Source of the DNA: a virus
Reading direction: 5' to 3' (one strand)
Virus genome (UHGV): UHGV-0236300
DNA: 64,000 bases
The number at the start of each line of letters is the position of its first letter. The first letter of the stretch is position 1. The position numbers were made by a program, and so were the translations under genes. The notes beneath the pieces were generated by a model. That model did not search any database. It was not told where the DNA came from and worked only from the letters and a program-made list of their open reading frames with translations. Shown here piece by piece: positions 1-64,000 of this stretch.

Positions 1-60
1 AAAGGGATCTTTATGTTCGACATGAAAGATTCTATCGTTGTTGATGTCTGGAGGTATTAA
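1..60 (+). CDS. 3' end of upstream gene (partial, runs off window start)
   Basis: Frame open from nt 1 to TAA at 58-60; stop overlaps ATG of next gene (TAATG). Confidence 0.3.
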   Translation, partial: KGIFMFDMKDSIVVDVWRY

Positions 61-3000
61 TGCCAATTGCAATGATTGATAACATCGTTGCTTCTGCAAG
101 ATCTTCGAGCTATGACTGGAACGCATCCAAGGCAGCTCTGGCTGACAGCCTGAACACTGTTACCACCAGAACCCTGGATAAGATTTTCGAAGGAAACAAA
201 TCTTACAGGAGTCAGCAAGATAGACAAAAACTTCTCAGATCTTCTGCTGCACCTTGCTCTGTAGTGTATGGGAAGACACGCACATCTGGGTTGCTTGCGT
301 TTTTGGAGCAGGACAGGGACAGAACCCTTCATTGTGCTATTGTTCTTGCCAATCATCCCTTGGAAGGTATAGAAGATATACTTATCGACGGTAATCCTAT
401 TTCCTCGTATGGGGATTTGGTATCGTGGGAGTTACATAACGACAGGAAAACCTCTGATCCTTTCATGGGAACACACTGCCCTTCGTGGTCACCAGACATG
501 ATAGGTAGAGGTATCAGTTGGCTACGTGCCAGCTTTAAGTTTGACCCTAACAAGTTTCCTTTTGGGTTGCCAAACGTTACACTTGTCAAGGTTGGTAAAA
601 AATGTTATGATCCTCGTATCAGTAAAGAGGTGTATACCAATAACGCTGCCTTGGTGATTCTGGACTATCTAAGAACGTACCTTAAATGTCCTGACGAAAC
701 CATCAACTGGGAGTCCTTCAAGGAAGCTGCCAACATATGCGACGAGGCTGTAAAAAACGCGGACGGAACCAGTGAGCGCCGTTACACCATTAATGGCGAG
801 TTCGACATGGACGAAGCACCAGCAAGTATTATGGCAGAGATGCTGAAGGCTTGTGGTGCAGACCTTAGCTATGTGGCTGGCAAATATGGTCTACTGGTAG
901 GTGCATACTATGGCCCGGCAACAATGACACTGAGTGAGGACTGTGTTTGCGGTGAGGTTAAGATCTATCCTGAAGCCTCCTTCGACAAAAGATCAAACAC
1001 AATAACCGGAAGATTCACCAGTCCAACCAAAGGGTATTCTGAAACAGACTTCCCGTCGGTGTTCGTACCTGAATGGGTAGAGAAGGACGGAGAAAGAAAG
1101 ATAATTGATATAGATTATCGTTTTGTTACCAGTCCTTATCAGGCTCAGCGTGTTTCCGCAATATTCTTAAGACGTGCCAGAGCTGGCAGGATTATTGAAG
1201 TAACCTGCAATATGCGGGGTTTTAAATTTAAGCCTGGGCGTTACGTTACGATGGACCTTCCAAGTATTGGTATAGTGGGCCAAGAAATGAGGGTTCTTGA
1301 ATGGGAGTTCACCAAAAAGGGCGGTGTCAAGGTAAAACTCCGTCAAGATGCTAAAGAGTGGAATGATGCCACAGGGCAACTTCCGGATTCTGGAGATGTG
1401 GATATTCCGATATCCCCGTCCGGCGTAGCTCAACCGCAAAACTTCAGATACTCTGTTCTTCAAGCTGGGGAAGTAACTCATGGTGTTTTGGCTTGGGACA
1501 ACGTTGGAACTTATGCTCAAAATATTGTGCAGGTAAGAAAGAACGGAGAGATTATTTGGACAGCACAAACAGTCGAGCAGTTTGTCCGCGTAGAAGGATT
1601 GACCAAAGGGTCATACACAGCAACCGTGGTTGCAACATCTTATAAAGGTGGTGTATCTCCAGAAGCCTACTGCGAGTTCAACATTCAAGCACCTGAAGCT
1701 CCTGTTTCTGTAGAAGTTAAGCAGGGATACTTTGCTATCACCTTGATTCCGCACAGCAGGGACTTAGCAAGTGTAAGCACCCAGTATGATTTTTGGACAT
1801 CTGGTATGACAAGGTTGCCGGACACAAGTGATGCAACCGTTACTTCAAAAGCCACCCGTATGGGTGTTGGTTCAACTTGGACATCTGAAGGTCTGCAGAA
1901 CGATAAGATTTATTATTGGTATATTCGAACCACAAACGCTTTTGGTAGTTCTCAGTTTGTAGAATGCGCTGCACGCTGCTACACCTCTATTGAAGATTTG
2001 ATGCCTCAGATAGATGCTGAATTTAAAAAGACAGAAACTTATAAAGAGTTGATGAGCACTTTAGATTCCTCTATCGAGGAGGTTGAAAATCGTGTCACAG
2101 AGCTTAACAAGTACATGGACGGAAGGGTAGATGAGGCATTCCAACAACTTGGAGATAGGATAGGTGCGGTAGTTACAGAGACAACTCAGAAGTTTGAGGA
2201 TGTCAATGGAAATATCACAGCTCTGGATAGGAAACTTGTTGCTGCACAGAACAAGTTCACCAACGATCTGAACACTGAAAGTGGAAGACTGGCATCCCTG
2301 ATCGAGACAACCAATAAAGCAACCACTGATCTTCTGAACAAAAAGACAGAGGCTTTAGACGAGAAATTGGTTGCAGCCAAAGGGGAGTTGGTAGAACAAA
2401 TAGATGGTGTGGAGAGCGGATACCTTGCCGGAGATAAAACTCTGGATGGCAAGATCAACACCCAGAGAACGGAACTTGATGCAAGCATCCTGAGCACCAA
2501 CAAAGCGACAGTGGATCTTTTGAACAAGACCTCTGAGACCCTGGATCAAAAGATTAGTCAGACAAACGCGACGGTATCTAAAAACTATACCACCCTTGAT
2601 GGTAAGATAACTACCGCAAAAACTGATCTCAATACCTTGATTGCCAATACCAACAAGGCCACCACCGATTTGTTGAATCAGAAAACCTCTGCACTGTCAG
2701 AGCAGATAACCTCTGCACGTGGGGAGATTTCTACCAACAAACAGGCGATTAAGGATTTAGATGGTAAACTGACCTCCACAAAGACAGCTCTGGATGCTAC
2801 AATTTCCGATACCAACAAAGCAACCGTGGATCTTATTAACGGCACAGCGTCAGCTATTCGTCAAGAACTTGCTGTTGCTAAGCAGGAGATCATTGATGAT
2901 GTTGGGGATGTGTCAGAGCTCAGAGCTGCAGTGGCTACAACATCTAAGGCTGTGACCGACTTAGAGGGCAAAGTAAATGCTCAATGGGGCACAAAAATAC

Positions 3001-3899
3001 AGGTAGACTCCGCAGGGAATAAGTATGTGGCAGGTATCCAGTTAGGCATGGAAGGCTCTGGAGGCCAAGTTCAGTCATATTTCATGGTTAGCGCAAACAA
3101 CTTTGCGGTATACAACCCAGGCAATGGGACAGCAACCCTTGCTTTCGCAATCAAGAACAACCAAGCGTTCTTGAAAGACGCTTTTATAGAGAACGGCACG
3201 ATCTCTTCTGCCAAGATCGCGCAAGAAATTTCGTCAAACAACTACGATGGCAATGGGTACCACAAATACGGTTGGTATATTAACAAGAACGGGCACGCCC
3301 AGTTTATGGATGTGTGGGTGAAAGGTAACATTAACGCTAGTGCAGGTAACTTCACAGGGGCAGTTAACGCCACCAGTGGTACCTTCCGTGGGGATGTTTA
3401 TGCCAACAATGGTAGCTTTAGAGGGACCATAGATGCAACAGGAGGTACATTCCGTGGACGTGTAGAAGCTTCCGTTATCCGTGCTAACCAGTTCGAAGGT
3501 GCAATCGTTGCACACAGGACTTACGGAGATTGTGCTCCAGTATATAACTCCCAGCAAAGGGTTTGCCGTTGGAGGTGGAGATACGTAGATAACGTTTCAG
3601 GTCAGGGTAAGAACGTAACATTCTTCTTTAAACTGAATGGTACTCTTGCCAGCTCCCAGCTGAATGCATGGATAGCTGGTCATCAGATCCTTGCTGGCAA
3701 GAAGTATTTTAACGACAACAACGGCATGTGTGCGGTAGGGATAACAGGTCTGGGTGAACAAACTATAGACATTGTTATCGAGATTTACACACCGTGGTCA
3801 ACGTCTAGCGTGACAGGTGTCACAATCTCCTGTCCCACTGTGATCGTTAGTCGTTCTAACTCAAGCTTCCAGGGACCTTGGAACGAGTCTCACGACTAA
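60..3899 (+). CDS. tail tip / central fiber protein, lambda J-like host specificity protein with coiled-coil repeat insert
   Basis: RBS GGAGG upstream of ATG; segments PEAPVSVEVKQGYFAITLIPH and YYWYIRTTNAFGSSQFVE resemble lambda J FN3 region as I recall it; C-terminal GxFRG repeats; terminator follows. Confidence 0.8.
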   Translation: MPIAMIDNIVASARSSSYDWNASKAALADSLNTVTTRTLDKIFEGNKSYRSQQDRQKLLRSSAAPCSVVYGKTRTSGLLAFLEQDRDRTLHCAIVLANHPLEGIEDILIDGNPISSYGDLVSWELHNDRKTSDPFMGTHCPSWSPDMIGRGISWLRASFKFDPNKFPFGLPNVTLVKVGKKCYDPRISKEVYTNNAALVILDYLRTYLKCPDETINWESFKEAANICDEAVKNADGTSERRYTINGEFDMDEAPASIMAEMLKACGADLSYVAGKYGLLVGAYYGPATMTLSEDCVCGEVKIYPEASFDKRSNTITGRFTSPTKGYSETDFPSVFVPEWVEKDGERKIIDIDYRFVTSPYQAQRVSAIFLRRARAGRIIEVTCNMRGFKFKPGRYVTMDLPSIGIVGQEMRVLEWEFTKKGGVKVKLRQDAKEWNDATGQLPDSGDVDIPISPSGVAQPQNFRYSVLQAGEVTHGVLAWDNVGTYAQNIVQVRKNGEIIWTAQTVEQFVRVEGLTKGSYTATVVATSYKGGVSPEAYCEFNIQAPEAPVSVEVKQGYFAITLIPHSRDLASVSTQYDFWTSGMTRLPDTSDATVTSKATRMGVGSTWTSEGLQNDKIYYWYIRTTNAFGSSQFVECAARCYTSIEDLMPQIDAEFKKTETYKELMSTLDSSIEEVENRVTELNKYMDGRVDEAFQQLGDRIGAVVTETTQKFEDVNGNITALDRKLVAAQNKFTNDLNTESGRLASLIETTNKATTDLLNKKTEALDEKLVAAKGELVEQIDGVESGYLAGDKTLDGKINTQRTELDASILSTNKATVDLLNKTSETLDQKISQTNATVSKNYTTLDGKITTAKTDLNTLIANTNKATTDLLNQKTSALSEQITSARGEISTNKQAIKDLDGKLTSTKTALDATISDTNKATVDLINGTASAIRQELAVAKQEIIDDVGDVSELRAAVATTSKAVTDLEGKVNAQWGTKIQVDSAGNKYVAGIQLGMEGSGGQVQSYFMVSANNFAVYNPGNGTATLAFAIKNNQAFLKDAFIENGTISSAKIAQEISSNNYDGNGYHKYGWYINKNGHAQFMDVWVKGNINASAGNFTGAVNATSGTFRGDVYANNGSFRGTIDATGGTFRGRVEASVIRANQFEGAIVAHRTYGDCAPVYNSQQRVCRWRWRYVDNVSGQGKNVTFFFKLNGTLASSQLNAWIAGHQILAGKKYFNDNNGMCAVGITGLGEQTIDIVIEIYTPWSTSSVTGVTISCPTVIVSRSNSSFQGPWNESHD
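2310..2880 (+). repeat. four in-frame tandem repeats (about 155-185 nt) encoding TNKATxDLLNxKT coiled-coil units
   Basis: ACCAA(T/C)AAAGC units at about 2310, 2496, 2649 and 2811. Confidence 0.7.
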
Positions 3900-3904
3900 C
3901 CTTT

Positions 3905-3935
3905 AAAGCCCCGCTTCGGCGGGGTTTATTTTTAT
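3905..3935 (+). terminator. rho-independent terminator
   Basis: GCCCCGC-TTCG-GCGGGG hairpin followed by T-run. Confidence 0.75.
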
Positions 3936-4004
3936 GCTCAGATTGACTATTGTTACAAAATTTGGTAAAATACCTTGTAGAGATTTTCATACCGGAGGAG
4001 TGAC

Positions 4005-5495
4005 GTGGCTAAGTATGGATTGACAGAGGCTGGTTTCGTTATACCAACCCTAAATGACCTAATCGTTGAAACTAAGCAAAGCCTGATCCGTGCTTTTGGC
4101 GAAAACTTCAACGTACAAAGTAACTCAGTTGCAGATAAGCTGACCACTATTTTCAACGAGCGAGAATATCAACTTATTCTTATGGCAGCATCTGTATACG
4201 CATCACAGACGCTATATGGGGCAGAAGGTATTTACCTGGATGAGCTTCTTGGAAGACAGGGTATTTACCGAAGAGGCCGTTCTAAATCATCAGGCACCTG
4301 CCAGTTGACAATCAATACAACTGTGCCGTACAATATGATTTATGATTCCAAAACTTATACGCTGGACAGTGGCAACTTTGTTCTTAGCAACGATGTGCAG
4401 GTGGCGGGAAATCTTATTGCTCACAGAATAAACGCTCCAGACCTAAGAATTGGGAAATACAACTTTCAAATTACCAACCAGACAGACGGAAGTATCAAAA
4501 CAAAAAGTCTGGTTTTAACAGATAAGGCTCTGGACTCTTCTGATTTGCCAAGCTTTTACGGCGAGATTAAGCAATTCATTGTCGATAATACAACCCTGCT
4601 GAATGATGATTTAATTCAGATAGATATGTTGACAGGGACGTTGTGGATAGGGTACAATTCGAATCTTGATCAAGTTGGACTTAATAGCAGGGTAGATTTC
4701 AGAGTATCCCCGATTGTAGGGGAAAGAACTATCACCCTAGATGTTATCGCTAACGAGGCGGGTGAGCTGTCAAGAGAGGCAGAAACCGTGACAACAATGT
4801 CACCTACTCCCAGTGGATTTATCAAGCTTACCAACCGAGAAAGATTCAATGAGGGCAGGGATGTTGAGAAAGACTCTGAGTATCGCCTAAGAGCTTCCAG
4901 CACTAAACAGTTGACATCTAAAGCTACCCGTCCTGCAATCCTTAGCGCTGTAAGCGAGGTGAAGGGTGTTGAGAAAGTAAGAGTGTTCTCTAACAACACC
5001 GATAAAACGGATGCGAAAGGTATACCACCTTATAAGTTTCAAGTGGTGGTGTTTGGTGGTGCAACAGAGGATATCTGTCAGGCGCTGTATCAAACCATAG
5101 CTTGCACAAACAGAACTTATGGGAATATCTTCTACGATATTACCACATCAGACGGTCAGACTGAAAGGATTTATTACTCCAAGGCAAATACCTACCGCCT
5201 AGATGTAAGAATTACCTACTCAGGTGCTGCGCTTTCTACAACCGAAAAAGATGCCATTGTAGAGGCTCTTTTGCAGGTTGTTAACGGACTGGATGTTGCA
5301 GATACATTGTACAATATCCAATTGGTTGGTGCTGCATCGGCTGCTGTGTCAATAGGCAGATTTAACAGACTTGTAATTCAAGTCAAACCTGTGGGGGCCT
5401 CTGATGAAGCTTACACCACAAACGATATTGTTGCAAACATGACTGAGGTGTTTGATCTAGACGAAAGTAATATAACTTTCCAACAAACTATTTAA
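4005..5495 (+). CDS. baseplate J-like (gpJ/gp47 family) protein
   Basis: GTG start 4 nt after GGAGGAG; N-terminal pattern typical of baseplate J family; position in tail module. Confidence 0.55.
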   Translation: MAKYGLTEAGFVIPTLNDLIVETKQSLIRAFGENFNVQSNSVADKLTTIFNEREYQLILMAASVYASQTLYGAEGIYLDELLGRQGIYRRGRSKSSGTCQLTINTTVPYNMIYDSKTYTLDSGNFVLSNDVQVAGNLIAHRINAPDLRIGKYNFQITNQTDGSIKTKSLVLTDKALDSSDLPSFYGEIKQFIVDNTTLLNDDLIQIDMLTGTLWIGYNSNLDQVGLNSRVDFRVSPIVGERTITLDVIANEAGELSREAETVTTMSPTPSGFIKLTNRERFNEGRDVEKDSEYRLRASSTKQLTSKATRPAILSAVSEVKGVEKVRVFSNNTDKTDAKGIPPYKFQVVVFGGATEDICQALYQTIACTNRTYGNIFYDITTSDGQTERIYYSKANTYRLDVRITYSGAALSTTEKDAIVEALLQVVNGLDVADTLYNIQLVGAASAAVSIGRFNRLVIQVKPVGASDEAYTTNDIVANMTEVFDLDESNITFQQTI

Positions 5496-5506
5496 GGCGG
5501 TGAGAT

Positions 5507-6193
5507 ATGGCAGAGATTAAGTCGGATGTCAACCACATCCACACTCTGCCAGATTTTGTTCAGGGAGGTCTTGATTACCTCCCTGGGGATTTTCTGGCTG
5601 AGAAGGTTAATTTAGTCACATTCTTAACCGTGTACCTTAAAAGGTTGGAGAATGTTGATAAAATGCTGGTAGGCTTGGCTGAAGGAAGATTGCTTAACAA
5701 TGCCAGCGGGAGATACCTTGACGAAGTTGGTAATCAACTTGGTATTCTTAGGAATGGTCTTTCAGACGCGGATTTTCGTGCTACGCTGATTATTCAGCAG
5801 GCAGCATCATCAAGAGGTGGTACTCGCGAAGATGTCATCTCCACCTTACGACAGTTGTTCGGAAGAGATAATTTCGATACGTGGAAAGGTGACAATTTCA
5901 GGTTTGACATAAACATTAGAAAAACTTGCTTTGACATATTGCAGTCTATCGACCAAATCTTAGATATGCTGCCATTGCCTTGTCATTTGCGTCTTACGGA
6001 GTCGCAAGGACAAGCTTTTGGTTTTGAAGGGGACTCTACAGCTCTCGGCTTTGGATCAGTGTGGGAAGAAAATCAGTTCGGGGTTGGTGGGCTGGCTACT
6101 TTGTTATATGTTCCTGACGTAAGACCTGATTGGGACACTACAACCATTTATTGTGAAAGTATTACAGTAAACGCAACTAGACAGGAGGGTTAA
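5507..6193 (+). CDS. hypothetical baseplate/tail-associated protein
   Basis: Tightly packed after baseplate J-like gene; stop overlaps next start. Confidence 0.55.
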   Translation: MAEIKSDVNHIHTLPDFVQGGLDYLPGDFLAEKVNLVTFLTVYLKRLENVDKMLVGLAEGRLLNNASGRYLDEVGNQLGILRNGLSDADFRATLIIQQAASSRGGTREDVISTLRQLFGRDNFDTWKGDNFRFDINIRKTCFDILQSIDQILDMLPLPCHLRLTESQGQAFGFEGDSTALGFGSVWEENQFGVGGLATLLYVPDVRPDWDTTTIYCESITVNATRQEG

Positions 6194-8265
6194 TGGCAAC
6201 AGCTGTTTTTAAACCTTACCGTGATTACTCTACAATGGCTGCACGGTTTCATTACCGCACAGTTCAGGATACTGCAGTTCCGGGTAGGGATTATGATCAT
6301 GTTGAGGGCGATGTAACTATCCCGGTTGGGGCAACCAGTATCGAGATCCCTGTAGAAATTGTTGACAAATTGCCAAACAGGTTGCCAAGGAGCTTCTTTA
6401 TGGAGTTTTCATCAAACTCCCAAGGGGTTATGATTGGAACACAAAGAGCGAAATGTACAATAGTTTCAGATGAGAATCTTGACAGAATATCTTGGGATAC
6501 AGTTGAGGAGAGAATGTTTCACCCAAGATACTGGGTTACAACCACACAGCAGACTGAAAGCACCTGTATTGTTGCGGATAATAACTGCTGTATTAACCGT
6601 TTAGTGTCAAGAACATATGGGGGCATGGCTGGGTGCATTTGGGAAACAGTTGACAAGTATGACCATTTCGGCATTGGATTTGATGATCACTACGAGATGA
6701 GAAACACCAAGCTTTGGTTCAGAATGTCAATAACCAATGCCAGCAACTTCTCCACCCCTGAAAAGATGATTATGACTGTAGACCTTGTTGATGGTACAAT
6801 CATCTATGTTCCTTTAGCTCAATATGCTGTCAGCATCTCAGAGGATAAGAATGTTGCAGAAATTCATATTGATTTCGAGGACTGCGTCGGGATGGACCAG
6901 AACAACAACATGATGGGTGTTGATCCTCGGCAGGTGAGAAGGATTCTAATACCACTTATGCCTAAAGATTGGGTAGGTAATAGCACAGACCCGAGAACGG
7001 AAAATGTAGAGTGTGAGTTGCGTCTAGATCTTCTTCAGCCGGACACAGGCTGGAAAATGATGCAACTTAACAATATTCAGGTGAAAGAACACGATGTTGG
7101 GATCTGCACAGCATATGACGATATGTGGAACGTATCCCCTTTAAGGGTGTTGAGCAATATCAAGCGTCTGGGCTATACAGGAACCATAAACCATTATGTT
7201 GGTATGAGCCATTATTATGACTACACATGGTCAGGAACCCAATGGTCTATAAACAAAACAGGAGCTCTAAACGCTGCAGCTTATAAATGGCATGATGATT
7301 TTATGTACAATGCCAAACGACATGACTTCGACGTTATGCAGTCTGTAAGCTTTGAGCTTTATAGCGATGCCTGTCCGTTGGAATGGACCCAGAGAGACTG
7401 GAACGATAACTATGCTAAAACAGGCTATACGCCTTGTAGTTACCTCCTGTCTCCAACCATTGAAGAGGGCATGAATTTCCTTACTGCAGTATTTAAGAAT
7501 TTTGCATCAGCCGCTATGAGAAACAACCTGCCAGTGATTATGCAGATTGGTGAACCGTGGTGGTGGTTCAATACCGATACTCGTAAGCCTTGTATTTATG
7601 ACTACCCTACAAAGCAGGCGTTTTATGATGAGACTGGTGAATATGCACTAGACATTGGGACTATTGACGATCCTAAAACTGGCGGTGTTTATGACAAGTA
7701 TGTAGCATTTTGTCGTGGTAAGCTTGGCGCTCGTATTGCAGCCATTTCAAAGGCAATAAAAGCACACGCTGCATCGGCTCAGATGACAGCTTTACTGTTT
7801 TTCCCCACTATTATGGAAACCGAGCTTACGCAAAAACTGAACCTTGCTGACCAATATAAAAAGGAAGCAGGTGCTCTTGATTTCTTCTGCACTGAGTGCT
7901 ACGATTGGGTGATGCAGGGAGGTATTGAAAAGGCAAAAGAGTCTGTAAACATACCTATCGTTAAGTTAGGTTGGAAACCGTCTGAAATACAATACCTTGC
8001 AGGGTTCGTTCCTAGCAAAGAGCTTGCTCCGGTATATGGCTACGACCCAACCAGGAATTACCAAGAATTTTTATGGAGATGTATTTGCGGAAACATGGCA
8101 ACCATAGAGTATAGATACCCTGAGGTAAAACAGTATGTGTGGGCATACCCGCAAGTAATGTCTGACAGCATCACTGTTACCGCCAGAGATTCTACTGTTC
8201 TGCATATGGGGCAGGTTGCTCTGAAAGGGTATGTAGAAGATGTTGTTCCGCCAGACTTCTCATAA
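6193..8265 (+). CDS. putative tail fiber / baseplate structural protein
   Basis: 690-aa ORF, ATG overlapping upstream stop (TAATG), RBS AGGAGGG. Confidence 0.6.
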   Translation: MATAVFKPYRDYSTMAARFHYRTVQDTAVPGRDYDHVEGDVTIPVGATSIEIPVEIVDKLPNRLPRSFFMEFSSNSQGVMIGTQRAKCTIVSDENLDRISWDTVEERMFHPRYWVTTTQQTESTCIVADNNCCINRLVSRTYGGMAGCIWETVDKYDHFGIGFDDHYEMRNTKLWFRMSITNASNFSTPEKMIMTVDLVDGTIIYVPLAQYAVSISEDKNVAEIHIDFEDCVGMDQNNNMMGVDPRQVRRILIPLMPKDWVGNSTDPRTENVECELRLDLLQPDTGWKMMQLNNIQVKEHDVGICTAYDDMWNVSPLRVLSNIKRLGYTGTINHYVGMSHYYDYTWSGTQWSINKTGALNAAAYKWHDDFMYNAKRHDFDVMQSVSFELYSDACPLEWTQRDWNDNYAKTGYTPCSYLLSPTIEEGMNFLTAVFKNFASAAMRNNLPVIMQIGEPWWWFNTDTRKPCIYDYPTKQAFYDETGEYALDIGTIDDPKTGGVYDKYVAFCRGKLGARIAAISKAIKAHAASAQMTALLFFPTIMETELTQKLNLADQYKKEAGALDFFCTECYDWVMQGGIEKAKESVNIPIVKLGWKPSEIQYLAGFVPSKELAPVYGYDPTRNYQEFLWRCICGNMATIEYRYPEVKQYVWAYPQVMSDSITVTARDSTVLHMGQVALKGYVEDVVPPDFS

Positions 8266-8277
8266 TCAGGAGATAAA

Positions 8278-9318
8278 ATGTCAAAACCTAGTTTTCCATT
8301 AGAGATTTGGGCAGAGGAGGATCAGGTTCTGCCTAACACCCACAGACAGAACAGGCTACGCCCGATTGATGATTTGTGGAGAAAAGGTTGGGATCTTGGT
8401 CAAAAGCCGTCATGTGAAGAACTTAACTATATTTTCAATATGCTCGGGACTTGGGCAAAATATATTGCTGACGAGCAGATCCCTGCCCAAGAGGGCCGTT
8501 ATCTGGTACGTGATAATAACCTGAGCGATCTTTTGAACATTCCTGTTGCCCGTAGAAACCTTGGGATTATCACTAAGGAAGAGGCAGACGCCAGGTATGT
8601 AAAAGTTACAGGCGATACAATGACAGGCCCCTTAGGTTTGCAGCGTATCAACTTTAAAGCTGCCGAGACAGATAAGGCTTGGATAGAGACAACTATTGGT
8701 CCAGATAAGACAACTCTCGACTTTGGGTTAAGTGATAACACTGGGGCGTTTGATGATGGTGGCACATCTACAGTAGATGCGTTTCGTTGGAGATTCCAGC
8801 CAACTCAGCCAGACATTAATCCAGAGTTCACTTTGATGTACCTGAACGCGATCACGGCTAACCGTGCGCTGTTGAAAGTGGTAGGTAATGTTGAAGTTGT
8901 CGATAACATGCGGTGTAACAACCTTACCATCAGCAGCACAGCAACATTCACCAACTGTAATGTGGCTAGTCAGTTGACAGCTGGGTCCGTATATGTTAAT
9001 GGCGGTGCAAGTTGTGACAGTATGGTTGTAAGAAGCCAGCATTGTGTTGTCGGTAACAGAAATGTGGTGCGCTCTGTGAATGGAGTGACGGCTAACGGTA
9101 ACGGAGATGTAACGATCACCATCCCGCAGACAGGGGTACAGGATATCAGAATCGGTGCAAGACTTGTTGATGGTGTTTCTGAATCTCCAGTTCGCAACGG
9201 CTACGTTGTCACAGGTTGGCATTTTGGTGATAAAAAAGAGATGCGTGGTTCAACCTACTGGGCAGGACCTTTACAAAAACTTGTAAATGGTCAATGGATC
9301 ACTGTTAATTATGCGTAG
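8278..9318 (+). CDS. tail fiber protein (paralog A)
   Basis: RBS AGGAG; N-terminus and C-terminus (LVNGQWITVNYA) shared with 10334-11377, central part divergent; followed by Tfa-like chaperone. Confidence 0.65.
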   Translation: MSKPSFPLEIWAEEDQVLPNTHRQNRLRPIDDLWRKGWDLGQKPSCEELNYIFNMLGTWAKYIADEQIPAQEGRYLVRDNNLSDLLNIPVARRNLGIITKEEADARYVKVTGDTMTGPLGLQRINFKAAETDKAWIETTIGPDKTTLDFGLSDNTGAFDDGGTSTVDAFRWRFQPTQPDINPEFTLMYLNAITANRALLKVVGNVEVVDNMRCNNLTISSTATFTNCNVASQLTAGSVYVNGGASCDSMVVRSQHCVVGNRNVVRSVNGVTANGNGDVTITIPQTGVQDIRIGARLVDGVSESPVRNGYVVTGWHFGDKKEMRGSTYWAGPLQKLVNGQWITVNYA

Positions 9319-9332
9319 ATCGGAGGACTAGC

Positions 9333-9917
9333 ATGAAAATACTTCAAGAGTTTAAACTTTACCAACCGGGATCTGGCGAATACTACACCAACAAGGAGAC
9401 CAAGGAGCTGACTCCTCAGGAGGTTGAGGATTACACAGCATACACTGGATATTTTTTACGTAATGATGATGGCGATTGGTATGTGCAATCACGAACACTG
9501 CGACAAGAAAATCCCGGCTGTATCTTCTTACTTGTTGACGAGAAGGGTATTCTTAAGACATCTACAGAAGAACCTGATGCCTTGTGGCCTGCTCCAGGTC
9601 TTCGTGTGGTTATCGCCAAAAAAGAAGAGGTACCAGAAAACATTATGCTCCACCACGACGCTTTGCGTTTAGTTGGTGATGAATTTGTCACAGACAATGA
9701 ATTCTTTGTTCAACAGGCAGAGGGTGTCATAGAGACAGAACTTGCTTGGGCTACTGCTAGAATTGGTGCCTATCAAGACATGATTGACCTTGAATACGAT
9801 CTTACTGATGACCAAAAACGCAACATCAGAGATTTGAAAATGTACAGGGTAAAACTTCTTGAAATAGATACATCTAAAGCCCCTGACATTTTCTTCCCGG
9901 AACGACCTACCCTCTAA
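9333..9917 (+). CDS. tail fiber assembly chaperone (Tfa-like)
   Basis: C-terminal LKMYRVKLLEIDTSKAPDIFFPERP matches the conserved Tfa C-terminal signature; immediately downstream of fiber gene. Confidence 0.6.
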   Translation: MKILQEFKLYQPGSGEYYTNKETKELTPQEVEDYTAYTGYFLRNDDGDWYVQSRTLRQENPGCIFLLVDEKGILKTSTEEPDALWPAPGLRVVIAKKEEVPENIMLHHDALRLVGDEFVTDNEFFVQQAEGVIETELAWATARIGAYQDMIDLEYDLTDDQKRNIRDLKMYRVKLLEIDTSKAPDIFFPERPTL

Positions 9918-9928
9918 GAGGAGGTGTT

Positions 9929-10243
9929 GTGGAGTTGGATTTGGCGGCATTGTACGGTATCTGCATGGGTACCGTTGTCCCGATCTGTGTATGGGCTTTC
10001 AACCAGTGGCACACCAAATGGAAAGGCATTTCCAAGAGGTTGGATGAGCTGGAGAAAGACCTCATTTTAGTGAAAAATAGCATGGTTACAAAAGATAGAC
10101 TTGATTCCATTATCGAGACCCGGTTAAGTAAGCTAGAGGCCGATATTAACGACCTTAAGCAAGATGTCAGGACAGATGTCTCCGGTATCCGAGCTGATGT
10201 ACAAAAGATTTTGCACATGCTTGTAGAGCATAGTAAAAGGTAA
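9929..10243 (+). CDS. hypothetical protein with N-terminal hydrophobic segment and coiled coil
   Basis: GTG start after AGAGGAGG; hydrophobic N-terminus then heptad-like region. Confidence 0.5.
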   Translation: MELDLAALYGICMGTVVPICVWAFNQWHTKWKGISKRLDELEKDLILVKNSMVTKDRLDSIIETRLSKLEADINDLKQDVRTDVSGIRADVQKILHMLVEHSKR

Positions 10244-10333
10244 ACAAAGGTAAGAACGGTAAGGATGCCGTTCTTGCATTTTGTTCTCTAAAGTGTTAAA
10301 ATAGTCCTTAAGGAATTTTCTCAGGAGAATGTG

Positions 10334-11377
10334 ATGACTAAACCAGTTATCCCTCTCGATATTTGGGCCAATCAGGATGTTGTGCTTGAAAATACAGGAG
10401 AGTTGAACAAGTCTCAACCGAACAAAGAAGAGAGATTGAAAGGTTGGGATATGACACAAAGGATAGCATGTGAAGTTGTTAACTTTGAACTCCACATGCT
10501 CTCTGCGTGGCTAAAGCATTTAACAGAAGATGTTGTCCCTGGATGGGATAATAGATTCTTAAGGGTCACTAATAATCTGGCAGACGTTCCAGACAAAGCT
10601 GCTGCACGTAAAGTCCTCAATGTATACTCGCCTGAAGAAATGGATGACCTGTATGTTGACAAGACTGGGGACACAATGACCCAGACTCAAACTTTGGGTC
10701 TTCAAAGAATCGAGTTTGCATCCGCGTCAACAGACAATGCAGCGATATACACCACCATAACTCCAGACAAAACGATGATGGATTTCTGGATTATGGACAA
10801 CATCGGCGGCGCTGACGGCACAGACCTTGATGATCCTTCTCACCAAATAGACGGTTTCCGTTGGAGATTTCAACCTTCTGGTGGGCAGCCTGTGTTTTCG
10901 GCTATGAAGCTTAATGCTATAACTGCCAACCGTGCAAGACTGGCTATCCAAGGGAATCTTGAATGCAATGATGCAAAAAGCTCCTCTGCAAATGCTAATG
11001 CGGTAACGATACCAAGAGCCACTGTTAATGGACAACAATCCTGCGGCAGCGCTCAAATAGGTGGAAGAGTGGATTGTAACGATAACACCGCCAGGGGTCA
11101 ATATGCAACAGTTGGTGGGAGAAACGTGGTCCGCAGGGTAAATGGTAGTAGCGCAGATAGCAGTGGTAACCTTACTATTCCTATGCCTAGTAGGGGTGTT
11201 GAAGATGTAAGGATAGCAAACCGTTTCAGAACCACCTACAGAGAATCAAGAGTATACCCTGGGCATGTAATGTGCTCCGGCAATTACGCCTATAAACACC
11301 CGTATCAAGGCGACTATTGGACTGGTGCCATTCAAAAATTTGTAAACGGTCAATGGATCACTATATCTTATGCTTAA
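10334..11377 (+). CDS. tail fiber protein (paralog B)
   Basis: ATG 6 nt after AGGAG (in-frame GTG at 10331 is too close to RBS); paralog of 8278-9318. Confidence 0.65.
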   Translation: MTKPVIPLDIWANQDVVLENTGELNKSQPNKEERLKGWDMTQRIACEVVNFELHMLSAWLKHLTEDVVPGWDNRFLRVTNNLADVPDKAAARKVLNVYSPEEMDDLYVDKTGDTMTQTQTLGLQRIEFASASTDNAAIYTTITPDKTMMDFWIMDNIGGADGTDLDDPSHQIDGFRWRFQPSGGQPVFSAMKLNAITANRARLAIQGNLECNDAKSSSANANAVTIPRATVNGQQSCGSAQIGGRVDCNDNTARGQYATVGGRNVVRRVNGSSADSSGNLTIPMPSRGVEDVRIANRFRTTYRESRVYPGHVMCSGNYAYKHPYQGDYWTGAIQKFVNGQWITISYA

Positions 11378-11386
11378 AGAGGGTAA

Positions 11387-11653
11387 ATGAAATTAACTCA
11401 GTTTTTATGGGGGTTGGTTGCGGCATCGGATGACCCTACGAAAGTGTCCCAATCTAAGCTATGGTCAAACATAGGCATGGCAGTGATGACTGGGGTGTTT
11501 ATTCATATGGGGTACAATGATACGCTTCCTGAATGGTATGCGTGGATATACGCACCTTCAGTAGCCTGCCCCCAGCTTATTAGCAAATTCATCTCGCTCC
11601 GGTGGGGTTGCCAGCACCCTGACCACGTTAAAAACGAAGAGCAAAAAGCTTAA
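11387..11653 (+). CDS. hypothetical protein
   Basis: RBS AGAGGG; co-directional packing between fiber genes. Confidence 0.5.
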   Translation: MKLTQFLWGLVAASDDPTKVSQSKLWSNIGMAVMTGVFIHMGYNDTLPEWYAWIYAPSVACPQLISKFISLRWGCQHPDHVKNEEQKA

Positions 11654-11662
11654 GGAGAAATC

Positions 11663-13408
11663 ATGGCGCAAGACATGACAAGCTTCGAGCAGGCGGTAGA
11701 TCAAGTAATTGTTGATTCTGAACGTTTGCACTTGGTTGTCAACGGTAACGCTGTGGATGAAGTTGTCGTAGAGGATGGGACCACTATCCCTACGGTACGA
11801 AAAGCCATGCTTGACAACCTTTATTTTAAAACGCCACCGATCCCTTGGGCGTATGGTGCATCCACAACAGTTTTTAACCAGCTGTATGAGTTTAAAGGAG
11901 ATACAGGCCCTCAGTGGTGGTACGCTCCAGCAGCGTCAAAATCTAACCCGGTTAGGATGCCAGCAGATCCTTCACAATCTCCGAACTGGAGATTATACAC
12001 CGACTCTGCAGTAATGGCAAAATACTACGCAAAACTTAACAGCCCAAGGTTCGAAGGTGACCCGAGAGTACCTACACCTCCAATGGATGATAAGTCCGAG
12101 TCTATAGCAAACACAGAGTTTGTTGTTGACTATGTGGATAGCATATTTAAAGCCATAGAGGGGATGAAAGTTACTGTAGGATCTTTGGTGGTAAAAGGTC
12201 TTACAGAACTTGCTAACACTATAGTTGGGGGTACCCTTACCTTACACGGACCTGTTAATGGAGCAGATTCTACTGCACGCTTCAGGAACCTAATCCTTAC
12301 GGCAAATACTTCTACACTGACTTTTGCGTGGAGCGATCCTAAGCATGCAGACTGGAGGAGCACAGAGCTGCAACCTCATGAAGTATCAACTCACAGAGTT
12401 ATAGCTGACACTATAACTTCTGGGAAACCAGTGGCTAATAACAACGATGTGCATTTTGATGGTCTAGGTAATAACTTTTTTGACTACGTGTACATTCGCG
12501 GTAATGCCATGAAGGCAGCCACCGAACCGACATTGCAGGTTGATGGGACCACTAGGGTTAAGAACCTTGAGGTGACAGGCACCGTTACAGGGATAACCTA
12601 CTCTGTAGATGGCACCATGATCTACCCTAGCTATATTGAAAGCACGGGAGATGCACTGATCAATGGAGATTTAGAGGTTGGAGGATCTATAGTCATTCGT
12701 GGCACAGCATCTGTCCAGAACATATCTTTAAATACTCTGAGGGTGAATGAGCGTGCCACTTTTGAAGGAGAAGGACTTACAGCCAACAAAGGTGTAATTA
12801 CCGAGCTGACAACCACCACTTTAACTGCAACAACTGCAAACTCTGAAAACTGCAACGTTACCAGAAACTTGCAGGTAAATGGAGATGTTAGTTTAAACGC
12901 AGCAGGGACTGGCACCACCCACCTTCACAACCTTGAAATATCAGGTACAGTGACTGGGTGGCTGCCAGACTTCTCTAATGTCAACTTTGTCTGTAATGGC
13001 ATTAACTCTAGTGGCAAGATAACCACCTCTCAAGAAATTGAAGCTGGTAAAACTATTACTGCCCCTGCTTTCCATGCAGGGAAGGTGGAGTTTGACTTAG
13101 AGGAGGCTGACGCATCTAGTGGGACATGGACACCTAACGGGCAGGCCAATATGTATGTTGTCCACGCGAAAGGGGATTTTACAATAGGGCAATGGCCTGG
13201 AACATCGGCTGAAGATAAACCTTACCCGTTCACTGCAATCATCTATGTCATTCAGGATGCTGTAGGCCACAACGTGACTTTACACGATAAATATGCCATA
13301 CTGTCGGCTACTCCTGTTATTAACAACAAAGCCAACAGTGTCACCTTGCTACAATTGACATATTGTGGTGTTGGTGATATTGTGGATGTGGTTATTGCAC
13401 AACGTTAA
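11663..13408 (+). CDS. tail fiber / virion structural protein
   Basis: RBS AAGGAG; Thr/Gly/Asn-rich beta-type composition typical of fibers; terminator follows. Confidence 0.6.
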   Translation: MAQDMTSFEQAVDQVIVDSERLHLVVNGNAVDEVVVEDGTTIPTVRKAMLDNLYFKTPPIPWAYGASTTVFNQLYEFKGDTGPQWWYAPAASKSNPVRMPADPSQSPNWRLYTDSAVMAKYYAKLNSPRFEGDPRVPTPPMDDKSESIANTEFVVDYVDSIFKAIEGMKVTVGSLVVKGLTELANTIVGGTLTLHGPVNGADSTARFRNLILTANTSTLTFAWSDPKHADWRSTELQPHEVSTHRVIADTITSGKPVANNNDVHFDGLGNNFFDYVYIRGNAMKAATEPTLQVDGTTRVKNLEVTGTVTGITYSVDGTMIYPSYIESTGDALINGDLEVGGSIVIRGTASVQNISLNTLRVNERATFEGEGLTANKGVITELTTTTLTATTANSENCNVTRNLQVNGDVSLNAAGTGTTHLHNLEISGTVTGWLPDFSNVNFVCNGINSSGKITTSQEIEAGKTITAPAFHAGKVEFDLEEADASSGTWTPNGQANMYVVHAKGDFTIGQWPGTSAEDKPYPFTAIIYVIQDAVGHNVTLHDKYAILSATPVINNKANSVTLLQLTYCGVGDIVDVVIAQR

Positions 13409-13413
13409 TATAT

Positions 13414-13445
13414 CTGACCGCTCCTGACGGGGCGGTTTTCTTATC
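13414..13445 (+). terminator. rho-independent terminator
   Basis: ACCGCTCC-TGAC-GGGGCGGT hairpin followed by TTTTCTT. Confidence 0.7.
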
Positions 13446-13456
13446 TGGAGAACACA

Positions 13457-16400
13457 ATGCTTCCAATCCCTTTGCTAAAACTTGGTCGTCATTTCCTCGA
13501 TAAGAGGGGTGGAGTTAAGGAACTTGCTGTTCTGTCATACCCAATAGACAACAGTGACGGTACAAGCACTACAGTAGCTTATGTAAATAGCTTAGCTATA
13601 CTTTTTGACGATGGTCAGCTTAATATTACTGGCTATAACAAGTTCGGGGAGTGTCGCACTGGGGATCGTAACCCTATAAACTACCCGAGCGAGACGGCCT
13701 GGAATGTTGATCATGTGTGGAGAGCAGACCGTGCGTTTGTGATCCGGACTTTTGATAACCAGTTTTTCTACATCGGCTGCACTGCAGGTCTTATCGGATC
13801 CACTGCGGCAGGTGGTAACGATGTTTGCGTAAACGAGTGGACACCTCTTCCGGAACAGATTGTTCAAGGATTGCACCTTGACACCCACCCAGAGCGCCTT
13901 ATCGAGGTAATGGGCGGTATTAACAACACTGTTTGGGTTATGGCAGAGGCTGAGGGTGACGGCATTTTACACCTGTACGGGTCTGGTAACAACACCTACG
14001 GATCTTTACATGTAGATAAGAACCAGCATGCAACCCCTGTAAAGATTGGTGAAACATCGGAAAATCCTGAAACAGGCCCTTGGAAAAACCCAAGTATCAA
14101 CTGCGAGGTGCATGACAACTCTGTTATTTTCGGTGGGCCCAGAGGTTTTTGGATTGCTGGATACGACTTTCTGAGAAACAACAGTAGAAACGACCTTGTT
14201 TGGCCCCCTGCTCAGATTACTCGCAACGATTTGAAAGGCATTCCTGCAGATGAGGAGTGGAAAGGATTCATGTGTGGTCCGAACGGGGCGATAATTGCAA
14301 CGCAGAGGATGCACAAGCCTAATGATCAGCAGCTTGTTAACGTATTCTACGGGCAAGATGTCTGGGGAGATGATACATGGCGTTCCTTAAATATTACCTA
14401 CACCCATGAAGTAATAATGGCTCGTGGGTACGGAACAAGTGGCATTTTCTTCAATAATGGCACTAAGCAGTATCGCGGATTCTCTCGCAACTTATGTAAT
14501 GATATTGGCGCACAATCTGCAAACAATAACCCTAGGGCCAATTTTATCCACTATCAAGCTCTTGCCACAGCCAAATACGTTGAGCAACGCCTCCCAGTTA
14601 GCTGGACAGAGAGTGTTTATTTCCAGGGCATTCACAGAGAAGGTTTTTTAGGTACCTTTACTGTTGTTAATGGTAAACTTTGGTGGTCAGGCATCCCAAG
14701 GGGAAGTTTTGCAGGCTCTAACAACCTGTTTGGCGGCAGACTTAATAGTCAGGGGTTCACAGAGGTTCCTGAGAATTGGTATAAAAATGTCCCAGTAGAC
14801 AGTTGGGGTGTTGATGATATTTTTGACGTTAACGGTGTTAGCAGTGTTAGCAATATTTACATTGGTGACACGGTCAAGATGAAATTGAAGCCTCAGCCAG
14901 AGGGGGCTACGTTCATTATTGACAAGATTGAACTGGTAAATGCTGCGGGTACGGTTGTTACAGATGCAAATTACCAATTCTCCACCAACTGGAACCACGG
15001 CGGGGCCAACGAAGTTGTTGTTACTCAGTATAACAGGAATGTTAACAGACGTGGCCTGTACTCTGTAAAAATAACCTATCATGACAAACATGGCACAGGA
15101 AGAACTCACACGACAAGGACTTTGAACTGGAACACCATAGTTCCTGCGTATCCTTCTGACGGTAAGTGGCATACCGTTGGTAGAAACAAGCAGTTCCATG
15201 TTAACGATACTGTATACTTCGGGCTGAATGGGACTCAGCCTGCGGTAGAAGGAGATACATCGTATATGGTCCGACTCCACAGAATGGATGCTGGATCAGT
15301 CACCTATGATGTTACCCAAGAGATTTATGATCAGAGACGAAATACCTACAACAACTTAGTGCAGACACAGGCCGTATGGGAGTTCAACCCTAACGGCAGA
15401 GGCGGTAAAATGTTGCAGGTTAACGAGCAAAACGGAACGTCGTTGACTGTCCACGAACACCCAGACCCTTGGCCTGATCCTGGAAAACCTCACCCAGGTG
15501 CTCGTACACTGAAAATTGTCAGCCATGATGCAGGATATTTCGGAATACGCTGGGAAGCCACAGTAAGATATGCCGACGGGACAACAAACAACATAGGGAT
15601 TACACTTGGAGGCACCAGTGAAGATAGCTCTCTGAAAATTGCCTACACCCCTAGGGGCATCTCTATTGATAATATGGATGTTGTTCGCAATGGTTACGGC
15701 GATGTGAATGTCAAAGTTACTCTTGGCGAACATCTTGGTGGGGAAAGGATCATCATGTATGCCTTTGATCATGACCCGCGAACCAATGGAACTTATGCAA
15801 ATCAGGCATGGAGTTACCTGATAAATGCACCTGAGCCGAATACTAAAGAATTCTACTACGGTATGAAGCGAGATGTATGCAAGAAAACAGGAACACATGA
15901 CTGGATTGCTATCTGCGTTAAAGATGAGCGCACAGCTTGGGATGAGCCTGTTAATAGATGGTTCATAGGTATTCCTACCAGAAGCGATAAGTATATCGCA
16001 GAATACATTGTGTGCATGGGCGGTACCAACCTAAATATGTGTTGGAACGAAGATGCAAACAAATACTCTGATTATGACTATATGAGAGATTACTCTTGTA
16101 ATCAGTGGTTTAACCAATCGACAGGGTACCCTCCACGTCAGGCGAGAGTAAATCCTGCAATCTTTACAGATACGCAGGTTTTCTTGACAAAACAGGCTAA
16201 CGAGGTTCAGACCTTCAAGAACAAATACGACCCTAACAAGTGGTTTTATAACTGTTATGGCGCATTTTTCTGGGGTCCTGGCGAACTGCCTAATGGAGGA
16301 TCTTGCTTTGAGGCTGCAACTTACGCCAGTGACAGGTTCATGGGGCAGGTTAAGAAGTACAAGATAATCCCAGGGCCTGAAACTTTAGGCAACGCTGTTG

Positions 16401-19093
16401 ACCCATATATCATCATGACAGCACTGAGATCGAACATGGACGGAACATCCATATCTATGCAAGTTCCAGTAACAAACGGGTACAAACGTGTTGTGATGAT
16501 CATTAAGTGCGACTTAATAGGTAAGCAAGTTCTTGCAGAAAACGGAACCTCAACACATCTATTCGAGACTGCTCTGCATTATCAGTTTGCTGATTCACCT
16601 TTTGCAGGGGATAAGAGAATATCTGATACAGACAATACTCGATGCAAGAAATTTATGCTTGGTGGTGGATGGTGGTGGTATGAATTTGATTTAACAGACA
16701 AATTCACTGACACGTCTAAAGTGGTGACAGGGCTTCGTCTAGATCTTGGCGAAAACATGCACAAAAGTGTTTGTGATGGCACCTACGGTGACCCAACAAT
16801 CTACTTAAAGTATGTCTCTTTTGAGCATCCGGAAGATGTTGTTTACGGTCCAAAACTGAGATTGTTTGGCAGTTGGATTGCAAAAGACAGGGTAGGCATG
16901 GGTAAAAAGGTAAGAGGGTTCTTGGTTGATGCAGGAACAGAAGACATGCTGGTTAATGCAGTGTGGCCTGAATTACCTGGGACTCAGTGGGATAACTCAG
17001 CCAAGTCCATAAACTGGTTCAACATTCACAGAGCTATGTGGACAACTAACTGCTACCTGTGGAAAGAGTTGAATGACGGCGCTTTCGGGTTTACAGGTGG
17101 CAGAAGAATGGCAATCATTTGCTGGACAACGCTGCAAAGATGTTATGACCATGACTACGAGATTGGGGGTAGGGCATGGAAAAATATTAGGGATAGAATC
17201 ATAACTAACTTCGCAGACCCTAATGGTGGTGGAGCGTATGGCTTCGACTGCAGCAGGCTCATCCATTTGAACGGGTCCTCTGCATATAAGAAAGAGGGTT
17301 ACTCTGGATCTATGATTGAGTGGGGCCTGGTGAAAGATGCTCGCGTATTGATGGGTCAACAACTTGCTGCTGCAATAGGACCTAACGCAGTGCAGTCTGT
17401 TAAACCAGCGTGGTTCGATATCCCAATATGGTCATCTGGAACACCAGGAACTGCGGCAATCAACCCTACCACTGGGGATCTGGAAATCTCTTGGGAGGAC
17501 TTGAAGCAGGTTGGTGGCTGGGATAAGACAGGCTACCAGGTACAATGGTGGAGATCTGACGGATCGTTAGCGGCTGATGAGTTTGTTAAGGACAATTTCT
17601 ACACTATGTCCTCTGCAAAAGCACAGCAATTGTTTGGTCAGGCAACTCCGTCAACGATCACCATGTCCATGTGCTGTAAAGACAACAGGACTGGAGCCCT
17701 GGGACCAAGGGTTGCTAAAGTTTTCTCAGGTATTAAATGGAATCTCCCTGTTCAAAGTGTTTCATGGAAGCAAATAGGTGATAACAAGCTGCTGGTTACC
17801 CCTGCTTGTCAGTTCAACGCAACTCTTAACGTTGATCCTGCTGTTGCGGCAAACTCAGCTAAAGCTTCTGACTTCTCTGTGTCTAACACTGCTATGGCAG
17901 ATGTGAGGAAGATTGACACACTGAACGCCAGAATTACCTGTAAAAACACTTATGGCACATTCCAGATCATCAACAACTTCACAGATGCTGATTCTAAGGT
18001 AGTGAGGACAGCAAGCCAGACTATGCAGTTGGGCACTCTGGCATACTCTGCCCTGATCACTGAACAATCTCCTACTCTTCAGGGTGGGGGTGTTGGTAAG
18101 TTGATCACAACACCTGTGTGGAAGCCAAATGAGTGGGTTGTGTTTGATTTGACCGTAGACTTCTCCAGTGACAATAACTGGACATGGGTAAGGAATTGCT
18201 TGTCACAACTGATGGGTGGTCCAAGCTCCGTTAGTGATAGCCACGACTCCACTGACCCGAGTGTGTTCCAGGTAGGTAAAACTCACCCAGAGACTGGAGA
18301 AACGTTGCCTGACAGGAAGTATGCTTTGGTTTGCATCTCTTACGGAAAAGCAGATGTCACCTTCTCAGGGACACACGCTTATAACGGAACTTACAACTTC
18401 TCAAGGAAGTACAGTCTCAAGGCAGGTAACATTATAGATGAAGTTGGTGCGTTGTATAACCCAGGTAACGGCATAGGGATTGTGGGTGGTAAACTGCAGA
18501 TGCAGGAACCTTCTATTACCCCTTCCAATGTGTCTGGGATTAGAAAGACTTGGGAAAGCAGTAATACCAACATTGCAACAGTGGATGCTACCACAGGGCT
18601 GGTAACATTTAAAGCTCCTGGTAATGTCACTATAAAGTTTGTAGCTACTGATGATGCAGGTCGCAAAACGTCTTCAACATCTTTTACTGTCAAACAGATG
18701 ACACCACAGTGGAGAATGTGGATAGGTACAGCAACAAACGGGGCATACCCTAATCCGGCAGGGACTTCTGGTATGAAGACTTTTGCTACAAGCAAGCCGA
18801 TGGAGTACGGCAGCGGTCCTAAGGTAGGGCAGATGGTGTACTTTGGTGCATATATTCCTGAAATTATAGGGCTTCCGAGAAGTCAGCTTCAGTTGCTGTT
18901 TGGGGCTGGTGTTGACGATCTTGCCACTTTCGGGTATAGCGACAACATCGATGCTGCAAGGAGTTCAGGATGGGTAGGGTTCAGAATGGAGTCTGGAAAG
19001 GAAGGCAGGATTCTAGGGACAGCCTCTATAGGTGTTATGTTCCCTGGTGACCAGCAGTATCGTCTGGGAGCCTACGCGACTTTCTCTCTTTAA
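13457..19093 (+). CDS. giant virion structural protein (1878 aa) with C-terminal Ig-like (Big_2-like) domain
   Basis: Single uninterrupted ORF; C-terminal segment NIATVDATTGLVTFKAPGNVTIKFVATDDAGRKTSSTSFTV resembles bacterial Ig-like group 2 domains; last gene of late module. Confidence 0.7.
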   Translation: MLPIPLLKLGRHFLDKRGGVKELAVLSYPIDNSDGTSTTVAYVNSLAILFDDGQLNITGYNKFGECRTGDRNPINYPSETAWNVDHVWRADRAFVIRTFDNQFFYIGCTAGLIGSTAAGGNDVCVNEWTPLPEQIVQGLHLDTHPERLIEVMGGINNTVWVMAEAEGDGILHLYGSGNNTYGSLHVDKNQHATPVKIGETSENPETGPWKNPSINCEVHDNSVIFGGPRGFWIAGYDFLRNNSRNDLVWPPAQITRNDLKGIPADEEWKGFMCGPNGAIIATQRMHKPNDQQLVNVFYGQDVWGDDTWRSLNITYTHEVIMARGYGTSGIFFNNGTKQYRGFSRNLCNDIGAQSANNNPRANFIHYQALATAKYVEQRLPVSWTESVYFQGIHREGFLGTFTVVNGKLWWSGIPRGSFAGSNNLFGGRLNSQGFTEVPENWYKNVPVDSWGVDDIFDVNGVSSVSNIYIGDTVKMKLKPQPEGATFIIDKIELVNAAGTVVTDANYQFSTNWNHGGANEVVVTQYNRNVNRRGLYSVKITYHDKHGTGRTHTTRTLNWNTIVPAYPSDGKWHTVGRNKQFHVNDTVYFGLNGTQPAVEGDTSYMVRLHRMDAGSVTYDVTQEIYDQRRNTYNNLVQTQAVWEFNPNGRGGKMLQVNEQNGTSLTVHEHPDPWPDPGKPHPGARTLKIVSHDAGYFGIRWEATVRYADGTTNNIGITLGGTSEDSSLKIAYTPRGISIDNMDVVRNGYGDVNVKVTLGEHLGGERIIMYAFDHDPRTNGTYANQAWSYLINAPEPNTKEFYYGMKRDVCKKTGTHDWIAICVKDERTAWDEPVNRWFIGIPTRSDKYIAEYIVCMGGTNLNMCWNEDANKYSDYDYMRDYSCNQWFNQSTGYPPRQARVNPAIFTDTQVFLTKQANEVQTFKNKYDPNKWFYNCYGAFFWGPGELPNGGSCFEAATYASDRFMGQVKKYKIIPGPETLGNAVDPYIIMTALRSNMDGTSISMQVPVTNGYKRVVMIIKCDLIGKQVLAENGTSTHLFETALHYQFADSPFAGDKRISDTDNTRCKKFMLGGGWWWYEFDLTDKFTDTSKVVTGLRLDLGENMHKSVCDGTYGDPTIYLKYVSFEHPEDVVYGPKLRLFGSWIAKDRVGMGKKVRGFLVDAGTEDMLVNAVWPELPGTQWDNSAKSINWFNIHRAMWTTNCYLWKELNDGAFGFTGGRRMAIICWTTLQRCYDHDYEIGGRAWKNIRDRIITNFADPNGGGAYGFDCSRLIHLNGSSAYKKEGYSGSMIEWGLVKDARVLMGQQLAAAIGPNAVQSVKPAWFDIPIWSSGTPGTAAINPTTGDLEISWEDLKQVGGWDKTGYQVQWWRSDGSLAADEFVKDNFYTMSSAKAQQLFGQATPSTITMSMCCKDNRTGALGPRVAKVFSGIKWNLPVQSVSWKQIGDNKLLVTPACQFNATLNVDPAVAANSAKASDFSVSNTAMADVRKIDTLNARITCKNTYGTFQIINNFTDADSKVVRTASQTMQLGTLAYSALITEQSPTLQGGGVGKLITTPVWKPNEWVVFDLTVDFSSDNNWTWVRNCLSQLMGGPSSVSDSHDSTDPSVFQVGKTHPETGETLPDRKYALVCISYGKADVTFSGTHAYNGTYNFSRKYSLKAGNIIDEVGALYNPGNGIGIVGGKLQMQEPSITPSNVSGIRKTWESSNTNIATVDATTGLVTFKAPGNVTIKFVATDDAGRKTSSTSFTVKQMTPQWRMWIGTATNGAYPNPAGTSGMKTFATSKPMEYGSGPKVGQMVYFGAYIPEIIGLPRSQLQLLFGAGVDDLATFGYSDNIDAARSSGWVGFRMESGKEGRILGTASIGVMFPGDQQYRLGAYATFSL

Positions 19094-19104
19094 CAAGTAG
19101 TAGA

Positions 19105-19139
19105 TAAAAAAGGGGGGCCAAATGGCCCCTTTCTTTTTA
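19105..19139. terminator. bidirectional rho-independent terminator between convergent gene blocks
   Basis: A-run, GGGGCC-AAAT-GGCCCC hairpin, T-run; sits between + gene ending 19093 and - gene ending 19143. Confidence 0.8.
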
Positions 19140-19142
19140 TAG

Positions 19143-19343
19143 TTAGTAATACTCCCAACATGCCCCATCTTCAGACGGCTTGACGCGCTTACCTTTATGG
19201 TCAACATAGGTATAGCCACAACCTTCACAAATAACAGGTGCTGCATAGCCTTCCTTCCACTGATCCTCAGTGATCAGACCTTCCAAATCTTTGCAGTCAA
19301 AGCCAAACAACTCTTCAGAGCAATCTTTACAAAAATCAGCCAT
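19143..19343 (-). CDS. small zinc-ribbon protein
   Basis: CxxC...CxxC pattern (CKDC...CEGC). Confidence 0.5.
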   Translation of the reverse strand: MADFCKDCSEELFGFDCKDLEGLITEDQWKEGYAAPVICEGCGYTYVDHKGKRVKPSEDGACWEYY

Positions 19344-19346
19344 TTC

Positions 19347-19829
19347 TCAGTCCTCGCATTTAACAAATTTTTCTACAGATCCACCAAGCACAGCTTGTTG
19401 TTTGATGGCACTTTCTTCTTCATAGTGGATAGACTTATGTTCCGTACCTCCGAACTTACCTGTGTGGAAGGTGTGCACCCAAATCTCTTTGGGAAGGGAT
19501 TTATTCTCTTCTTCCACCAATTCCCACATACCCCACAAGTGATCTGTGATATCTTTGATGAAATACCCCTCGCCGAGGTTTGTATTCACACTATAGGCCG
19601 ATTCGTGATCTCCACAAATATAACGGAAGGCAGTGTACTCTTTCCCAGGTGTGAAGTGGGTATCCATCAGTATAGCTGTTAGAGAATTAGGGTCTCGAAA
19701 GCCCAAGAACTTTAGTTTAACAATTTCGACGTTCACACTTGCAAGATTATCCATGACAATCTCCTCTGCTTGGTTGATGAGATAATCATATATAAATCTG
19801 GTGTTGATGTCAAGCTTAATTTTAAGCAA
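19347..19829 (-). CDS. hypothetical protein
   Basis: 160-aa ORF in co-directional minus-strand array. Confidence 0.55.
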   Translation of the reverse strand: MLKIKLDINTRFIYDYLINQAEEIVMDNLASVNVEIVKLKFLGFRDPNSLTAILMDTHFTPGKEYTAFRYICGDHESAYSVNTNLGEGYFIKDITDHLWGMWELVEEENKSLPKEIWVHTFHTGKFGGTEHKSIHYEEESAIKQQAVLGGSVEKFVKCED

Positions 19830-19917
19830 TTTGAGAGGGTATTTTATTTAGAGAGGTAATCACACAGAGGTAGGCAGTTTATGAAGGCACAGGCCTCGTT
19901 TGAGGCCTTAAAACAGA

Positions 19918-20298
19918 TTATGACGATTTGACGTAGCGCTCTGACAAAGCTGGGAAGCCAAAAGCAGCACCTACACTACCGTACGCTATCCACCATTGAA
20001 GTTCATCGTGACACCATTTTCCGATCAGAAAGGTGCTGGGGTAGCGAGTCAGTATTTTGGCATAAGCTTTAGGGTCTGCATCCTCTGGGATAATGATGCT
20101 TGGAACATCTTTGTTATGACCACAGCAGCAGTTTAGAGTTTTCAATCCTGCCGCCCATAGACTCATGATAGGTTTAGCCATGCACTTATCAAGGCACACA
20201 CGTTTTTTGCCGTCACGGAGCTTTTTAGGCACATCAACGATAACATTTGGATGCTTGGCACCTTTCACTTTCCAATTATAAGATTTACACTTGCACAT
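19918..20298 (-). CDS. hypothetical Cys-rich protein
   Basis: 126-aa ORF, multiple Cys/His (CKCK, CLDKC, CCCGH). Confidence 0.5.
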   Translation of the reverse strand: MCKCKSYNWKVKGAKHPNVIVDVPKKLRDGKKRVCLDKCMAKPIMSLWAAGLKTLNCCCGHNKDVPSIIIPEDADPKAYAKILTRYPSTFLIGKWCHDELQWWIAYGSVGAAFGFPALSERYVKSS

Positions 20299-20328
20299 TT
20301 AGTCAGTCTCCATCTAGAAAGCCATACT

Positions 20329-20499
20329 TTACTTAAAGTCTTTGTCACCTATTACGATTTCACGAATCCACTCATTGTGATGCTCAATGGATGTAAGGTG
20401 TAACATAATGCAGTGATTGTCATTACCAAACACGGCTCGATAAGCCTTAGCAGCACCATGATATAACTTCCACATCACGTAATGGTATCTTCGTTTCAT
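20329..20499 (-). CDS. small hypothetical protein (56 aa)
   Basis: Not in ORF track (below 60 aa); ATG overlaps stop of upstream gene (ATGA), suggesting translational coupling. Confidence 0.4.
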   Translation of the reverse strand: MKRRYHYVMWKLYHGAAKAYRAVFGNDNHCIMLHLTSIEHHNEWIREIVIGDKDFK

Positions 20500-20975
20500 G
20501 GTTCTTTCTCCGGTTCAGGATCTGGGTAATCTTCAATAATAAAGGGCCATCCGTTACGCTTAGCGTCAGACTTATACTCAATCTCCTTCATTGCAAACTC
20601 TAACTGATTCTTAGCCGGAATGCAAGCTGGAGAATCATCAACCCAGATGTCTGGGTAGATATCAAACTGCGCCAGATAAGCGGCCTTCTGAACGCCTCCA
20701 GTATAAAACACTCCAACATCGAGCTCCTTGCGCCAGTATTCGATGTCCACGTTGTCTTGAGTGATGAATCGGAAAGTCACAAGATAGACTGTCCACCCCT
20801 CCTTCTTCAGGTCCTTAATAAGGCGGGAGAAGATGAAAGGGCTCGCATTAAACGTTCCATCAAAGTCAATAGCAATGATATGCGTGCCGTGACGAGTCTC
20901 ATATGGATTGCTCGTGGTGAGATTGCTGTAGTTAAAAGGTACTTCTTCTCCGCAGTAGCTGTAGTCCATATTCAC
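20496..20975 (-). CDS. HAD-superfamily phosphatase-like protein
   Basis: Motif IAIDFDGTF (DxDGT) and later DIWVDD. Confidence 0.5.
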   Translation of the reverse strand: MNMDYSYCGEEVPFNYSNLTTSNPYETRHGTHIIAIDFDGTFNASPFIFSRLIKDLKKEGWTVYLVTFRFITQDNVDIEYWRKELDVGVFYTGGVQKAAYLAQFDIYPDIWVDDSPACIPAKNQLEFAMKEIEYKSDAKRNGWPFIIEDYPDPEPEKEP

Positions 20976-21247
20976 ACCTTCTCGTTGATAAATTTACGGG
21001 CGGTTTGGTGAGTTGTTTCTGCTGTCTTCAGAATGATATTAATTTTATTGTCAAGATCATTCATCTCAGCAGTTAATTCAGGAATCTCTCCAGCATGCAT
21101 GGTGAAATCATACATAGACATACCCAGGATCTCATTGATTCGGCGGTTGCATTCTGCAGCACGTTGGTTCATTTTCCAAGCTAACACTAGAGCCTCTTGC
21201 GTAGCCTCTAGTGCAAAGTCTAATACGTCAGCTTCTTCTTTCGTCAT
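20972..21247 (-). CDS. hypothetical protein
   Basis: Overlapping stop/start with neighbours. Confidence 0.5.
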   Translation of the reverse strand: MTKEEADVLDFALEATQEALVLAWKMNQRAAECNRRINEILGMSMYDFTMHAGEIPELTAEMNDLDNKINIILKTAETTHQTARKFINEKV

Positions 21248-21303
21248 CTCAGTCTCTCTTGTTGTATTGTTGATAGGTGTATGAATGCTTTATAACTCAC
21301 CTT

Positions 21304-21870
21304 TTATTCAAACTGCAATAGCAAATCCACCACCGCGCTAGGTCTGTCAACAAACTCACCGGGTCCACATGCCCACAGAGGGTATCCGTCTACATACCGC
21401 CAAATCCAACCTGCAGTGTGGAGTTCTAGCAGGGCAGTACCGTCCTTACTGTCAACCACTCTTTCCCACAGTGTTGGGCAGCGAAGCTTGAGGATCGGAT
21501 CCCCTCCCTTATACCCATCCATGTAGATACCCATTGCAAAGTTCAGCATCATCTTTTTGTGCACTGACCTCTTACTGAGGGTGCTCATCACTTCCTCTTT
21601 GTGGATGTTTGTAAGCTTCTCCTTGGCTACCTGCAGATCGTTGCAGCCATTGTTCAGAAGATCTTCCAGACACTTGACCCGAAGGTCGTGAATATCTTTG
21701 TCGTGCACCGTTGGTACAGGGTCGTAGCGATATAGCACTGTTGATACAAGGTTGCTCGGGTGTGGGTCTGACAGCAACCCATAACCCCAATACTCCTCTG
21801 TATCTGAAAGGACAAGACACCCAATGTCTCTGTCAAGCTTTCCTGTGTTGTAAGCCACATTGACCGCCAT
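21304..21870 (-). CDS. hypothetical protein
   Basis: 188-aa ORF in minus-strand array. Confidence 0.55.
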   Translation of the reverse strand: MAVNVAYNTGKLDRDIGCLVLSDTEEYWGYGLLSDPHPSNLVSTVLYRYDPVPTVHDKDIHDLRVKCLEDLLNNGCNDLQVAKEKLTNIHKEEVMSTLSKRSVHKKMMLNFAMGIYMDGYKGGDPILKLRCPTLWERVVDSKDGTALLELHTAGWIWRYVDGYPLWACGPGEFVDRPSAVVDLLLQFE

Positions 21871-21872
21871 AA

Positions 21873-22118
21873 TTATAGCTCCACTAGCAAAGTGCTCTCA
21901 AAATGCCTCTCATGCAGACCACTATAAGGAACCACTTCCACAACACCGTCGCGGATGTATGGAGTCATCATGGTGACATAATCACCGAACGGGTTGGCAT
22001 TATCACTAACCACGACCACATGCTGCCCCTCCTTGGCAGAGTGCCAGATAGATCTGCACTTCATCATGTGTTCGAGAGCGCCAGGTAAAATCTTGTTACG
22101 TTCTTTACGGGTCTTCAT
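21873..22118 (-). CDS. hypothetical protein
   Basis: Packed minus-strand ORF. Confidence 0.5.
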   Translation of the reverse strand: MKTRKERNKILPGALEHMMKCRSIWHSAKEGQHVVVVSDNANPFGDYVTMMTPYIRDGVVEVVPYSGLHERHFESTLLVEL

Positions 22119-22564
22119 AACAGATATAGCTCCTTATGAAAGTGGGCTTTCAATTTCTCACCGAGAAACTTCTTGATACCTTCCTCTAAAGTGTTTTCGA
22201 TGTAGTCCAGCTTAACTGCTTCGATAGACATATCATAGATCGCCAGCTCTAAGCTGTCAAGTCCCATCATAGCATGAACCATAAGATTTTCATCTTCAGA
22301 TACATTCAGGGGACTTCCTATAACATCTGGAGGCAGAATAGTTTCCCAATTATTCTGGGCGGTAGATCTCCCGCCATCCACCTTACGTCTCAGCTCGAAT
22401 GTATTCTTAGTGTAGAACACTTCATAAGAAACGATACGACTGTCACTCTCATAATAGACGAAGTTCAAGTAGGAGCCCAGCCGTAGTCGGCAAACTTCTA
22501 CCCCAAACCATTGTTTCTTATAAGAATTCAGGCTAATGCTGTCGCATTCACGTTTGCTCAACAC
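22115..22564 (-). CDS. hypothetical protein
   Basis: 149-aa ORF, stop overlaps downstream start. Confidence 0.55.
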   Translation of the reverse strand: MLSKRECDSISLNSYKKQWFGVEVCRLRLGSYLNFVYYESDSRIVSYEVFYTKNTFELRRKVDGGRSTAQNNWETILPPDVIGSPLNVSEDENLMVHAMMGLDSLELAIYDMSIEAVKLDYIENTLEEGIKKFLGEKLKAHFHKELYLL

Positions 22565-22580
22565 GGCCCTCTCCTTCTTG

Positions 22581-22814
22581 TTAATCTTCGTAAATAATGA
22601 TTTCTGCTTTAGGTTTTCGTGCTTTCAGGTCCAGCTCTATCCAGTGCACCATCGCTGTTTCAAGAAAAACAGCCTGGATGCATCCGTCTTCAGCGTGCCC
22701 TACCAGCATAACAAGATCTTCACATTCATCATCTGCATCACGGACATACAAGATCTCTCCAGATTCAAAGTCTTTCACAACCTGATTGCTGGATAATTTA
22801 CGAATTTTTGCCAT
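22581..22814 (-). CDS. small protein, member 4 of tandem paralog family
   Basis: 77 aa; shares MAK...GxxxxV...FxxxxxxL pattern with the three 87-aa genes upstream. Confidence 0.5.
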   Translation of the reverse strand: MAKIRKLSSNQVVKDFESGEILYVRDADDECEDLVMLVGHAEDGCIQAVFLETAMVHWIELDLKARKPKAEIIIYED

Positions 22815-22815
22815 A

Positions 22816-23079
22816 TCAGAAACCCTCTAAAAAGCTCTTGTAGAAAATAATCTCAGTATCCACACCAGTCACGATCTTGTCGTTCCTGATTTCATCTGTA
22901 AGATAGGTGTCAAAACGCAGCACCTGTGTGGTATTGTCACACATCCACTCGGCTGTTACCATGGCAAAAATCTTAGCATCTTCATTATCTGGTGTAAATG
23001 TTACCACCTCACCGCATTTAAACTTTTCGATAGGTTGCGTGTTAGCTTTTGGTTCTGCAATGGTGATTTTCGTGGTCAT
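22816..23079 (-). CDS. small protein, member 3 of tandem paralog family
   Basis: 87 aa; abuts neighbours with 1-nt overlaps. Confidence 0.55.
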   Translation of the reverse strand: MTTKITIAEPKANTQPIEKFKCGEVVTFTPDNEDAKIFAMVTAEWMCDNTTQVLRFDTYLTDEIRNDKIVTGVDTEIIFYKSFLEGF

Positions 23080-23342
23080 TATTCTCCTCCTTCTTTTGAA
23101 TAGCTTGTCTCTCCAAGGATGGTAATTTTGGTGTCAAGCTCTGTAACTTTCATGTTTGGTGGCAGATCGTACAACTCATTATTTTCTAAATCGAACCCCC
23201 ATACACAATGTTCCCCTGTTTTGACAATCATAACTATGTTTTGAATGCCGTCTCCGTCACAACTTACCACGGTCCCACATGGAAAACTGTCTGCACGCTT
23301 TTTGTTCTTCACTTTAGAATTGAATACAATGCTAGTAGCCAT
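23079..23342 (-). CDS. small protein, member 2 of tandem paralog family
   Basis: 87 aa; MATSIVF...GTVV...FDL motif shared. Confidence 0.55.
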   Translation of the reverse strand: MATSIVFNSKVKNKKRADSFPCGTVVSCDGDGIQNIVMIVKTGEHCVWGFDLENNELYDLPPNMKVTELDTKITILGETSYSKEGGE

Positions 23343-23605
23343 TATTGTTCCTCCACCATAACTTCGCCAAGAATTTCTATGCAGGCATCCATTTCTGTAA
23401 CAACCAAGGTGTGAGGTAGTTCTGCAAACACCTTTCTGAACAGGTCAAATACCCCAACATATATGTTTGCAGGATGTGATCTCACAACAAGTGCTGTATT
23501 CACATCTCCAAGTTCATCAACAAACATCACCACAGTACCTGGAGCTACTGAAGACAGATACTTCTTAGTTTTACGGTTGGATGCAAATTTTAACTCTGTT
23601 GCCAT
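23342..23605 (-). CDS. small protein, member 1 of tandem paralog family
   Basis: 87 aa; MATELKF...GTVV...FDLF motif shared. Confidence 0.55.
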   Translation of the reverse strand: MATELKFASNRKTKKYLSSVAPGTVVMFVDELGDVNTALVVRSHPANIYVGVFDLFRKVFAELPHTLVVTEMDACIEILGEVMVEEQ

Positions 23606-23620
23606 AAATAATCTCCTCCT

Positions 23621-25102
23621 TTATTTAACGTACTCGATTAATTCCACAGTTTTCCCAAAGCTCGGGATATAATTTTTATTATACCCTTCAGTGAGAACCC
23701 ATAAAGTATCGTACTTTTTCCACTTGTTGTCAACAGCCTTTTGTTCAAAGTTATGCTCAAAGTAGAGATCGGTAAGGACGATGACATCTTTTGCATTCGG
23801 TATGTTAGCATCCAGATACTCGAACACGCAGGCGGCTGTTGTGCCCCATGTTGAGTGGACCTCATAGTTGATCATCTCATCGATGTTACCGCGAGTGTAT
23901 ACTTTAACCTCTCCAACCTCGGTTGACCAACAGAACATCGTAACCTTAAACTCTTTATACAAATTGCACAACCCGGTGATCTCATTGAACATTTTCTTTA
24001 AAGTTCTTTGTGAGATCGATCCAGAAACGTCTAAAGCCACTACAATATCTATAGTGTTTTCCGGATTACGACCAGGAACAATAACGTGTTGATTCTTGTT
24101 TATAGCTCCAACTTTTCGCATTGTGGTGGTCAAAGACCCAGATCGGCGACCAGGTTTTCTGTAGGTTAACTCAGCCTTTCTTTTAGATAACATACGTTGC
24201 TTAATAATATCTATATAATTGATTACAGGCTTGCCTCTGTTTTTGACAAACTCGCGCACCGCCTCGGGGCAACGACCTCCTGAAGCTTGCATTGCTGCTT
24301 CCAACATGTCACCAGAGTCCTGCATGGCCTGATCTTTATCAGATTGACTGATTACTGGTTGCGGCTGATCATACCCCATAGCCTTTCCAAGATCATCACT
24401 GGTGCCACCGTTCCCACTCATGTGATCATCGGTTTGTCGTTTATCTCCTTGGGAGTTCTCACCTTTACCGTTCTTACTTTTACCGCTATTCTGATCTCTT
24501 TGTTTATCAAGAACTGCATAGACGTTCTCAGCAATCCATCCATGAAACTCCATGTCGCAGTAGCAACTGGCTAAGAAGCCAAAAGGCTTACCTTTTACGA
24601 ACTCAGTGCTTTTCCCCTTCGGGAAGAAAACACAAGGAGGCTTGCTAAAGTCAACCACAAGACCTGTGTTGATAACGTGATCACAAGCAATATTGAACAG
24701 TTCCGGCTCAAAGCTTTTACCACGGACCAGATGATCACAGATAATATGCCCCACCTCATGTGACAGAAGAAAGGCCACCTCTTTCACAGATTTTGGGGAA
24801 TAGAAAACTTCAGCCATCTCAAACTGCTTGTCAGTCAGAGATGCTTTAAGAATGGTTTTACGCTCATCTGCCAACCCCATAATGAACTCAGGACTGTAGT
24901 AGATGCGTTTATGGTCTGTTGCCATAGTGGAGCACCATGTGTGGTTTTCTACGAACTGCAACCCTGACAACAGTGTGCCATAAAACGGCAGCTTTTCAAG
25001 AAGGTACATGCGAGCGGCCTGCAGCATTCGCAAGGCATCATCTTTTTGTGCGGTAATGATTTCTGAACTTCTGCTATCCATTAAAACTCCAGAAGGGGCC
25101 AT
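23621..25102 (-). CDS. VWA-domain protein with N-terminal HExxH metallopeptidase-like domain
   Basis: HEVGH zinc-binding motif; VWA MIDAS-like DVSGSIS; alternative start at 25081 if hairpin 25095-25109 is terminator of upstream gene. Confidence 0.75.
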   Translation of the reverse strand: MAPSGVLMDSRSSEIITAQKDDALRMLQAARMYLLEKLPFYGTLLSGLQFVENHTWCSTMATDHKRIYYSPEFIMGLADERKTILKASLTDKQFEMAEVFYSPKSVKEVAFLLSHEVGHIICDHLVRGKSFEPELFNIACDHVINTGLVVDFSKPPCVFFPKGKSTEFVKGKPFGFLASCYCDMEFHGWIAENVYAVLDKQRDQNSGKSKNGKGENSQGDKRQTDDHMSGNGGTSDDLGKAMGYDQPQPVISQSDKDQAMQDSGDMLEAAMQASGGRCPEAVREFVKNRGKPVINYIDIIKQRMLSKRKAELTYRKPGRRSGSLTTTMRKVGAINKNQHVIVPGRNPENTIDIVVALDVSGSISQRTLKKMFNEITGLCNLYKEFKVTMFCWSTEVGEVKVYTRGNIDEMINYEVHSTWGTTAACVFEYLDANIPNAKDVIVLTDLYFEHNFEQKAVDNKWKKYDTLWVLTEGYNKNYIPSFGKTVELIEYVK

Positions 25103-25109
25103 TGGCCCC
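25083..25109 (-). terminator. putative terminator hairpin
   Basis: GGGGCC-ATT-GGCCCC hairpin followed on minus strand by U-rich tract; overlaps first codons of longest ORF. Confidence 0.45.
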
Positions 25110-25114
25110 TGTCA

Positions 25115-26164
25115 TTATTTAACGTGCTTGAAAATACCAGCCAACTCGGTCATTGTCATGCGAGTGGTCTTCATAAGGTCTGTCATAGCCTTCTCCATGA
25201 TTGGAGATACTACCATGAAGTTACCTTTGGTGAAACCTTTGTTCCAGTCGGTAACTAATAGGGGTTTAAGTCCGGCACCGAGACGTTCACCAGTTAAAGC
25301 ACAACATTTTCGAATGTATGTGCTCTTAAACTGGCTGAATGACAGATCAACTTTCATACCTGCATCGTAGAACGTCTGGCAATAGAAAGTGTAAGCTTTG
25401 GCAATCTCAACATCGTCAGGCAGTGCAGGAACCTCTTCTGTAAGCTCTTCTTCGACCCCTTGAGGCTCTTTTTCCTCTTCGTAAGCCTGTTGCGTCATCT
25501 CTTCAATCTCCTCTACTACAGGCTCGTTTACAATGTCAGAAATGTGCTTGTTGGCTCCACGATTAGCCATGAAGTTTTTAAAATCCTGCATTGGTGACAT
25601 ATCTTCCTCCCATTCTTCGTCAAAGAGTGCTAGTTTATCCTCTTCCGTTCCATATTGCAAGATGAAATCTTCAAAAGTGTAATCACCTTTCAATTTCTCC
25701 ATACGCTCTTCGCTCAGGTGGAGCATCATCTGCTGGACAATTTTTCGATCAGTTTTGTCTTTAATCAAGACTGCGGTCTTTTTATCTACCAGACAGTCCT
25801 TTAGAGAGTTGCATCTCAATCCTACCACACAACAGTTATCAACCGCATAAGGACCTTCATCATCTATCCGCTCTAGAGATGGGTAGAAAGGATTTCCCAG
25901 TCCGTTTTCATCTGTGTGCATGTCGAAAGGTATAAGGGTATAGTCGCATACTCCCTCTCCTAAAAGTTTTTTACCAAATAGGAGATATTCTTCCCATGAC
26001 AGGTTGAACTCTATATCCCGTTTCCGTGCGTTATTCTGTTTGCGTCTGTATTTTTTGAGCAAGCGCTCTAACTCTTCTGGTGTATAATATTTTTCAAGAT
26101 TCATGAGTTGTCTCTTGTTCTCTGTGGGTGGAGAAATCTTACCAAGTGCCTGAGAAGATGTCAA
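25115..26164 (-). CDS. hypothetical acidic protein, possible degenerate HNH/Zn-finger-like N-terminus
   Basis: 349-aa ORF; N-terminal ERIDDEGPY...NCCVVGLRCNSLK loosely HNH-like; Glu-rich C-terminal half. Confidence 0.55.
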   Translation of the reverse strand: MTSSQALGKISPPTENKRQLMNLEKYYTPEELERLLKKYRRKQNNARKRDIEFNLSWEEYLLFGKKLLGEGVCDYTLIPFDMHTDENGLGNPFYPSLERIDDEGPYAVDNCCVVGLRCNSLKDCLVDKKTAVLIKDKTDRKIVQQMMLHLSEERMEKLKGDYTFEDFILQYGTEEDKLALFDEEWEEDMSPMQDFKNFMANRGANKHISDIVNEPVVEEIEEMTQQAYEEEKEPQGVEEELTEEVPALPDDVEIAKAYTFYCQTFYDAGMKVDLSFSQFKSTYIRKCCALTGERLGAGLKPLLVTDWNKGFTKGNFMVVSPIMEKAMTDLMKTTRMTMTELAGIFKHVK

Positions 26165-26177
26165 CCTGAAAAACGTA

Positions 26178-26206
26178 TTGACTTTACTCTAAATCCACGA
26201 TATAGT
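26178..26206 (+). promoter_or_regulatory. sigma70-like promoter
   Basis: TTGACT-17-TATAGT upstream of 26247 in divergent intergenic region. Confidence 0.55.
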
Positions 26207-26246
26207 GCACCCATTCAAAAGAAAACTAACATAGGAGCACTTACTC

Positions 26247-27146
26247 ATGGCAAATCTTAACAGTTTTAGCACCAGGTGGAAACAAGATATCACAACCAAT
26301 CTCTCAGCAGGTGATATCCTTTCTGCAATTTACGAGGCTTTGGATGATAAAGCTACTTCAAAATCGGTTTGTACTAATCCGCTAATCCCTGTAGTGATGA
26401 AGGTAATTGAGCGGAGGTTGGTATCTGGGTCAGATAAGTGGACATACCTTGATAATGGAGGGCATACTTACTCCAACGGATATGTTGATATAAAAGTGGA
26501 ATACGCAGTATCATACCGCCGGAGCGGTTCTGTAACTTTCAACTTCTCTGGAGGTTTCCGATCTCTGGCAACTTCACCTTTTGTTTCCTCAGAGGAGAAG
26601 TATGAGCTGCCATTTCTTTGGATGATGGCTAACGCGACAGGAAAAACCCCCGTTAGCATCCGAGTAAAATACAACTACAACGGATCTAGTAAGATCTATG
26701 CCGAGAGTGTCTCAGCAAGTTTTTATTTTGTGATGGGGGATGGAATCCTCAAACATATAAAGATGTGCGATATGCATGATGTTATAAATGAAGTGACTGA
26801 TAAGAATGTCCTAGTGAAAGACCTCAATAATTTTTATACACCTGGAGACTATTACGTCAACCGCCCACTGTGCATCTTTAATGCCGCACACCCTTTAGGT
26901 GAGTATTTGATCGCCAATAGCGATATTGCCAATAATCGCTTCGAGGTAGCAAGAGTACAGAATGAGGTGTTGACATCTTGCAAGAGCGGTGATAAGTTTA
27001 CCGAAGAAGAGATGGGTGTTTTAGAGATGATGGGATATAAGTGTAGCCTTTGGGTAGATGAGGTGTTTAATGACGGCATCTATGGACAGGATATTTACCC
27101 ACTAAAGAAGTATACTGATTCCAGTTTAATTTACGCGGAGATTTGA
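26247..27146 (+). CDS. hypothetical protein
   Basis: RBS AGGAG; first gene of plus-strand block. Confidence 0.6.
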   Translation: MANLNSFSTRWKQDITTNLSAGDILSAIYEALDDKATSKSVCTNPLIPVVMKVIERRLVSGSDKWTYLDNGGHTYSNGYVDIKVEYAVSYRRSGSVTFNFSGGFRSLATSPFVSSEEKYELPFLWMMANATGKTPVSIRVKYNYNGSSKIYAESVSASFYFVMGDGILKHIKMCDMHDVINEVTDKNVLVKDLNNFYTPGDYYVNRPLCIFNAAHPLGEYLIANSDIANNRFEVARVQNEVLTSCKSGDKFTEEEMGVLEMMGYKCSLWVDEVFNDGIYGQDIYPLKKYTDSSLIYAEI

Positions 27147-27148
27147 CT

Positions 27149-27421
27149 ATGATGAAGTCATGTGGTAGTGTATATTATGTTGGTGAGAATGTTCAGGCAG
27201 ATAGTGTGTGGAAATCCATTAAGTCCACCACCGATGATGCCTTCTTGAGCGGGTTATGTTTCCCCAATCCTGGGGACATTCTCCCTCACCCTGGGGATTT
27301 TGTTGTCAACAAGACAGACGGTTATACCGTGTGCCTGATGGTTGAAAAAATCTTTTTAGACACTAGACACAATCACCGTCTTGTGCTAAAATTTCAAGAA
27401 TGTAAAATGACAGTTGCCTAA
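27149..27421 (+). CDS. hypothetical protein
   Basis: ATG at 27149 preferred over in-frame TTG at 27143. Confidence 0.5.
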   Translation: MMKSCGSVYYVGENVQADSVWKSIKSTTDDAFLSGLCFPNPGDILPHPGDFVVNKTDGYTVCLMVEKIFLDTRHNHRLVLKFQECKMTVA

Positions 27422-27433
27422 GGAGGCCTATCA

Positions 27434-27790
27434 ATGTCTAAAGTTACTTATCGTGCAGCTATTTACTGCAATGAGCAACCAATCAATAGTGATGGTCACT
27501 GCTTTTTTAAAGAAAATCAGTTGGGCTGTATTGCCCTCCCTGATGAAGGGGAAGGTTATATGATTGCATTGACAGGGTTTGAGCCTGAAGCCTTGGAAGC
27601 CAATCTGGACTACCTGGTAGAGAAGGGTGCTGCAGACTTGGTTGCCAATGGCCTCTCCATAAGCCTTGAAGAAGTGGAGCGCTTCATGGGCAATTACCGT
27701 GTAGTGCGTGAGTTTACTGTCGAGGTGGAAACTCCAGAGTGGGGTGGTACTGAAACTAATGCTGAAGAAAAAGAAGAGGAGGCAGAATAA
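27434..27790 (+). CDS. hypothetical protein
   Basis: RBS AAGGAGG; acidic C-terminus. Confidence 0.55.
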   Translation: MSKVTYRAAIYCNEQPINSDGHCFFKENQLGCIALPDEGEGYMIALTGFEPEALEANLDYLVEKGAADLVANGLSISLEEVERFMGNYRVVREFTVEVETPEWGGTETNAEEKEEEAE

Positions 27791-28047
27791 TGAAAGTGCA
27801 AATCTTAACTAATGCCGAGAAGATGTTTATCGAAGATACGCCTTTTGAAACTGGTGAGCTACAGTTTGTATATTTTGTTGACTTAGATAAGGTTTTTCCT
27901 GCGCTGAATCTGGGTTTGGAGAAAGTACCTTATAAAACTCTATGCCAGGTTGTCCGTGCCTTAGCGGCAGATGGAGAGTTCCACACCTTTGAAGATATCC
28001 AGACCTATGGGTATCTTGAACTGCAACGAGAAGAAGAGGTAGACTGA
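27790..28047 (+). CDS. hypothetical protein
   Basis: TAATG overlap with upstream gene. Confidence 0.5.
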   Translation: MKVQILTNAEKMFIEDTPFETGELQFVYFVDLDKVFPALNLGLEKVPYKTLCQVVRALAADGEFHTFEDIQTYGYLELQREEEVD

Positions 28048-28049
28048 TA

Positions 28050-28430
28050 ATGGCCCAGTGGAAGACAACAGTTGACCTTCATGATCAGTGGTTAGGACGC
28101 ATAACTGAAGACGGGAAACTGGTAGAGTGGGACAACAAACATGTTAGCGAGTTGGCAAGTATTGTGGCTGGCAAGTTACGCTCCAAGTTCCCTGAACGGC
28201 TGGATCCTGATAGTTCAAAGTTCGATCCTGAGTTGGAGGATGTTGTATACTACTTCGATACCGTTGATGACTACGACGCGTGGTTTGCAGCACGGGAGCT
28301 TTACCCACAAGGCTCTGCTATGCGCAAGATGGAAGAAGATTATCCTCCGTGTGAGCAATTCAATAGTGCAATGACTTGCCTCTATGATTGGGCAGATAAG
28401 AACCTTGTCTGGATTCGGACTGCATTTTAG
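28050..28430 (+). CDS. hypothetical protein
   Basis: 126-aa ORF tightly following. Confidence 0.55.
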   Translation: MAQWKTTVDLHDQWLGRITEDGKLVEWDNKHVSELASIVAGKLRSKFPERLDPDSSKFDPELEDVVYYFDTVDDYDAWFAARELYPQGSAMRKMEEDYPPCEQFNSAMTCLYDWADKNLVWIRTAF

Positions 28431-28474
28431 TGGGTAGGGATGGCGGCAAGGATGCTGCTTAAGGAGCAGTAGAG

Positions 28475-28744
28475 ATGTTATACCAGCAGTACGAACTTCG
28501 TGCAGAAAAAGAATTAAATTTTGACAAAGATATCCACAGATATTATTATGGGAAAGTTAGAGGGCAAGCAAGAAAGTGTACTCCAACACTCTTTTATGCC
28601 AGCAGACGACTAGCGCCAGAAGAGGCAACAGCAGAAAGGGTTGCATATGGCTGGAGAGTTGCGTATGATATTGACAGATCCGATGTGATGTCTGTTTTGG
28701 AAAACTTTGAAAACACTTACACACAAGTAGAGGACTTTTACTAA
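28475..28744 (+). CDS. hypothetical protein
   Basis: RBS AAGGAG; stop overlaps next start. Confidence 0.5.
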   Translation: MLYQQYELRAEKELNFDKDIHRYYYGKVRGQARKCTPTLFYASRRLAPEEATAERVAYGWRVAYDIDRSDVMSVLENFENTYTQVEDFY

Positions 28745-29928
28745 TGTCAAGAAACGTATTCGAAAGTGGTCAAATCACTGTCCGCGAGTTGCCAGCTATT
28801 ATTCAATTTGCCCAGCGTCATAACCGATCTGTCCTGATTTTAGGACCGATGGGCGTGGGGAAGAGCCAGGTGATGAAGCAGATTGCTGATAATATGTTCG
28901 GTGAGCGAGATGACAACCTGGTTGACGTGCGGTTGTCAGATAAAGATCCTGCTGACTTATCTGGGCTACCTATCCCTGTAGAGTCGGATGGGACTACACG
29001 CACAGTGTTTGCAATTCCAGAATTTTGGCCTGCAGATCCGGACTGGAGCGGAATTATCTTTCTAGATGAGCTTACTCATGCAGATAACTACCTGCAGAAG
29101 GTTGCAATGCAAATTATGCTCGACCACAAGTGCGGCACCTATGCATTTCCTAAGGGCTCTGTTTTTGTAGCTGCAGGTAACCGTGCTACAGACGGTGCTG
29201 TTCTTTCGGCGCTCGAAGCTCCTCTAGCTAACCGCTTTATCATTGTAGAAGTTACAAGCAGTGCAGAGGTGTTTATTGAGGACTATGCATTCCTTAATGG
29301 GGTGCACTCCTCGGTAATTGGATATCTGAAAAGAGTCCCATCAGCCATCGATAATTATGAGGCCATGGCTGAGATTAATTGTCCATCTTTTGCTACACCG
29401 CGATCTTGGGTTGCTGCATCTGACATCCTGCACGATTTTGACAGCGGTATTATTTCTGACGCTATGGCCCGTGTCCTTCTACAAGGTGCAATTGGTCACA
29501 CTGCAGCGGTAGAAATTTGGACCTACCACACCAAGAAACGAAACTTGCCAGAAATCGGTCGGATTATGGCAGGAGGCTGCAAAGAATATGTAGGTCCTAA
29601 GCAGCCAGACATCTTGTGGATTCTGGGGTCTGAAGGTTGTATCGCTATTCGTAATATGATGGAAAATGCAAGTATCTCCGACGAAGATCTCGTCAGCTGT
29701 GTGGCAAACTTCCTTGATTTCCTTTGGGAAAATTTCAAGGATGAGAACCGAGACTTTGTATTCTCAGTCTTTATGGCGATGATGAAACCTAACGCCTTAG
29801 GAAATGCCTTACTTATTGGTAAAGGCAGGGACAAGATCGTTGCTCAGCTGATCAAAGCATACCCAAACCTGATGAAGATTGTAAAAGAGTTTGGTGAAGA
29901 GTTTAGCGCCATTTTAGCTAAAGCTTGA
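28744..29928 (+). CDS. AAA+ ATPase, MoxR/CobS-like (AAA_5 type)
   Basis: Walker A GPMGVGKS, Walker B IIFLDELTHA, sensor region FVAAGNRATDG. Confidence 0.8.
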   Translation: MSRNVFESGQITVRELPAIIQFAQRHNRSVLILGPMGVGKSQVMKQIADNMFGERDDNLVDVRLSDKDPADLSGLPIPVESDGTTRTVFAIPEFWPADPDWSGIIFLDELTHADNYLQKVAMQIMLDHKCGTYAFPKGSVFVAAGNRATDGAVLSALEAPLANRFIIVEVTSSAEVFIEDYAFLNGVHSSVIGYLKRVPSAIDNYEAMAEINCPSFATPRSWVAASDILHDFDSGIISDAMARVLLQGAIGHTAAVEIWTYHTKKRNLPEIGRIMAGGCKEYVGPKQPDILWILGSEGCIAIRNMMENASISDEDLVSCVANFLDFLWENFKDENRDFVFSVFMAMMKPNALGNALLIGKGRDKIVAQLIKAYPNLMKIVKEFGEEFSAILAKA

Positions 29929-29937
29929 GGAGGTTGT

Positions 29938-30318
29938 ATGGCTAAAGTAGGTAAGCGGGGAAACTACCTAGTGGTATTGACCGAGGAGCCGGAGAAGGAG
30001 TACGAATGCAGCTCCACTTGTGTGATCGATATCCGAGAAAAAGATGTGGATGAAATCTGGTTTAAAATACTGGACGCTTGCGACAGCAGTGACTATTTCT
30101 TCATCTATGTCAACGATAAAGCGGGGTTCTTCCATGACGATGGGGAATTACCGTATGAAATCTATGAACTTGTAGAGGCTTGCCATCGTGGAGATGCGGA
30201 GTTGTTTGGTCTACGGCTGAAAAGCGGTAAATTCTTCTATCAAGATGAATGCATGAATCTTCACAACTTCGTAGAGGGGACTTGCAACGATGGAGAGATT
30301 TTGGCACACTACGATTAA
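29938..30318 (+). CDS. hypothetical protein
   Basis: RBS GAGGAGG; terminator follows. Confidence 0.55.
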   Translation: MAKVGKRGNYLVVLTEEPEKEYECSSTCVIDIREKDVDEIWFKILDACDSSDYFFIYVNDKAGFFHDDGELPYEIYELVEACHRGDAELFGLRLKSGKFFYQDECMNLHNFVEGTCNDGEILAHYD

Positions 30319-30329
30319 TTTCTAAGACA

Positions 30330-30358
30330 CACCCCGCTTCGGCGGGGATTTTCTATTT
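30330..30358 (+). terminator. rho-independent terminator
   Basis: CCCCGC-TTCG-GCGGGG hairpin (same 16-mer as at 3909-3924) followed by T-run. Confidence 0.75.
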
Positions 30359-30367
30359 GGAGCTATT

Positions 30368-30868
30368 GTGAAAATTAAAATCTTTGCTATTATTTTGAGC
30401 GCATTTTTATCGCTGCCTGTTGTTGCAGCACCAAAACAAAAAGTATATCACACTTGCAAGCCGTCGGATACTAAGGAAAACATTCTAGCATGCAATATCT
30501 ACAGGGAGGCTAGAGGGGATGGCACGATGGGGATGCTGGCATCCGGATTTGCCACACTAAACAGGAAATCTCACCCCAAATACCCAGACACTATAAGAAA
30601 GATTGTCTACCAACCTAACCAGTTTTCGTGGACAAACCACGGCAAAACTTTTAAGGTGACAGAAAAAGATTCATGGGATCACGCTAAAAGTCTTGCAAAG
30701 ATGCTTCTAAAGGTCTATAATAACAACCATGTTGCATACATGGCTATGGATATAACAGGTGGAGCAACACACTACCATACAACAAAAGTACGACCGAAAT
30801 GGGCAAAAAAGATGCAGAGGACAGCTCAATTCGGGAGTCATATCTACTACAAGGAGCGCAATAAATGA
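30368..30868 (+). CDS. secreted cell wall hydrolase, SleB-like
   Basis: GTG start; N-terminal signal peptide MKIKIFAIILSAFLSLPVVAAP; motif YREARGDG...ATLNRKSHPKYPDTIRKIVYQPNQFSW. Confidence 0.7.
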   Translation: MKIKIFAIILSAFLSLPVVAAPKQKVYHTCKPSDTKENILACNIYREARGDGTMGMLASGFATLNRKSHPKYPDTIRKIVYQPNQFSWTNHGKTFKVTEKDSWDHAKSLAKMLLKVYNNNHVAYMAMDITGGATHYHTTKVRPKWAKKMQRTAQFGSHIYYKERNK

Positions 30869-32847
30869 TTGTAAACAGCAATGAAACTAAAGCGGTGCTA
30901 ACTGGGAATATGGAGGTAACCAGGGGATCAATTTCTCTGAACAAAGAGACTTTTGGGCTAATCATCAAAGGGATTTATGAAGATAAGGTACTGGCAAGCT
31001 GCCGTGAACCGATCTTCAATGCTGTGGACTCCCATGTTGAGTCTGGACGGGGTGATGTTCCGATCATCATTCACTCTCCTACAGACCTTGAACCATACTT
31101 CTTTGTGCAGGACGTTGGATTAGGCATGTCAGAAGAGATGGTCCGTAACACTTTCATGAACCTCGGTGAGTCGACCAAGCGCAACAGCAACGCTCTGGTA
31201 GGCAATAAAGGTGTTGGTTCAAAGGCCCCGTTCAGCATGGTGGACACTTTCGATGTAATCAGTGTGCACAACGGTGTGGAAAGCACATACCTATTGTTCT
31301 TGGACCAGGGTATCCCAAATGTCACCAAGATCCGTGAGCGGAAGACTGAAGAGCACAACGGGGTAAAAGTTCAGTTTCATGTTAAGAAAGAGCATGTTCT
31401 GAAATATCGCACCGCTATTGCATCATGCCTGCGCTATGCAAAATTTCCGTTCACTGTCACCGACCCGATGACGAGCAAGATGCTGGAGGGAGACAAAGTA
31501 GAGGCGCAGTATTATTATGAAAAAGATGGTTGGAAGATGACCATCCTGAAGGGTTATACCAGCTCTGACGAGAGTCGTGTGGTAATGGGTCACCAACCTT
31601 ACCGTTCTAAGTTCCTGGAGACACTAATAGATTATCCTGCAATTTGTGTAGAGATCCCTATCGGAGATTGCAATATTAACCCAGGGCGTGAATGGACCAT
31701 AGAAGGTCACGACGATGGTGGATTCCAAGAGCGTTTGGAAGCTTTTGTCAAAGAAGGCATTCGCCTTCGTGGAGCAGAAGTTGTTGCAGAACTGGAGACA
31801 GCAAAAACATCCTCAGAAGCACGCGAGATGATGAAGAACAGTGGAGTGTTCGGGCACATCTTCGGTAAGAATTTTATGTATGACCGCTGGGAAGAAACAG
31901 GGCTAGGAAATTTGGGGGACTGCGAGATCTTCGCTGGCGGCTTAAATAAAGGCCGCATAGGTTACGCCTGCTACGGAAAGGTAGAATTCTTACGGGGAGT
32001 TTATTTAGTATTTAACGACGGAGACGGCAAATATAACCGGAATAAGTGTAACTACTTAAGCGAGATTACCGGACGCAACGTTTTCTATTGCCGTAACACG
32101 GATCTGGTGAAAGAGTTTAAAGAGGCGGCACACCATCCGTTTTTTGCAGATACGGTCAAATTGTTATCGGAGCTTCCACGCCGACCTACGAAGAAAGGTG
32201 AAACCAAAACCCGTTACGAACCAGGCTATTGGGTTAAAAAACTTGAGAAGGATGGTTACTTCCGGCGTGAGCGTATTACTAAGGCAGAGTTCAGGAAGAT
32301 TAAGCACTGCATACCGTATGAGGGGGATATCCAACGCGGAAGTTGTTGGCTAGGGCAGATGAGCAACATCTACCAGCAAGATTATGACCGTGTGCGTGCG
32401 GCACTCCAGATTCCTGAAGGGGAAGATCTGTACCTGGTGTCGGAATCTCGTCTGCTTTGGACTGATCCTGATTGCCAATATGTTACAGAGAAGAATGTGG
32501 AACATTTGTTGAAAGAGGATGCTTGGAAATTCTTACTAACTCGCGCAGCAAATGAAACTTCATATGACAGCCTGTACAGACAGTTAGGTAAAATTATCCC
32601 CATGCAGGATTTTGGAAGTTATCGGCCACATTTCCACAAGTGGGAAGGTAGCACCACGTGGAAGTACGGTGAGCTAAATCATCGTGCCAAAATCTTAATC
32701 GCCAACCGGGTTAAGTGCGGGAAGGCCTATATTGCAAGATTGGAAAAGAAATATCCACTTTTGAAGCATGTAGGCTTGAAATATTGGGATACTCCTGCTA
32801 TGATTGAATACCGTGAACTGATTGATACAAAGAATAACATCAAATAA
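30865..32847 (+). CDS. GHKL (Bergerat-fold) ATPase-domain protein, Hsp90/HtpG-like N-terminal domain
   Basis: N-box IFNAVDS, G1 box QDVGLGM, G2 box GNKGVGSKAPF with NLGESTKRN between, Hsp90-like; ATGA overlap with upstream gene. Confidence 0.7.
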   Translation: MIVNSNETKAVLTGNMEVTRGSISLNKETFGLIIKGIYEDKVLASCREPIFNAVDSHVESGRGDVPIIIHSPTDLEPYFFVQDVGLGMSEEMVRNTFMNLGESTKRNSNALVGNKGVGSKAPFSMVDTFDVISVHNGVESTYLLFLDQGIPNVTKIRERKTEEHNGVKVQFHVKKEHVLKYRTAIASCLRYAKFPFTVTDPMTSKMLEGDKVEAQYYYEKDGWKMTILKGYTSSDESRVVMGHQPYRSKFLETLIDYPAICVEIPIGDCNINPGREWTIEGHDDGGFQERLEAFVKEGIRLRGAEVVAELETAKTSSEAREMMKNSGVFGHIFGKNFMYDRWEETGLGNLGDCEIFAGGLNKGRIGYACYGKVEFLRGVYLVFNDGDGKYNRNKCNYLSEITGRNVFYCRNTDLVKEFKEAAHHPFFADTVKLLSELPRRPTKKGETKTRYEPGYWVKKLEKDGYFRRERITKAEFRKIKHCIPYEGDIQRGSCWLGQMSNIYQQDYDRVRAALQIPEGEDLYLVSESRLLWTDPDCQYVTEKNVEHLLKEDAWKFLLTRAANETSYDSLYRQLGKIIPMQDFGSYRPHFHKWEGSTTWKYGELNHRAKILIANRVKCGKAYIARLEKKYPLLKHVGLKYWDTPAMIEYRELIDTKNNIK

Positions 32848-32857
32848 GGAGACCAAG

Positions 32858-34063
32858 ATGATTTTCATCTACGAACATTTCAAAACTCGTAAAGAAGCAC
32901 GTGACCGCCGTGCAGAGCTTGAGAAGAAGGGTTTCACATGCGCTATTGAGAAAGGTAACACAACCTGGACACTGGCAGTAGGTGCCCCAGAGTTGTTCGA
33001 TCCTGACCGTGACAGCGTCTGCTACACCCGTGAGGATTTTGAAACCCGTGAAGAGGCCCGTTTATTTCGATATGGGCTGGAAGATAACGGTAAGTACGCC
33101 ATGATCTTAGACTTAGGCGAAGGTTCCGTTAAACGTTGGGGCGTGGTATATCCGCTGTGTGTTGTTCACGGTGTAGGGTTCACTGGGGTAGCAATCAAGT
33201 CAGAAGAACCTTTAGTAGAAGTCAAAGACCCGGTGCTGGAGGTGGTGAGCAGTGTGTCTCAGCAACAGACCCGAAGCATCGAGCCTTTGGTGGTTATTTG
33301 CGGGGAACTCCTCCAGATCACCTGCAACGAAGGTATTTTTGAAATTCGCCGCAGTGAAAGTGAGGAAGTTTACCAGAAAGTCTTCGACCATATCTCTGTT
33401 CAGGAATATGACGAGGCAATTGGTGAAATCCTTGTCTGGCTGGAACGCAAGAATGAGTTCACCACACTTGCAGACAACCTGATCATGAAAGATGGTAAGC
33501 TCTACTACTACGGTGTAGAGATGCGATCCACCATTGCAAAGAAAATTGAGAAAGATTATGCAGACGGAACACTGGATGACCGCTATGTGAAATTCCTCGT
33601 TCGCCTGCTACGCAATCCTTCTGCAAAATCTGTAAACATGCTCTACGATTTTATGCAGGCAAACGACATTCAGATTGCAGAAGATGGTCGAATCATTTGC
33701 TACAAAGGGGTTCAGTTTAACGGCGACAAGTGGGTGGATTGGCACAGTGGTAAAGTCCCACAATACCAGGGGGCTTTTGTATCCATGCCTCGTAACTTTG
33801 TAGAGGATGATCCGGAAGCTGCATGCTCTTATGGCCTGCACTGTGCCAGCAAAGAGTATGCAAAGAGCTACGGAACTGTGATGACGGTTATGGTTGACCC
33901 TGCTGATGTAGTTAGTGTACCTTACCGACACAACAGCGCCAAGTGCCGTGCATGCCGCTACGAAATCGTAGTAGCTCCAGAATCGCGCAAAGATGGCGAC
34001 CCAATTGAGTACGTGGTTGACCGCGACGGTAATACTATCGACATTATCTACGAGGAGGCGTAA
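32858..34063 (+). CDS. hypothetical protein
   Basis: ATG preceded by AAGGAG (track start 32822 overlaps upstream gene without RBS); Cys cluster CRACRYE near C-terminus. Confidence 0.6.
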   Translation: MIFIYEHFKTRKEARDRRAELEKKGFTCAIEKGNTTWTLAVGAPELFDPDRDSVCYTREDFETREEARLFRYGLEDNGKYAMILDLGEGSVKRWGVVYPLCVVHGVGFTGVAIKSEEPLVEVKDPVLEVVSSVSQQQTRSIEPLVVICGELLQITCNEGIFEIRRSESEEVYQKVFDHISVQEYDEAIGEILVWLERKNEFTTLADNLIMKDGKLYYYGVEMRSTIAKKIEKDYADGTLDDRYVKFLVRLLRNPSAKSVNMLYDFMQANDIQIAEDGRIICYKGVQFNGDKWVDWHSGKVPQYQGAFVSMPRNFVEDDPEAACSYGLHCASKEYAKSYGTVMTVMVDPADVVSVPYRHNSAKCRACRYEIVVAPESRKDGDPIEYVVDRDGNTIDIIYEEA

Positions 34064-35433
34064 TGGAAAAAGGGCAGTACGATGTAGGCACAGATGCTGC
34101 CCTTGTTGCAATCATGAGCGGTGAGAATGTCTTCGTAAGTGGACCTGGTGGAACCGGGAAGACATATCTTATCAACATGATCCAGTCCATGTATGGAGAC
34201 TCTTGCATAACGGTTGCCCCGACAGGGGTAGCCGCTTTAAACGTTAATGGAGCAACAGCGCACCGAACTTTCGATCTTGCCGCAGGTGTGAGCATGGAGT
34301 CAGACTGGACAGCAATAAGGGCAAAAACAGCAAAGCCTCTGAAAAGCAAGGCATTTACCATCCTGATTATCGATGAAATCTCTATGATCCGTGCTGACAA
34401 GTTCATAGAGATGGATAGAAAACTCCGCTTTCTTCGGAAAAATGACAAACCTTTCGGAGGCATTCAGGTGTTATTGTTTGGAGATTTCTACCAAGCACCT
34501 CCAGTTGTCTCTTCTATGGAGAAAGAAGCCTACTTCAACTTCTACCACACAGATCTGTGTTGCTATACAGAATCTTGGGAGGATCTTAATCTTCACAACA
34601 TAGCCTTGGTAGACCAGTTCCGTCAGGAATCTGTTCGCTTCGCCACAATGTTGAACTGTGTTCGTGAAGGTCGTCGCATAAAAGAGGTTGTAGCAGAGCT
34701 TAACACTCGTTGCTATCATGGTGGTGTCCCAACAGATGCCTTGACCATCTGTGCCACCAATAAGCAAGCAGAGGAGGTGAACAGACGTTTCTATGATGCC
34801 ATCAAGGCCCCAGAGAAGACCTACATTGGTAAAATGAAAGGTAAGTTCCCTTCCACACTACCTGTGGAGCAGGAAATGAGGCTGAAGATAGGGATGAAGG
34901 TTATGATAACCTCAAACGATGTTGACCCTACTCACAAAGTTCCGTATTATGTTAACGGGACACGTGCCACAGTGGTAAAATTCAAGACCAAATCCGTAGT
35001 AGTTGAGCTAGAAGACGGAACACAGGTTGAAATTGAGCCGAGATTGTGGGAGAATAACGAGTACAAACCTTCCCAGAGGTACAATATTGCCGAAAGGAAG
35101 ATGGAGAAGTTCATAGAGAGGGTTGTGATCGGGTCTTATGAGCAACTTCCTTTGAAATCTGGGTACGCAGTAACATCGCATAAAAGTCAAGGACTTACGT
35201 TAGATTGTTACAACCTAGACCTCGGAAAGAACGGAGCTTTCTCTCCCGGAATGACGTATGTTGCCTTGAGTCGGGTTAAGACGATACAAGGAATAAACTT
35301 GTTGCGTCCATTAAGAGAGGTGGATATTATTGTTGACCCGAGAGTCGTAGAGTTTTATAATACAACTTTCCCTGGCTTAGACGAGAAAGTCAGGAAAGAT
35401 TTTGAAACTAGAGCAGAAAAGGGGGACGTATGA
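34063..35433 (+). CDS. SF1 DNA helicase, RecD/Pif1/Dda-like
   Basis: Walker A GPGGTGKT, Walker B LIIDEISM, C-terminal TSHKSQGLT...YVALSRVK. Confidence 0.85.
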   Translation: MEKGQYDVGTDAALVAIMSGENVFVSGPGGTGKTYLINMIQSMYGDSCITVAPTGVAALNVNGATAHRTFDLAAGVSMESDWTAIRAKTAKPLKSKAFTILIIDEISMIRADKFIEMDRKLRFLRKNDKPFGGIQVLLFGDFYQAPPVVSSMEKEAYFNFYHTDLCCYTESWEDLNLHNIALVDQFRQESVRFATMLNCVREGRRIKEVVAELNTRCYHGGVPTDALTICATNKQAEEVNRRFYDAIKAPEKTYIGKMKGKFPSTLPVEQEMRLKIGMKVMITSNDVDPTHKVPYYVNGTRATVVKFKTKSVVVELEDGTQVEIEPRLWENNEYKPSQRYNIAERKMEKFIERVVIGSYEQLPLKSGYAVTSHKSQGLTLDCYNLDLGKNGAFSPGMTYVALSRVKTIQGINLLRPLREVDIIVDPRVVEFYNTTFPGLDEKVRKDFETRAEKGDV

Positions 35434-35771
35434 GTTTGTGGAGAAATATCGTTAACTACGTGTGTGGCAATCCGACTCCTGAAGAGAAGGATGTTGTGAT
35501 TCACGATTTTACTAAAAGATCTCGTGAAAAAGATCTACTGCTAACAAAGGTGACTGATAAAGATCCTGCAGTAGGGGACTGGGCAGGTTTTGCGTTTACA
35601 TCGGACAAATACACCTTTAACAAAGGTGACTACCTTGTTGTGGATTTTAACGAAGATATTGAGGGTGCTGAACCTTACTATCAAACCCTTATTGTTGCAG
35701 GGTGTGTTGATCTCTCTGCAGGCATGCACAGTTTGATTCTTTTTGAGCTTGACTCTGAAGACCTTGAGTAG
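35430..35771 (+). CDS. hypothetical protein
   Basis: ATGA overlap with helicase gene. Confidence 0.55.
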   Translation: MSLWRNIVNYVCGNPTPEEKDVVIHDFTKRSREKDLLLTKVTDKDPAVGDWAGFAFTSDKYTFNKGDYLVVDFNEDIEGAEPYYQTLIVAGCVDLSAGMHSLILFELDSEDLE

Positions 35772-35788
35772 TAAGATGTGAGTATAAA

Positions 35789-35806
35789 GGGGAGGCACTC
35801 CTCCCC
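35789..35806 (+). other. strong intergenic hairpin (GGGGAGG-CACT-CCTCCCC)
   Basis: Perfect 7-bp GC stem with tetraloop; no downstream T-run, so probably not a plus-strand intrinsic terminator. Confidence 0.5.
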
Positions 35807-35832
35807 ACAAAAACTAAGGAGAGCACCAAACG

Positions 35833-37176
35833 ATGAGTAAAACCAAATTAGAACTTACCTGGATAGGTAAGAACGAGCGCAAAAAGCTAGAGCCTCACAT
35901 TTTGTTAGAAGATTCGAGCAAGTCTTATTACGCCAGTAAAAAGGTGACCGAAAACGATATTTTTGATAATAAACTGATTTTTGGAGATAACTTACTGGCA
36001 TTGAAGGCACTAGAGCAAGAGTATGCAGGCAAAGTGAAGTGTGTTTACATAGACCCGCCATTCAATACCGGAAGGGATTTTGAGCACTACGATGATAGCC
36101 TGGAGCACTCCATTTGGCTGGGCTTAATGCGGGACAGATTAGAAATAATTCGTAATCTGCTAAGCGATGATGGAGTGATATTCGTTCACTTAGATGACTG
36201 CGAAATGGCTTATTTAAAAGTCTTGATGGACGAGATTTTTGGTCGTGCAAATCAGTTAAATACCATATCGATGACTACAAATTGCCCTTCAGGCTTTAAG
36301 GCAACAGGAACTACAGTTTTCTCCACAGCAAACTTTTTGCTTGTATATGCAAAAGATCGTACCAAGAAACCACTTAACAAAATCTATATACCTAAAGAGT
36401 ATGATACGGGATATAACAAATATCTATTAAACCCAGATGACCATTATAAAAGTTGGACGTGGTGCGGTATTGCCGATGCGTTTGCAAAGGCCAATGGCTA
36501 TAAAGATACAAAAGAAGCCAAGAAAAAACTGCCTGATACATTTGATGATGAATTAGCACAATTTGCAATTGATAATGCAGAACGTGTATTTCAATCCGTT
36601 GCAATTGGCGGTGGTGCCAAAATAAAGAGAAAAGAAACTATCGAGAAGTCAAAGAAAGATAGGGATAAGGTTTATGTACATCCAAATGAGGATGTCGAAG
36701 GCTTTTATATCGCAAATGGTAGGCAAATGGTCTTTTATTCCAATAGGCTTTTGGAAATTGACGGCAAGATGCAGCCTGCTGAACTAATAACTGATGTTTG
36801 GACTGACATTAGTTGGAATGGAATAGCAAATGAAGGCGGCGTTAGTTTCAAAAATGGAAAAAAGCCCGAAGCGCTTTTGAAGCGAATTTTCGAAATGTGT
36901 ACGCGAGAAGGAGATTTAGTCTTGGATTCATTCGGCGGTTCAGGAACTACTGCTGCCGTAGCTCACAAGATGAAAAGACGTTGGATCTCTGTCGAGTTAG
37001 GTGATCATTGTCATACCCATATCATCCCGCGCTTGCAAAAAGTGATCGATGGCAAAGATCAAAGTGGTATTTCTAAATCTGTAAACTGGCAAGGTGGCGG
37101 GGGCTTTCGCTATTACAAACTTGCCCCGAACTTAGTTATGAAAGATAAGCTTGACTCAGAAGAAGATTTAGAGTAA
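35833..37176 (+). CDS. DNA methyltransferase, N6-adenine/N4-cytosine class (DPPF motif)
   Basis: Motif IV VYIDPPFNTG; SAM-binding LDSFGGSGTTAAVA; RBS AAGGAGA. Confidence 0.85.
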   Translation: MSKTKLELTWIGKNERKKLEPHILLEDSSKSYYASKKVTENDIFDNKLIFGDNLLALKALEQEYAGKVKCVYIDPPFNTGRDFEHYDDSLEHSIWLGLMRDRLEIIRNLLSDDGVIFVHLDDCEMAYLKVLMDEIFGRANQLNTISMTTNCPSGFKATGTTVFSTANFLLVYAKDRTKKPLNKIYIPKEYDTGYNKYLLNPDDHYKSWTWCGIADAFAKANGYKDTKEAKKKLPDTFDDELAQFAIDNAERVFQSVAIGGGAKIKRKETIEKSKKDRDKVYVHPNEDVEGFYIANGRQMVFYSNRLLEIDGKMQPAELITDVWTDISWNGIANEGGVSFKNGKKPEALLKRIFEMCTREGDLVLDSFGGSGTTAAVAHKMKRRWISVELGDHCHTHIIPRLQKVIDGKDQSGISKSVNWQGGGGFRYYKLAPNLVMKDKLDSEEDLE

Positions 37177-37235
37177 TATTTAAAATATCTAAGGGTAGGT
37201 CTACTCTTCACACAAGATAAGGAGAACACCAAACG

Positions 37236-37478
37236 ATGAAGCGTTATAAACCATACACTTTTGAAATCGATTTCGAACTTGACGATATGCTCACTGTAGA
37301 AGCTCAGGCAGTTGTCCAGTTGCCAGATCCGGAGTGCCGTGATTCTGATGTTGATTATTATGGATTTAGACAGATTACTGATGTGCATGTTTACCACACA
37401 ACGGAGAAGAGGTGGATTTTCACCAGTTACCAAACGATCTGCGCCACTCGATTTACAAACGTGCAGCACGTGAACTAG
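37236..37478 (+). CDS. hypothetical protein
   Basis: 5' leader nearly identical to leader of methyltransferase gene. Confidence 0.5.
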   Translation: MKRYKPYTFEIDFELDDMLTVEAQAVVQLPDPECRDSDVDYYGFRQITDVHVYHTTEKRWIFTSYQTICATRFTNVQHVN

Positions 37479-37539
37479 AGTCCTATCTGGATGCAGCGAC
37501 GACAGCGGCAGCATTTGCTGAAGAAGTAGGAGGCTTCTA

Positions 37540-37938
37540 ATGATTACAGATGTGAAGATTATCCAATACCACCTAACCAAATTAGAAGATGCTGAAAAAG
37601 AGCTTGCAGAAGTTCTGAACAGTGGGTATACTTTACTGACATGCTCCTGCTCAGACACATACATTGTGTGGACACTTGCTAAGAAGGAAGAGCCTGCATG
37701 GATCTTGGTGCCAAACCCAGAGATCGCTAGTGAAGTTGATGGCTACTCCCAAGATAACGGCTTGCCAGAAGGTTGGGAAGTGTGGGAAGGTGGTGAAAAC
37801 CCTGCACCAGGTAAGTGGGTAAAATACAAACTACGTAGCGGTGCACAGTATGCTGACTACTCTGATGACCTAGACTGGAGTCACTCTTCACCAGGATCAT
37901 CTGCAAGTGCATATGATATTGTTGCTTTTCAGGAATAA
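37540..37938 (+). CDS. hypothetical protein
   Basis: RBS GGAGG; 132 aa. Confidence 0.55.
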   Translation: MITDVKIIQYHLTKLEDAEKELAEVLNSGYTLLTCSCSDTYIVWTLAKKEEPAWILVPNPEIASEVDGYSQDNGLPEGWEVWEGGENPAPGKWVKYKLRSGAQYADYSDDLDWSHSSPGSSASAYDIVAFQE

Positions 37939-37950
37939 GGAGAGGGTGTT

Positions 37951-38433
37951 ATGTCAGATTTTATGTGGAAGGTAGGTTATGCCTCTCCTGAAATGTGTGA
38001 GGCTTGTTTTGTGAAAATAGGCCGCGAGGATATTGACAAAGTGATCCTTAAGTTTCGTGATGTGTCTGTAATCGGCAACCGAGTTCTTAAGCACTTAAAG
38101 AATCTGAAGCTCACCAAGAAGAAGTTCTTCGGACTTTTCGAAGAGAAAGTTGATGCTTGGACCCATTGCATTCAGGAAGCTAAATCTCACTACAGTGCTA
38201 TCGTTACTCCGGAACGGGTAGCCAAGATGGAAGGATTCATCAACAGCACGGAGTTTGAGTGCCTAAAGGCTGCCCTTGATAGCTATCCAAAGTGCCTCAA
38301 ACACCTTGACAAGTATGTAGAAAAGGATGGTGAAATGTATCTCACCCTGGACGCATACTATGAGATGCAAGAAATTTTAAATTTAGATTTGACATTGGTA
38401 TCCACCGAGTATACAATAGGTATCCGGGTTTAA
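37951..38433 (+). CDS. hypothetical protein
   Basis: RBS AGGAGAGGG; terminator follows. Confidence 0.55.
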   Translation: MSDFMWKVGYASPEMCEACFVKIGREDIDKVILKFRDVSVIGNRVLKHLKNLKLTKKKFFGLFEEKVDAWTHCIQEAKSHYSAIVTPERVAKMEGFINSTEFECLKAALDSYPKCLKHLDKYVEKDGEMYLTLDAYYEMQEILNLDLTLVSTEYTIGIRV

Positions 38434-38439
38434 CACTAT

Positions 38440-38468
38440 GCCCTGCCCGAAAGGGTGGGGCTTTTTGC
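38440..38468 (+). terminator. rho-independent terminator
   Basis: GCCCTGCCC-GAAA-GGGTGGGGC hairpin plus T-run; near-identical copy at 49441. Confidence 0.7.
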
Positions 38469-38484
38469 ATTAGGAGACAGCAAA

Positions 38485-39249
38485 TTGAAATTTATCTACA
38501 AAGAACACTACCACAAAGGTGTCGTGTGGAGTCTATTTGACGGGTCTGGTGGTGCAGTTATTGACTGGGCAAAAGCTGGGTACCTGTGCCTGTGCTTTAA
38601 TGCAGAAGGTGCTGACCACGGTAGTTATGCAGAGGTGATAACCGATCATCCTAACATTCACTATGTGGATTATTGGATTGATCCATGGTTCCCTCAAGAA
38701 ACTTTTTGCATGTATCCAGCTCCAGACTTTATTCTTGCATTTCCTCCGTGCACGCATTTAGCAGTATCCGGAGCTGCACACTTTAAGAAAAAGCTGGCTA
38801 AGGACCCACTGATCCAAATTAATGCTGTGAAAGATGCTCGGGTTGCAGAAGAGTTGGGAGAGATTTATGATTGCCCGTGGCATGTAGAGAACCCTGTAGG
38901 AGTTATGTCAACACTGTGGCGAAAACCTGATTACCGTTTTCATCCTTCGGATTATGGTGGGTATCTACCAGAGGACGATGTAAACCCATGGTTTCCTGAA
39001 TTTATAGCTCCACGTGATGCCTACCCAAAAATAACTTGCGGTTGGATAGGCAATGGATTTATAATCCCCGCCACAAAACCTGTCCCGCAAATAGTTGATG
39101 TGGTTAGTGGTTATTCCATGCAACACGCTAAGCTAGGTGGAAAGAGTGCAAGGACGAAGATGATTCGAAGCCTTACACCACGTGGCTGGGCAAGAGCTGT
39201 ATTCTTAGCAAACGAGCCTGCAGTAAGGAGAAGAATTAATGGGCAGTAA
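38485..39249 (+). CDS. putative C5-cytosine DNA methyltransferase-like protein
   Basis: Motif I LFDGSGG, PC-type motif FPPCTH, ENV-like HVENPVG; TTG start 8 nt after AGGAG (track GTG 38455 lies inside terminator hairpin). Confidence 0.45.
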   Translation: MKFIYKEHYHKGVVWSLFDGSGGAVIDWAKAGYLCLCFNAEGADHGSYAEVITDHPNIHYVDYWIDPWFPQETFCMYPAPDFILAFPPCTHLAVSGAAHFKKKLAKDPLIQINAVKDARVAEELGEIYDCPWHVENPVGVMSTLWRKPDYRFHPSDYGGYLPEDDVNPWFPEFIAPRDAYPKITCGWIGNGFIIPATKPVPQIVDVVSGYSMQHAKLGGKSARTKMIRSLTPRGWARAVFLANEPAVRRRINGQ

Positions 39250-41317
39250 ATTCATGGCATCTGCATACAACCGTTTCGGTGAGCCAAACCCGAAAGCAAC
39301 TAAGTATAAAAGTGGGGGAAGTGTGAAACGAGACTATCGTGATGAAAAAGAAGTTGAAACTGTAGAGACTGTTTTAGAAAATACTAAAATTGTCCCTGTT
39401 CCACAACAAAATATTGGACTGATGGCTGCACAATATTTTGGTGTACGATCATCGCTATCCCAAGAGGATGGTGTAACTGTTACTGCCACCTACTTTCCGT
39501 ATTATGACCGCTACGGTAATCTATCTGGCTTTAAAAAGCGGGACTGGACAATCCCTAAAGAGCAAAGGGGCCATTTCTCGGTTGTTGGCATAGTAAAGGC
39601 CAACTCCCAGATGTTTGGTCAAAAGCTGTGTGCATCCTCCAACAACCGCAAGCAGATTAACGTTTGTGAGGGGGAAGGAGATGTTATTGCAGCGTGGCAG
39701 GCTGCATATCAGGTACAAGTAAAAGGAATTCTCACCAATACTAAAGCCCCGGCGAAGGTGAAGCAGTGGGCTAAAGAAGTCCAGGATGGGATTGATGCAG
39801 TTATCAACGGCGGTGATCTGGCAGGAAAACCATGCCTGCCTTTTGTCGGAATTAACTGCGGGTGTGCAAACGCCGTAGACACTTTTGCGAACAATGAGAA
39901 ATTTATCCGTAGCTACGGAACAGTAGTCCTTGCAATGGACAACGATGCAGCTAACGAGGTAGAGAAGCAAAAACACGTTATCAAAGGTGTTGAAGCTACG
40001 CATAATATCGCAGCATTTTTGATGGCTGACAACGTTTACCACGTGGAATACCCAGGTGAGGTAAACGACCCTGATGGTGTAAAAGATATTCGTGACATGC
40101 TGAAGGCTAAAAAGCTGGAAGATATTGTCAACATGTTCCGTCACCCAGTCAAATATGTGCCTGATGCTGTATCTGATTTAGAAGACTTCTCCATTGAATC
40201 TCTTCGTAAGAAGACTTCCAATGGCGTGGATATCAGTGCAGAGTTCCCTAAACTGCAGAAGATGCTGAAAGGACTCCACAAAGGCACCTTGATGATGCTG
40301 ACAGGCCCGTCTGGCGGTGGTAAAACAACTGTAGCCAAGAAGCTGGAACATTGCATTGCAAGATACTTGATGGACCCAACATGCCCTAAAGCTGATGATT
40401 ATGAAGAGGATGATCGCCTGTGCCTGATTCACCTTGAAGAGGATCCTGAGGAAGCAATCAACTCTCTGTACGCTAACCAGCTGGGGTTTGATGTTAAAGA
40501 GTTTGTTGAAGACCCCAGTCAGTTCCTGACCGATCAGGAGCACGCTGAGATTCATCAATCTTGGGCCAAGGCCGGAAAAATCAAAGTGTTCAAGCATTTC
40601 GGCTCCATCCCTGTAGATGAGCTGATCACTAAGCTTAAACAAATGGTGTGCCTGTATCACTGCCGTTACATTGTGCTGGATCACTTGTCTATGGTGATTT
40701 CAGGGCTTAATGTTAAGGATGAGCGTAAAGAGCTTGACATGGCTATGACTCAACTAGCCGCGTTCTGTAAGCAGTTTAATGTGTTTATCTTGGTGATTGC
40801 TCACCTGAAGCGCACAGAGATTGTACCTCCGAAGGATAAGGATGGAAATCCGTTACCTTTCTGGTACCCTGTACGAAAAGAGAACCTTCGCGGTAGTGCC
40901 GGATTGGAGCAACTTAGCTGGGTGGTTGTCGGGGTAGAGGCAGAGGAGATGGTGGATCGTTCCCGTGGGCGTGTCCGGCTGGTAGGTCTTAAAAACCGCC
41001 CAGCAAAAACCTTAGGTATTGCGGACACTCTAGTTATGGATCCCCACACAGGCAAGTTCCACGATGCCAGCAATTGGTATTGGGATAAAGAGATGCAGAT
41101 GTTTACAGACGGGGAAGGTGGAGAGGTTGTTTGGAGACCTCAAGCTATGTTTGAGGATCAGGAGCATGCAGTTGTAGAAACACCTGTGGGCAAGGTTGTG
41201 GCTGATAAGGTTATAACTCCTGCTGTTAACCCTGTTGACACACAGGAAGATCTTCAGTATGATGATCCGTCCTCTAACCACGTTCCTGGTTTTGAAGACG
41301 ACGAAACACCTTTTTAA
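39239..41317 (+). CDS. bifunctional primase-helicase (TOPRIM plus DnaB-like helicase, T7 gp4-like)
   Basis: TOPRIM-like EGEGD and VLAMDNDAANE; Walker A LTGPSGGGKTT; acidic C-terminal tail FEDDETPF. Confidence 0.85.
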   Translation: MGSKFMASAYNRFGEPNPKATKYKSGGSVKRDYRDEKEVETVETVLENTKIVPVPQQNIGLMAAQYFGVRSSLSQEDGVTVTATYFPYYDRYGNLSGFKKRDWTIPKEQRGHFSVVGIVKANSQMFGQKLCASSNNRKQINVCEGEGDVIAAWQAAYQVQVKGILTNTKAPAKVKQWAKEVQDGIDAVINGGDLAGKPCLPFVGINCGCANAVDTFANNEKFIRSYGTVVLAMDNDAANEVEKQKHVIKGVEATHNIAAFLMADNVYHVEYPGEVNDPDGVKDIRDMLKAKKLEDIVNMFRHPVKYVPDAVSDLEDFSIESLRKKTSNGVDISAEFPKLQKMLKGLHKGTLMMLTGPSGGGKTTVAKKLEHCIARYLMDPTCPKADDYEEDDRLCLIHLEEDPEEAINSLYANQLGFDVKEFVEDPSQFLTDQEHAEIHQSWAKAGKIKVFKHFGSIPVDELITKLKQMVCLYHCRYIVLDHLSMVISGLNVKDERKELDMAMTQLAAFCKQFNVFILVIAHLKRTEIVPPKDKDGNPLPFWYPVRKENLRGSAGLEQLSWVVVGVEAEEMVDRSRGRVRLVGLKNRPAKTLGIADTLVMDPHTGKFHDASNWYWDKEMQMFTDGEGGEVVWRPQAMFEDQEHAVVETPVGKVVADKVITPAVNPVDTQEDLQYDDPSSNHVPGFEDDETPF

Positions 41318-41332
41318 TGTTTAACCAAGAGT

Positions 41333-41360
41333 GGGAGGGGTAGTACAACCGCCTCCCCTT
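41333..41360 (+). terminator. weak stem-loop after primase-helicase gene
   Basis: GGGAGGGG...CCTCCCC imperfect hairpin followed by TTTAAGG. Confidence 0.3.
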
Positions 41361-41375
41361 TAAGGAGAACTGTAT

Positions 41376-43766
41376 ATGAGCATGTGGTCGTTCGATTTTG
41401 AGGCCTCTGGCTTGCTGGAAGACCCAGATCTTTATTATCACTGCGGTTTGTTTAAAGAGCTGAATAAGAACCGTTTTATGCTGTTCCTTCCCCTAAATGA
41501 CCGCACACACTACTCTGAAGAGGATGTGGAGAAAGCTAAGAACTTCATTCTGGCAAAGAAGACCCTTTATACAGATTTTGAGGCTCGCATAGCAGATTTT
41601 TCAGAGTTGGAAGGCTGGCTTACAGGCAATTCAGACTGGTCACCTACGGCTTTGAACTGTCATAACTGCTACAGTTACGACTTTATGCTGATGGAAAGAT
41701 TATCCGGTATTCATTTTGATATGTTCCGTGATCCTAAATGCATGGGAACTATCAACGACCACCAGGTTAATCTGTTTGATACGTTAGCGATGAGTCGAAT
41801 CTTGTGGCCTGACCGCCCTTTGCCAAAAGGTTGTCCAGACGCAGTATTCAATCCAGTTACCAAGAAAATGCAGCCTGTTGGACCTCATGGTCTTATGGCA
41901 TGGGGCTATGCCCTTGGTAACCAGAAAGTTCAAATCGATGACTGGCGGGAGCTTCCGCTGTGGAAGTATGTGGATCGTGTGTTCGAGGACGTTATCATTC
42001 AGGAGTTGCTCTGGAAGGAGTTGGTAGCGGAATCAAAAGGTGTATTCTACGGCAAATCTGACATGCAGAACTTTATGTACGATCCTGCCAAAGAGAAGCC
42101 GAAAGGCTTCAAGAAGATCACCTGGAAGAACGCATTACGCCGAGGCATGTTACAGCACTTCCTGATGGAGCTGCAGGCTCGACAGGGGGTGTATTTCGAC
42201 ATAGATGGGGCTATTGCTTTACGTGATCGTTGCGATGCGTGGATGAAAGAGATCGCTGATCGTGTTGAACCACAGCTTCCTTTAAAAGAGTTATCAATGT
42301 CTCAGCGGCCTAAGTTCCCTGAAAAGCCGTTTAACCAGGATGGGACAATCTCCAATAATGGTTGGAAATGGTTAAAAGACAAGCTTGGCTATCCTGTGGA
42401 CATGAGTGCTTTAGAATTTAAAGCCCCTCCTAAGCGAGCATTTACCTCCACAGGGGATGTAAGTAAGATGGGGATAAAATGGTGTGAAGAGATGGGCTGT
42501 AAAGACCCCGATAAGATGGCTGATTTCTTGAGGGGGTATATCAAAGGAACTTCTACACCACACCCTTTACCTAAAGAGCTGATGGATCAGGCGATAAGTG
42601 ACCTACAGCAGAAGCGAATGCCTGACTGCAAGATACCCATGAAAATCAGCAATCAGGACGACATCAAGCGATACCTGATCAGTGCTGGTTGGCTCCCAAC
42701 AATGTGGAGAACTAAGGATGTAACTAAGGATAGCAAGAAGAAAGCTTTACCTGATGCAGATGTTGATGCACGAGTATATGCATATATGGACGAGCTTTTG
42801 GAGTCAGAGTATTGTGACCTAATTATCAACTTCTGGAACAAAACTGATGCTAAGTTCCAGACAACTGTACATAAGTTCAGAAGCTTCCCTAACTCTGAAA
42901 GAATTAAAAAGGAAGTGTTCGGGAAAATACGTAGAAAAGCCAGAGCGCTTATTACTTCTCCGCAACTGAAAGATACGTTTGGGCACCTGTGCCCGAATCT
43001 TGAAAAATTGAACGGAGAGATGGCTAAAGATATCGTTTTGTGGTTATCATTGCGAAACCGTAGATCGGTCCTTGATCCAATCAAGGAAGATAAGGTTGAT
43101 ACTGGTCTTCTTAATCATCCACGTTTGAAGATTGACCACAAACTTCCTGCTAAAAGTTCTGGATTAACAAACACTTCCAGACAGAAACATAGTATTTGTG
43201 CAAACATGCCTAAACCATCTCCTAAAGTGGTTATGGGTAAAGAGATGCGTAGTCTGTGGGGTGTTCCTCCGGGATACTTTGAGATCGGTATTGACGGGTC
43301 CAACTTAGAGCAGCTCATCGGGGCCTGGGGTGCCTTTGAGTTTGACAACGGTCTGTATTATGATGTTGTAAGTAACGGGGACGCGCACCAAAACAATGCT
43401 GAGGCATATACAAAAGTAGCAGGTAGAGAGGTGTCCCGTAACGATGGTAAACCTATCACGTATGGGGTTATGTATGGGGCACAAAAAGATAAAGTTGCAG
43501 ATATGCTGGATATCTCTCCCGAACTGGGGCAGAGAGTAATCGATGCTCTCTGGGATGCCAACCCAGGTCTTAAGGGGCGCAAAGAGGATCTGGAGAAATT
43601 CTGGGAAGCAACAGGTAAGAAATTTATCTACTCTTTTGACGGGCATGCTATTTGGACACGCTCTAAACACTCTTTGCTTAATGCATATCAGCAAAATGGC
43701 GGTGCATCACTGTGTGACCTAGTTGGGATACTCATGCACCACCAGATGGTGAAGCGTGGATGGTAT
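41376..43766 (+). CDS. DNA polymerase, family A (exon 1, through motif C region)
   Basis: Motif A GIDGSNLEQL, motif B REVSRNDGKPITYGVMYG, pre-motif C YQQNGGASLCDL; contiguous ORF stops at 43805 shortly after WYDE, but splice donor proposed after 43766. Confidence 0.8.
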
Positions 43767-44641
43767 GATGAGGGTGTTCGTCGTATTATTTATTACCATA
43801 AATAACATTGTGGCTTCGTGCAGTGATGCACGTCGAAAACCTCTTTAATTGACGGGAAGGCTAAGTTGACTTTTACGCCTAAACATGGTAAAAGCTCAAT
43901 ATGCTAATCCGCAGCGAAGACTAAAGGGGTGTAGTTAAAATGGCTAGATCAGTTGATTATCACGGATATACCGTGTTTGATGATGGAACAATACCTTTAT
44001 CGAAACGTGATCATACAACAATGTTTTGTTTTGATAATGGTAGAGGTTACCTTTGCGTAACCATGCTCATCGAGGGGAAGCAGTGCACAAAAGGTGTCCA
44101 CCACTTGGTTGCTGAATGCTTTGTACCGAACCCTGATCCTGAAAAGCTCACATGGGTGAACCATAAGGATGGAAATAAGTACAACAATGCATACTGGAAC
44201 TTGGAATGGACTACCCCTGGCGGAAATATCAAACACGCCTACGATAATGAACTCAGAGTAAGGCCAGTCGGTGAGTATAATGCCAACGCTGTACTGACCG
44301 AGGATGAGGTAACGGAGATTTGTGAACTGTTGCAGAGTGGTCTACGACAATGCGAGATTAGGGATCTTGGGTATCCTTATGAGACGGTTAGGGCCATAAA
44401 GCAAAGAAGACAGTGGAAACATATCTCTAAAAACTACACCTGGTAGTAACGTTCAGAGACTATCGAAAGCATAGCTCCAACATAGTTTGGTGTGAAGAAG
44501 CGAGTAGAGTAGGCCAGCAAGTGCGGTCGAAATGAGAGGTGCCTTGGTGACAAGGCAGTGAGATAGTCCGATCCATACAGGAAACCGTATGGCTGTGCAC
44601 GTAATGGTGCGGGGTAGCTTAACGACCTACCTGAACTATTG
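43767..44641 (+). mobile_element. putative group I intron carrying HNH homing endonuclease ORF
   Basis: Core elements in canonical order: P-like AATTGACGGGAAGG (43847-43860), Q AATCCGCAGC (43906-43915), R GTTCAGAGACTATCG (44451-44465), S GAGATAGTCC (44560-44570); exon 1 ends in T, intron ends in G. Confidence 0.6.
43940..44446 (+). CDS. HNH homing endonuclease
   Basis: Motif VHHLVAECF...VNHKDGNKYNNAYWNLEWTT; RBS AAGGGG; located between intron Q and R elements. Confidence 0.85.
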   Translation: MARSVDYHGYTVFDDGTIPLSKRDHTTMFCFDNGRGYLCVTMLIEGKQCTKGVHHLVAECFVPNPDPEKLTWVNHKDGNKYNNAYWNLEWTTPGGNIKHAYDNELRVRPVGEYNANAVLTEDEVTEICELLQSGLRQCEIRDLGYPYETVRAIKQRRQWKHISKNYTW

Positions 44642-44995
44642 GATGAGTACCAACTTCAAGTGCCTGACACACCTAAGTATAAAACTGTATACACCTTCGA
44701 CACAATTGAAGAGCTGGAAACATTTAAAGCCCAACAAGAGGCTAAACTTCATGTGTTCGACGGTCATAAGTACAAAAAGGCACGCAAAGATGAGGACGGA
44801 AACGAAGTGGTTGACAAGGACGGAAATACGGTATACGATCCTATCTTGAACGATGACGGAAAGCTTGAACTTATCTGGAGCCCTGTGGGCGAAATGGTGG
44901 TGCATTGCTTCTGGCAGGCTTCTAAAATGATGGGCGTTCCGTTCCAGATCACAGGTGAATACTTGTGCGGTCGTAACTGGGGCGATTGTCACTAA
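44642..44995 (+). CDS. DNA polymerase, family A (exon 2, C-terminal segment)
   Basis: In-frame ORF ends GEYLCGRNWGDCH, resembling the conserved Pol A C-terminus; begins DEYQLQV, motif C-like when joined to exon 1; no RBS of its own. Confidence 0.6.
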   Translation, partial: DEYQLQVPDTPKYKTVYTFDTIEELETFKAQQEAKLHVFDGHKYKKARKDEDGNEVVDKDGNTVYDPILNDDGKLELIWSPVGEMVVHCFWQASKMMGVPFQITGEYLCGRNWGDCH

Positions 44996-45046
44996 TGTAA
45001 ACTATCAACACACGGAAGTGTTGTTAGACAAAGAGAGGAGACTTTT

Positions 45047-45331
45047 ATGGTAGTAGAACCAACAAAAACATTTACCTCCATGACTATCCCTGTCATTATG
45101 CAGGTAGAGTGCGTTCAGGTGTCCCAAGTGTGGCCCGGTACTAAAATTCCAACAGGGCCTGATTTCTTTCAGGTCGGCAAAGTGTATAATGTCTGGAAGG
45201 CACCGGATTGTTACCCTTTCATTAAAGATGACCGTGGAATGTTATGGTATCTGGGGAATGATTTGACACTGCATCTTGGAAATGCTATTATTGCAGTGTT
45301 CCGGCTCAACAAGAAGGAGACAGATCAATGA
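45047..45331 (+). CDS. small protein, paralog family B member 1
   Basis: RBS GAGAGGAG; shares FxxGKVY...DDxGxxWY core with next two genes. Confidence 0.55.
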   Translation: MVVEPTKTFTSMTIPVIMQVECVQVSQVWPGTKIPTGPDFFQVGKVYNVWKAPDCYPFIKDDRGMLWYLGNDLTLHLGNAIIAVFRLNKKETDQ

Positions 45332-45555
45332 CAACTTTGGTTAAAGCTACGTTTGTAGAAGAAAAGATGACAGACCTGTCATTCTTTGAAGAAGGTAAGG
45401 TCTACAAGGTTTATTACGATAAGGATCGCAGGAACAATATGATCGAAGACGAGGACGGTATCTCCTGGTATATCTCCCATCTGTCAAATGGTGAGTATCA
45501 TATCTATGGGACCACCCTACTTGCCAAGTTTGCAGTTGTTGAAGAGGATCTATGA
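45328..45555 (+). CDS. small protein, paralog family B member 2
   Basis: ATGA overlap; FFEEGKVYKVYYDKD...DEDGISWYI. Confidence 0.55.
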   Translation: MTTLVKATFVEEKMTDLSFFEEGKVYKVYYDKDRRNNMIEDEDGISWYISHLSNGEYHIYGTTLLAKFAVVEEDL

Positions 45556-45746
45556 AAGTAAAGTATCTGGCTGAAGGTATGAGTAGGTATTTTACCCTTG
45601 GGGAAGAGTATTGGCCCTTCACGGAAAATGGAGATGTATACGTGAAGGATGACCAAGGTGTGCCGTGGTTTCTGCACCCTAATGGGTTGGGATATTCCAT
45701 CTACTGCGGTGCGGTGAACAACACAACCCTTGCAGAGTTTGTATAG
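45552..45746 (+). CDS. small protein, paralog family B member 3
   Basis: ATGA overlap; FTLGEEYWPF...DDQGVPWFL. Confidence 0.5.
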   Translation: MKVKYLAEGMSRYFTLGEEYWPFTENGDVYVKDDQGVPWFLHPNGLGYSIYCGAVNNTTLAEFV

Positions 45747-45756
45747 AGGAGGTAGA

Positions 45757-46128
45757 ATGTTAGTAAAAGGTACCCACACAGTCAAGCAACGTATTGAAGT
45801 TGAGATTGATGATTGTGAGCTGAAGCATATTTTACGGTCATGCTCCAACGTTTTGCTCCTTAGTATTCTTCAGGAGCGAGCGGAGAACGAGTTCTTAAAT
45901 GCACTGGCAGGCCGTCCTGGGGACTTCTGTGTGCGTAAGCGTGAAGATCGTAAGTCATGGTTGTGGGAAATCGATGCCGACTGGGATTACCACAAAAATG
46001 AGGGTATAGATGAGCCTATTCGTGAATTGACAGACAAAGAGATTCAGATGTACAATGAAGTTTGTCATTGGGCAAAACGCCAACAAATTTACCTCGACCC
46101 TGTGTGGATGATTGAAAATAGTCATTGA
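45757..46128 (+). CDS. hypothetical protein
   Basis: ATG 6 nt after AGAGGAGG (track TTG 45730 overlaps upstream gene). Confidence 0.55.
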   Translation: MLVKGTHTVKQRIEVEIDDCELKHILRSCSNVLLLSILQERAENEFLNALAGRPGDFCVRKREDRKSWLWEIDADWDYHKNEGIDEPIRELTDKEIQMYNEVCHWAKRQQIYLDPVWMIENSH

Positions 46129-46204
46129 CAAGAGGTAAGATTGGATATAAGATTCTTCACACAAACAGAGATTTGATTTTTAAATAATTGAGGAGACTGC
46201 TAAG

Positions 46205-46459
46205 ATGCAAATCACTTTGAAGCCAGAATGCGTTGCAAATGACCGAGCTTTTAAAGATTGCACACTCGGTGCAATTTATGAAGCAGAATTTTGTGAGAAC
46301 CCTCTGGTAAAAGCCCTTCTGGAAGAAGGAACCTATTTATCACAAGAAGAGCTTGATGAGTTGGAAAACTCGGCCCAGTGTCTTACCTTTAAAGATGATG
46401 AAGGGGATTCTGTCTGGTGCACTGTTAACGAAGTAGTTTTTGTAAAACCTGAGCATTAA
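46205..46459 (+). CDS. small protein, paralog family C member 1
   Basis: RBS GAGGAG; KPECVANDRAFKDCT...FKDDEGDSVWCT. Confidence 0.55.
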   Translation: MQITLKPECVANDRAFKDCTLGAIYEAEFCENPLVKALLEEGTYLSQEELDELENSAQCLTFKDDEGDSVWCTVNEVVFVKPEH

Positions 46460-46463
46460 TACT

Positions 46464-46491
46464 TGACAATAGAGATGGGGTCTAATATAAT
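46464..46491 (+). promoter_or_regulatory. sigma70-like promoter
   Basis: TTGACA-16-TATAAT. Confidence 0.55.
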
Positions 46492-46522
46492 GGCCCTATC
46501 AAAACGAAAGGAGACCACAGCA

Positions 46523-46795
46523 ATGACCAAACAATATCAACGAATTAAAGCCAAGGTTAAGCCAGACTATCTGGAGAAGGACTCTGCTTTTCGGGACTGC
46601 ACAGCAGACAAAATTTACACAGGGGCCGTCCTGCTAAACGATGAATTTGAAGTGGATGTGCTAGGTAAGGAGGCTACTATCAAGGATGACCAGGGGGATT
46701 ATGTTTGTTGCACCACCAGAGAGCTGGAGGTATTAGAATACTTCGGTGAAATCTTCACCTCTCTTGATGATTACTTAGATGACGAGGAAGCGTGA
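46523..46795 (+). CDS. small protein, paralog family C member 2
   Basis: ATG after AAAGGAG; KPDYLEKDSAFRDCT...IKDDQGDYVCCT paralogous to 46205-46459. Confidence 0.55.
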   Translation: MTKQYQRIKAKVKPDYLEKDSAFRDCTADKIYTGAVLLNDEFEVDVLGKEATIKDDQGDYVCCTTRELEVLEYFGEIFTSLDDYLDDEEA

Positions 46796-47196
46796 TGAAA
46801 AACATTTGGGATATTAATATCTTTGAAGCCTCTGAGCTTGACGGTGCCGATGGAGTTATTATAGTCTCTGATGGAAAGGTAACATTGACCTCTGGACTGA
46901 CCTATGAGGACACTACCTACGCACTGGGAGATCTTGCCTTGTTGAAATCAACAGGTGACTCTCTGGAAGAACGTCTGCAAGGATTTGCCTTTAAAGAAGG
47001 CACAAGCACCACACTGATGTGCACTACACGCACTGTTCAGTTGGGCAACGGGGTCTATATGGTCATTGCAGTGTGCCCCAAATTCAGCAACATCAATAAA
47101 GATGATGCTGACGCTGTCAACGACGTGGTTGTCCTCTTCGTTGGTGACGCTATGGCAGATCTGATGAATGCAGGAGAAGCAGCAAATGAAGACTGA
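46792..47196 (+). CDS. hypothetical protein
   Basis: ATGA overlap with upstream gene. Confidence 0.55.
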   Translation: MMKNIWDINIFEASELDGADGVIIVSDGKVTLTSGLTYEDTTYALGDLALLKSTGDSLEERLQGFAFKEGTSTTLMCTTRTVQLGNGVYMVIAVCPKFSNINKDDADAVNDVVVLFVGDAMADLMNAGEAANED

Positions 47197-47488
47197 AAAC
47201 ATCAACCCAACAGGATTCTTGAAAGTATACCGTGAACTGCTATATACTACAGAGGACAGTGTTCTAGAGTACCCAGAATACCTTTTGCTGTATAAGTATC
47301 TACAAGAAGCTGGTGAAAATCTACCAGTTAGTGCAGAAGGCGGTCCGAACTGGATATACAGCGCATGGAGAAAGGTTGACATTCTCCCAGATCCAGGAAA
47401 AGATATGGTAGTTTGGCAGCTTATCAACAACATCGGGATTCCAATCTTTGATGAAGCTGTTAAAATCTATTTTGAACTTGACGATTAA
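47186..47488 (+). CDS. hypothetical protein
   Basis: ATG 9 nt after AGGAG; short overlap with upstream gene; track start 47168 lacks RBS. Confidence 0.5.
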   Translation: MKTENINPTGFLKVYRELLYTTEDSVLEYPEYLLLYKYLQEAGENLPVSAEGGPNWIYSAWRKVDILPDPGKDMVVWQLINNIGIPIFDEAVKIYFELDD

Positions 47489-47505
47489 TATCAGGAGACC
47501 TTAAG

Positions 47506-47751
47506 ATGGCTGGAGTAGTTGCTCGCGCAGGACAGAAAGTACGTTGTGTTGAAGTTGGTTTCGGCGGCAAAGGTTGCCAGAACCTAACACAAGGTAAGGA
47601 ATACGCTGTTATTTCTGGTGGTGGAGATAAGAGCATTGTGTTCGATGATCATATTCTGGATGCTGAAAACTTTGAAATATTTGACGATGATGGCGATCCG
47701 ATCACCTGCCTGCTGAACGGAAGCTGGGGCACTTTCGAAGTAATTGGCTAA
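47506..47751 (+). CDS. hypothetical protein
   Basis: RBS AGGAGA. Confidence 0.5.
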   Translation: MAGVVARAGQKVRCVEVGFGGKGCQNLTQGKEYAVISGGGDKSIVFDDHILDAENFEIFDDDGDPITCLLNGSWGTFEVIG

Positions 47752-47788
47752 CAAATAGCTGTTGTAATTTACAGAAGGAGATGCTAAA

Positions 47789-48199
47789 ATGGTGTCTCCT
47801 TTATGTTGTTCAAATAAAATCGGAGATTCCACAATGGAACAAATGAACGATCAAGCGTCGGTTGCGATGAACGAGCAAGAACAACCTCAAGAATTTTTCT
47901 TAGGGTTAAGCAAAGATCAAGTGTCTCTTCTGCTGGTACTTTCTTCTTTCATGGGGAGACTTCAGGAGCTCACACAACAACCAGAGGCTGAACAGTTATT
48001 CCAGGCTCTGCGAGAAGAAGAGAAATATCGTCGTTTGGATTATGCCTTAGGTTGGGTAGCTCAACAACGAGATATGCTAATGGCCCTTTCTGGGACGACG
48101 AGTTTTGCAATGGGCCTGTTAGCTCAAGTCCAGGACAAATTAATTCAAGCAGGGTTTGCACATACATCAACCACTAACGAAGAACAAGGAGATAAATAA
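47789..48199 (+). CDS. hypothetical protein
   Basis: RBS AAGGAG; stop overlaps next start. Confidence 0.55.
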   Translation: MVSPLCCSNKIGDSTMEQMNDQASVAMNEQEQPQEFFLGLSKDQVSLLLVLSSFMGRLQELTQQPEAEQLFQALREEEKYRRLDYALGWVAQQRDMLMALSGTTSFAMGLLAQVQDKLIQAGFAHTSTTNEEQGDK

Positions 48200-49425
48200 T
48201 GAGCGTTATCCAACAATTTGCTAACCCGATGAATCCGCGTGAAACTGTTTTACTGGCTCACGGTATGATTAAACGTGTCAGCATCAAGCCCATTAAAGGT
48301 GCTGATCCTACAACAGGTATTAAAACCACTGTGTGGCAAGGTAAGAAAATTGAATCCAGCCACACCATCTCTTTACTGATTTCTGAACTGGACTCCTCTG
48401 ATAACCTGCTCCAAGGTGGTGAAGAAGTTTGGATCAGCATGGGTGATAAGCTGCTTAAGCCTGGTCATCAAGACTCCGTCTCTGTTAAAATTGATGACAA
48501 GTGGGAAACAGTAACGCCAGGATGGATCGTAAATATCCCTTTAAAGGCAAATGAGCATAACGGTAAGACCTACTACAAAGGCTCACTGGCTAAAATGGTT
48601 AAGTTGGGGGCAGGAGAGGCTCCATCAGCTCCACAGCAACAAAAACAGCAACAAGGCACACAATCACAAGGCCAGAAGCAGAAACCTCAGCAGAATGCCA
48701 ATCAGGACGTTTTACGCATCTATGGTGATGTGACTCAGATTGTTGGTAACGTGGTTACTGTCAATGACCACAAGATTGGCGAAGGTGCTATGGTTGTCTC
48801 CGATGAGCAGCTTAAAGACCTGGTGGTTGGCGGTCGTGTTGCAGCTATTGTTGACAAAGACACCGGGAATATTATCAGCGGCTTCAAGGCCTACCCGCCT
48901 AAAGCAGAGAACGGTACACAAGGTTCTGGTGGTAAGCGTAAATCCTCTTACGACCCCATCGGTGTAGAGACAGGGCACAGTATCAATGCATTGCAGATCA
49001 TCCTGGATCGCGGGTTTAAGATTGACAGCCCTTTAGATGTGGCTAAAACACTGCACGTGGTCACCATCGAGCTTAAGAAAGAGTACGCTCAAGCCACTAA
49101 CCGAACTGAAGATGAAGTAGGTGCCAGTGTTGGTAATGCGGTATTGAACGCTTGTCGCCGTATTGACAAGAAAACGAAAGTTGATGATTTTGCAGTAGCA
49201 ATTACTGCAGAGGCAAAAGATGTCTTGACTAATCTTGCTGAACCGTTGTATGATTGGATCAAGAACGGTGCTGGAGCCACTGACCATCAAGAGCCTCAAG
49301 CTGCCAAACAGGAAGCCGCCCCACAGCAAAACACTGTAGACGCTCCTCCTGTAGATGATGCGGAAGACGACCCGATGGATCAGAATCCGGCACAGTACGC
49401 CTTTGATGATGACATACCTTTTTAA
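48199..49425 (+). CDS. SSB-like single-stranded DNA-binding protein with acidic C-terminal tail
   Basis: C-terminus ends DDDIPF (canonical SSB partner-binding tip); Q/G-rich linker; terminator follows. Confidence 0.5.
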   Translation: MSVIQQFANPMNPRETVLLAHGMIKRVSIKPIKGADPTTGIKTTVWQGKKIESSHTISLLISELDSSDNLLQGGEEVWISMGDKLLKPGHQDSVSVKIDDKWETVTPGWIVNIPLKANEHNGKTYYKGSLAKMVKLGAGEAPSAPQQQKQQQGTQSQGQKQKPQQNANQDVLRIYGDVTQIVGNVVTVNDHKIGEGAMVVSDEQLKDLVVGGRVAAIVDKDTGNIISGFKAYPPKAENGTQGSGGKRKSSYDPIGVETGHSINALQIILDRGFKIDSPLDVAKTLHVVTIELKKEYAQATNRTEDEVGASVGNAVLNACRRIDKKTKVDDFAVAITAEAKDVLTNLAEPLYDWIKNGAGATDHQEPQAAKQEAAPQQNTVDAPPVDDAEDDPMDQNPAQYAFDDDIPF

Positions 49426-49440
49426 CATCTAGTTAACATA

Positions 49441-49470
49441 GCCCTACCCGAAAGGGTGGGGCATTTTTGT
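49441..49470 (+). terminator. rho-independent terminator
   Basis: GCCCTACCC-GAAA-GGGTGGGGC hairpin plus T-run. Confidence 0.7.
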
Positions 49471-49487
49471 ATAGAGAGGACTGAAAA

Positions 49488-49904
49488 ATGACATTAGAAG
49501 ATATCATTGTTAAACCTGAGAACTATGACCAATACAATCTATCAACCCAATCTGTGGACCTTGGATGCGCCACTGTCAGTGCGTGGCTGGTTAACGGAAA
49601 AGAGTTGGATAAATGCTTAGAAGCTCACATGACTGTGAACAAGTTCCTTGATGAAAATACTCACTGGCTGGAAGGTGCAGGTGTATACGCTTCGTGGCTA
49701 GAGAGTATGGGATTTGACTACCAATCTGAAGAGGGGTGGTGGAGCTATCTGGCTATCTGTCCAGAGACATTGCAATGCTTCATGAAATATTCTGAAGATT
49801 TGGAGTACCGGGCGGTGGTTGACAGTGCTATTGCTCGTTATAGCCGTAAACCTTTTTCCCACGACATTAAAACTGTGGAAGAATTTGTTGAAGTTTTCTG
49901 TTGA
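49488..49904 (+). CDS. hypothetical protein
   Basis: RBS GAGAGGA. Confidence 0.55.
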   Translation: MTLEDIIVKPENYDQYNLSTQSVDLGCATVSAWLVNGKELDKCLEAHMTVNKFLDENTHWLEGAGVYASWLESMGFDYQSEEGWWSYLAICPETLQCFMKYSEDLEYRAVVDSAIARYSRKPFSHDIKTVEEFVEVFC

Positions 49905-50000
49905 CACAGGTTGTAAGGTGTGCAATTATAACCTTGTAGAGCTGGAGGATGTGATGAACGAAGAAAACTGGGATGTGTAACTAACAGGAGGCCACTGCCC

Positions 50001-50198
50001 ATGATTTATCGAATCCGTGTGAGAGAAGATGCACCAGGTTGTTACTTTGACTGGCGTGGGTGGTGGTTTCTCCACCCAATGGATGGACTCACAGATAGAA
50101 TGCTGGATGCTGCCCTTTACACAGATACCGACATAGAGTATAATCTTTACTTGAAAGATGGTATCGATAACGGCCTGTTTGAAGCAATTCCTGCGTAA
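50001..50198 (+). CDS. hypothetical small protein
   Basis: RBS CAGGAGG. Confidence 0.5.
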   Translation: MIYRIRVREDAPGCYFDWRGWWFLHPMDGLTDRMLDAALYTDTDIEYNLYLKDGIDNGLFEAIPA

Positions 50199-50263
50199 GA
50201 GAATGTGATCGCCATGTTTTATGATCTTCCTGTAGCACCACCTATTGATCCTGGAGAACTACG

Positions 50264-50689
50264 ATGATTTATGAAATGCCAAAACTGATTCGTGACGATG
50301 CACGAAACGCCCACACCTTTATTATGGGCAAGCGCATGGATATTATTTGTCACAAAGACTTCTGGGAAGGGAGCTACTTCACAGAATATTTTGGAAAAAT
50401 GGATGATGGCCTACTGATCCAGTTTTACACCGATGCGGAAAACAACATTAGTTGGGAGTTCGAGACCGAAGATATCCATAAACTTTTCACCTTCCTTGGT
50501 ATTAAGATTAAGGCCAAGTTTGAAGAGGGAGAGTGCGACGATTGTGGATTTTATGAGGTAACAGATTTCTATCTTCCGAGCGGTAAAAACCTTTACTATG
50601 AAAGCCACTTCGGTAACTCCAATATGCCACAGTGCTGGACTGAGTTTTTTGAAATTGTGGAAGAGGAGCTGGAATATCGTGATTATTGA
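50264..50689 (+). CDS. hypothetical protein, translationally coupled to macro-domain gene
   Basis: RBS GGAGAA; stop overlaps GTG start of next gene. Confidence 0.55.
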   Translation: MIYEMPKLIRDDARNAHTFIMGKRMDIICHKDFWEGSYFTEYFGKMDDGLLIQFYTDAENNISWEFETEDIHKLFTFLGIKIKAKFEEGECDDCGFYEVTDFYLPSGKNLYYESHFGNSNMPQCWTEFFEIVEEELEYRDY

Positions 50690-51137
50690 TACTGTAGAGG
50701 GAGATTTAATCTCCCTTTTTAAGAGCGGTGCTGGTCACCTGATCCACGGTTGTAACTGCTTCCACACAATGGGTAAGGGTGTAGCAAAACAGATTGCCCG
50801 TGAGTTCCCTCAAGCATTGGAAGCTGATAAAATGACTATGCACGGTTGCCTAAGTAAACTGGGCGCGTTCTCCCGCTGGGAGCACTTATCTCCGAGAGGT
50901 ATTGTCTACGGAATAAATCTGTATACTCAGTTCTACCCAGGGCCTAATGCTGAATATTTCTCAATACTGAAAGGATTTGAGCGAGTCAATGAAGTATTTG
51001 AGGGGTCGATTTTACCATTCTACATCCCTAAGATCGGGTGCGGCATAGGCGGTTTGAAGTGGGAACATGTAGAGGACATTATTAACCTTGCCACTTTTGA
51101 TATAGATATTATCGTGGTGGAGTACAAAGAGTGTTGA
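50679..51137 (+). CDS. macro-domain protein (Poa1p-like ADP-ribose processing family)
   Basis: Motif LIHGCNCFHTMGKGVAKQIAREFP resembles Poa1p-type macro domains as I recall them; GTG start 10 nt after GAGGAG. Confidence 0.5.
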   Translation: MIIDTVEGDLISLFKSGAGHLIHGCNCFHTMGKGVAKQIAREFPQALEADKMTMHGCLSKLGAFSRWEHLSPRGIVYGINLYTQFYPGPNAEYFSILKGFERVNEVFEGSILPFYIPKIGCGIGGLKWEHVEDIINLATFDIDIIVVEYKEC

Positions 51138-51162
51138 CAGCTATATTTTAAGGTGGTATAGT
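51134..51162 (+). promoter_or_regulatory. sigma70-like promoter
   Basis: TTGACA-17-TATAGT. Confidence 0.55.
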
Positions 51163-51191
51163 CACCACAACGATTAAGACAGGGGAGCACT

Positions 51192-51386
51192 ATGGAGACT
51201 AAAATCTTAATTCTAGCTGTGATAGATACAACAGAAGGAGCCATGTTTGAATCTGCAGGAGGGTATTTCTACCTGCCCTACGGAAAAAGAACTTCCGAGC
51301 CGAGTAAAGATTCAATCCTCAAAGTGTTCCCGTGTGCTTTCTGGCTGGAGATTCTGGTAGAAGATTGCAGAGGCTTGGGGAGATAA
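51192..51386 (+). CDS. hypothetical small protein
   Basis: RBS AGGGGAG. Confidence 0.5.
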   Translation: METKILILAVIDTTEGAMFESAGGYFYLPYGKRTSEPSKDSILKVFPCAFWLEILVEDCRGLGR

Positions 51387-51388
51387 TT

Positions 51389-51583
51389 ATGAGAAACAAG
51401 AAAGAGCTTTACTCTGGCGAGTGGATAAACGATCAACAGGTAGGAGAGGTAACCTGCTTCCGTTGCTTTACTCGGTACAATCTTAAAACTGCACCAAAAA
51501 GTGTTCCAAAGACTGACGGTTATTACATAAAAGAACCTCATTGCCCGAAGTGTAAATGCCGAGTATACTGGAGTAACCTGTAA
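51389..51583 (+). CDS. small zinc-ribbon protein
   Basis: ATG after GGGGAG; CFRC...CPKCKC. Confidence 0.5.
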   Translation: MRNKKELYSGEWINDQQVGEVTCFRCFTRYNLKTAPKSVPKTDGYYIKEPHCPKCKCRVYWSNL

Positions 51584-51587
51584 AAGG

Positions 51588-51615
51588 TTGACATCTGAAA
51601 ACTGCGGTATATAAT
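51588..51615 (+). promoter_or_regulatory. sigma70-like promoter
   Basis: TTGACA-16-TATAAT. Confidence 0.55.
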
Positions 51616-51646
51616 ATAAACATAAACTAGCAGAGAGGGATAAATT

Positions 51647-51838
51647 ATGGTAATTTTTAATCGAGACGGTATCATAGTTAGACAGCACCCATTCCTTGAA
51701 TACTATCAGGTTGAGCAATGGTGTTACGGTGATTGCAGTCATTCCTATGGGCAAAGTTGGGGATATCGCACAGTTTTTGAATCAACAGATCTTGATAAAG
51801 TAAAACAGAAAGTCTTAGAACTTCTTAACAACAAGTGA
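51647..51838 (+). CDS. hypothetical small protein
   Basis: RBS GAGAGGGA. Confidence 0.5.
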   Translation: MVIFNRDGIIVRQHPFLEYYQVEQWCYGDCSHSYGQSWGYRTVFESTDLDKVKQKVLELLNNK

Positions 51839-51848
51839 GTATTATACT

Positions 51849-52181
51849 ATGGTAACATTAGAAAGACGTAAAGCTATCGCCGCCACACTGGCAGACATCT
51901 TTTGGGATTGCAATTTAAAAGATACCCGATATTGCGGCGCATCTGTAGATGTATTATTCCCACGGCCCACCATTGTTGCAATGGGTAGCCTGCTGGGTGT
52001 AGTTGCAGGTGCATGGGATAAGGAAGGTGGTTTCTATATCTGGCAGCCTGACTACGGGACCTGGAAAGAAGTAAGGGGTGCTGATGACTTTGGGCCTGCA
52101 GTTGCTAAGATGGATGGCTGGGAAATTTATGTTGGAAACGACATGAAGCTGAAAGGTGAGATTGTTTACTGGTTACCTTAA
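51849..52181 (+). CDS. hypothetical protein
   Basis: 110-aa ORF in co-directional array. Confidence 0.5.
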   Translation: MVTLERRKAIAATLADIFWDCNLKDTRYCGASVDVLFPRPTIVAMGSLLGVVAGAWDKEGGFYIWQPDYGTWKEVRGADDFGPAVAKMDGWEIYVGNDMKLKGEIVYWLP

Positions 52182-52201
52182 TAAAACGCAGGAGATAAAG
52201 T

Positions 52202-52447
52202 ATGAACAAAGGGTGGACATTTGTAGACGGCGTTAAAAACATGCCTCTAGGAAAGTATATTGTAGCCATGGCAGATGAGAATGGCAAGGTGGATTTCGGA
52301 GTTTGCGAGATTGTTCTTGCAGGATCTGGTGACTATGCCCACAAAACTGGGATAATTAACGGTCATTTCTACTTTGATTACAACCCTGTTGTGGCGTATA
52401 TGGCTATGCCAGAGTTAGAGCTCCCAAAGGAGGGTGCAGATGTTTAA
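52202..52447 (+). CDS. hypothetical protein
   Basis: RBS AGGAGA. Confidence 0.5.
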   Translation: MNKGWTFVDGVKNMPLGKYIVAMADENGKVDFGVCEIVLAGSGDYAHKTGIINGHFYFDYNPVVAYMAMPELELPKEGADV

Positions 52448-52637
52448 GCTTAAATCTGCATGGAACATTGCTGTGGGTGATGAGATCCGCATCCCTGGTG
52501 GGAAGACCGTTATGAAGATATCTCGTATTGAATACGAAGGCGACCGTGTATTCCACATCTTTGCAGAAGATGGTCGGGAAATTTATGTACAAGCGGGCTC
52601 TCACATCTATATCCGTAAGAAAGGGGATGACAAATGA
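52434..52637 (+). CDS. hypothetical protein
   Basis: RBS AAGGAGGG; short overlap with upstream gene. Confidence 0.5.
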   Translation: MQMFKLKSAWNIAVGDEIRIPGGKTVMKISRIEYEGDRVFHIFAEDGREIYVQAGSHIYIRKKGDDK

Positions 52638-52963
52638 CAGAGATCATTATTTCAACTGCAGGGTATGTATTCCTGACAATCATTGCTCTGACCATTTTGG
52701 TGGCGGTATATGGATTTGTTATTCTACCTATTCTTGAGACAATTAGTTTGTGTCGGTGTTGGAGAAAGGCTTACGGTCCACAGCCGTGGAGGGACTGGCC
52801 CCACCTGGTTCGCATAGCGTTCTCTTATGCTTATGATCACGCCAGCAGTGCATGCATAACCGGGTATCACGCTCACAATTGGAACTGGGAGGGGTTGGGT
52901 AGATGGAATGTTATAAAGACCATACCTCTACGTATGCACAAGCCTAAAAACAAAGACAGTTGA
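52634..52963 (+). CDS. hypothetical membrane protein
   Basis: ATGA overlap; hydrophobic N-terminal segment. Confidence 0.5.
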   Translation: MTEIIISTAGYVFLTIIALTILVAVYGFVILPILETISLCRCWRKAYGPQPWRDWPHLVRIAFSYAYDHASSACITGYHAHNWNWEGLGRWNVIKTIPLRMHKPKNKDS

Positions 52964-53008
52964 TACTTGAAAATCCCTGGCACATCAAGTATAAGGAGGA
53001 TTTCTAAA

Positions 53009-53116
53009 ATGGACTTCCTCCTTTTGATATTTTACCTGGCCGGATATTTTAAAATTCTTAGAAAATCAGAAAATGGATCGAAAACTAAAATGGATTTTTC
53101 AAGACAGGCGCGATAA
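53009..53116 (+). CDS. small hydrophobic peptide (35 aa)
   Basis: Not in ORF track; ATG 7 nt after AAGGAGGA; RBS lies in GGAGGA...TCCTCC inverted repeat. Confidence 0.35.
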   Translation: MDFLLLIFYLAGYFKILRKSENGSKTKMDFSRQAR

Positions 53117-53274
53117 GATGTGCTGCTCATTCTATCGTTCGCACCGTACTTTAAGTTACTATTCCAGATTTTCCGCACATACTCTCACCCTTCTACCAGA
53201 ACTTTCCCAGCTTACCTTTGACCCTTTATAACAATAAACCCATTATTCTCAGTAGGTTTTGATACATCTCTCTC

Positions 53275-53440
53275 AGTACTCGATCTGTTTTTCGTTTCAA
53301 AGATTGAATTTTCTGAAAATTTTTCTCGATAAATTTCTTAGTACTCGATCTGTTTTTCGTTTTCTGAATCAGATTTTCTGGAAATCGTTCCGGAGCTCGA
53401 CCTGAAATTTTTGGGGACGAAATCGATTTTTCGTTTTCGG
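53275..53440. repeat. direct repeats (23-bp iterons, each with a GATC site) in non-coding DNA
   Basis: AGTACTCGATCTGTTTTTCGTTT at 53275 and 53340; degenerate copies at 53392-53440. Confidence 0.6.
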
Positions 53441-53565
53441 AAATGGATTTTTAAAATTTGTATATGGAAATACTTAAGGAGGTATTATTTTATATAGAAT
53501 TGTCACGGTAGGTAATTAGCATGCTAACTAAATTTATGAAATGCGAAAAGTTCTCATTTAGAATT

Positions 53566-53584
53566 TTGAATGATAATCATTCTC
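53566..53584 (+). promoter_or_regulatory. Fur-box-like operator (copy 1)
   Basis: TTGAATGATAATCATTCTC matches 16 of 19 positions of Fur consensus GATAATGATAATCATTATC. Confidence 0.45.
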
Positions 53585-53698
53585 GTTTGCAGAATAACGG
53601 GCACCCCCGGTGATTGTCTCCCGGCCCCTGTTGCCCCGGCTTGTTATTATAGTATCACACAGGACAAAGAAAGCAAGGATTTTTTGCATAAATTTTTA

Positions 53699-53720
53699 AA
53701 TGATAATGATAACCGTTCTC
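53699..53720 (+). promoter_or_regulatory. Fur-box-like operator (copy 2)
   Basis: GATAATGATAACCGTTCTC matches 16 of 19 Fur consensus positions. Confidence 0.4.
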
Positions 53721-53941
53721 ATTTTATGCAGCGCCCATCCCCGGTGGTTGTCTCCCCCGTCACCGGTGCCTGCCGTCCTTTCGATAGGTATATTGTGCCA
53801 CCTGGCGGGGCCGCTGTCAACACTTTTCAAAAAAATTCTAACCTGATGCGCTAACCGTTGCAACCTGGCGGGGCCAGCCTGGCAGGGCTATGCTATAGGG
53901 TAGGCAACAACTGAAGAGGAGGTACAAAAATAAAAGGTAAT

Positions 53942-54103
53942 ATGATCCCTGGAAATGTAGCGATTAATGACGCTGAGGCTATCGCCCTGGTTGAAAAGGC
54001 TATGGCGGGAGCGTTGGAACATAAAGAAGAGTACGAAAAAATGATGGTTAACCTGGCAGGGGCGGCGGCTGGAGAATTCTGCCCAAAAAATAATTCTAAC
54101 TAA
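53942..54103 (+). CDS. small hypothetical protein (53 aa)
   Basis: Not in ORF track; ATG after GAAGAGGAGG. Confidence 0.45.
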   Translation: MIPGNVAINDAEAIALVEKAMAGALEHKEEYEKMMVNLAGAAAGEFCPKNNSN

Positions 54104-54186
54104 TGGTTGACAGCTCGGATAGTTCTGTTATTCTTATCCTCGCAAGGTGAACAACACCACACTAATTAACAGAGAGGATAAAAATC

Positions 54187-54384
54187 ATGAACGCCTACGG
54201 AATTAAAGTACGTCGCAACACTCGCCAGGCCGTCACCGATCAAATGATTTGCCAGGTGGACGTAACCATCAACAACGGGCAAGGCCTTTATAAATTCCGT
54301 CGCGGTCAGAGCTACACCCGGCAACAGCTTAATCGTTGCGCCCTGACAAAAGGCCAGATCAACCACTGGTTTAATAAAAAATAA
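54187..54384 (+). CDS. hypothetical small basic protein
   Basis: RBS GAGAGGA. Confidence 0.5.
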   Translation: MNAYGIKVRRNTRQAVTDQMICQVDVTINNGQGLYKFRRGQSYTRQQLNRCALTKGQINHWFNKK

Positions 54385-54387
54385 GTA

Positions 54388-54416
54388 TTGACATACAGTC
54401 TGACACCAAATACACT
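54388..54416 (+). promoter_or_regulatory. sigma70-like promoter
   Basis: TTGACA-17-TACACT. Confidence 0.45.
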
Positions 54417-54448
54417 AAAAGCACAAAAGACACTAAGAGGATAAAATC

Positions 54449-54847
54449 ATGAAAACCACTACCTTTAATTTTGATAATGCGGACTTTTCTTTTTCTGATG
54501 TCAAGAACTGCCGCCGTGATCGTGGATTTTACAAGGCCTATAATCTGGTGGGCCTGGACGATGACAATAATTTGCACGAAGTAGCTGAGATCCGGTATTA
54601 TGCCGCCGCCAGCGGGAACACTCAATACTGCGTTTTTTGGATTCACGACAACAAGAACAATAAGTACGGTTATACTGGCGGGAAGGCGAGCGGTCACGGT
54701 TACGATAAAGCTAATGCAGCACTTGAGAGCGCATTAAATGCTATGGGGATCACTGCCAACGGCTGGATCTATGAAGAAGAGTTTTTGTCGGCACTTGCTA
54801 ACCACCTGGGCTATAAAAAGCACATTGTAACATGCGCCCACGAATAA
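54449..54847 (+). CDS. hypothetical protein
   Basis: RBS AAGAGGA. Confidence 0.55.
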   Translation: MKTTTFNFDNADFSFSDVKNCRRDRGFYKAYNLVGLDDDNNLHEVAEIRYYAAASGNTQYCVFWIHDNKNNKYGYTGGKASGHGYDKANAALESALNAMGITANGWIYEEEFLSALANHLGYKKHIVTCAHE

Positions 54848-54853
54848 AAATTG

Positions 54854-54881
54854 TTGACACGCTGCAAAATTCAAGTAAACT
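54854..54881 (+). promoter_or_regulatory. sigma70-like promoter
   Basis: TTGACA-16-TAAACT. Confidence 0.45.
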
Positions 54882-54929
54882 AATCACAAAAGGCGGGAAT
54901 GTTTCCCGCCAACACAAAGGAAAAAGATC

Positions 54930-55334
54930 ATGAATAAGAACGTACGCCGCATCATGAATGAACTGGCAAACGATGAAAAAATTATTGATATGCATTTGGT
55001 GAACATTTGCCGCCGTTGTGTAACATATAACAACCGCGCCGCAAAAGCGCGTGAGATGAACGCAAAAGGCACCTTAAAGCCCTTCCAGGTGGTGGTAAAG
55101 GCCATCAAAGATGTAACTAATACGGCAAACCAGGTACAGGGGAACACCAACGAGAGTACCGATATTGATCCGGCTTACATCATGAAACGGATCCGGACCT
55201 GCAAGAACAAAGAGCAAGTGTATAACGTCATAGACTGGTTGGATTCTATGGGCGACGTGGTGTACAATAGGTTTTCTGCAGCTATCGAGATCCAGCTTGA
55301 CAGGTTGGACGGGAAAGTACTGAAAACTTATTAA
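54930..55334 (+). CDS. hypothetical protein
   Basis: RBS AAGGAAA. Confidence 0.55.
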   Translation: MNKNVRRIMNELANDEKIIDMHLVNICRRCVTYNNRAAKAREMNAKGTLKPFQVVVKAIKDVTNTANQVQGNTNESTDIDPAYIMKRIRTCKNKEQVYNVIDWLDSMGDVVYNRFSAAIEIQLDRLDGKVLKTY

Positions 55335-55335
55335 G

Positions 55336-55381
55336 TTTATTTTTAGATGGCCTTGACTCCAGGGCCATCAATAAAGTAAAC
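55336..55381 (+). repeat. conserved intergenic cassette copy 1 (T-run plus GATGGCC...GGCCATC hairpin with embedded TTGACT)
   Basis: 46-bp sequence identical to 55957-56002. Confidence 0.7.
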
Positions 55382-55414
55382 TAGTCTCAACTAAGCGAAA
55401 AAGGGGGCTTTAAG

Positions 55415-55534
55415 ATGAGCACTACACGCCAATACACAAAGGTAACTATTATCGTTTGCGTTGTCGGTTACATCCTGGCGCAAATGTTAATGAGTAGCGC
55501 CAACAGTTTTGCAAAATTTTTCTTAAATTTTTAA
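55415..55534 (+). CDS. small hydrophobic peptide (39 aa)
   Basis: Not in ORF track; ATG after AAGGGGG. Confidence 0.35.
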   Translation: MSTTRQYTKVTIIVCVVGYILAQMLMSSANSFAKFFLNF

Positions 55535-55562
55535 TTGACAAGCTAACCCAAATCAGTATACT
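55535..55562 (+). promoter_or_regulatory. sigma70-like promoter followed by conserved ACGTAAACGGGAAAACTTCCC element
   Basis: TTGACA-16-TATACT; downstream 22-bp element 55567-55588 duplicated at 57426-57447. Confidence 0.6.
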
Positions 55563-55613
55563 TAAGCACGTAAACGGGAAAACTTCCCAGAACACACAAA
55601 AGGAGAAAACACC

Positions 55614-55946
55614 ATGACTACTATGACCGCCGCAGAAAAAGCTATTCAGGTTGCCGCACTGAAAAAACAGATCGCAGACCTTGAGAACAAGATCGATAAC
55701 TTTGAAATCGACGAGGACAAGTACGACGAAAACTATGATGAATGGTTAGACGAGGTCTACGGCGAAATCATGATCGGAAACATTTCTTTTCTTCCGTCGC
55801 GTATCCTCAAGGAGCTAGATCCTATCGCTTACCGCTGCGGATTTAGCGACTACATCGACAGCCTGGATATTGAGGACGATGAAGAGTACCAAGAATTGCA
55901 AACAGAGTTGGAAGAAGCAAAAGAAGAGCTTGCAGAACTGGAATAA
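55614..55946 (+). CDS. hypothetical acidic coiled-coil protein
   Basis: RBS AAGGAGAA. Confidence 0.55.
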   Translation: MTTMTAAEKAIQVAALKKQIADLENKIDNFEIDEDKYDENYDEWLDEVYGEIMIGNISFLPSRILKELDPIAYRCGFSDYIDSLDIEDDEEYQELQTELEEAKEELAELE

Positions 55947-55956
55947 AACGAGTAAA

Positions 55957-56002
55957 TTTATTTTTAGATGGCCTTGACTCCAGGGCCATCAATAAAGTAA
56001 AC
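55957..56002 (+). repeat. conserved intergenic cassette copy 2
   Basis: Identical to 55336-55381. Confidence 0.7.
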
Positions 56003-56041
56003 TTTACACTGTTAACACTGAACTAATGAGGAGTTAAAACC

Positions 56042-56287
56042 ATGGCAGCACTAATCACCAAATATTATGCGCCTACCAACACCAAAAGCGCCCGTATCAT
56101 GGTAAAAGGCTTCGGACGTAAAAAGGTCTACACCTGGGATTATGCCTTAGATATGGAAGACAACTACACCAACGCAATGACCGATTTTATTAATGATCTG
56201 AATAAACAGATCTTAACCGACTACAAAGTGACCGATATTGCCTACGTCGGGGAAGGCGGGATCTGTTTTGTGGGCATTGTGAAATAG
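56042..56287 (+). CDS. hypothetical protein
   Basis: RBS GAGGAG. Confidence 0.5.
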   Translation: MAALITKYYAPTNTKSARIMVKGFGRKKVYTWDYALDMEDNYTNAMTDFINDLNKQILTDYKVTDIAYVGEGGICFVGIVK

Positions 56288-56330
56288 TTATTTTTTCGGT
56301 GGTCCTGGCTGCAGGGCCATCTATAAAGAT
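56288..56330 (+). repeat. conserved intergenic cassette copy 3 (diverged)
   Basis: TTATTTTTTCGGTGGTCCTGGCTGCAGGGCCATCTATAAAG, variant of the 55336 and 55957 cassette. Confidence 0.55.
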
Positions 56331-56362
56331 AATTTATTAACACCATGAAAGGAGAAAGTAAC

Positions 56363-56716
56363 ATGATCAGCGGTGCAAGTTTTATCATTGGCGCTATTGC
56401 TACGGCTTTAATTGTAAACAAGATCCAGGATAAAAAGGAAAGAGGAAGCACCGCCCTTGCAGAATATCCATTTTGGGCATTCAACGATAACGAAGATTAT
56501 ATTATAAAGTATAAAAATAAAGAAGGTGACCAAGTAACACCGCGACCGATCCCGGCTTACAAGATGCAGGAAACACTATACCGCCTGGAGGCGGGGGGCG
56601 CAAAAATTGTGGACTTTTGGGGATACGATCACACAGATCAGGAAGTTATAAAGCGCCGTATCCGGGCTATTCAGGCCAATATTGAAGTTAGCAAGGGGGG
56701 AATATATGAAGATTAA
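56363..56716 (+). CDS. hypothetical protein
   Basis: ATG after AAAGGAGAA (track start 56345 contains the RBS). Confidence 0.5.
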   Translation: MISGASFIIGAIATALIVNKIQDKKERGSTALAEYPFWAFNDNEDYIIKYKNKEGDQVTPRPIPAYKMQETLYRLEAGGAKIVDFWGYDHTDQEVIKRRIRAIQANIEVSKGGIYED

Positions 56717-56903
56717 TTTTGAGAAGATTGTAAAGCGATCTCATGATTCCGAAGAGTTGCCGGAACGCCGCCAGCGTAACAATAAACTGAATAAGCCAAA
56801 AAGATTTGGAAAGATCTGGCGAAATCATTATGATCGTAAATTGCCTGGCCTACTTTTGGAACGTGAACGACAGGCAGAACGATACCGCCATAAAGACAAA
56901 TAA
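56706..56903 (+). CDS. hypothetical small basic protein
   Basis: ATG after AAGGGGGG; overlaps upstream stop; terminator follows. Confidence 0.5.
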   Translation: MKINFEKIVKRSHDSEELPERRQRNNKLNKPKRFGKIWRNHYDRKLPGLLLERERQAERYRHKDK

Positions 56904-56911
56904 CAACCAAC

Positions 56912-56940
56912 GCCCCGCCATTGTGCGGGGCTTTTTATTT
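56912..56940 (+). terminator. rho-independent terminator
   Basis: GCCCCGC-CATTGT-GCGGGGC hairpin plus TTTTTATTT. Confidence 0.75.
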
Positions 56941-57083
56941 CTATTCTACGAATAGCGCCCCTGGTTGGCCCTGTAAGCGCCAAAAAGGCCCCCACCTATG
57001 CAATCGCCCCTTTAACCTGAAAACATCGCCCAGGGCCGTTTTATGGCGTTAAAAATATTATTGGCAGTGATTTTATTTAAAGC

Positions 57084-57111
57084 TTGACATCTTAAACAGG
57101 TTAGCTATACT
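57084..57111 (+). promoter_or_regulatory. sigma70-like promoter
   Basis: TTGACA-16-TATACT. Confidence 0.6.
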
Positions 57112-57143
57112 AACCACATCAAAGAGAGAAAGGAGTAAACGCC

Positions 57144-57404
57144 ATGCGTAAATTAAAAAATTTTGATAAAGTTGATGTTATCCTGAATAATTTTTACTAC
57201 TGCAACAACAAGGCCATTTGGTGGCGTGATAGTTCCACCGATAAAGTCAAGGCGCGCTTTCTCCAGGGGCACTGGCAAGGCCGTCCAGTGATTAAAATCA
57301 TGGGGCAATTGGTAGCGTTTAAAAATTGCCGCCGTGTTGATGACGTTGAAGAGATTTTAAACATTTTGCGCCACAATAATTTAAAAAATAGTGTTGACAA
57401 GTAA
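57144..57404 (+). CDS. hypothetical protein
   Basis: RBS AAAGGAG. Confidence 0.55.
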   Translation: MRKLKNFDKVDVILNNFYYCNNKAIWWRDSSTDKVKARFLQGHWQGRPVIKIMGQLVAFKNCRRVDDVEEILNILRHNNLKNSVDK

Positions 57405-57421
57405 ATCTCGATAAGTATACT
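57394..57421 (+). promoter_or_regulatory. sigma70-like promoter followed by conserved ACGTAAACGGGAAAACTTCCC element
   Basis: TTGACA-16-TATACT overlapping end of upstream gene; element at 57426-57447. Confidence 0.6.
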
Positions 57422-57478
57422 TAAACACGTAAACGGGAAAACTTCCCGCCACTAACAAAGAAAATAGGAGAAAATATC

Positions 57479-58102
57479 ATGACCACCGTTAACATTACCA
57501 CAGGTTGCAATTTATCTTTCGACGTGCTGACCGACGAACAAAAAGAAAAAGCTATTGAAATGGTCCGCGAAAGAGAAGAACACAGCGGAGAGGATTTTTT
57601 CGCAGAAAGTGTAATTGAATATTATAAAGAACAAGTTTTTCCAGAGTACGGCCTTGAAGATACCGAAGTACATTGGTCCGGCTTTTGGTGCCAGGGTGAC
57701 GGCGCGTCAATCAGTGCTGAAAACGTGGATTTAGAAAAATTCTTGCGTAAAGTAAAGGCCCTGACCAAGTTCCGATCAATTCGTCACTTGTTCGGCACAA
57801 TGCACGATGGCGAGTTATCAGCCAGTATTGAACGCGACAAGTACAGCCATTACAGCCATGAAAACACTGTAAGCGGATACATTGATACCACCTGGCTAGA
57901 TCTGACCGCCAAACAAGAAAACAAAGTGGAAGACCTGGAAGAGCTGATCACCGAGACGGTACGGGAGCTATCCCGCAAGGTTTATGTAGACCTGGAGGAG
58001 TCCTATCTTGAACAGTTTACTACCGAAAACCTGATCGGCCTTATTGAAGCCAATGATTGGCGGTTTGATGTGGATGAATATGGTGAGATGAGTTTTTCAT
58101 AA
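57479..58102 (+). CDS. hypothetical protein
   Basis: RBS AATAGGAGAAAA. Confidence 0.55.
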   Translation: MTTVNITTGCNLSFDVLTDEQKEKAIEMVREREEHSGEDFFAESVIEYYKEQVFPEYGLEDTEVHWSGFWCQGDGASISAENVDLEKFLRKVKALTKFRSIRHLFGTMHDGELSASIERDKYSHYSHENTVSGYIDTTWLDLTAKQENKVEDLEELITETVRELSRKVYVDLEESYLEQFTTENLIGLIEANDWRFDVDEYGEMSFS

Positions 58103-58110
58103 ATAAAGTG

Positions 58111-58138
58111 TTGCAATAATCTAAAAACCTGCTATATT
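58111..58138 (+). promoter_or_regulatory. sigma70-like promoter
   Basis: TTGCAA-16-TATATT. Confidence 0.4.
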
Positions 58139-58157
58139 TAAAACTCAAGGGGGTGAG

Positions 58158-58457
58158 ATGACTTGCCTCCCACAAAACAAAGAGGAAAACATCATGAAAC
58201 GTCTTGACCAGCTCAAACTAGTTCAGTACATGGCTTACAGAATTCTTGAAGTCCAAAAAGGTAGCAAAAAAGAAGTTTGCGAGAAAGCGTACAAGATCTT
58301 TACTCGCAAAAAAGACGATTGGATGTTACGCCAGACCAAAAAAGCCGATATCTTGGGGTACCTGGAAGAAGAGATCCGGCTTGAAGAACAAGAAGAGATC
58401 CGCCGTAGTGAGGCAGATTATCAGGCAGCTTGGGAAAACTGGATGAGCAACAAATAA
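58158..58457 (+). CDS. hypothetical protein
   Basis: ATG after AGGGGGTGAG; alternative in-frame start at 58194 after AGAGGAAAA. Confidence 0.5.
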   Translation: MTCLPQNKEENIMKRLDQLKLVQYMAYRILEVQKGSKKEVCEKAYKIFTRKKDDWMLRQTKKADILGYLEEEIRLEEQEEIRRSEADYQAAWENWMSNK

Positions 58458-58522
58458 TACAACAGGTTGCATGGTCAGGGGCGATAAAGCCCCTTGATCA
58501 CATAAAAATTATGCTATCCCTT

Positions 58523-58551
58523 GTTGACAGGGATCGGCAGTTTTGCTATAT
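58523..58551 (+). promoter_or_regulatory. sigma70-like promoter
   Basis: TTGACA-17-TATATT. Confidence 0.55.
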
Positions 58552-58601
58552 TCTTTTTTGAAGGGAAGTTGTAAGAAAATTAACTAAGAGGTAAAAACAC
58601 C

Positions 58602-59021
58602 ATGAACATTAAATCTGATAATCCGGCATATAGCTTTGATAACGCTTTTTGTCACGGTCCGGCGGCGAAAGGATTCGAAATCGATGGTAAACTAATTATT
58701 GTCAATGTTGACGGGGAAGAGGTTGCAGTATATCCGGTGGCAGACGTTAAAAGCCGTCTACAATGCCGCATAGATGTTACCGCCTATCAGCTTGATCCGG
58801 TCCGGGTAGTTGCCCTGGTCCTGGAAGAAGAAATTAAAGCAATGCACCACAGCAACAAGTTTATTGGTGACGCTCAAGATAATATGCAGGTATGCCGCTA
58901 TAAAGTTAATGAAGTGCTTAAAGAGTACGGCTATAAGGATTTAATGATCAAGCGCGATGAAAAATTCCGCTACCGTAACGACCTGGCAAATCGGATTTTT
59001 GAAATATACGAATCATTATAA
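58602..59021 (+). CDS. hypothetical protein
   Basis: RBS AAGAGGTAAAAA; terminator follows. Confidence 0.55.
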   Translation: MNIKSDNPAYSFDNAFCHGPAAKGFEIDGKLIIVNVDGEEVAVYPVADVKSRLQCRIDVTAYQLDPVRVVALVLEEEIKAMHHSNKFIGDAQDNMQVCRYKVNEVLKEYGYKDLMIKRDEKFRYRNDLANRIFEIYESL

Positions 59022-59040
59022 TTTCTTAACTGAATTATCA

Positions 59041-59067
59041 AGGGGCTTAAAGGCCCCTTTCTTTTTG
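59041..59067 (+). terminator. rho-independent terminator
   Basis: AGGGGC-TTAAAG-GCCCCT hairpin plus TTCTTTTTG. Confidence 0.75.
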
Positions 59068-59929
59068 TCTGCTCTTCTCCTACCATAAACGGCCCTACCT
59101 GGCAAGTGGAATAATTGACTAGCCATCAATCCCACATACTGTACAAATATACATGGAAAATAACTATTGCATAATCTTTCATTGTGTGGTAGCAGGGCCA
59201 TTTTTACCCGTTTTCTCTCCCAAAAGTGCACGTAATGCCGCTATTGCACAAATTTTAACCTGATGCACATCTCCAATATCTTGTCAACAACTAAAAATCT
59301 TTATAAGTCATACACTTACACAGCATCGAAAGCGTGTTCTACGCGAAAAATCGAGTATAACTATAGCCGCCAGATCTCAGAATTCACGTACGCACGCCAT
59401 TCTATAGTCTGCAAAGTATTTATTCCAACCACAGAATAACGGAATAGTCAATACCTGCATAAAATAATTATTCGTGTAAACTGCATAACATAAATCAGCT
59501 CAGGTGTCAACATTTTTCGTAAACAGTTCGAAATTGTCACGATAAGTTATTATACACAGAGAAATCTTTAGTCGTCTAATGTTTACTGTACATTACTATA
59601 CTGACTGGAATCATTAGATGACTAAGAGAAAGATAAGAAATAATTAATAATGTAATTGTTTTACCTGTAACAATAAGGCAACTATGCAAACGAATGGCAT
59701 GGCGCGACGGAGTCGCGACATAATATAAAAGCAGTAACAATCACCCCCGTGATAGTTTTTCTGCAATCTATTATTCAGATCATAGTTGCCTTGTATTTAG
59801 TTAATCATGACATAACAAGCAAGGCAACTATAGATCTTCTAATAGTTGCCCTGCTTTTATATTATGTCATAGATTGTTATCTTGTTAATTGTTTTCATGC
59901 AAACGAATGTCATGGCTTATCATCTCTGT

Positions 59930-60100
59930 GTAAACAATTTGGGCGTAAACTATTCAGATGAAAACTATTCAGGCGTAAACAGTCTATGCGTAAACAGTGA
60001 GATATGGAATAGTAACAGCCGTTATTGTGTCATATTGTGTCATTGTGTCAAAGGTAAAAGTGTCAAAAGTGACAATTTTGTCACATTGTGTCAGACAAGT
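59930..60100. repeat. iteron array: GCGTAAAC direct repeats, then TGTCA/TGACA repeat cluster
   Basis: GCGTAAAC at 59943, 59973, 59988 (and 60310); AAACTATTCAG x2; ATTGTGTCA x3 and TGTCAAAAGTGACAATTTTGTCACATTGTGTCA at 60024-60096. Confidence 0.65.
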
Positions 60101-60622
60101 TTTTCTCCTCTTTGTCAAGTGCCGCATGAAAAATTTACAAACTGGTATGGTAGCATTTTTGCGGCCCTGTTTACATTCAGGAATGTATGTATAATCCTTG
60201 CTGTGTGGGCGTTTAGACGTCTGGACGGTCAGAAGTCAGCAGGTCAATATCTAATCTATTGGTTGCTAACTATATCCCACACAAATAGTAAGAAATATAA
60301 TTGTTATGTGCGTAAACAGTAACTCATGTTATCAATCCCTGTATGTATCGCCAGTGGTGCGCATAATGGGTATTATGTTAAATTGCCCGTAATGATAACC
60401 ATTCTCACAATGATAGGTATTCTCATTCATCCCCACAAGATAGATTGCAAATGTTGTGCCACTGTGTGAACGGCCTCACCTATTAATTTGCCTCACTGCC
60501 TCGATATTTGAGAATTATTATAAAAAATGAGAAGTATTCCCATTCCGTCCGCCTGGCAGCACTCCTGTAGGACAAGCACAACATCGGGGTATAACTGGAC
60601 CTGTTCAGATATTTCTGGCTGA

Positions 60623-61163
60623 CTCTTCAGGCCTGTGTGGGAAAAGCCAACCTCTCCGGCGGCGGGGAGGGGGGTCAATTAAAAAATTTACGTGGTGTAT
60701 GAAGCGCTCTTCAGGCAAGGTGTGTATTATGGGATGAAACCCTCTTCAGGTGATGATATTTGTGGGGGGATATTTGCTGGAAAGCCAGATATGACGGGGC
60801 TCCCGGCGGGGATGGGGTAGTACAGACAGGGAAAATGTGGGGATGTGGTGGGAGTAAATTGATCAAGTAGGTAGGATATGGAATATGTTACAAGTATGTT
60901 AAATATAGAGGTAGGATATTTGTGAGATTTGTGTGTAAAATCAAAGACTTAGGTGGTGTTGTGGTATTTTCTATAAATAATTCAAGTTTAATAGGTGATA
61001 TTTGTCTCCATCCACTTTGTGTGGTAAACAGCTCCTAATTGAATTGGTTTACAAGTGTATATAAAGTATACAAATTAAAGATATAAGAAACCCCCCTCCC
61101 CCTTCGGCTACCATTCACCTTTTCCTCTGACTGGTACTTAAACACTTATTCAGACTCTTCAGG
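60623..61163. repeat. dispersed CTCTTCAGG motif copies in G/T-rich non-coding DNA
   Basis: CTCTTCAGG at 60623, 60708, 60742 and 61155 (fifth at 61815), each followed by GT-rich tract. Confidence 0.55.
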
Positions 61164-61526
61164 TTATCACCCCTATACTATATGGCAGTGACTGGTGTCC
61201 TCCGGCCCCTCTTTCGCCACCCGTCCGCTTCGCCATGCTAATGCCATAGCCAAAGGTTCGGTTGTTCACCCTGTTCACTCAGGTGTATCTCCATACCCCT
61301 TCAAACCGAAGAGAACAGAAAACCCGAATTACTCGGTAAAAGAAAAGAGAAGAACTTAATTTTATCAAGATAGGCAAGAATGTCAAGGGATGACTGCTCA
61401 CTAAACAAGCAAACAGTCATGTGTGGTAGGTAAGTAACTGGGTTGGTAGGAAATTTAGTTGGAAGATGTTATAGGTGCCTCCAGAACCTTAGCTGGGCAG
61501 CTAAACCTGCAAAGCAGACTTGTGTG

Positions 61527-61742
61527 TCAGTCCAAAGGTTCATCTACTACTTCACTGAAATCAATGTTCAGGGTCTCTTCCCAACCATCAATCTCAGCAC
61601 CAGAGTAGAGATCTTTAGGGTCTACATCAAGGGCTTCCGCAACAGCATCTATATTTAACACTTCTGGCAGGTAAGATTCATCGAATTCAAGGTAAATCAG
61701 GCCACGAGTGTTGTCAGTCCCACCAAATATTTCTATTTTCAT
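61527..61742 (-). CDS. hypothetical small acidic protein
   Basis: ATG 5 nt after AGAGGAG (track start 61808 lacks RBS). Confidence 0.5.
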   Translation of the reverse strand: MKIEIFGGTDNTRGLIYLEFDESYLPEVLNIDAVAEALDVDPKDLYSGAEIDGWEETLNIDFSEVVDEPLD

Positions 61743-61862
61743 GAAATCTCCTCTGGAAATGAGAGTGTGAACAGGGTTTATACGTTCCAATACGCTGGAA
61801 TTATGCACGTTTGCCTCTTCAGGCCATGCTTTAGCATGATAAACTTATGTGGGCTCGGTGCT

Positions 61863-62048
61863 TCATAGTCTCCCACCTCTGAACTCTTCGTGCTCGGGCA
61901 TAATAGAGAACCAGATGGCTATGATATCTTCCCACGTTAGGTCATCAGCCTCAGGATCCACCTGGGACGGAGATAGAGAATCCTCAGAATTGAAGTTTTC
62001 CTCTATCACTCCTTCAGATGTCTCTGTAGATGCATGTGTGTTGGTCAT
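61863..62048 (-). CDS. hypothetical small acidic protein
   Basis: Minus-strand ORF consistent with neighbours. Confidence 0.35.
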   Translation of the reverse strand: MTNTHASTETSEGVIEENFNSEDSLSPSQVDPEADDLTWEDIIAIWFSIMPEHEEFRGGRL

Positions 62049-62546
62049 GTTCCACCCGTGAGTATTCCGGCAACATGTTTAAAAAATAAGACTTTATCAA
62101 CATATGGCCGGAACGTGTCGATGCCATAAGCATATTCCTGCAACAGCCGCTATGGACGTAATGATCATCAGGATCACCACTAAAACCTCTGACAATGTTT
62201 TCATTGTGTATTCCATATTATCCAAACAATGTGTGGATACTATCACAGGGGCGGTAATGTGTCAACAGAAGCGCCGCGAGGGTTTGGTTAAAATCCGAGC
62301 GTATGGTGATTTGGGTCAAAACGGGCGTGCGTTCTCGCTACGCTCGAAATAGAGAGTTGTTTGTAGGATGACTTTAAACGCTCTGTAAGGAGATTAATTG
62401 TCTAAGGTATGGAATCGTGCACCAGATAAAGAAAAGGACGCCACAGAGCGTCCTAGGTGCCTTAAATTTGATATTTTGCTATACCCATGAGGGCTTGTCT
62501 AGGTTGGAGTAACTGAAGGGGGTCAAAAGGTGACTGTCAAAATCTT

Positions 62547-62789
62547 TCAAACTGTCCAAGTCTTTTCCTCGTCCTGACACCATCTGTGCCTGCATTTATT
62601 GTTGTAGTGCATGGAATGCATAGCGTTCTGCAACTTAATAGGTACAAGTGATTCAGGAGTAGATAGAATTGTTGGGTATGCCAGGACTATCTCGAACAAT
62701 GGAAACACATCGAAACTGAAGTCTATTTCTGCTGAGGTTGCTGGCATATAGGAGTATTTAGCTGTCGTTGTAGACATAATCCACCTCAC
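62547..62789 (-). CDS. hypothetical protein
   Basis: GTG start overlapping stop of upstream gene (GTGA); alternative ATG at 62777. Confidence 0.45.
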   Translation of the reverse strand: MRWIMSTTTAKYSYMPATSAEIDFSFDVFPLFEIVLAYPTILSTPESLVPIKLQNAMHSMHYNNKCRHRWCQDEEKTWTV

Positions 62790-63112
62790 ACAGGCTTGAT
62801 AATACCTTCACCGAATAACTCTTCATATTTAATCTTATCAGGATCCCACTCCTGGATAATTTCGAAGACAATATCCAGCCCAGGGATAATCACTTCTCCG
62901 GTATCAAGTCTGGCAAGAACAAAACCGGAAGGTTGAATGGTTTCCCAGTTGCGACGATTAGAATAGAGAACTTCGAAAATATCGCCAACCGCAATCTGCT
63001 GATCAAGGTGCTCAAGATTCTCTTTCATATAAACGCAGCGTATTTTCCGTGCAGGCCACAGGCCCCCTGCATCACGTTCATTTAGCTCTTTTACAGTAAT
63101 CGGCATTAGCAT
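62786..63112 (-). CDS. hypothetical protein
   Basis: 108-aa minus-strand ORF. Confidence 0.5.
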   Translation of the reverse strand: MLMPITVKELNERDAGGLWPARKIRCVYMKENLEHLDQQIAVGDIFEVLYSNRRNWETIQPSGFVLARLDTGEVIIPGLDIVFEIIQEWDPDKIKYEELFGEGIIKPV

Positions 63113-63165
63113 TTCTGATCTTCTCCATAGATAGTAAAAAGAGGGGCCAAGACCCCTCCTCGTTG

Positions 63166-63471
63166 TTATTCTGCAGAGCGTTTGAACAGAATGTCTGCTT
63201 CAGACATGTGCTCAACCTCTTCTTCGATTTTAGCTCGACGTTTTTCAGCTTCGTAGCGGATATCGAATTCGGTAGCCACCAATGACTTGATAAACTTAGG
63301 AGAATACAGGTGATCCTGTTTCTCGACAAGAATAATATCCTTGATAGCGTCTTTCAGATCTTTAATCTGAAGCTGAAGTTCCACCAGCTCTTCAATTGTT
63401 TTACGGAGGCGATCACGCTCTGCAGTGTCAGAAGGCAGAGAGGTGAACAGTTCAACTTTAGATTTAGCCAT
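63166..63471 (-). CDS. hypothetical coiled-coil protein
   Basis: ATG after AAGGAGAC; charged heptad-like sequence. Confidence 0.55.
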   Translation of the reverse strand: MAKSKVELFTSLPSDTAERDRLRKTIEELVELQLQIKDLKDAIKDIILVEKQDHLYSPKFIKSLVATEFDIRYEAEKRRAKIEEEVEHMSEADILFKRSAE

Positions 63472-63499
63472 AGTAAGAGTCTCCTTATATTGTTTTAAA

Positions 63500-63751
63500 T
63501 TAACGTTCTACAAAAATACCGTTCAGTTCAATAACCAGGAATTTCTGGTCTTCACTATCGTCACGTGCCAGCACCTCACAGACGTAACGGTCATCTCCGT
63601 CATCATCACAGTCAAACACAAGGCTGAGGACTTTATCATGATAAACCTTCGCCACTACCGCCTCGTAAGTGTTGCCGATTGTGAATCCAAGATAATCCCC
63701 GATGCATTTGACAACAACATGGTCGCCAGCATTTAAGTCAATCTTCGTCAT
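63500..63751 (-). CDS. hypothetical protein
   Basis: ATG 8 nt after AAGGAG (track start 63817 lacks RBS). Confidence 0.5.
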   Translation of the reverse strand: MTKIDLNAGDHVVVKCIGDYLGFTIGNTYEAVVAKVYHDKVLSLVFDCDDDGDDRYVCEVLARDDSEDQKFLVIELNGIFVER

Positions 63752-63878
63752 TACTGTGCTCCTTGGGTGATAATACGGTATGTAAAACTCTAACCAGAGA
63801 TGTGAATAACGCCCCAAAACACACCGATAGCGCTAAAACAGATAAGGCCATCATTAAAGCTTCAGTAAAATCAGTCAT
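63738..63878 (-). CDS. small hydrophobic protein (46 aa)
   Basis: Not in ORF track; ATG after AAGAGGTGAGGA; single hydrophobic helix; stop overlaps downstream start. Confidence 0.4.
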   Translation of the reverse strand: MTDFTEALMMALSVLALSVCFGALFTSLVRVLHTVLSPKEHSNDED

Positions 63879-64000
63879 TCCTCACCTCTTGTTAGTCACT
63901 ATACTATTATTTATCTTTGCCGTCAAGAACTTTTTTAAATCTCTCAGGAATATCTCCTGTTCTTAGATAGTTCATGACCTCACAAGGTTCCCACTTAAAC

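Follow-up and report, generated by a model that had tools for sequence, protein, structure and literature searches.

The terminal repetition of the phages T7 and T3 is said to be flanked by the short-repeat arrays SRL and SRR and to be accompanied by the end-proximal promoters phiOL and phiOR. In T7, the same heptamer occurs on both flanks in near-tandem arrays, and the phage uses its own RNA polymerase. T4-type phages reportedly carry promoter-stem-loop cassettes (PeSLs), which are units of about 50-70 bp in hyperplastic regions, and the boxB element of the lambda nutL site has the sequence GCCCUGAAGAAGGGC.

The rV5-like phages contain a 2.5-kb "non-coding box" between convergent gene blocks, and the motifs described here lie inside it. 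The window, by which we mean the whole stretch of 64,000 nucleotides analysed from the virus genome UHGV-0236300, is from an rV5-like E. coli phage of the genus Vequintavirus. It contains a direct terminal repeat (DTR), representing the physical genome ends, and the 9-base word CTCTTCAGG is present in five exact copies, all on the plus strand within 60623-61823 (Table 1). Readings of CTCTTC and CTGAAG as sites of EarI and Eco57I, respectively, and of the GT-rich tracts as Chi-like were considered and set aside, and nothing was found to indicate the endonuclease targets that were among the original suggestions.

This locus is similar to T7 and T3 in that a DTR of hundreds of base pairs has non-coding flanks rich in same-strand short words just outside it, in that promoters would fire across the concatemer junction, and in that the replication genes are T7-like. 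The rV5-like flank thus has the layout of the T7-like arrays, but the resemblance is one of layout only and the sequences are unrelated. Unlike in T7, the words differ between the two flanks, with arrays of CGTAAACAGT and ATTGTGTCA on the left and with CTCTTCAGG, GATATTTG and TGTGTGG on the right. The copies are also dispersed over 1.3 kb, reaching into intergenic promoter/terminator pairs, and the promoters are of the host sigma-70 type.

Table 1. Coordinates of the terminal repeat, the word copies and other elements of the right flank.
Feature	Start	End	Strand	Remarks
Direct terminal repeat (DTR)	60094	60553		Inferred by homology
Motif copy 1	60623	60631	+	Minus-strand reading CCTGAAGAGTCAGCC; +70 bp from right DTR boundary
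Motif copy 2	60707	60715	+	84 bp after copy 1; +154 from DTR boundary
Motif copy 3	60742	60750	+	+189 from DTR; minus strand CCTGAAGAG-N10-CATAAT, -10-like hexamer 60731-60726
Motif copy 4	61155	61163	+	Within the near-invariant, genus-specific block
Motif copy 5	61815	61823	+	Intergenic gap between two minus-strand genes; +1262 from DTR
GT-rich companion word TGTGTGG	60634	60640	+	ACCACACA on minus strand
G block GGCGGGGAGGGGGG	60661	60674	+	About 110 bp outside DTR
AT-rich centre	60880	61085		GC 0.31
Near-invariant 345-bp block	61085	61430	-	Vequintavirus-specific

An oriented word beside the terminal repeat

The 459-bp DTR of phage Gotham, which was defined via read coverage (PMC7471380), maps to the DTR of the window with 95.4% identity. 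The records of EdH4, HdK5, bov11CS3 and Gotham start exactly at 60553, and those of Pr121LW, YN3 and ECP2309 end at about 60094. This placement of the DTR puts copies 1-3 of the word 70-190 bp outside its right boundary. The interior of the DTR is the sole part that could be aligned across genera with nhmmer, and the boundary sequence, GTCCG(T/C)C on one side and T(A/G)GCA on the other, is common to the window and phage KPP-1. Palindromes of the type AATGA..ATTCTCATT are located inside the DTR and are common even to Phapecoctavirus, a genus without the word.

The original prediction considered the region to be non-coding, and indeed no credible ORF was found in 59060-61527, which is unannotated or non-coding in the records of the relatives. 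Hidden small genes were rejected, since all ORFs are at most 54 aa long and have no RBS, and since the invariant block is unchanged at all positions. No tRNA or tmRNA was identified in the window. Scans of the neighbouring proteins against PHROG and Pfam gave only one "transcriptional regulator" (phrog_639, 63166-63471), for which no link to the word was found, and only four loci are related by a 71-aa neighbouring protein.

All five predicted copies of the word are real, the second starting at 60707 rather than at 60708 as first given, and they are separated by 84, 35, 413 and 660 bp. Counted on both strands of the window, the word occurs seven times as compared with 0.66 times expected. None of 100 shuffles reached seven copies, and a Poisson estimate based on composition gives a probability of about 2e-15 for at least five copies on one strand within 1.2 kb. 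The remaining window copies, at 18075 and 35478, are both within long ORFs, as are all four further copies that ECP32, the closest genome, has beyond the window. In both whole genomes examined (this genome with the ECP32 remainder, and KPP-1), all non-coding copies are located beside the DTR, at distances of up to about 1.3-1.5 kb. The suggestion that the word represents a phage-wide promoter class is refuted by these data, since the word occurs only inside ORFs beyond the 1.3-kb flank. A scan of IMG/VR with TTGACCTGAAGNGTC yielded about 120 scattered single matches, a number in line with chance for a 14-mer. Nothing on the word was found in the searchable literature, where queries on Vequintavirus termini and transcriptomes returned DTR reports alone.

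In 14 Vequintavirus relatives, the five copies are found at the corresponding positions, apart from the loss of copy 2 in FV3 and L006 and of copy 3 in B9-1, where it is mutated to CTCTTCAGA. Copy 1 is invariant in 15 of 15 Vequintavirus sequences. The whole region is 90-100% conserved, however, and conservation of the word within the genus is therefore not discriminating. In Mydovirus and Seunavirus, the flanks cannot be aligned, and yet the word is present at three to five copies on the same side and strand. Across six phages of three genera, C[A/T]CTTCAGG is found on the same strand within 1.6 kb to the right of the DTR in 5, 3, 4, 3, 4 and 5 copies, which gives 24 copies as compared with none on the other strand and none in the left flanks, although the independent observations are fewer than these raw counts because several of the occurrences are orthologous. 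An unbiased k-mer ranking of the right DTR flanks of the six phages placed this word first and TTGTGTGG(T) second. Only a degenerate copy, CTCTTTAGG, was identified in the non-coding flank of the Certrevirus CR3. The strand of the word is always such that CCTGAAG(A/T)G, its minus-strand reading, is in the sense orientation of the adjacent genes. Strand specificity, conservation in relatives and retention across genera despite diverged flanks are in line with the repeated recognition site that was originally proposed, and the preservation of the same word, side and strand in sister genera probably indicates a protein-binding control site for genome-end events.

Promoter, hairpin and block contexts of the word

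The word CCTGAAG(A/T)G is found over the -35/spacer region of sigma-70 promoters, at the apex of intrinsic terminators or on its own. At the "B" sites of KPP-1, 4MG and GAP31, it is located at about -31 to -23 in promoters close to consensus (TTGACC-N17-TATACT), with an RBS and an annotated gene downstream, and a second copy is found 52 bp upstream. In PVP-SE1 and KE22, three copies at intervals of 24-28 bp directly precede the orthologous promoter. The general form of the "B" and "C" promoters of Mydovirus and Seunavirus is TTGACCTGAAG(A/T)GTC...TATACT / TAT(T/G/A)(C/G)T. In the orthologous B and C promoters of PVP-SE1 and KE22, the -35 and -10 elements are kept and the word is replaced by GTAAACTGT. 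Thus, the word has been swapped while the promoter core stayed, and it behaves like a module apart from that core.

Putative sigma-70 promoters were recognized at the B and C sites of KPP-1, 4MG, GAP31 and KE22, and not at window copies 1, 2 and 4 or at 18 of the 26 copies overall. A -10 hexamer located 9-10 nt downstream in the sense direction accompanies 8 of the 26 copies, of which six match at 5/6 positions (background 0.027). An antisense -10 at that distance was found for 0 of 21 copies outside Vequintavirus, but in Vequintavirus three of the five copies have -10-like hexamers in the plus-strand reading as well. Two window copies, 3 and 5, have a plausible sense -10, and copy 2 has no promoter-like -10 in that orientation. 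Copy 5 corresponds in position to the KPP-1 type B promoter at +1267 and reads CCTGAAGAG-N9-CATAAT (61805-61800) on the minus strand, about 55 nt upstream of a GAGGAG RBS and an ATG at 61742. The sole substitution in its -10 among the relatives, CATAAT to TATAAT in four of them, is toward the consensus. Copy 1 matches 15 of 16 nt of the "type C" element of KPP-1, GAP31 and KE22, and its -35 and -10 hexamers are degraded. That it keeps CCTGAAGAGTCAGCC even though the promoter hexamers are gone points to selection on the word itself.

The GT-rich tract that was originally described as following the motif is present at copies 1-3 and, loosely, at copy 5 (TGTGGG 29 nt downstream), but not at copy 4, and since the promoter-linked word is read on the opposite strand, the tract lies upstream of it rather than downstream. 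Further copies of TGTGTGG are located at 59183, 60202, 61018 and 61420.

The promoter-linked sites resemble the T4 MotA box (-30), the lambda CII site TTGC-N6-TTGC and the lambda Q-binding element in the position of the word, the ordinary -10, the upstream copies 24-52 bp away and the exchange of the word with an unchanged promoter core. Unlike MotA-dependent promoters, several word-bearing promoters retain a consensus -35 (TTGACC), and unlike the sites of the MotA, CII and Q regulons, the word is confined to a single 1.3-kb locus and is not distributed genome-wide. No homologue of MotA/AsiA, CII or Q was identified. Similarly, repeated promoter and stem-loop modules between small early genes are reminiscent of PeSLs, but only the word, of 9-15 nt, is common among the sites here, and it is found only beside the DTR.

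At the "A" sites of KPP-1, 4MG, GAP31, PVP-SE1 and KE22, the word caps a terminator of the form GGGAGCC-UGAAG(A/U)-GGCUCC-UUUUCUUUU, the hairpins having dG values between -13 and -17 and z-scores between -2.6 and -5.4. None of the five window copies is part of an intrinsic terminator with hairpin and U tract. Copy 5 may fold into a GCCU-GAAG-AGGC hairpin beside a second hairpin (z = -3.0), and copies 2-4 are essentially stemless. The loop differs from site to site (GAAG, UGAAGW, CUGAAGW or AGWG), and this inconsistent hairpin register suggests that sequence rather than structure has been kept. No stem covariation was seen, and no Rfam family was obtained at E <= 1 for either strand of 58500-62500. 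The minus-strand sequence CUGAAGA resembles the CUGANGA core of the hammerhead ribozyme, which was rejected as Rfam gave no match at E <= 1.

The G block and the C block CCCCCCTCCCCC (61091-61102) are located exactly where they were first reported and form a 12/12 inverted repeat with 414 nt between them. Long-range pairing of the two blocks was rejected, since the 12/12 complementarity is lost in the relatives, among which the G block varies in length and sequence and the C block is constant. In KPP-1, an analogue of the G block, GGGGGAAGGGGGG, is found about 130 bp outside the DTR. The C block marks the end of the 345-bp block, which reads G5AG6-UUUCUU there and is conserved at 0.95-1.0 as compared with about 0.85 in neighbouring genes. 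This block contains a minus-strand sigma-70 promoter (TTGACA at 61386-61381, 16 nt, TG-n-TAAAAT at 61364-61359), and a transcript from it would terminate in GGGGGAGGGGGGUUU. Its RNA fold z-score is -1.45 for the minus strand and -0.26 for the plus strand. No homologues of the block were found in other genera with nhmmer, in E. coli genomes or in phages beyond Vequintavirus. Judged from its sequence, it is a candidate for a non-coding transcript or an origin element directed at the DTR. The plus strand is G-rich in 60600-61000 (skew up to +0.65) and the minus strand in 61000-61300, the GC skew flipping at about 61090.

Weighing explanations for the word array

We tentatively favor the hypothesis that the array is an oriented, operator-like protein-binding word on transcription signals directed at the DTR, while recognizing that it may well be wrong. 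The enrichment, the strand and side specificity, the cross-genus conservation, the adjacency to the DTR and the overlap with promoters and terminators were observed directly, and protein binding, the kind of binder and its effect are inferred. The five copies would then be a single cis-acting word, for which the minus-strand reading 5'-CCTGAAG(A/T)G-3' is the preferred one, marking the 1.3-1.5 kb that are crossed by the leftward transcription unit (rV5 genes 82-163) toward the DTR. A sequence-specific binder, probably phage-encoded and with the putative duplex target GGCTGACTCTTCAGGCC, is predicted to act on this transcription. Where the word lies over the sigma-70 -35/spacer region, as in copy 5, probably copy 3, and the B and C promoters of Mydovirus and Seunavirus, the bound protein would switch the promoter. 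At copies 1, 2 and 4, with their decayed hexamers, it would serve to mark or insulate the DTR flank all the same, and it could do so either by blocking RNA polymerase in a polar manner or within a nucleoprotein complex at the concatemer junction. Against the operator hypothesis, the word tops a genuine intrinsic terminator in five phages, which a DNA operator does not need, and helical phase fits the spacings of 84 and 52 bp but not those of 35, 28 and 24 bp.

Another hypothesis is that the word next to the DTR cut is an assembly site for the small terminase subunit or an accessory factor, which directs concatemer cutting and DTR duplication. Packaging signals at a virion end were among the original suggestions, and the location was right in that the DTR adjoins copies 1-3, which lie at distances of 70, 154 and 189 bp to the mapped end (60553/60554). 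Three short-word copies about 50-200 bp to one side of a cut are also reminiscent of lambda cosB R1-R3 and the P1 pac hexamers, and the single orientation and side in six phages, the restriction of the word to the DTR flank in whole genomes (copies in ORFs aside) and the boundary sequence conserved between the window and KPP-1 would all be compatible with such a role. Still, we consider it unlikely. The copy nearest to the cut is found at +54, +55, +70, +165, +309 and +377 in the six phages (+54/55 in 4MG and KE22), which is not a fixed geometry, and a cut-positioning signal fits poorly because the distance from word to cut varies from 54 to about 390 bp and because more copies lie 1.2-1.5 kb away between genes, in promoter/terminator pairs. 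The distances to the cut that differ between genera, the extra copies more than 1 kb off in transcription signals and the single orientation of all copies set the array apart from cosB and pac. Moreover, orthologous sites may drop the word and keep the promoter, and the palindromes inside the DTR are, by their sequence distribution, a better candidate for a pan-family packaging element. It is quite unlikely, in our opinion, that the word acts instead as an RNA element, CCUGAAG(A/U)G on minus-strand transcripts, often within CCU-GAAG-AGG or GAC-CUGAAGW-GUC hairpins, and influences how transcripts are terminated, antiterminated, processed or stabilized at the leftward unit's 3' end. The capped terminators in five phages of other genera, the copy 5 hairpin and the invariable sense orientation are what such an element would predict, and the word has CCUGAAGA in common with lambda nutL boxB, frequently presented as a hairpin apex in early transcripts. 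However, the register varies, most window copies have hardly any stem, covariation and Rfam families are lacking as described above, and B-type copies precede the transcription start that they belong to. Unlike the GNRA-like pentaloop of boxB, the loop here is either a tetraloop (GAAG) or 6-7 nt long, and a lambda-type nut site is further contradicted by the absence of the boxA-like partner CGCUCUUA on the sense strand in a phage that is not lambdoid.

The neighbourhood of the 345-bp block could also be viewed as a replication origin or primer region, with iteron-like words and with the promoter at 61386-61359, G5AG6 and the AT-rich centre forming an R-loop type origin by the genome end, for which T4 oriF/oriG, ColE1 RNA II and the mitochondrial CSBII with its T7-like replisome are parallels. 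A strong, conserved promoter is aimed at an AT-rich stretch of about 200 bp, the predicted transcript would end in GGGGGAGGGGGGUUU, the GC skew flips at about 61090, the block is nearly invariant, the repeats are direct and, according to the rV5 paper, phages of this family have a primase-helicase of T7 type together with a family A polymerase. We nevertheless regard this as very unlikely, since the other word-bearing genera, whose entire right flank spans only about 335 bp, have neither the invariant block nor the promoter nor the AT-rich centre. The G block is variable, the word (9-15 nt) is shorter and more dispersed than typical iterons (about 17-22 bp), and the rV5 authors observed skew changes only where the direction of transcription switches. 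We give as little credence to the possibility that the word has no function of its own and is the remnant of locally duplicated promoter-terminator cassettes, hitch-hiking in a conserved region. The B and C promoters share TTGACCTGAAG(A/T)GTC(A/C), which suggests duplication, the word is found in terminator, promoter and bare contexts, and the region is highly conserved within the genus. But genera with unalignable flanks still have the 9-mer on the same strand and side (24 vs 0), and copy 1 retains nearly all of its element after hexamer decay. The most speculative idea, which we consider highly improbable, is that the array, the 61386-61359 promoter, the purine-rich transcript with its CSBII-like G5AG6 and the AT-rich centre together couple transcription to genome-end processing. 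Host RNA polymerase heading to the DTR would meet protein-bound CCTGAAGAG and be halted or handed over there, and an R-loop or paused complex could then prime DTR duplication or recruit terminase, as a host-polymerase analogue of T7 phiOR and the pause requirement at the concatemer junction.

Implications for the rV5-like phages

The Vequintavirinae (rV5-like phages) are widely used as candidates for therapy and biocontrol, and their 2.5-kb non-coding box has lacked an explanation ever since the rV5 genome was published. The physical ends are now placed inside this box, and one flank of the DTR contains a strictly oriented word, conserved across genera, within promoters and terminators that point at the DTR. 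The copies provide mutable targets for studies of transcription control at the genome ends, concatemer cutting and repeat duplication, and in genome engineering or rebooting of rV5-like phages the flank is best left intact. Should the word prove to be a site for terminase or junction processing, it would represent the first defined packaging signal in the Vequintavirinae.

Terminal repeat and its non-coding setting

Nearly all of the 122 phage records that matched window positions 60000-62400 (90-97% identity) belong to Vequintavirus, the rV5-like myoviruses, with ECP32, ECP26 and B9-1 as the best matches. No credible ORF was found in the 2.5 kb between the convergent genes, a box that is left blank in the annotation of relatives and appears in the rV5 genome paper as a grey "non-coding" stretch between genes 163 and 164, with no function given (PMC3606486). 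Identical 459-bp repeats are annotated at both ends of the Gotham record; its authors deduced them from read coverage, which was doubled, and from packaging that had a unique start (PMC7471380). This repeat aligns to window 60094-60553 with 95.4% identity. Independent records point to the same limits: those of EdH4, HdK5, bov11CS3 and Gotham have as their first base exactly the one that matches 60553, and about 60094 is where those of Pr121LW, YN3 and ECP2309 start or end. The predicted direct terminal repeat (DTR) of the window phage, placed by homology to the Gotham repeat and by these record ends, is 60094-60553. Mydovirus KPP-1 has a PhageTerm-confirmed DTR of 514 bp (PMC9862379), which is homologous to that of the window, lies in the same convergent non-coding setting and resembles it at the boundary, GTCCG(T/C)C|T(A/G)GCA.

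The sequence on the outer side of both DTR boundaries is hypervariable. An indel hot spot (60554-60600), 17 nt beyond the right boundary, carries hairpin-rich inserts of 20-57 nt in most relatives (for example CTAGCTGAAAGCTAG), which are absent from the window. Just beyond the left boundary (59925-60093) are same-strand arrays of the short repeats CGTAAACAGT (x4) and ATTGTGTCA (x4), found also at 59518 and 60311, whose copy number and order differ strongly among relatives. GTGTC is the recognition word of the T7 gp4 primase, which is suggestive, given the T7-like primase-helicase. In PVP-SE1 and KE22, GTAAACTGT also takes the place of CCTGAAGWG within promoter spacers. Further left, a cluster of inverted repeats (59668-59868) includes a perfect 18-bp pair, GACATAATATAAAAGCAG / CTGCTTTTATATTATGTC, 116 nt apart, and ATAGTTGCC/GGCAACTAT repeats, and ATGCAAACGAATG(G/T)CATGGC is duplicated at 59684 and 59897. 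The last plus-strand gene has a Phapecoctavirus counterpart (another subfamily) with about 89% protein identity, which there too directly adjoins the terminal repeat of the genome and thereby suggests that a module near the genome end was exchanged.

Inside the DTR, repeated palindromic elements AATGA(T/G)A...ATTCTCATT (60388-60432) recur in Certrevirus (CR3 locus 7600-8230; at least 6 copies), in Mydovirus (KPP-1 locus 3200-3260) and also in Phapecoctavirus (Mt1B1_P17), although its DTR is otherwise unrelated. They are a stronger pan-family candidate than CTCTTCAGG for a site bound by terminase or an initiator.

Features in and around the box (window coordinates) and contexts of the word in sister genera
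Feature	Position	Strand	Description
Last plus-strand gene, ahead of the box	58602-59021	+	139 aa, phrog_12277, function unknown
Terminator	59040-59059		strong, after plus-strand genes
Copy 1	60623	+	
Copy 2	60707	+	
Copy 3	60742	+	minus: CCTGAAGAG-N10-CATAAT
Near-invariant block	61085-61430	minus	345 bp, Vequintavirus-specific
Copy 4	61155	+	
End of minus-strand genes	61527	minus	
Copy 5	61815	+	minus: CCTGAAGAG-N9-CATAAT, ~55 nt upstream of RBS and ATG of 71-aa gene
Type A, sister genera		minus-strand reading	word at top of canonical terminator GGGAGCC-UGAAG(A/U)-GGCUCC-UUUUCUUUU
Type B, sister genera	52 bp after type A		word overlaps -35/spacer of TTGACC-N17-TATACT; RBS and annotated gene next
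Type C, sister genera	directly past last gene, aimed at DTR		TTGACCTGAAG(A/T)GTCAGCCCTG(C/T)-TAT(T/G/A)(C/G)T

The word array within and across genera

The recurrence of CTCTTCAGG that was originally noticed was borne out. The 9-mer occurs seven times in the window against 0.66 expected, a count reached by no shuffle, and the Poisson probability of five same-strand copies within 1.2 kb is about 2e-15. The remaining matches, two in the window and four in the other 69.6 kb of the closest genome, all lie inside long ORFs. Measured from the right DTR boundary at 60553, the first three copies are thus 70, 154 and 189 bp beyond the DTR; copies 4 and 5 are at +602 and +1262. The array is also conserved, with all five positions homologous among 14 relatives. 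Of 15 sequences, all have copies 1, 4 and 5, while 13 have copy 2 and 14 have copy 3. This proves little by itself, because conservation across the entire box equals or exceeds that of the flanking genes.

The comparison of Vequintavirus with Mydovirus, Seunavirus or Certrevirus by nhmmer detected homology only in the DTR interior. The word is nevertheless kept in sister genera: as C[A/T]CTTCAGG, it occurs on the window-plus strand of the 1.6 kb right of the DTR in the window (5 copies), KPP-1 (3), PVP-SE1 (4), 4MG (3), GAP31 (4) and KE22 (5), with an expectation of about 0.05 copies per locus. No copy was found on the opposite strand of these flanks or in the left DTR flanks of the six phages. 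When recurrent shared k-mers were ranked without bias, CTCTTCAG(G) came out on top and TTGTGTGG(T) next; these are the motif and the GT-rich companion originally noticed. Four of the word copies in the complete KPP-1 genome are non-coding, all at 114989-116411, adjoining or within the DTR, and the other four are inside ORFs. The equivalent flank in Certrevirus CR3 contains only a degenerate CTCTTTAGG...TGTGGG, plus one intergenic copy; in Phapecoctavirus, the DTR is different and the word is absent.

Minus-strand contexts and the near-invariant block

Right of the DTR, the genes run on the minus strand, and read on that strand the word is CCTGAAG(A/T)G, usually after a CACACAA-type tract. Its settings in the sister genera are of three kinds (types A, B and C in the table). 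In PVP-SE1 and KE22, the B and C elements retain their -35 and -10 with GTAAACTGT in place of the word, and three word copies, 24-28 bp apart, lie immediately upstream. Types B and C are therefore predicted promoters, and the word is a putative separable module. The hexamers of copy 1 have decayed, yet it still matches type C at 15/16 nt. The sole substitution among relatives in the -10 of copy 5 improves CATAAT to TATAAT, and copies 2 and 4 had no recognisable partner. A -10 was found 9-10 nt from the word in 8/26 sense copies, six of them 5/6 matches (background 0.027), and in 0/21 antisense copies outside Vequintavirus. Within the window 3/5 antisense readings also score, so that Vequintavirus taken by itself is ambiguous.

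In the near-invariant block, a strong, consensus-like minus-strand sigma-70 promoter with an extended -10 is predicted at 61386-61359, and the predicted transcript would end G5AG6UUU ahead of an AT-rich stretch; the GC skew changes sign here. The block end, GGGGGAGGGGGGUUUCUU, resembles mitochondrial CSBII. Rfam gave no hit, searches of E. coli and of the other genera revealed no homologue, and the fold is weak and unconvincing (z-score -1.45); the block may encode a non-coding RNA or serve as a primer/origin element. It also includes a small terminator-like hairpin (61336-61324).

The G block (60661-60674) and C block (61091-61102) are present as originally described. GC skew inverts within 60600-61300, the plus strand being G-rich up to +0.65 (60800-61000) and then C-rich to -0.36 (61100-61300), with an AT-rich centre in between (60880-61085, GC 0.31). 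On the minus strand, C abounds and G is scarce across 60560-61000, a composition that resembles a Rho utilisation site.

Possible roles of the word

A word of 9-15 nt that keeps its orientation and its side of the DTR in genera with otherwise diverged flanks, in promoter, terminator and bare contexts, is most simply a putative sequence-specific recognition site. We consider the array previously undescribed, because literature searches turned up the DTR reports and the "non-coding" label but nothing on the word and, for this subfamily, neither packaging signals nor transcription maps. Its kind, a cis-acting word repeated next to a genome end, is familiar in phages.

The adjoining genome end could point to terminase recognition, but the distance to the cut varies, intergenic copies occur far from it and better pan-family candidates exist within the DTR, and we regard this role as unlikely. 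An RNA-level element is slightly less likely, and the hairpin register around the word varies from site to site. It is improbable that the word region is an origin of replication, and we give equally little weight to the word being a relic without function. A genome-wide promoter class is excluded.

The best-supported role, although a tentative one, would be control of DTR-directed transcription, because the word overlaps the -35/spacer of promoters, occurs in paired upstream copies and survives after decay of the surrounding promoter. In such a control system, the word may act at promoters as a switch, at the junction as a marker or polar roadblock, or in both ways.
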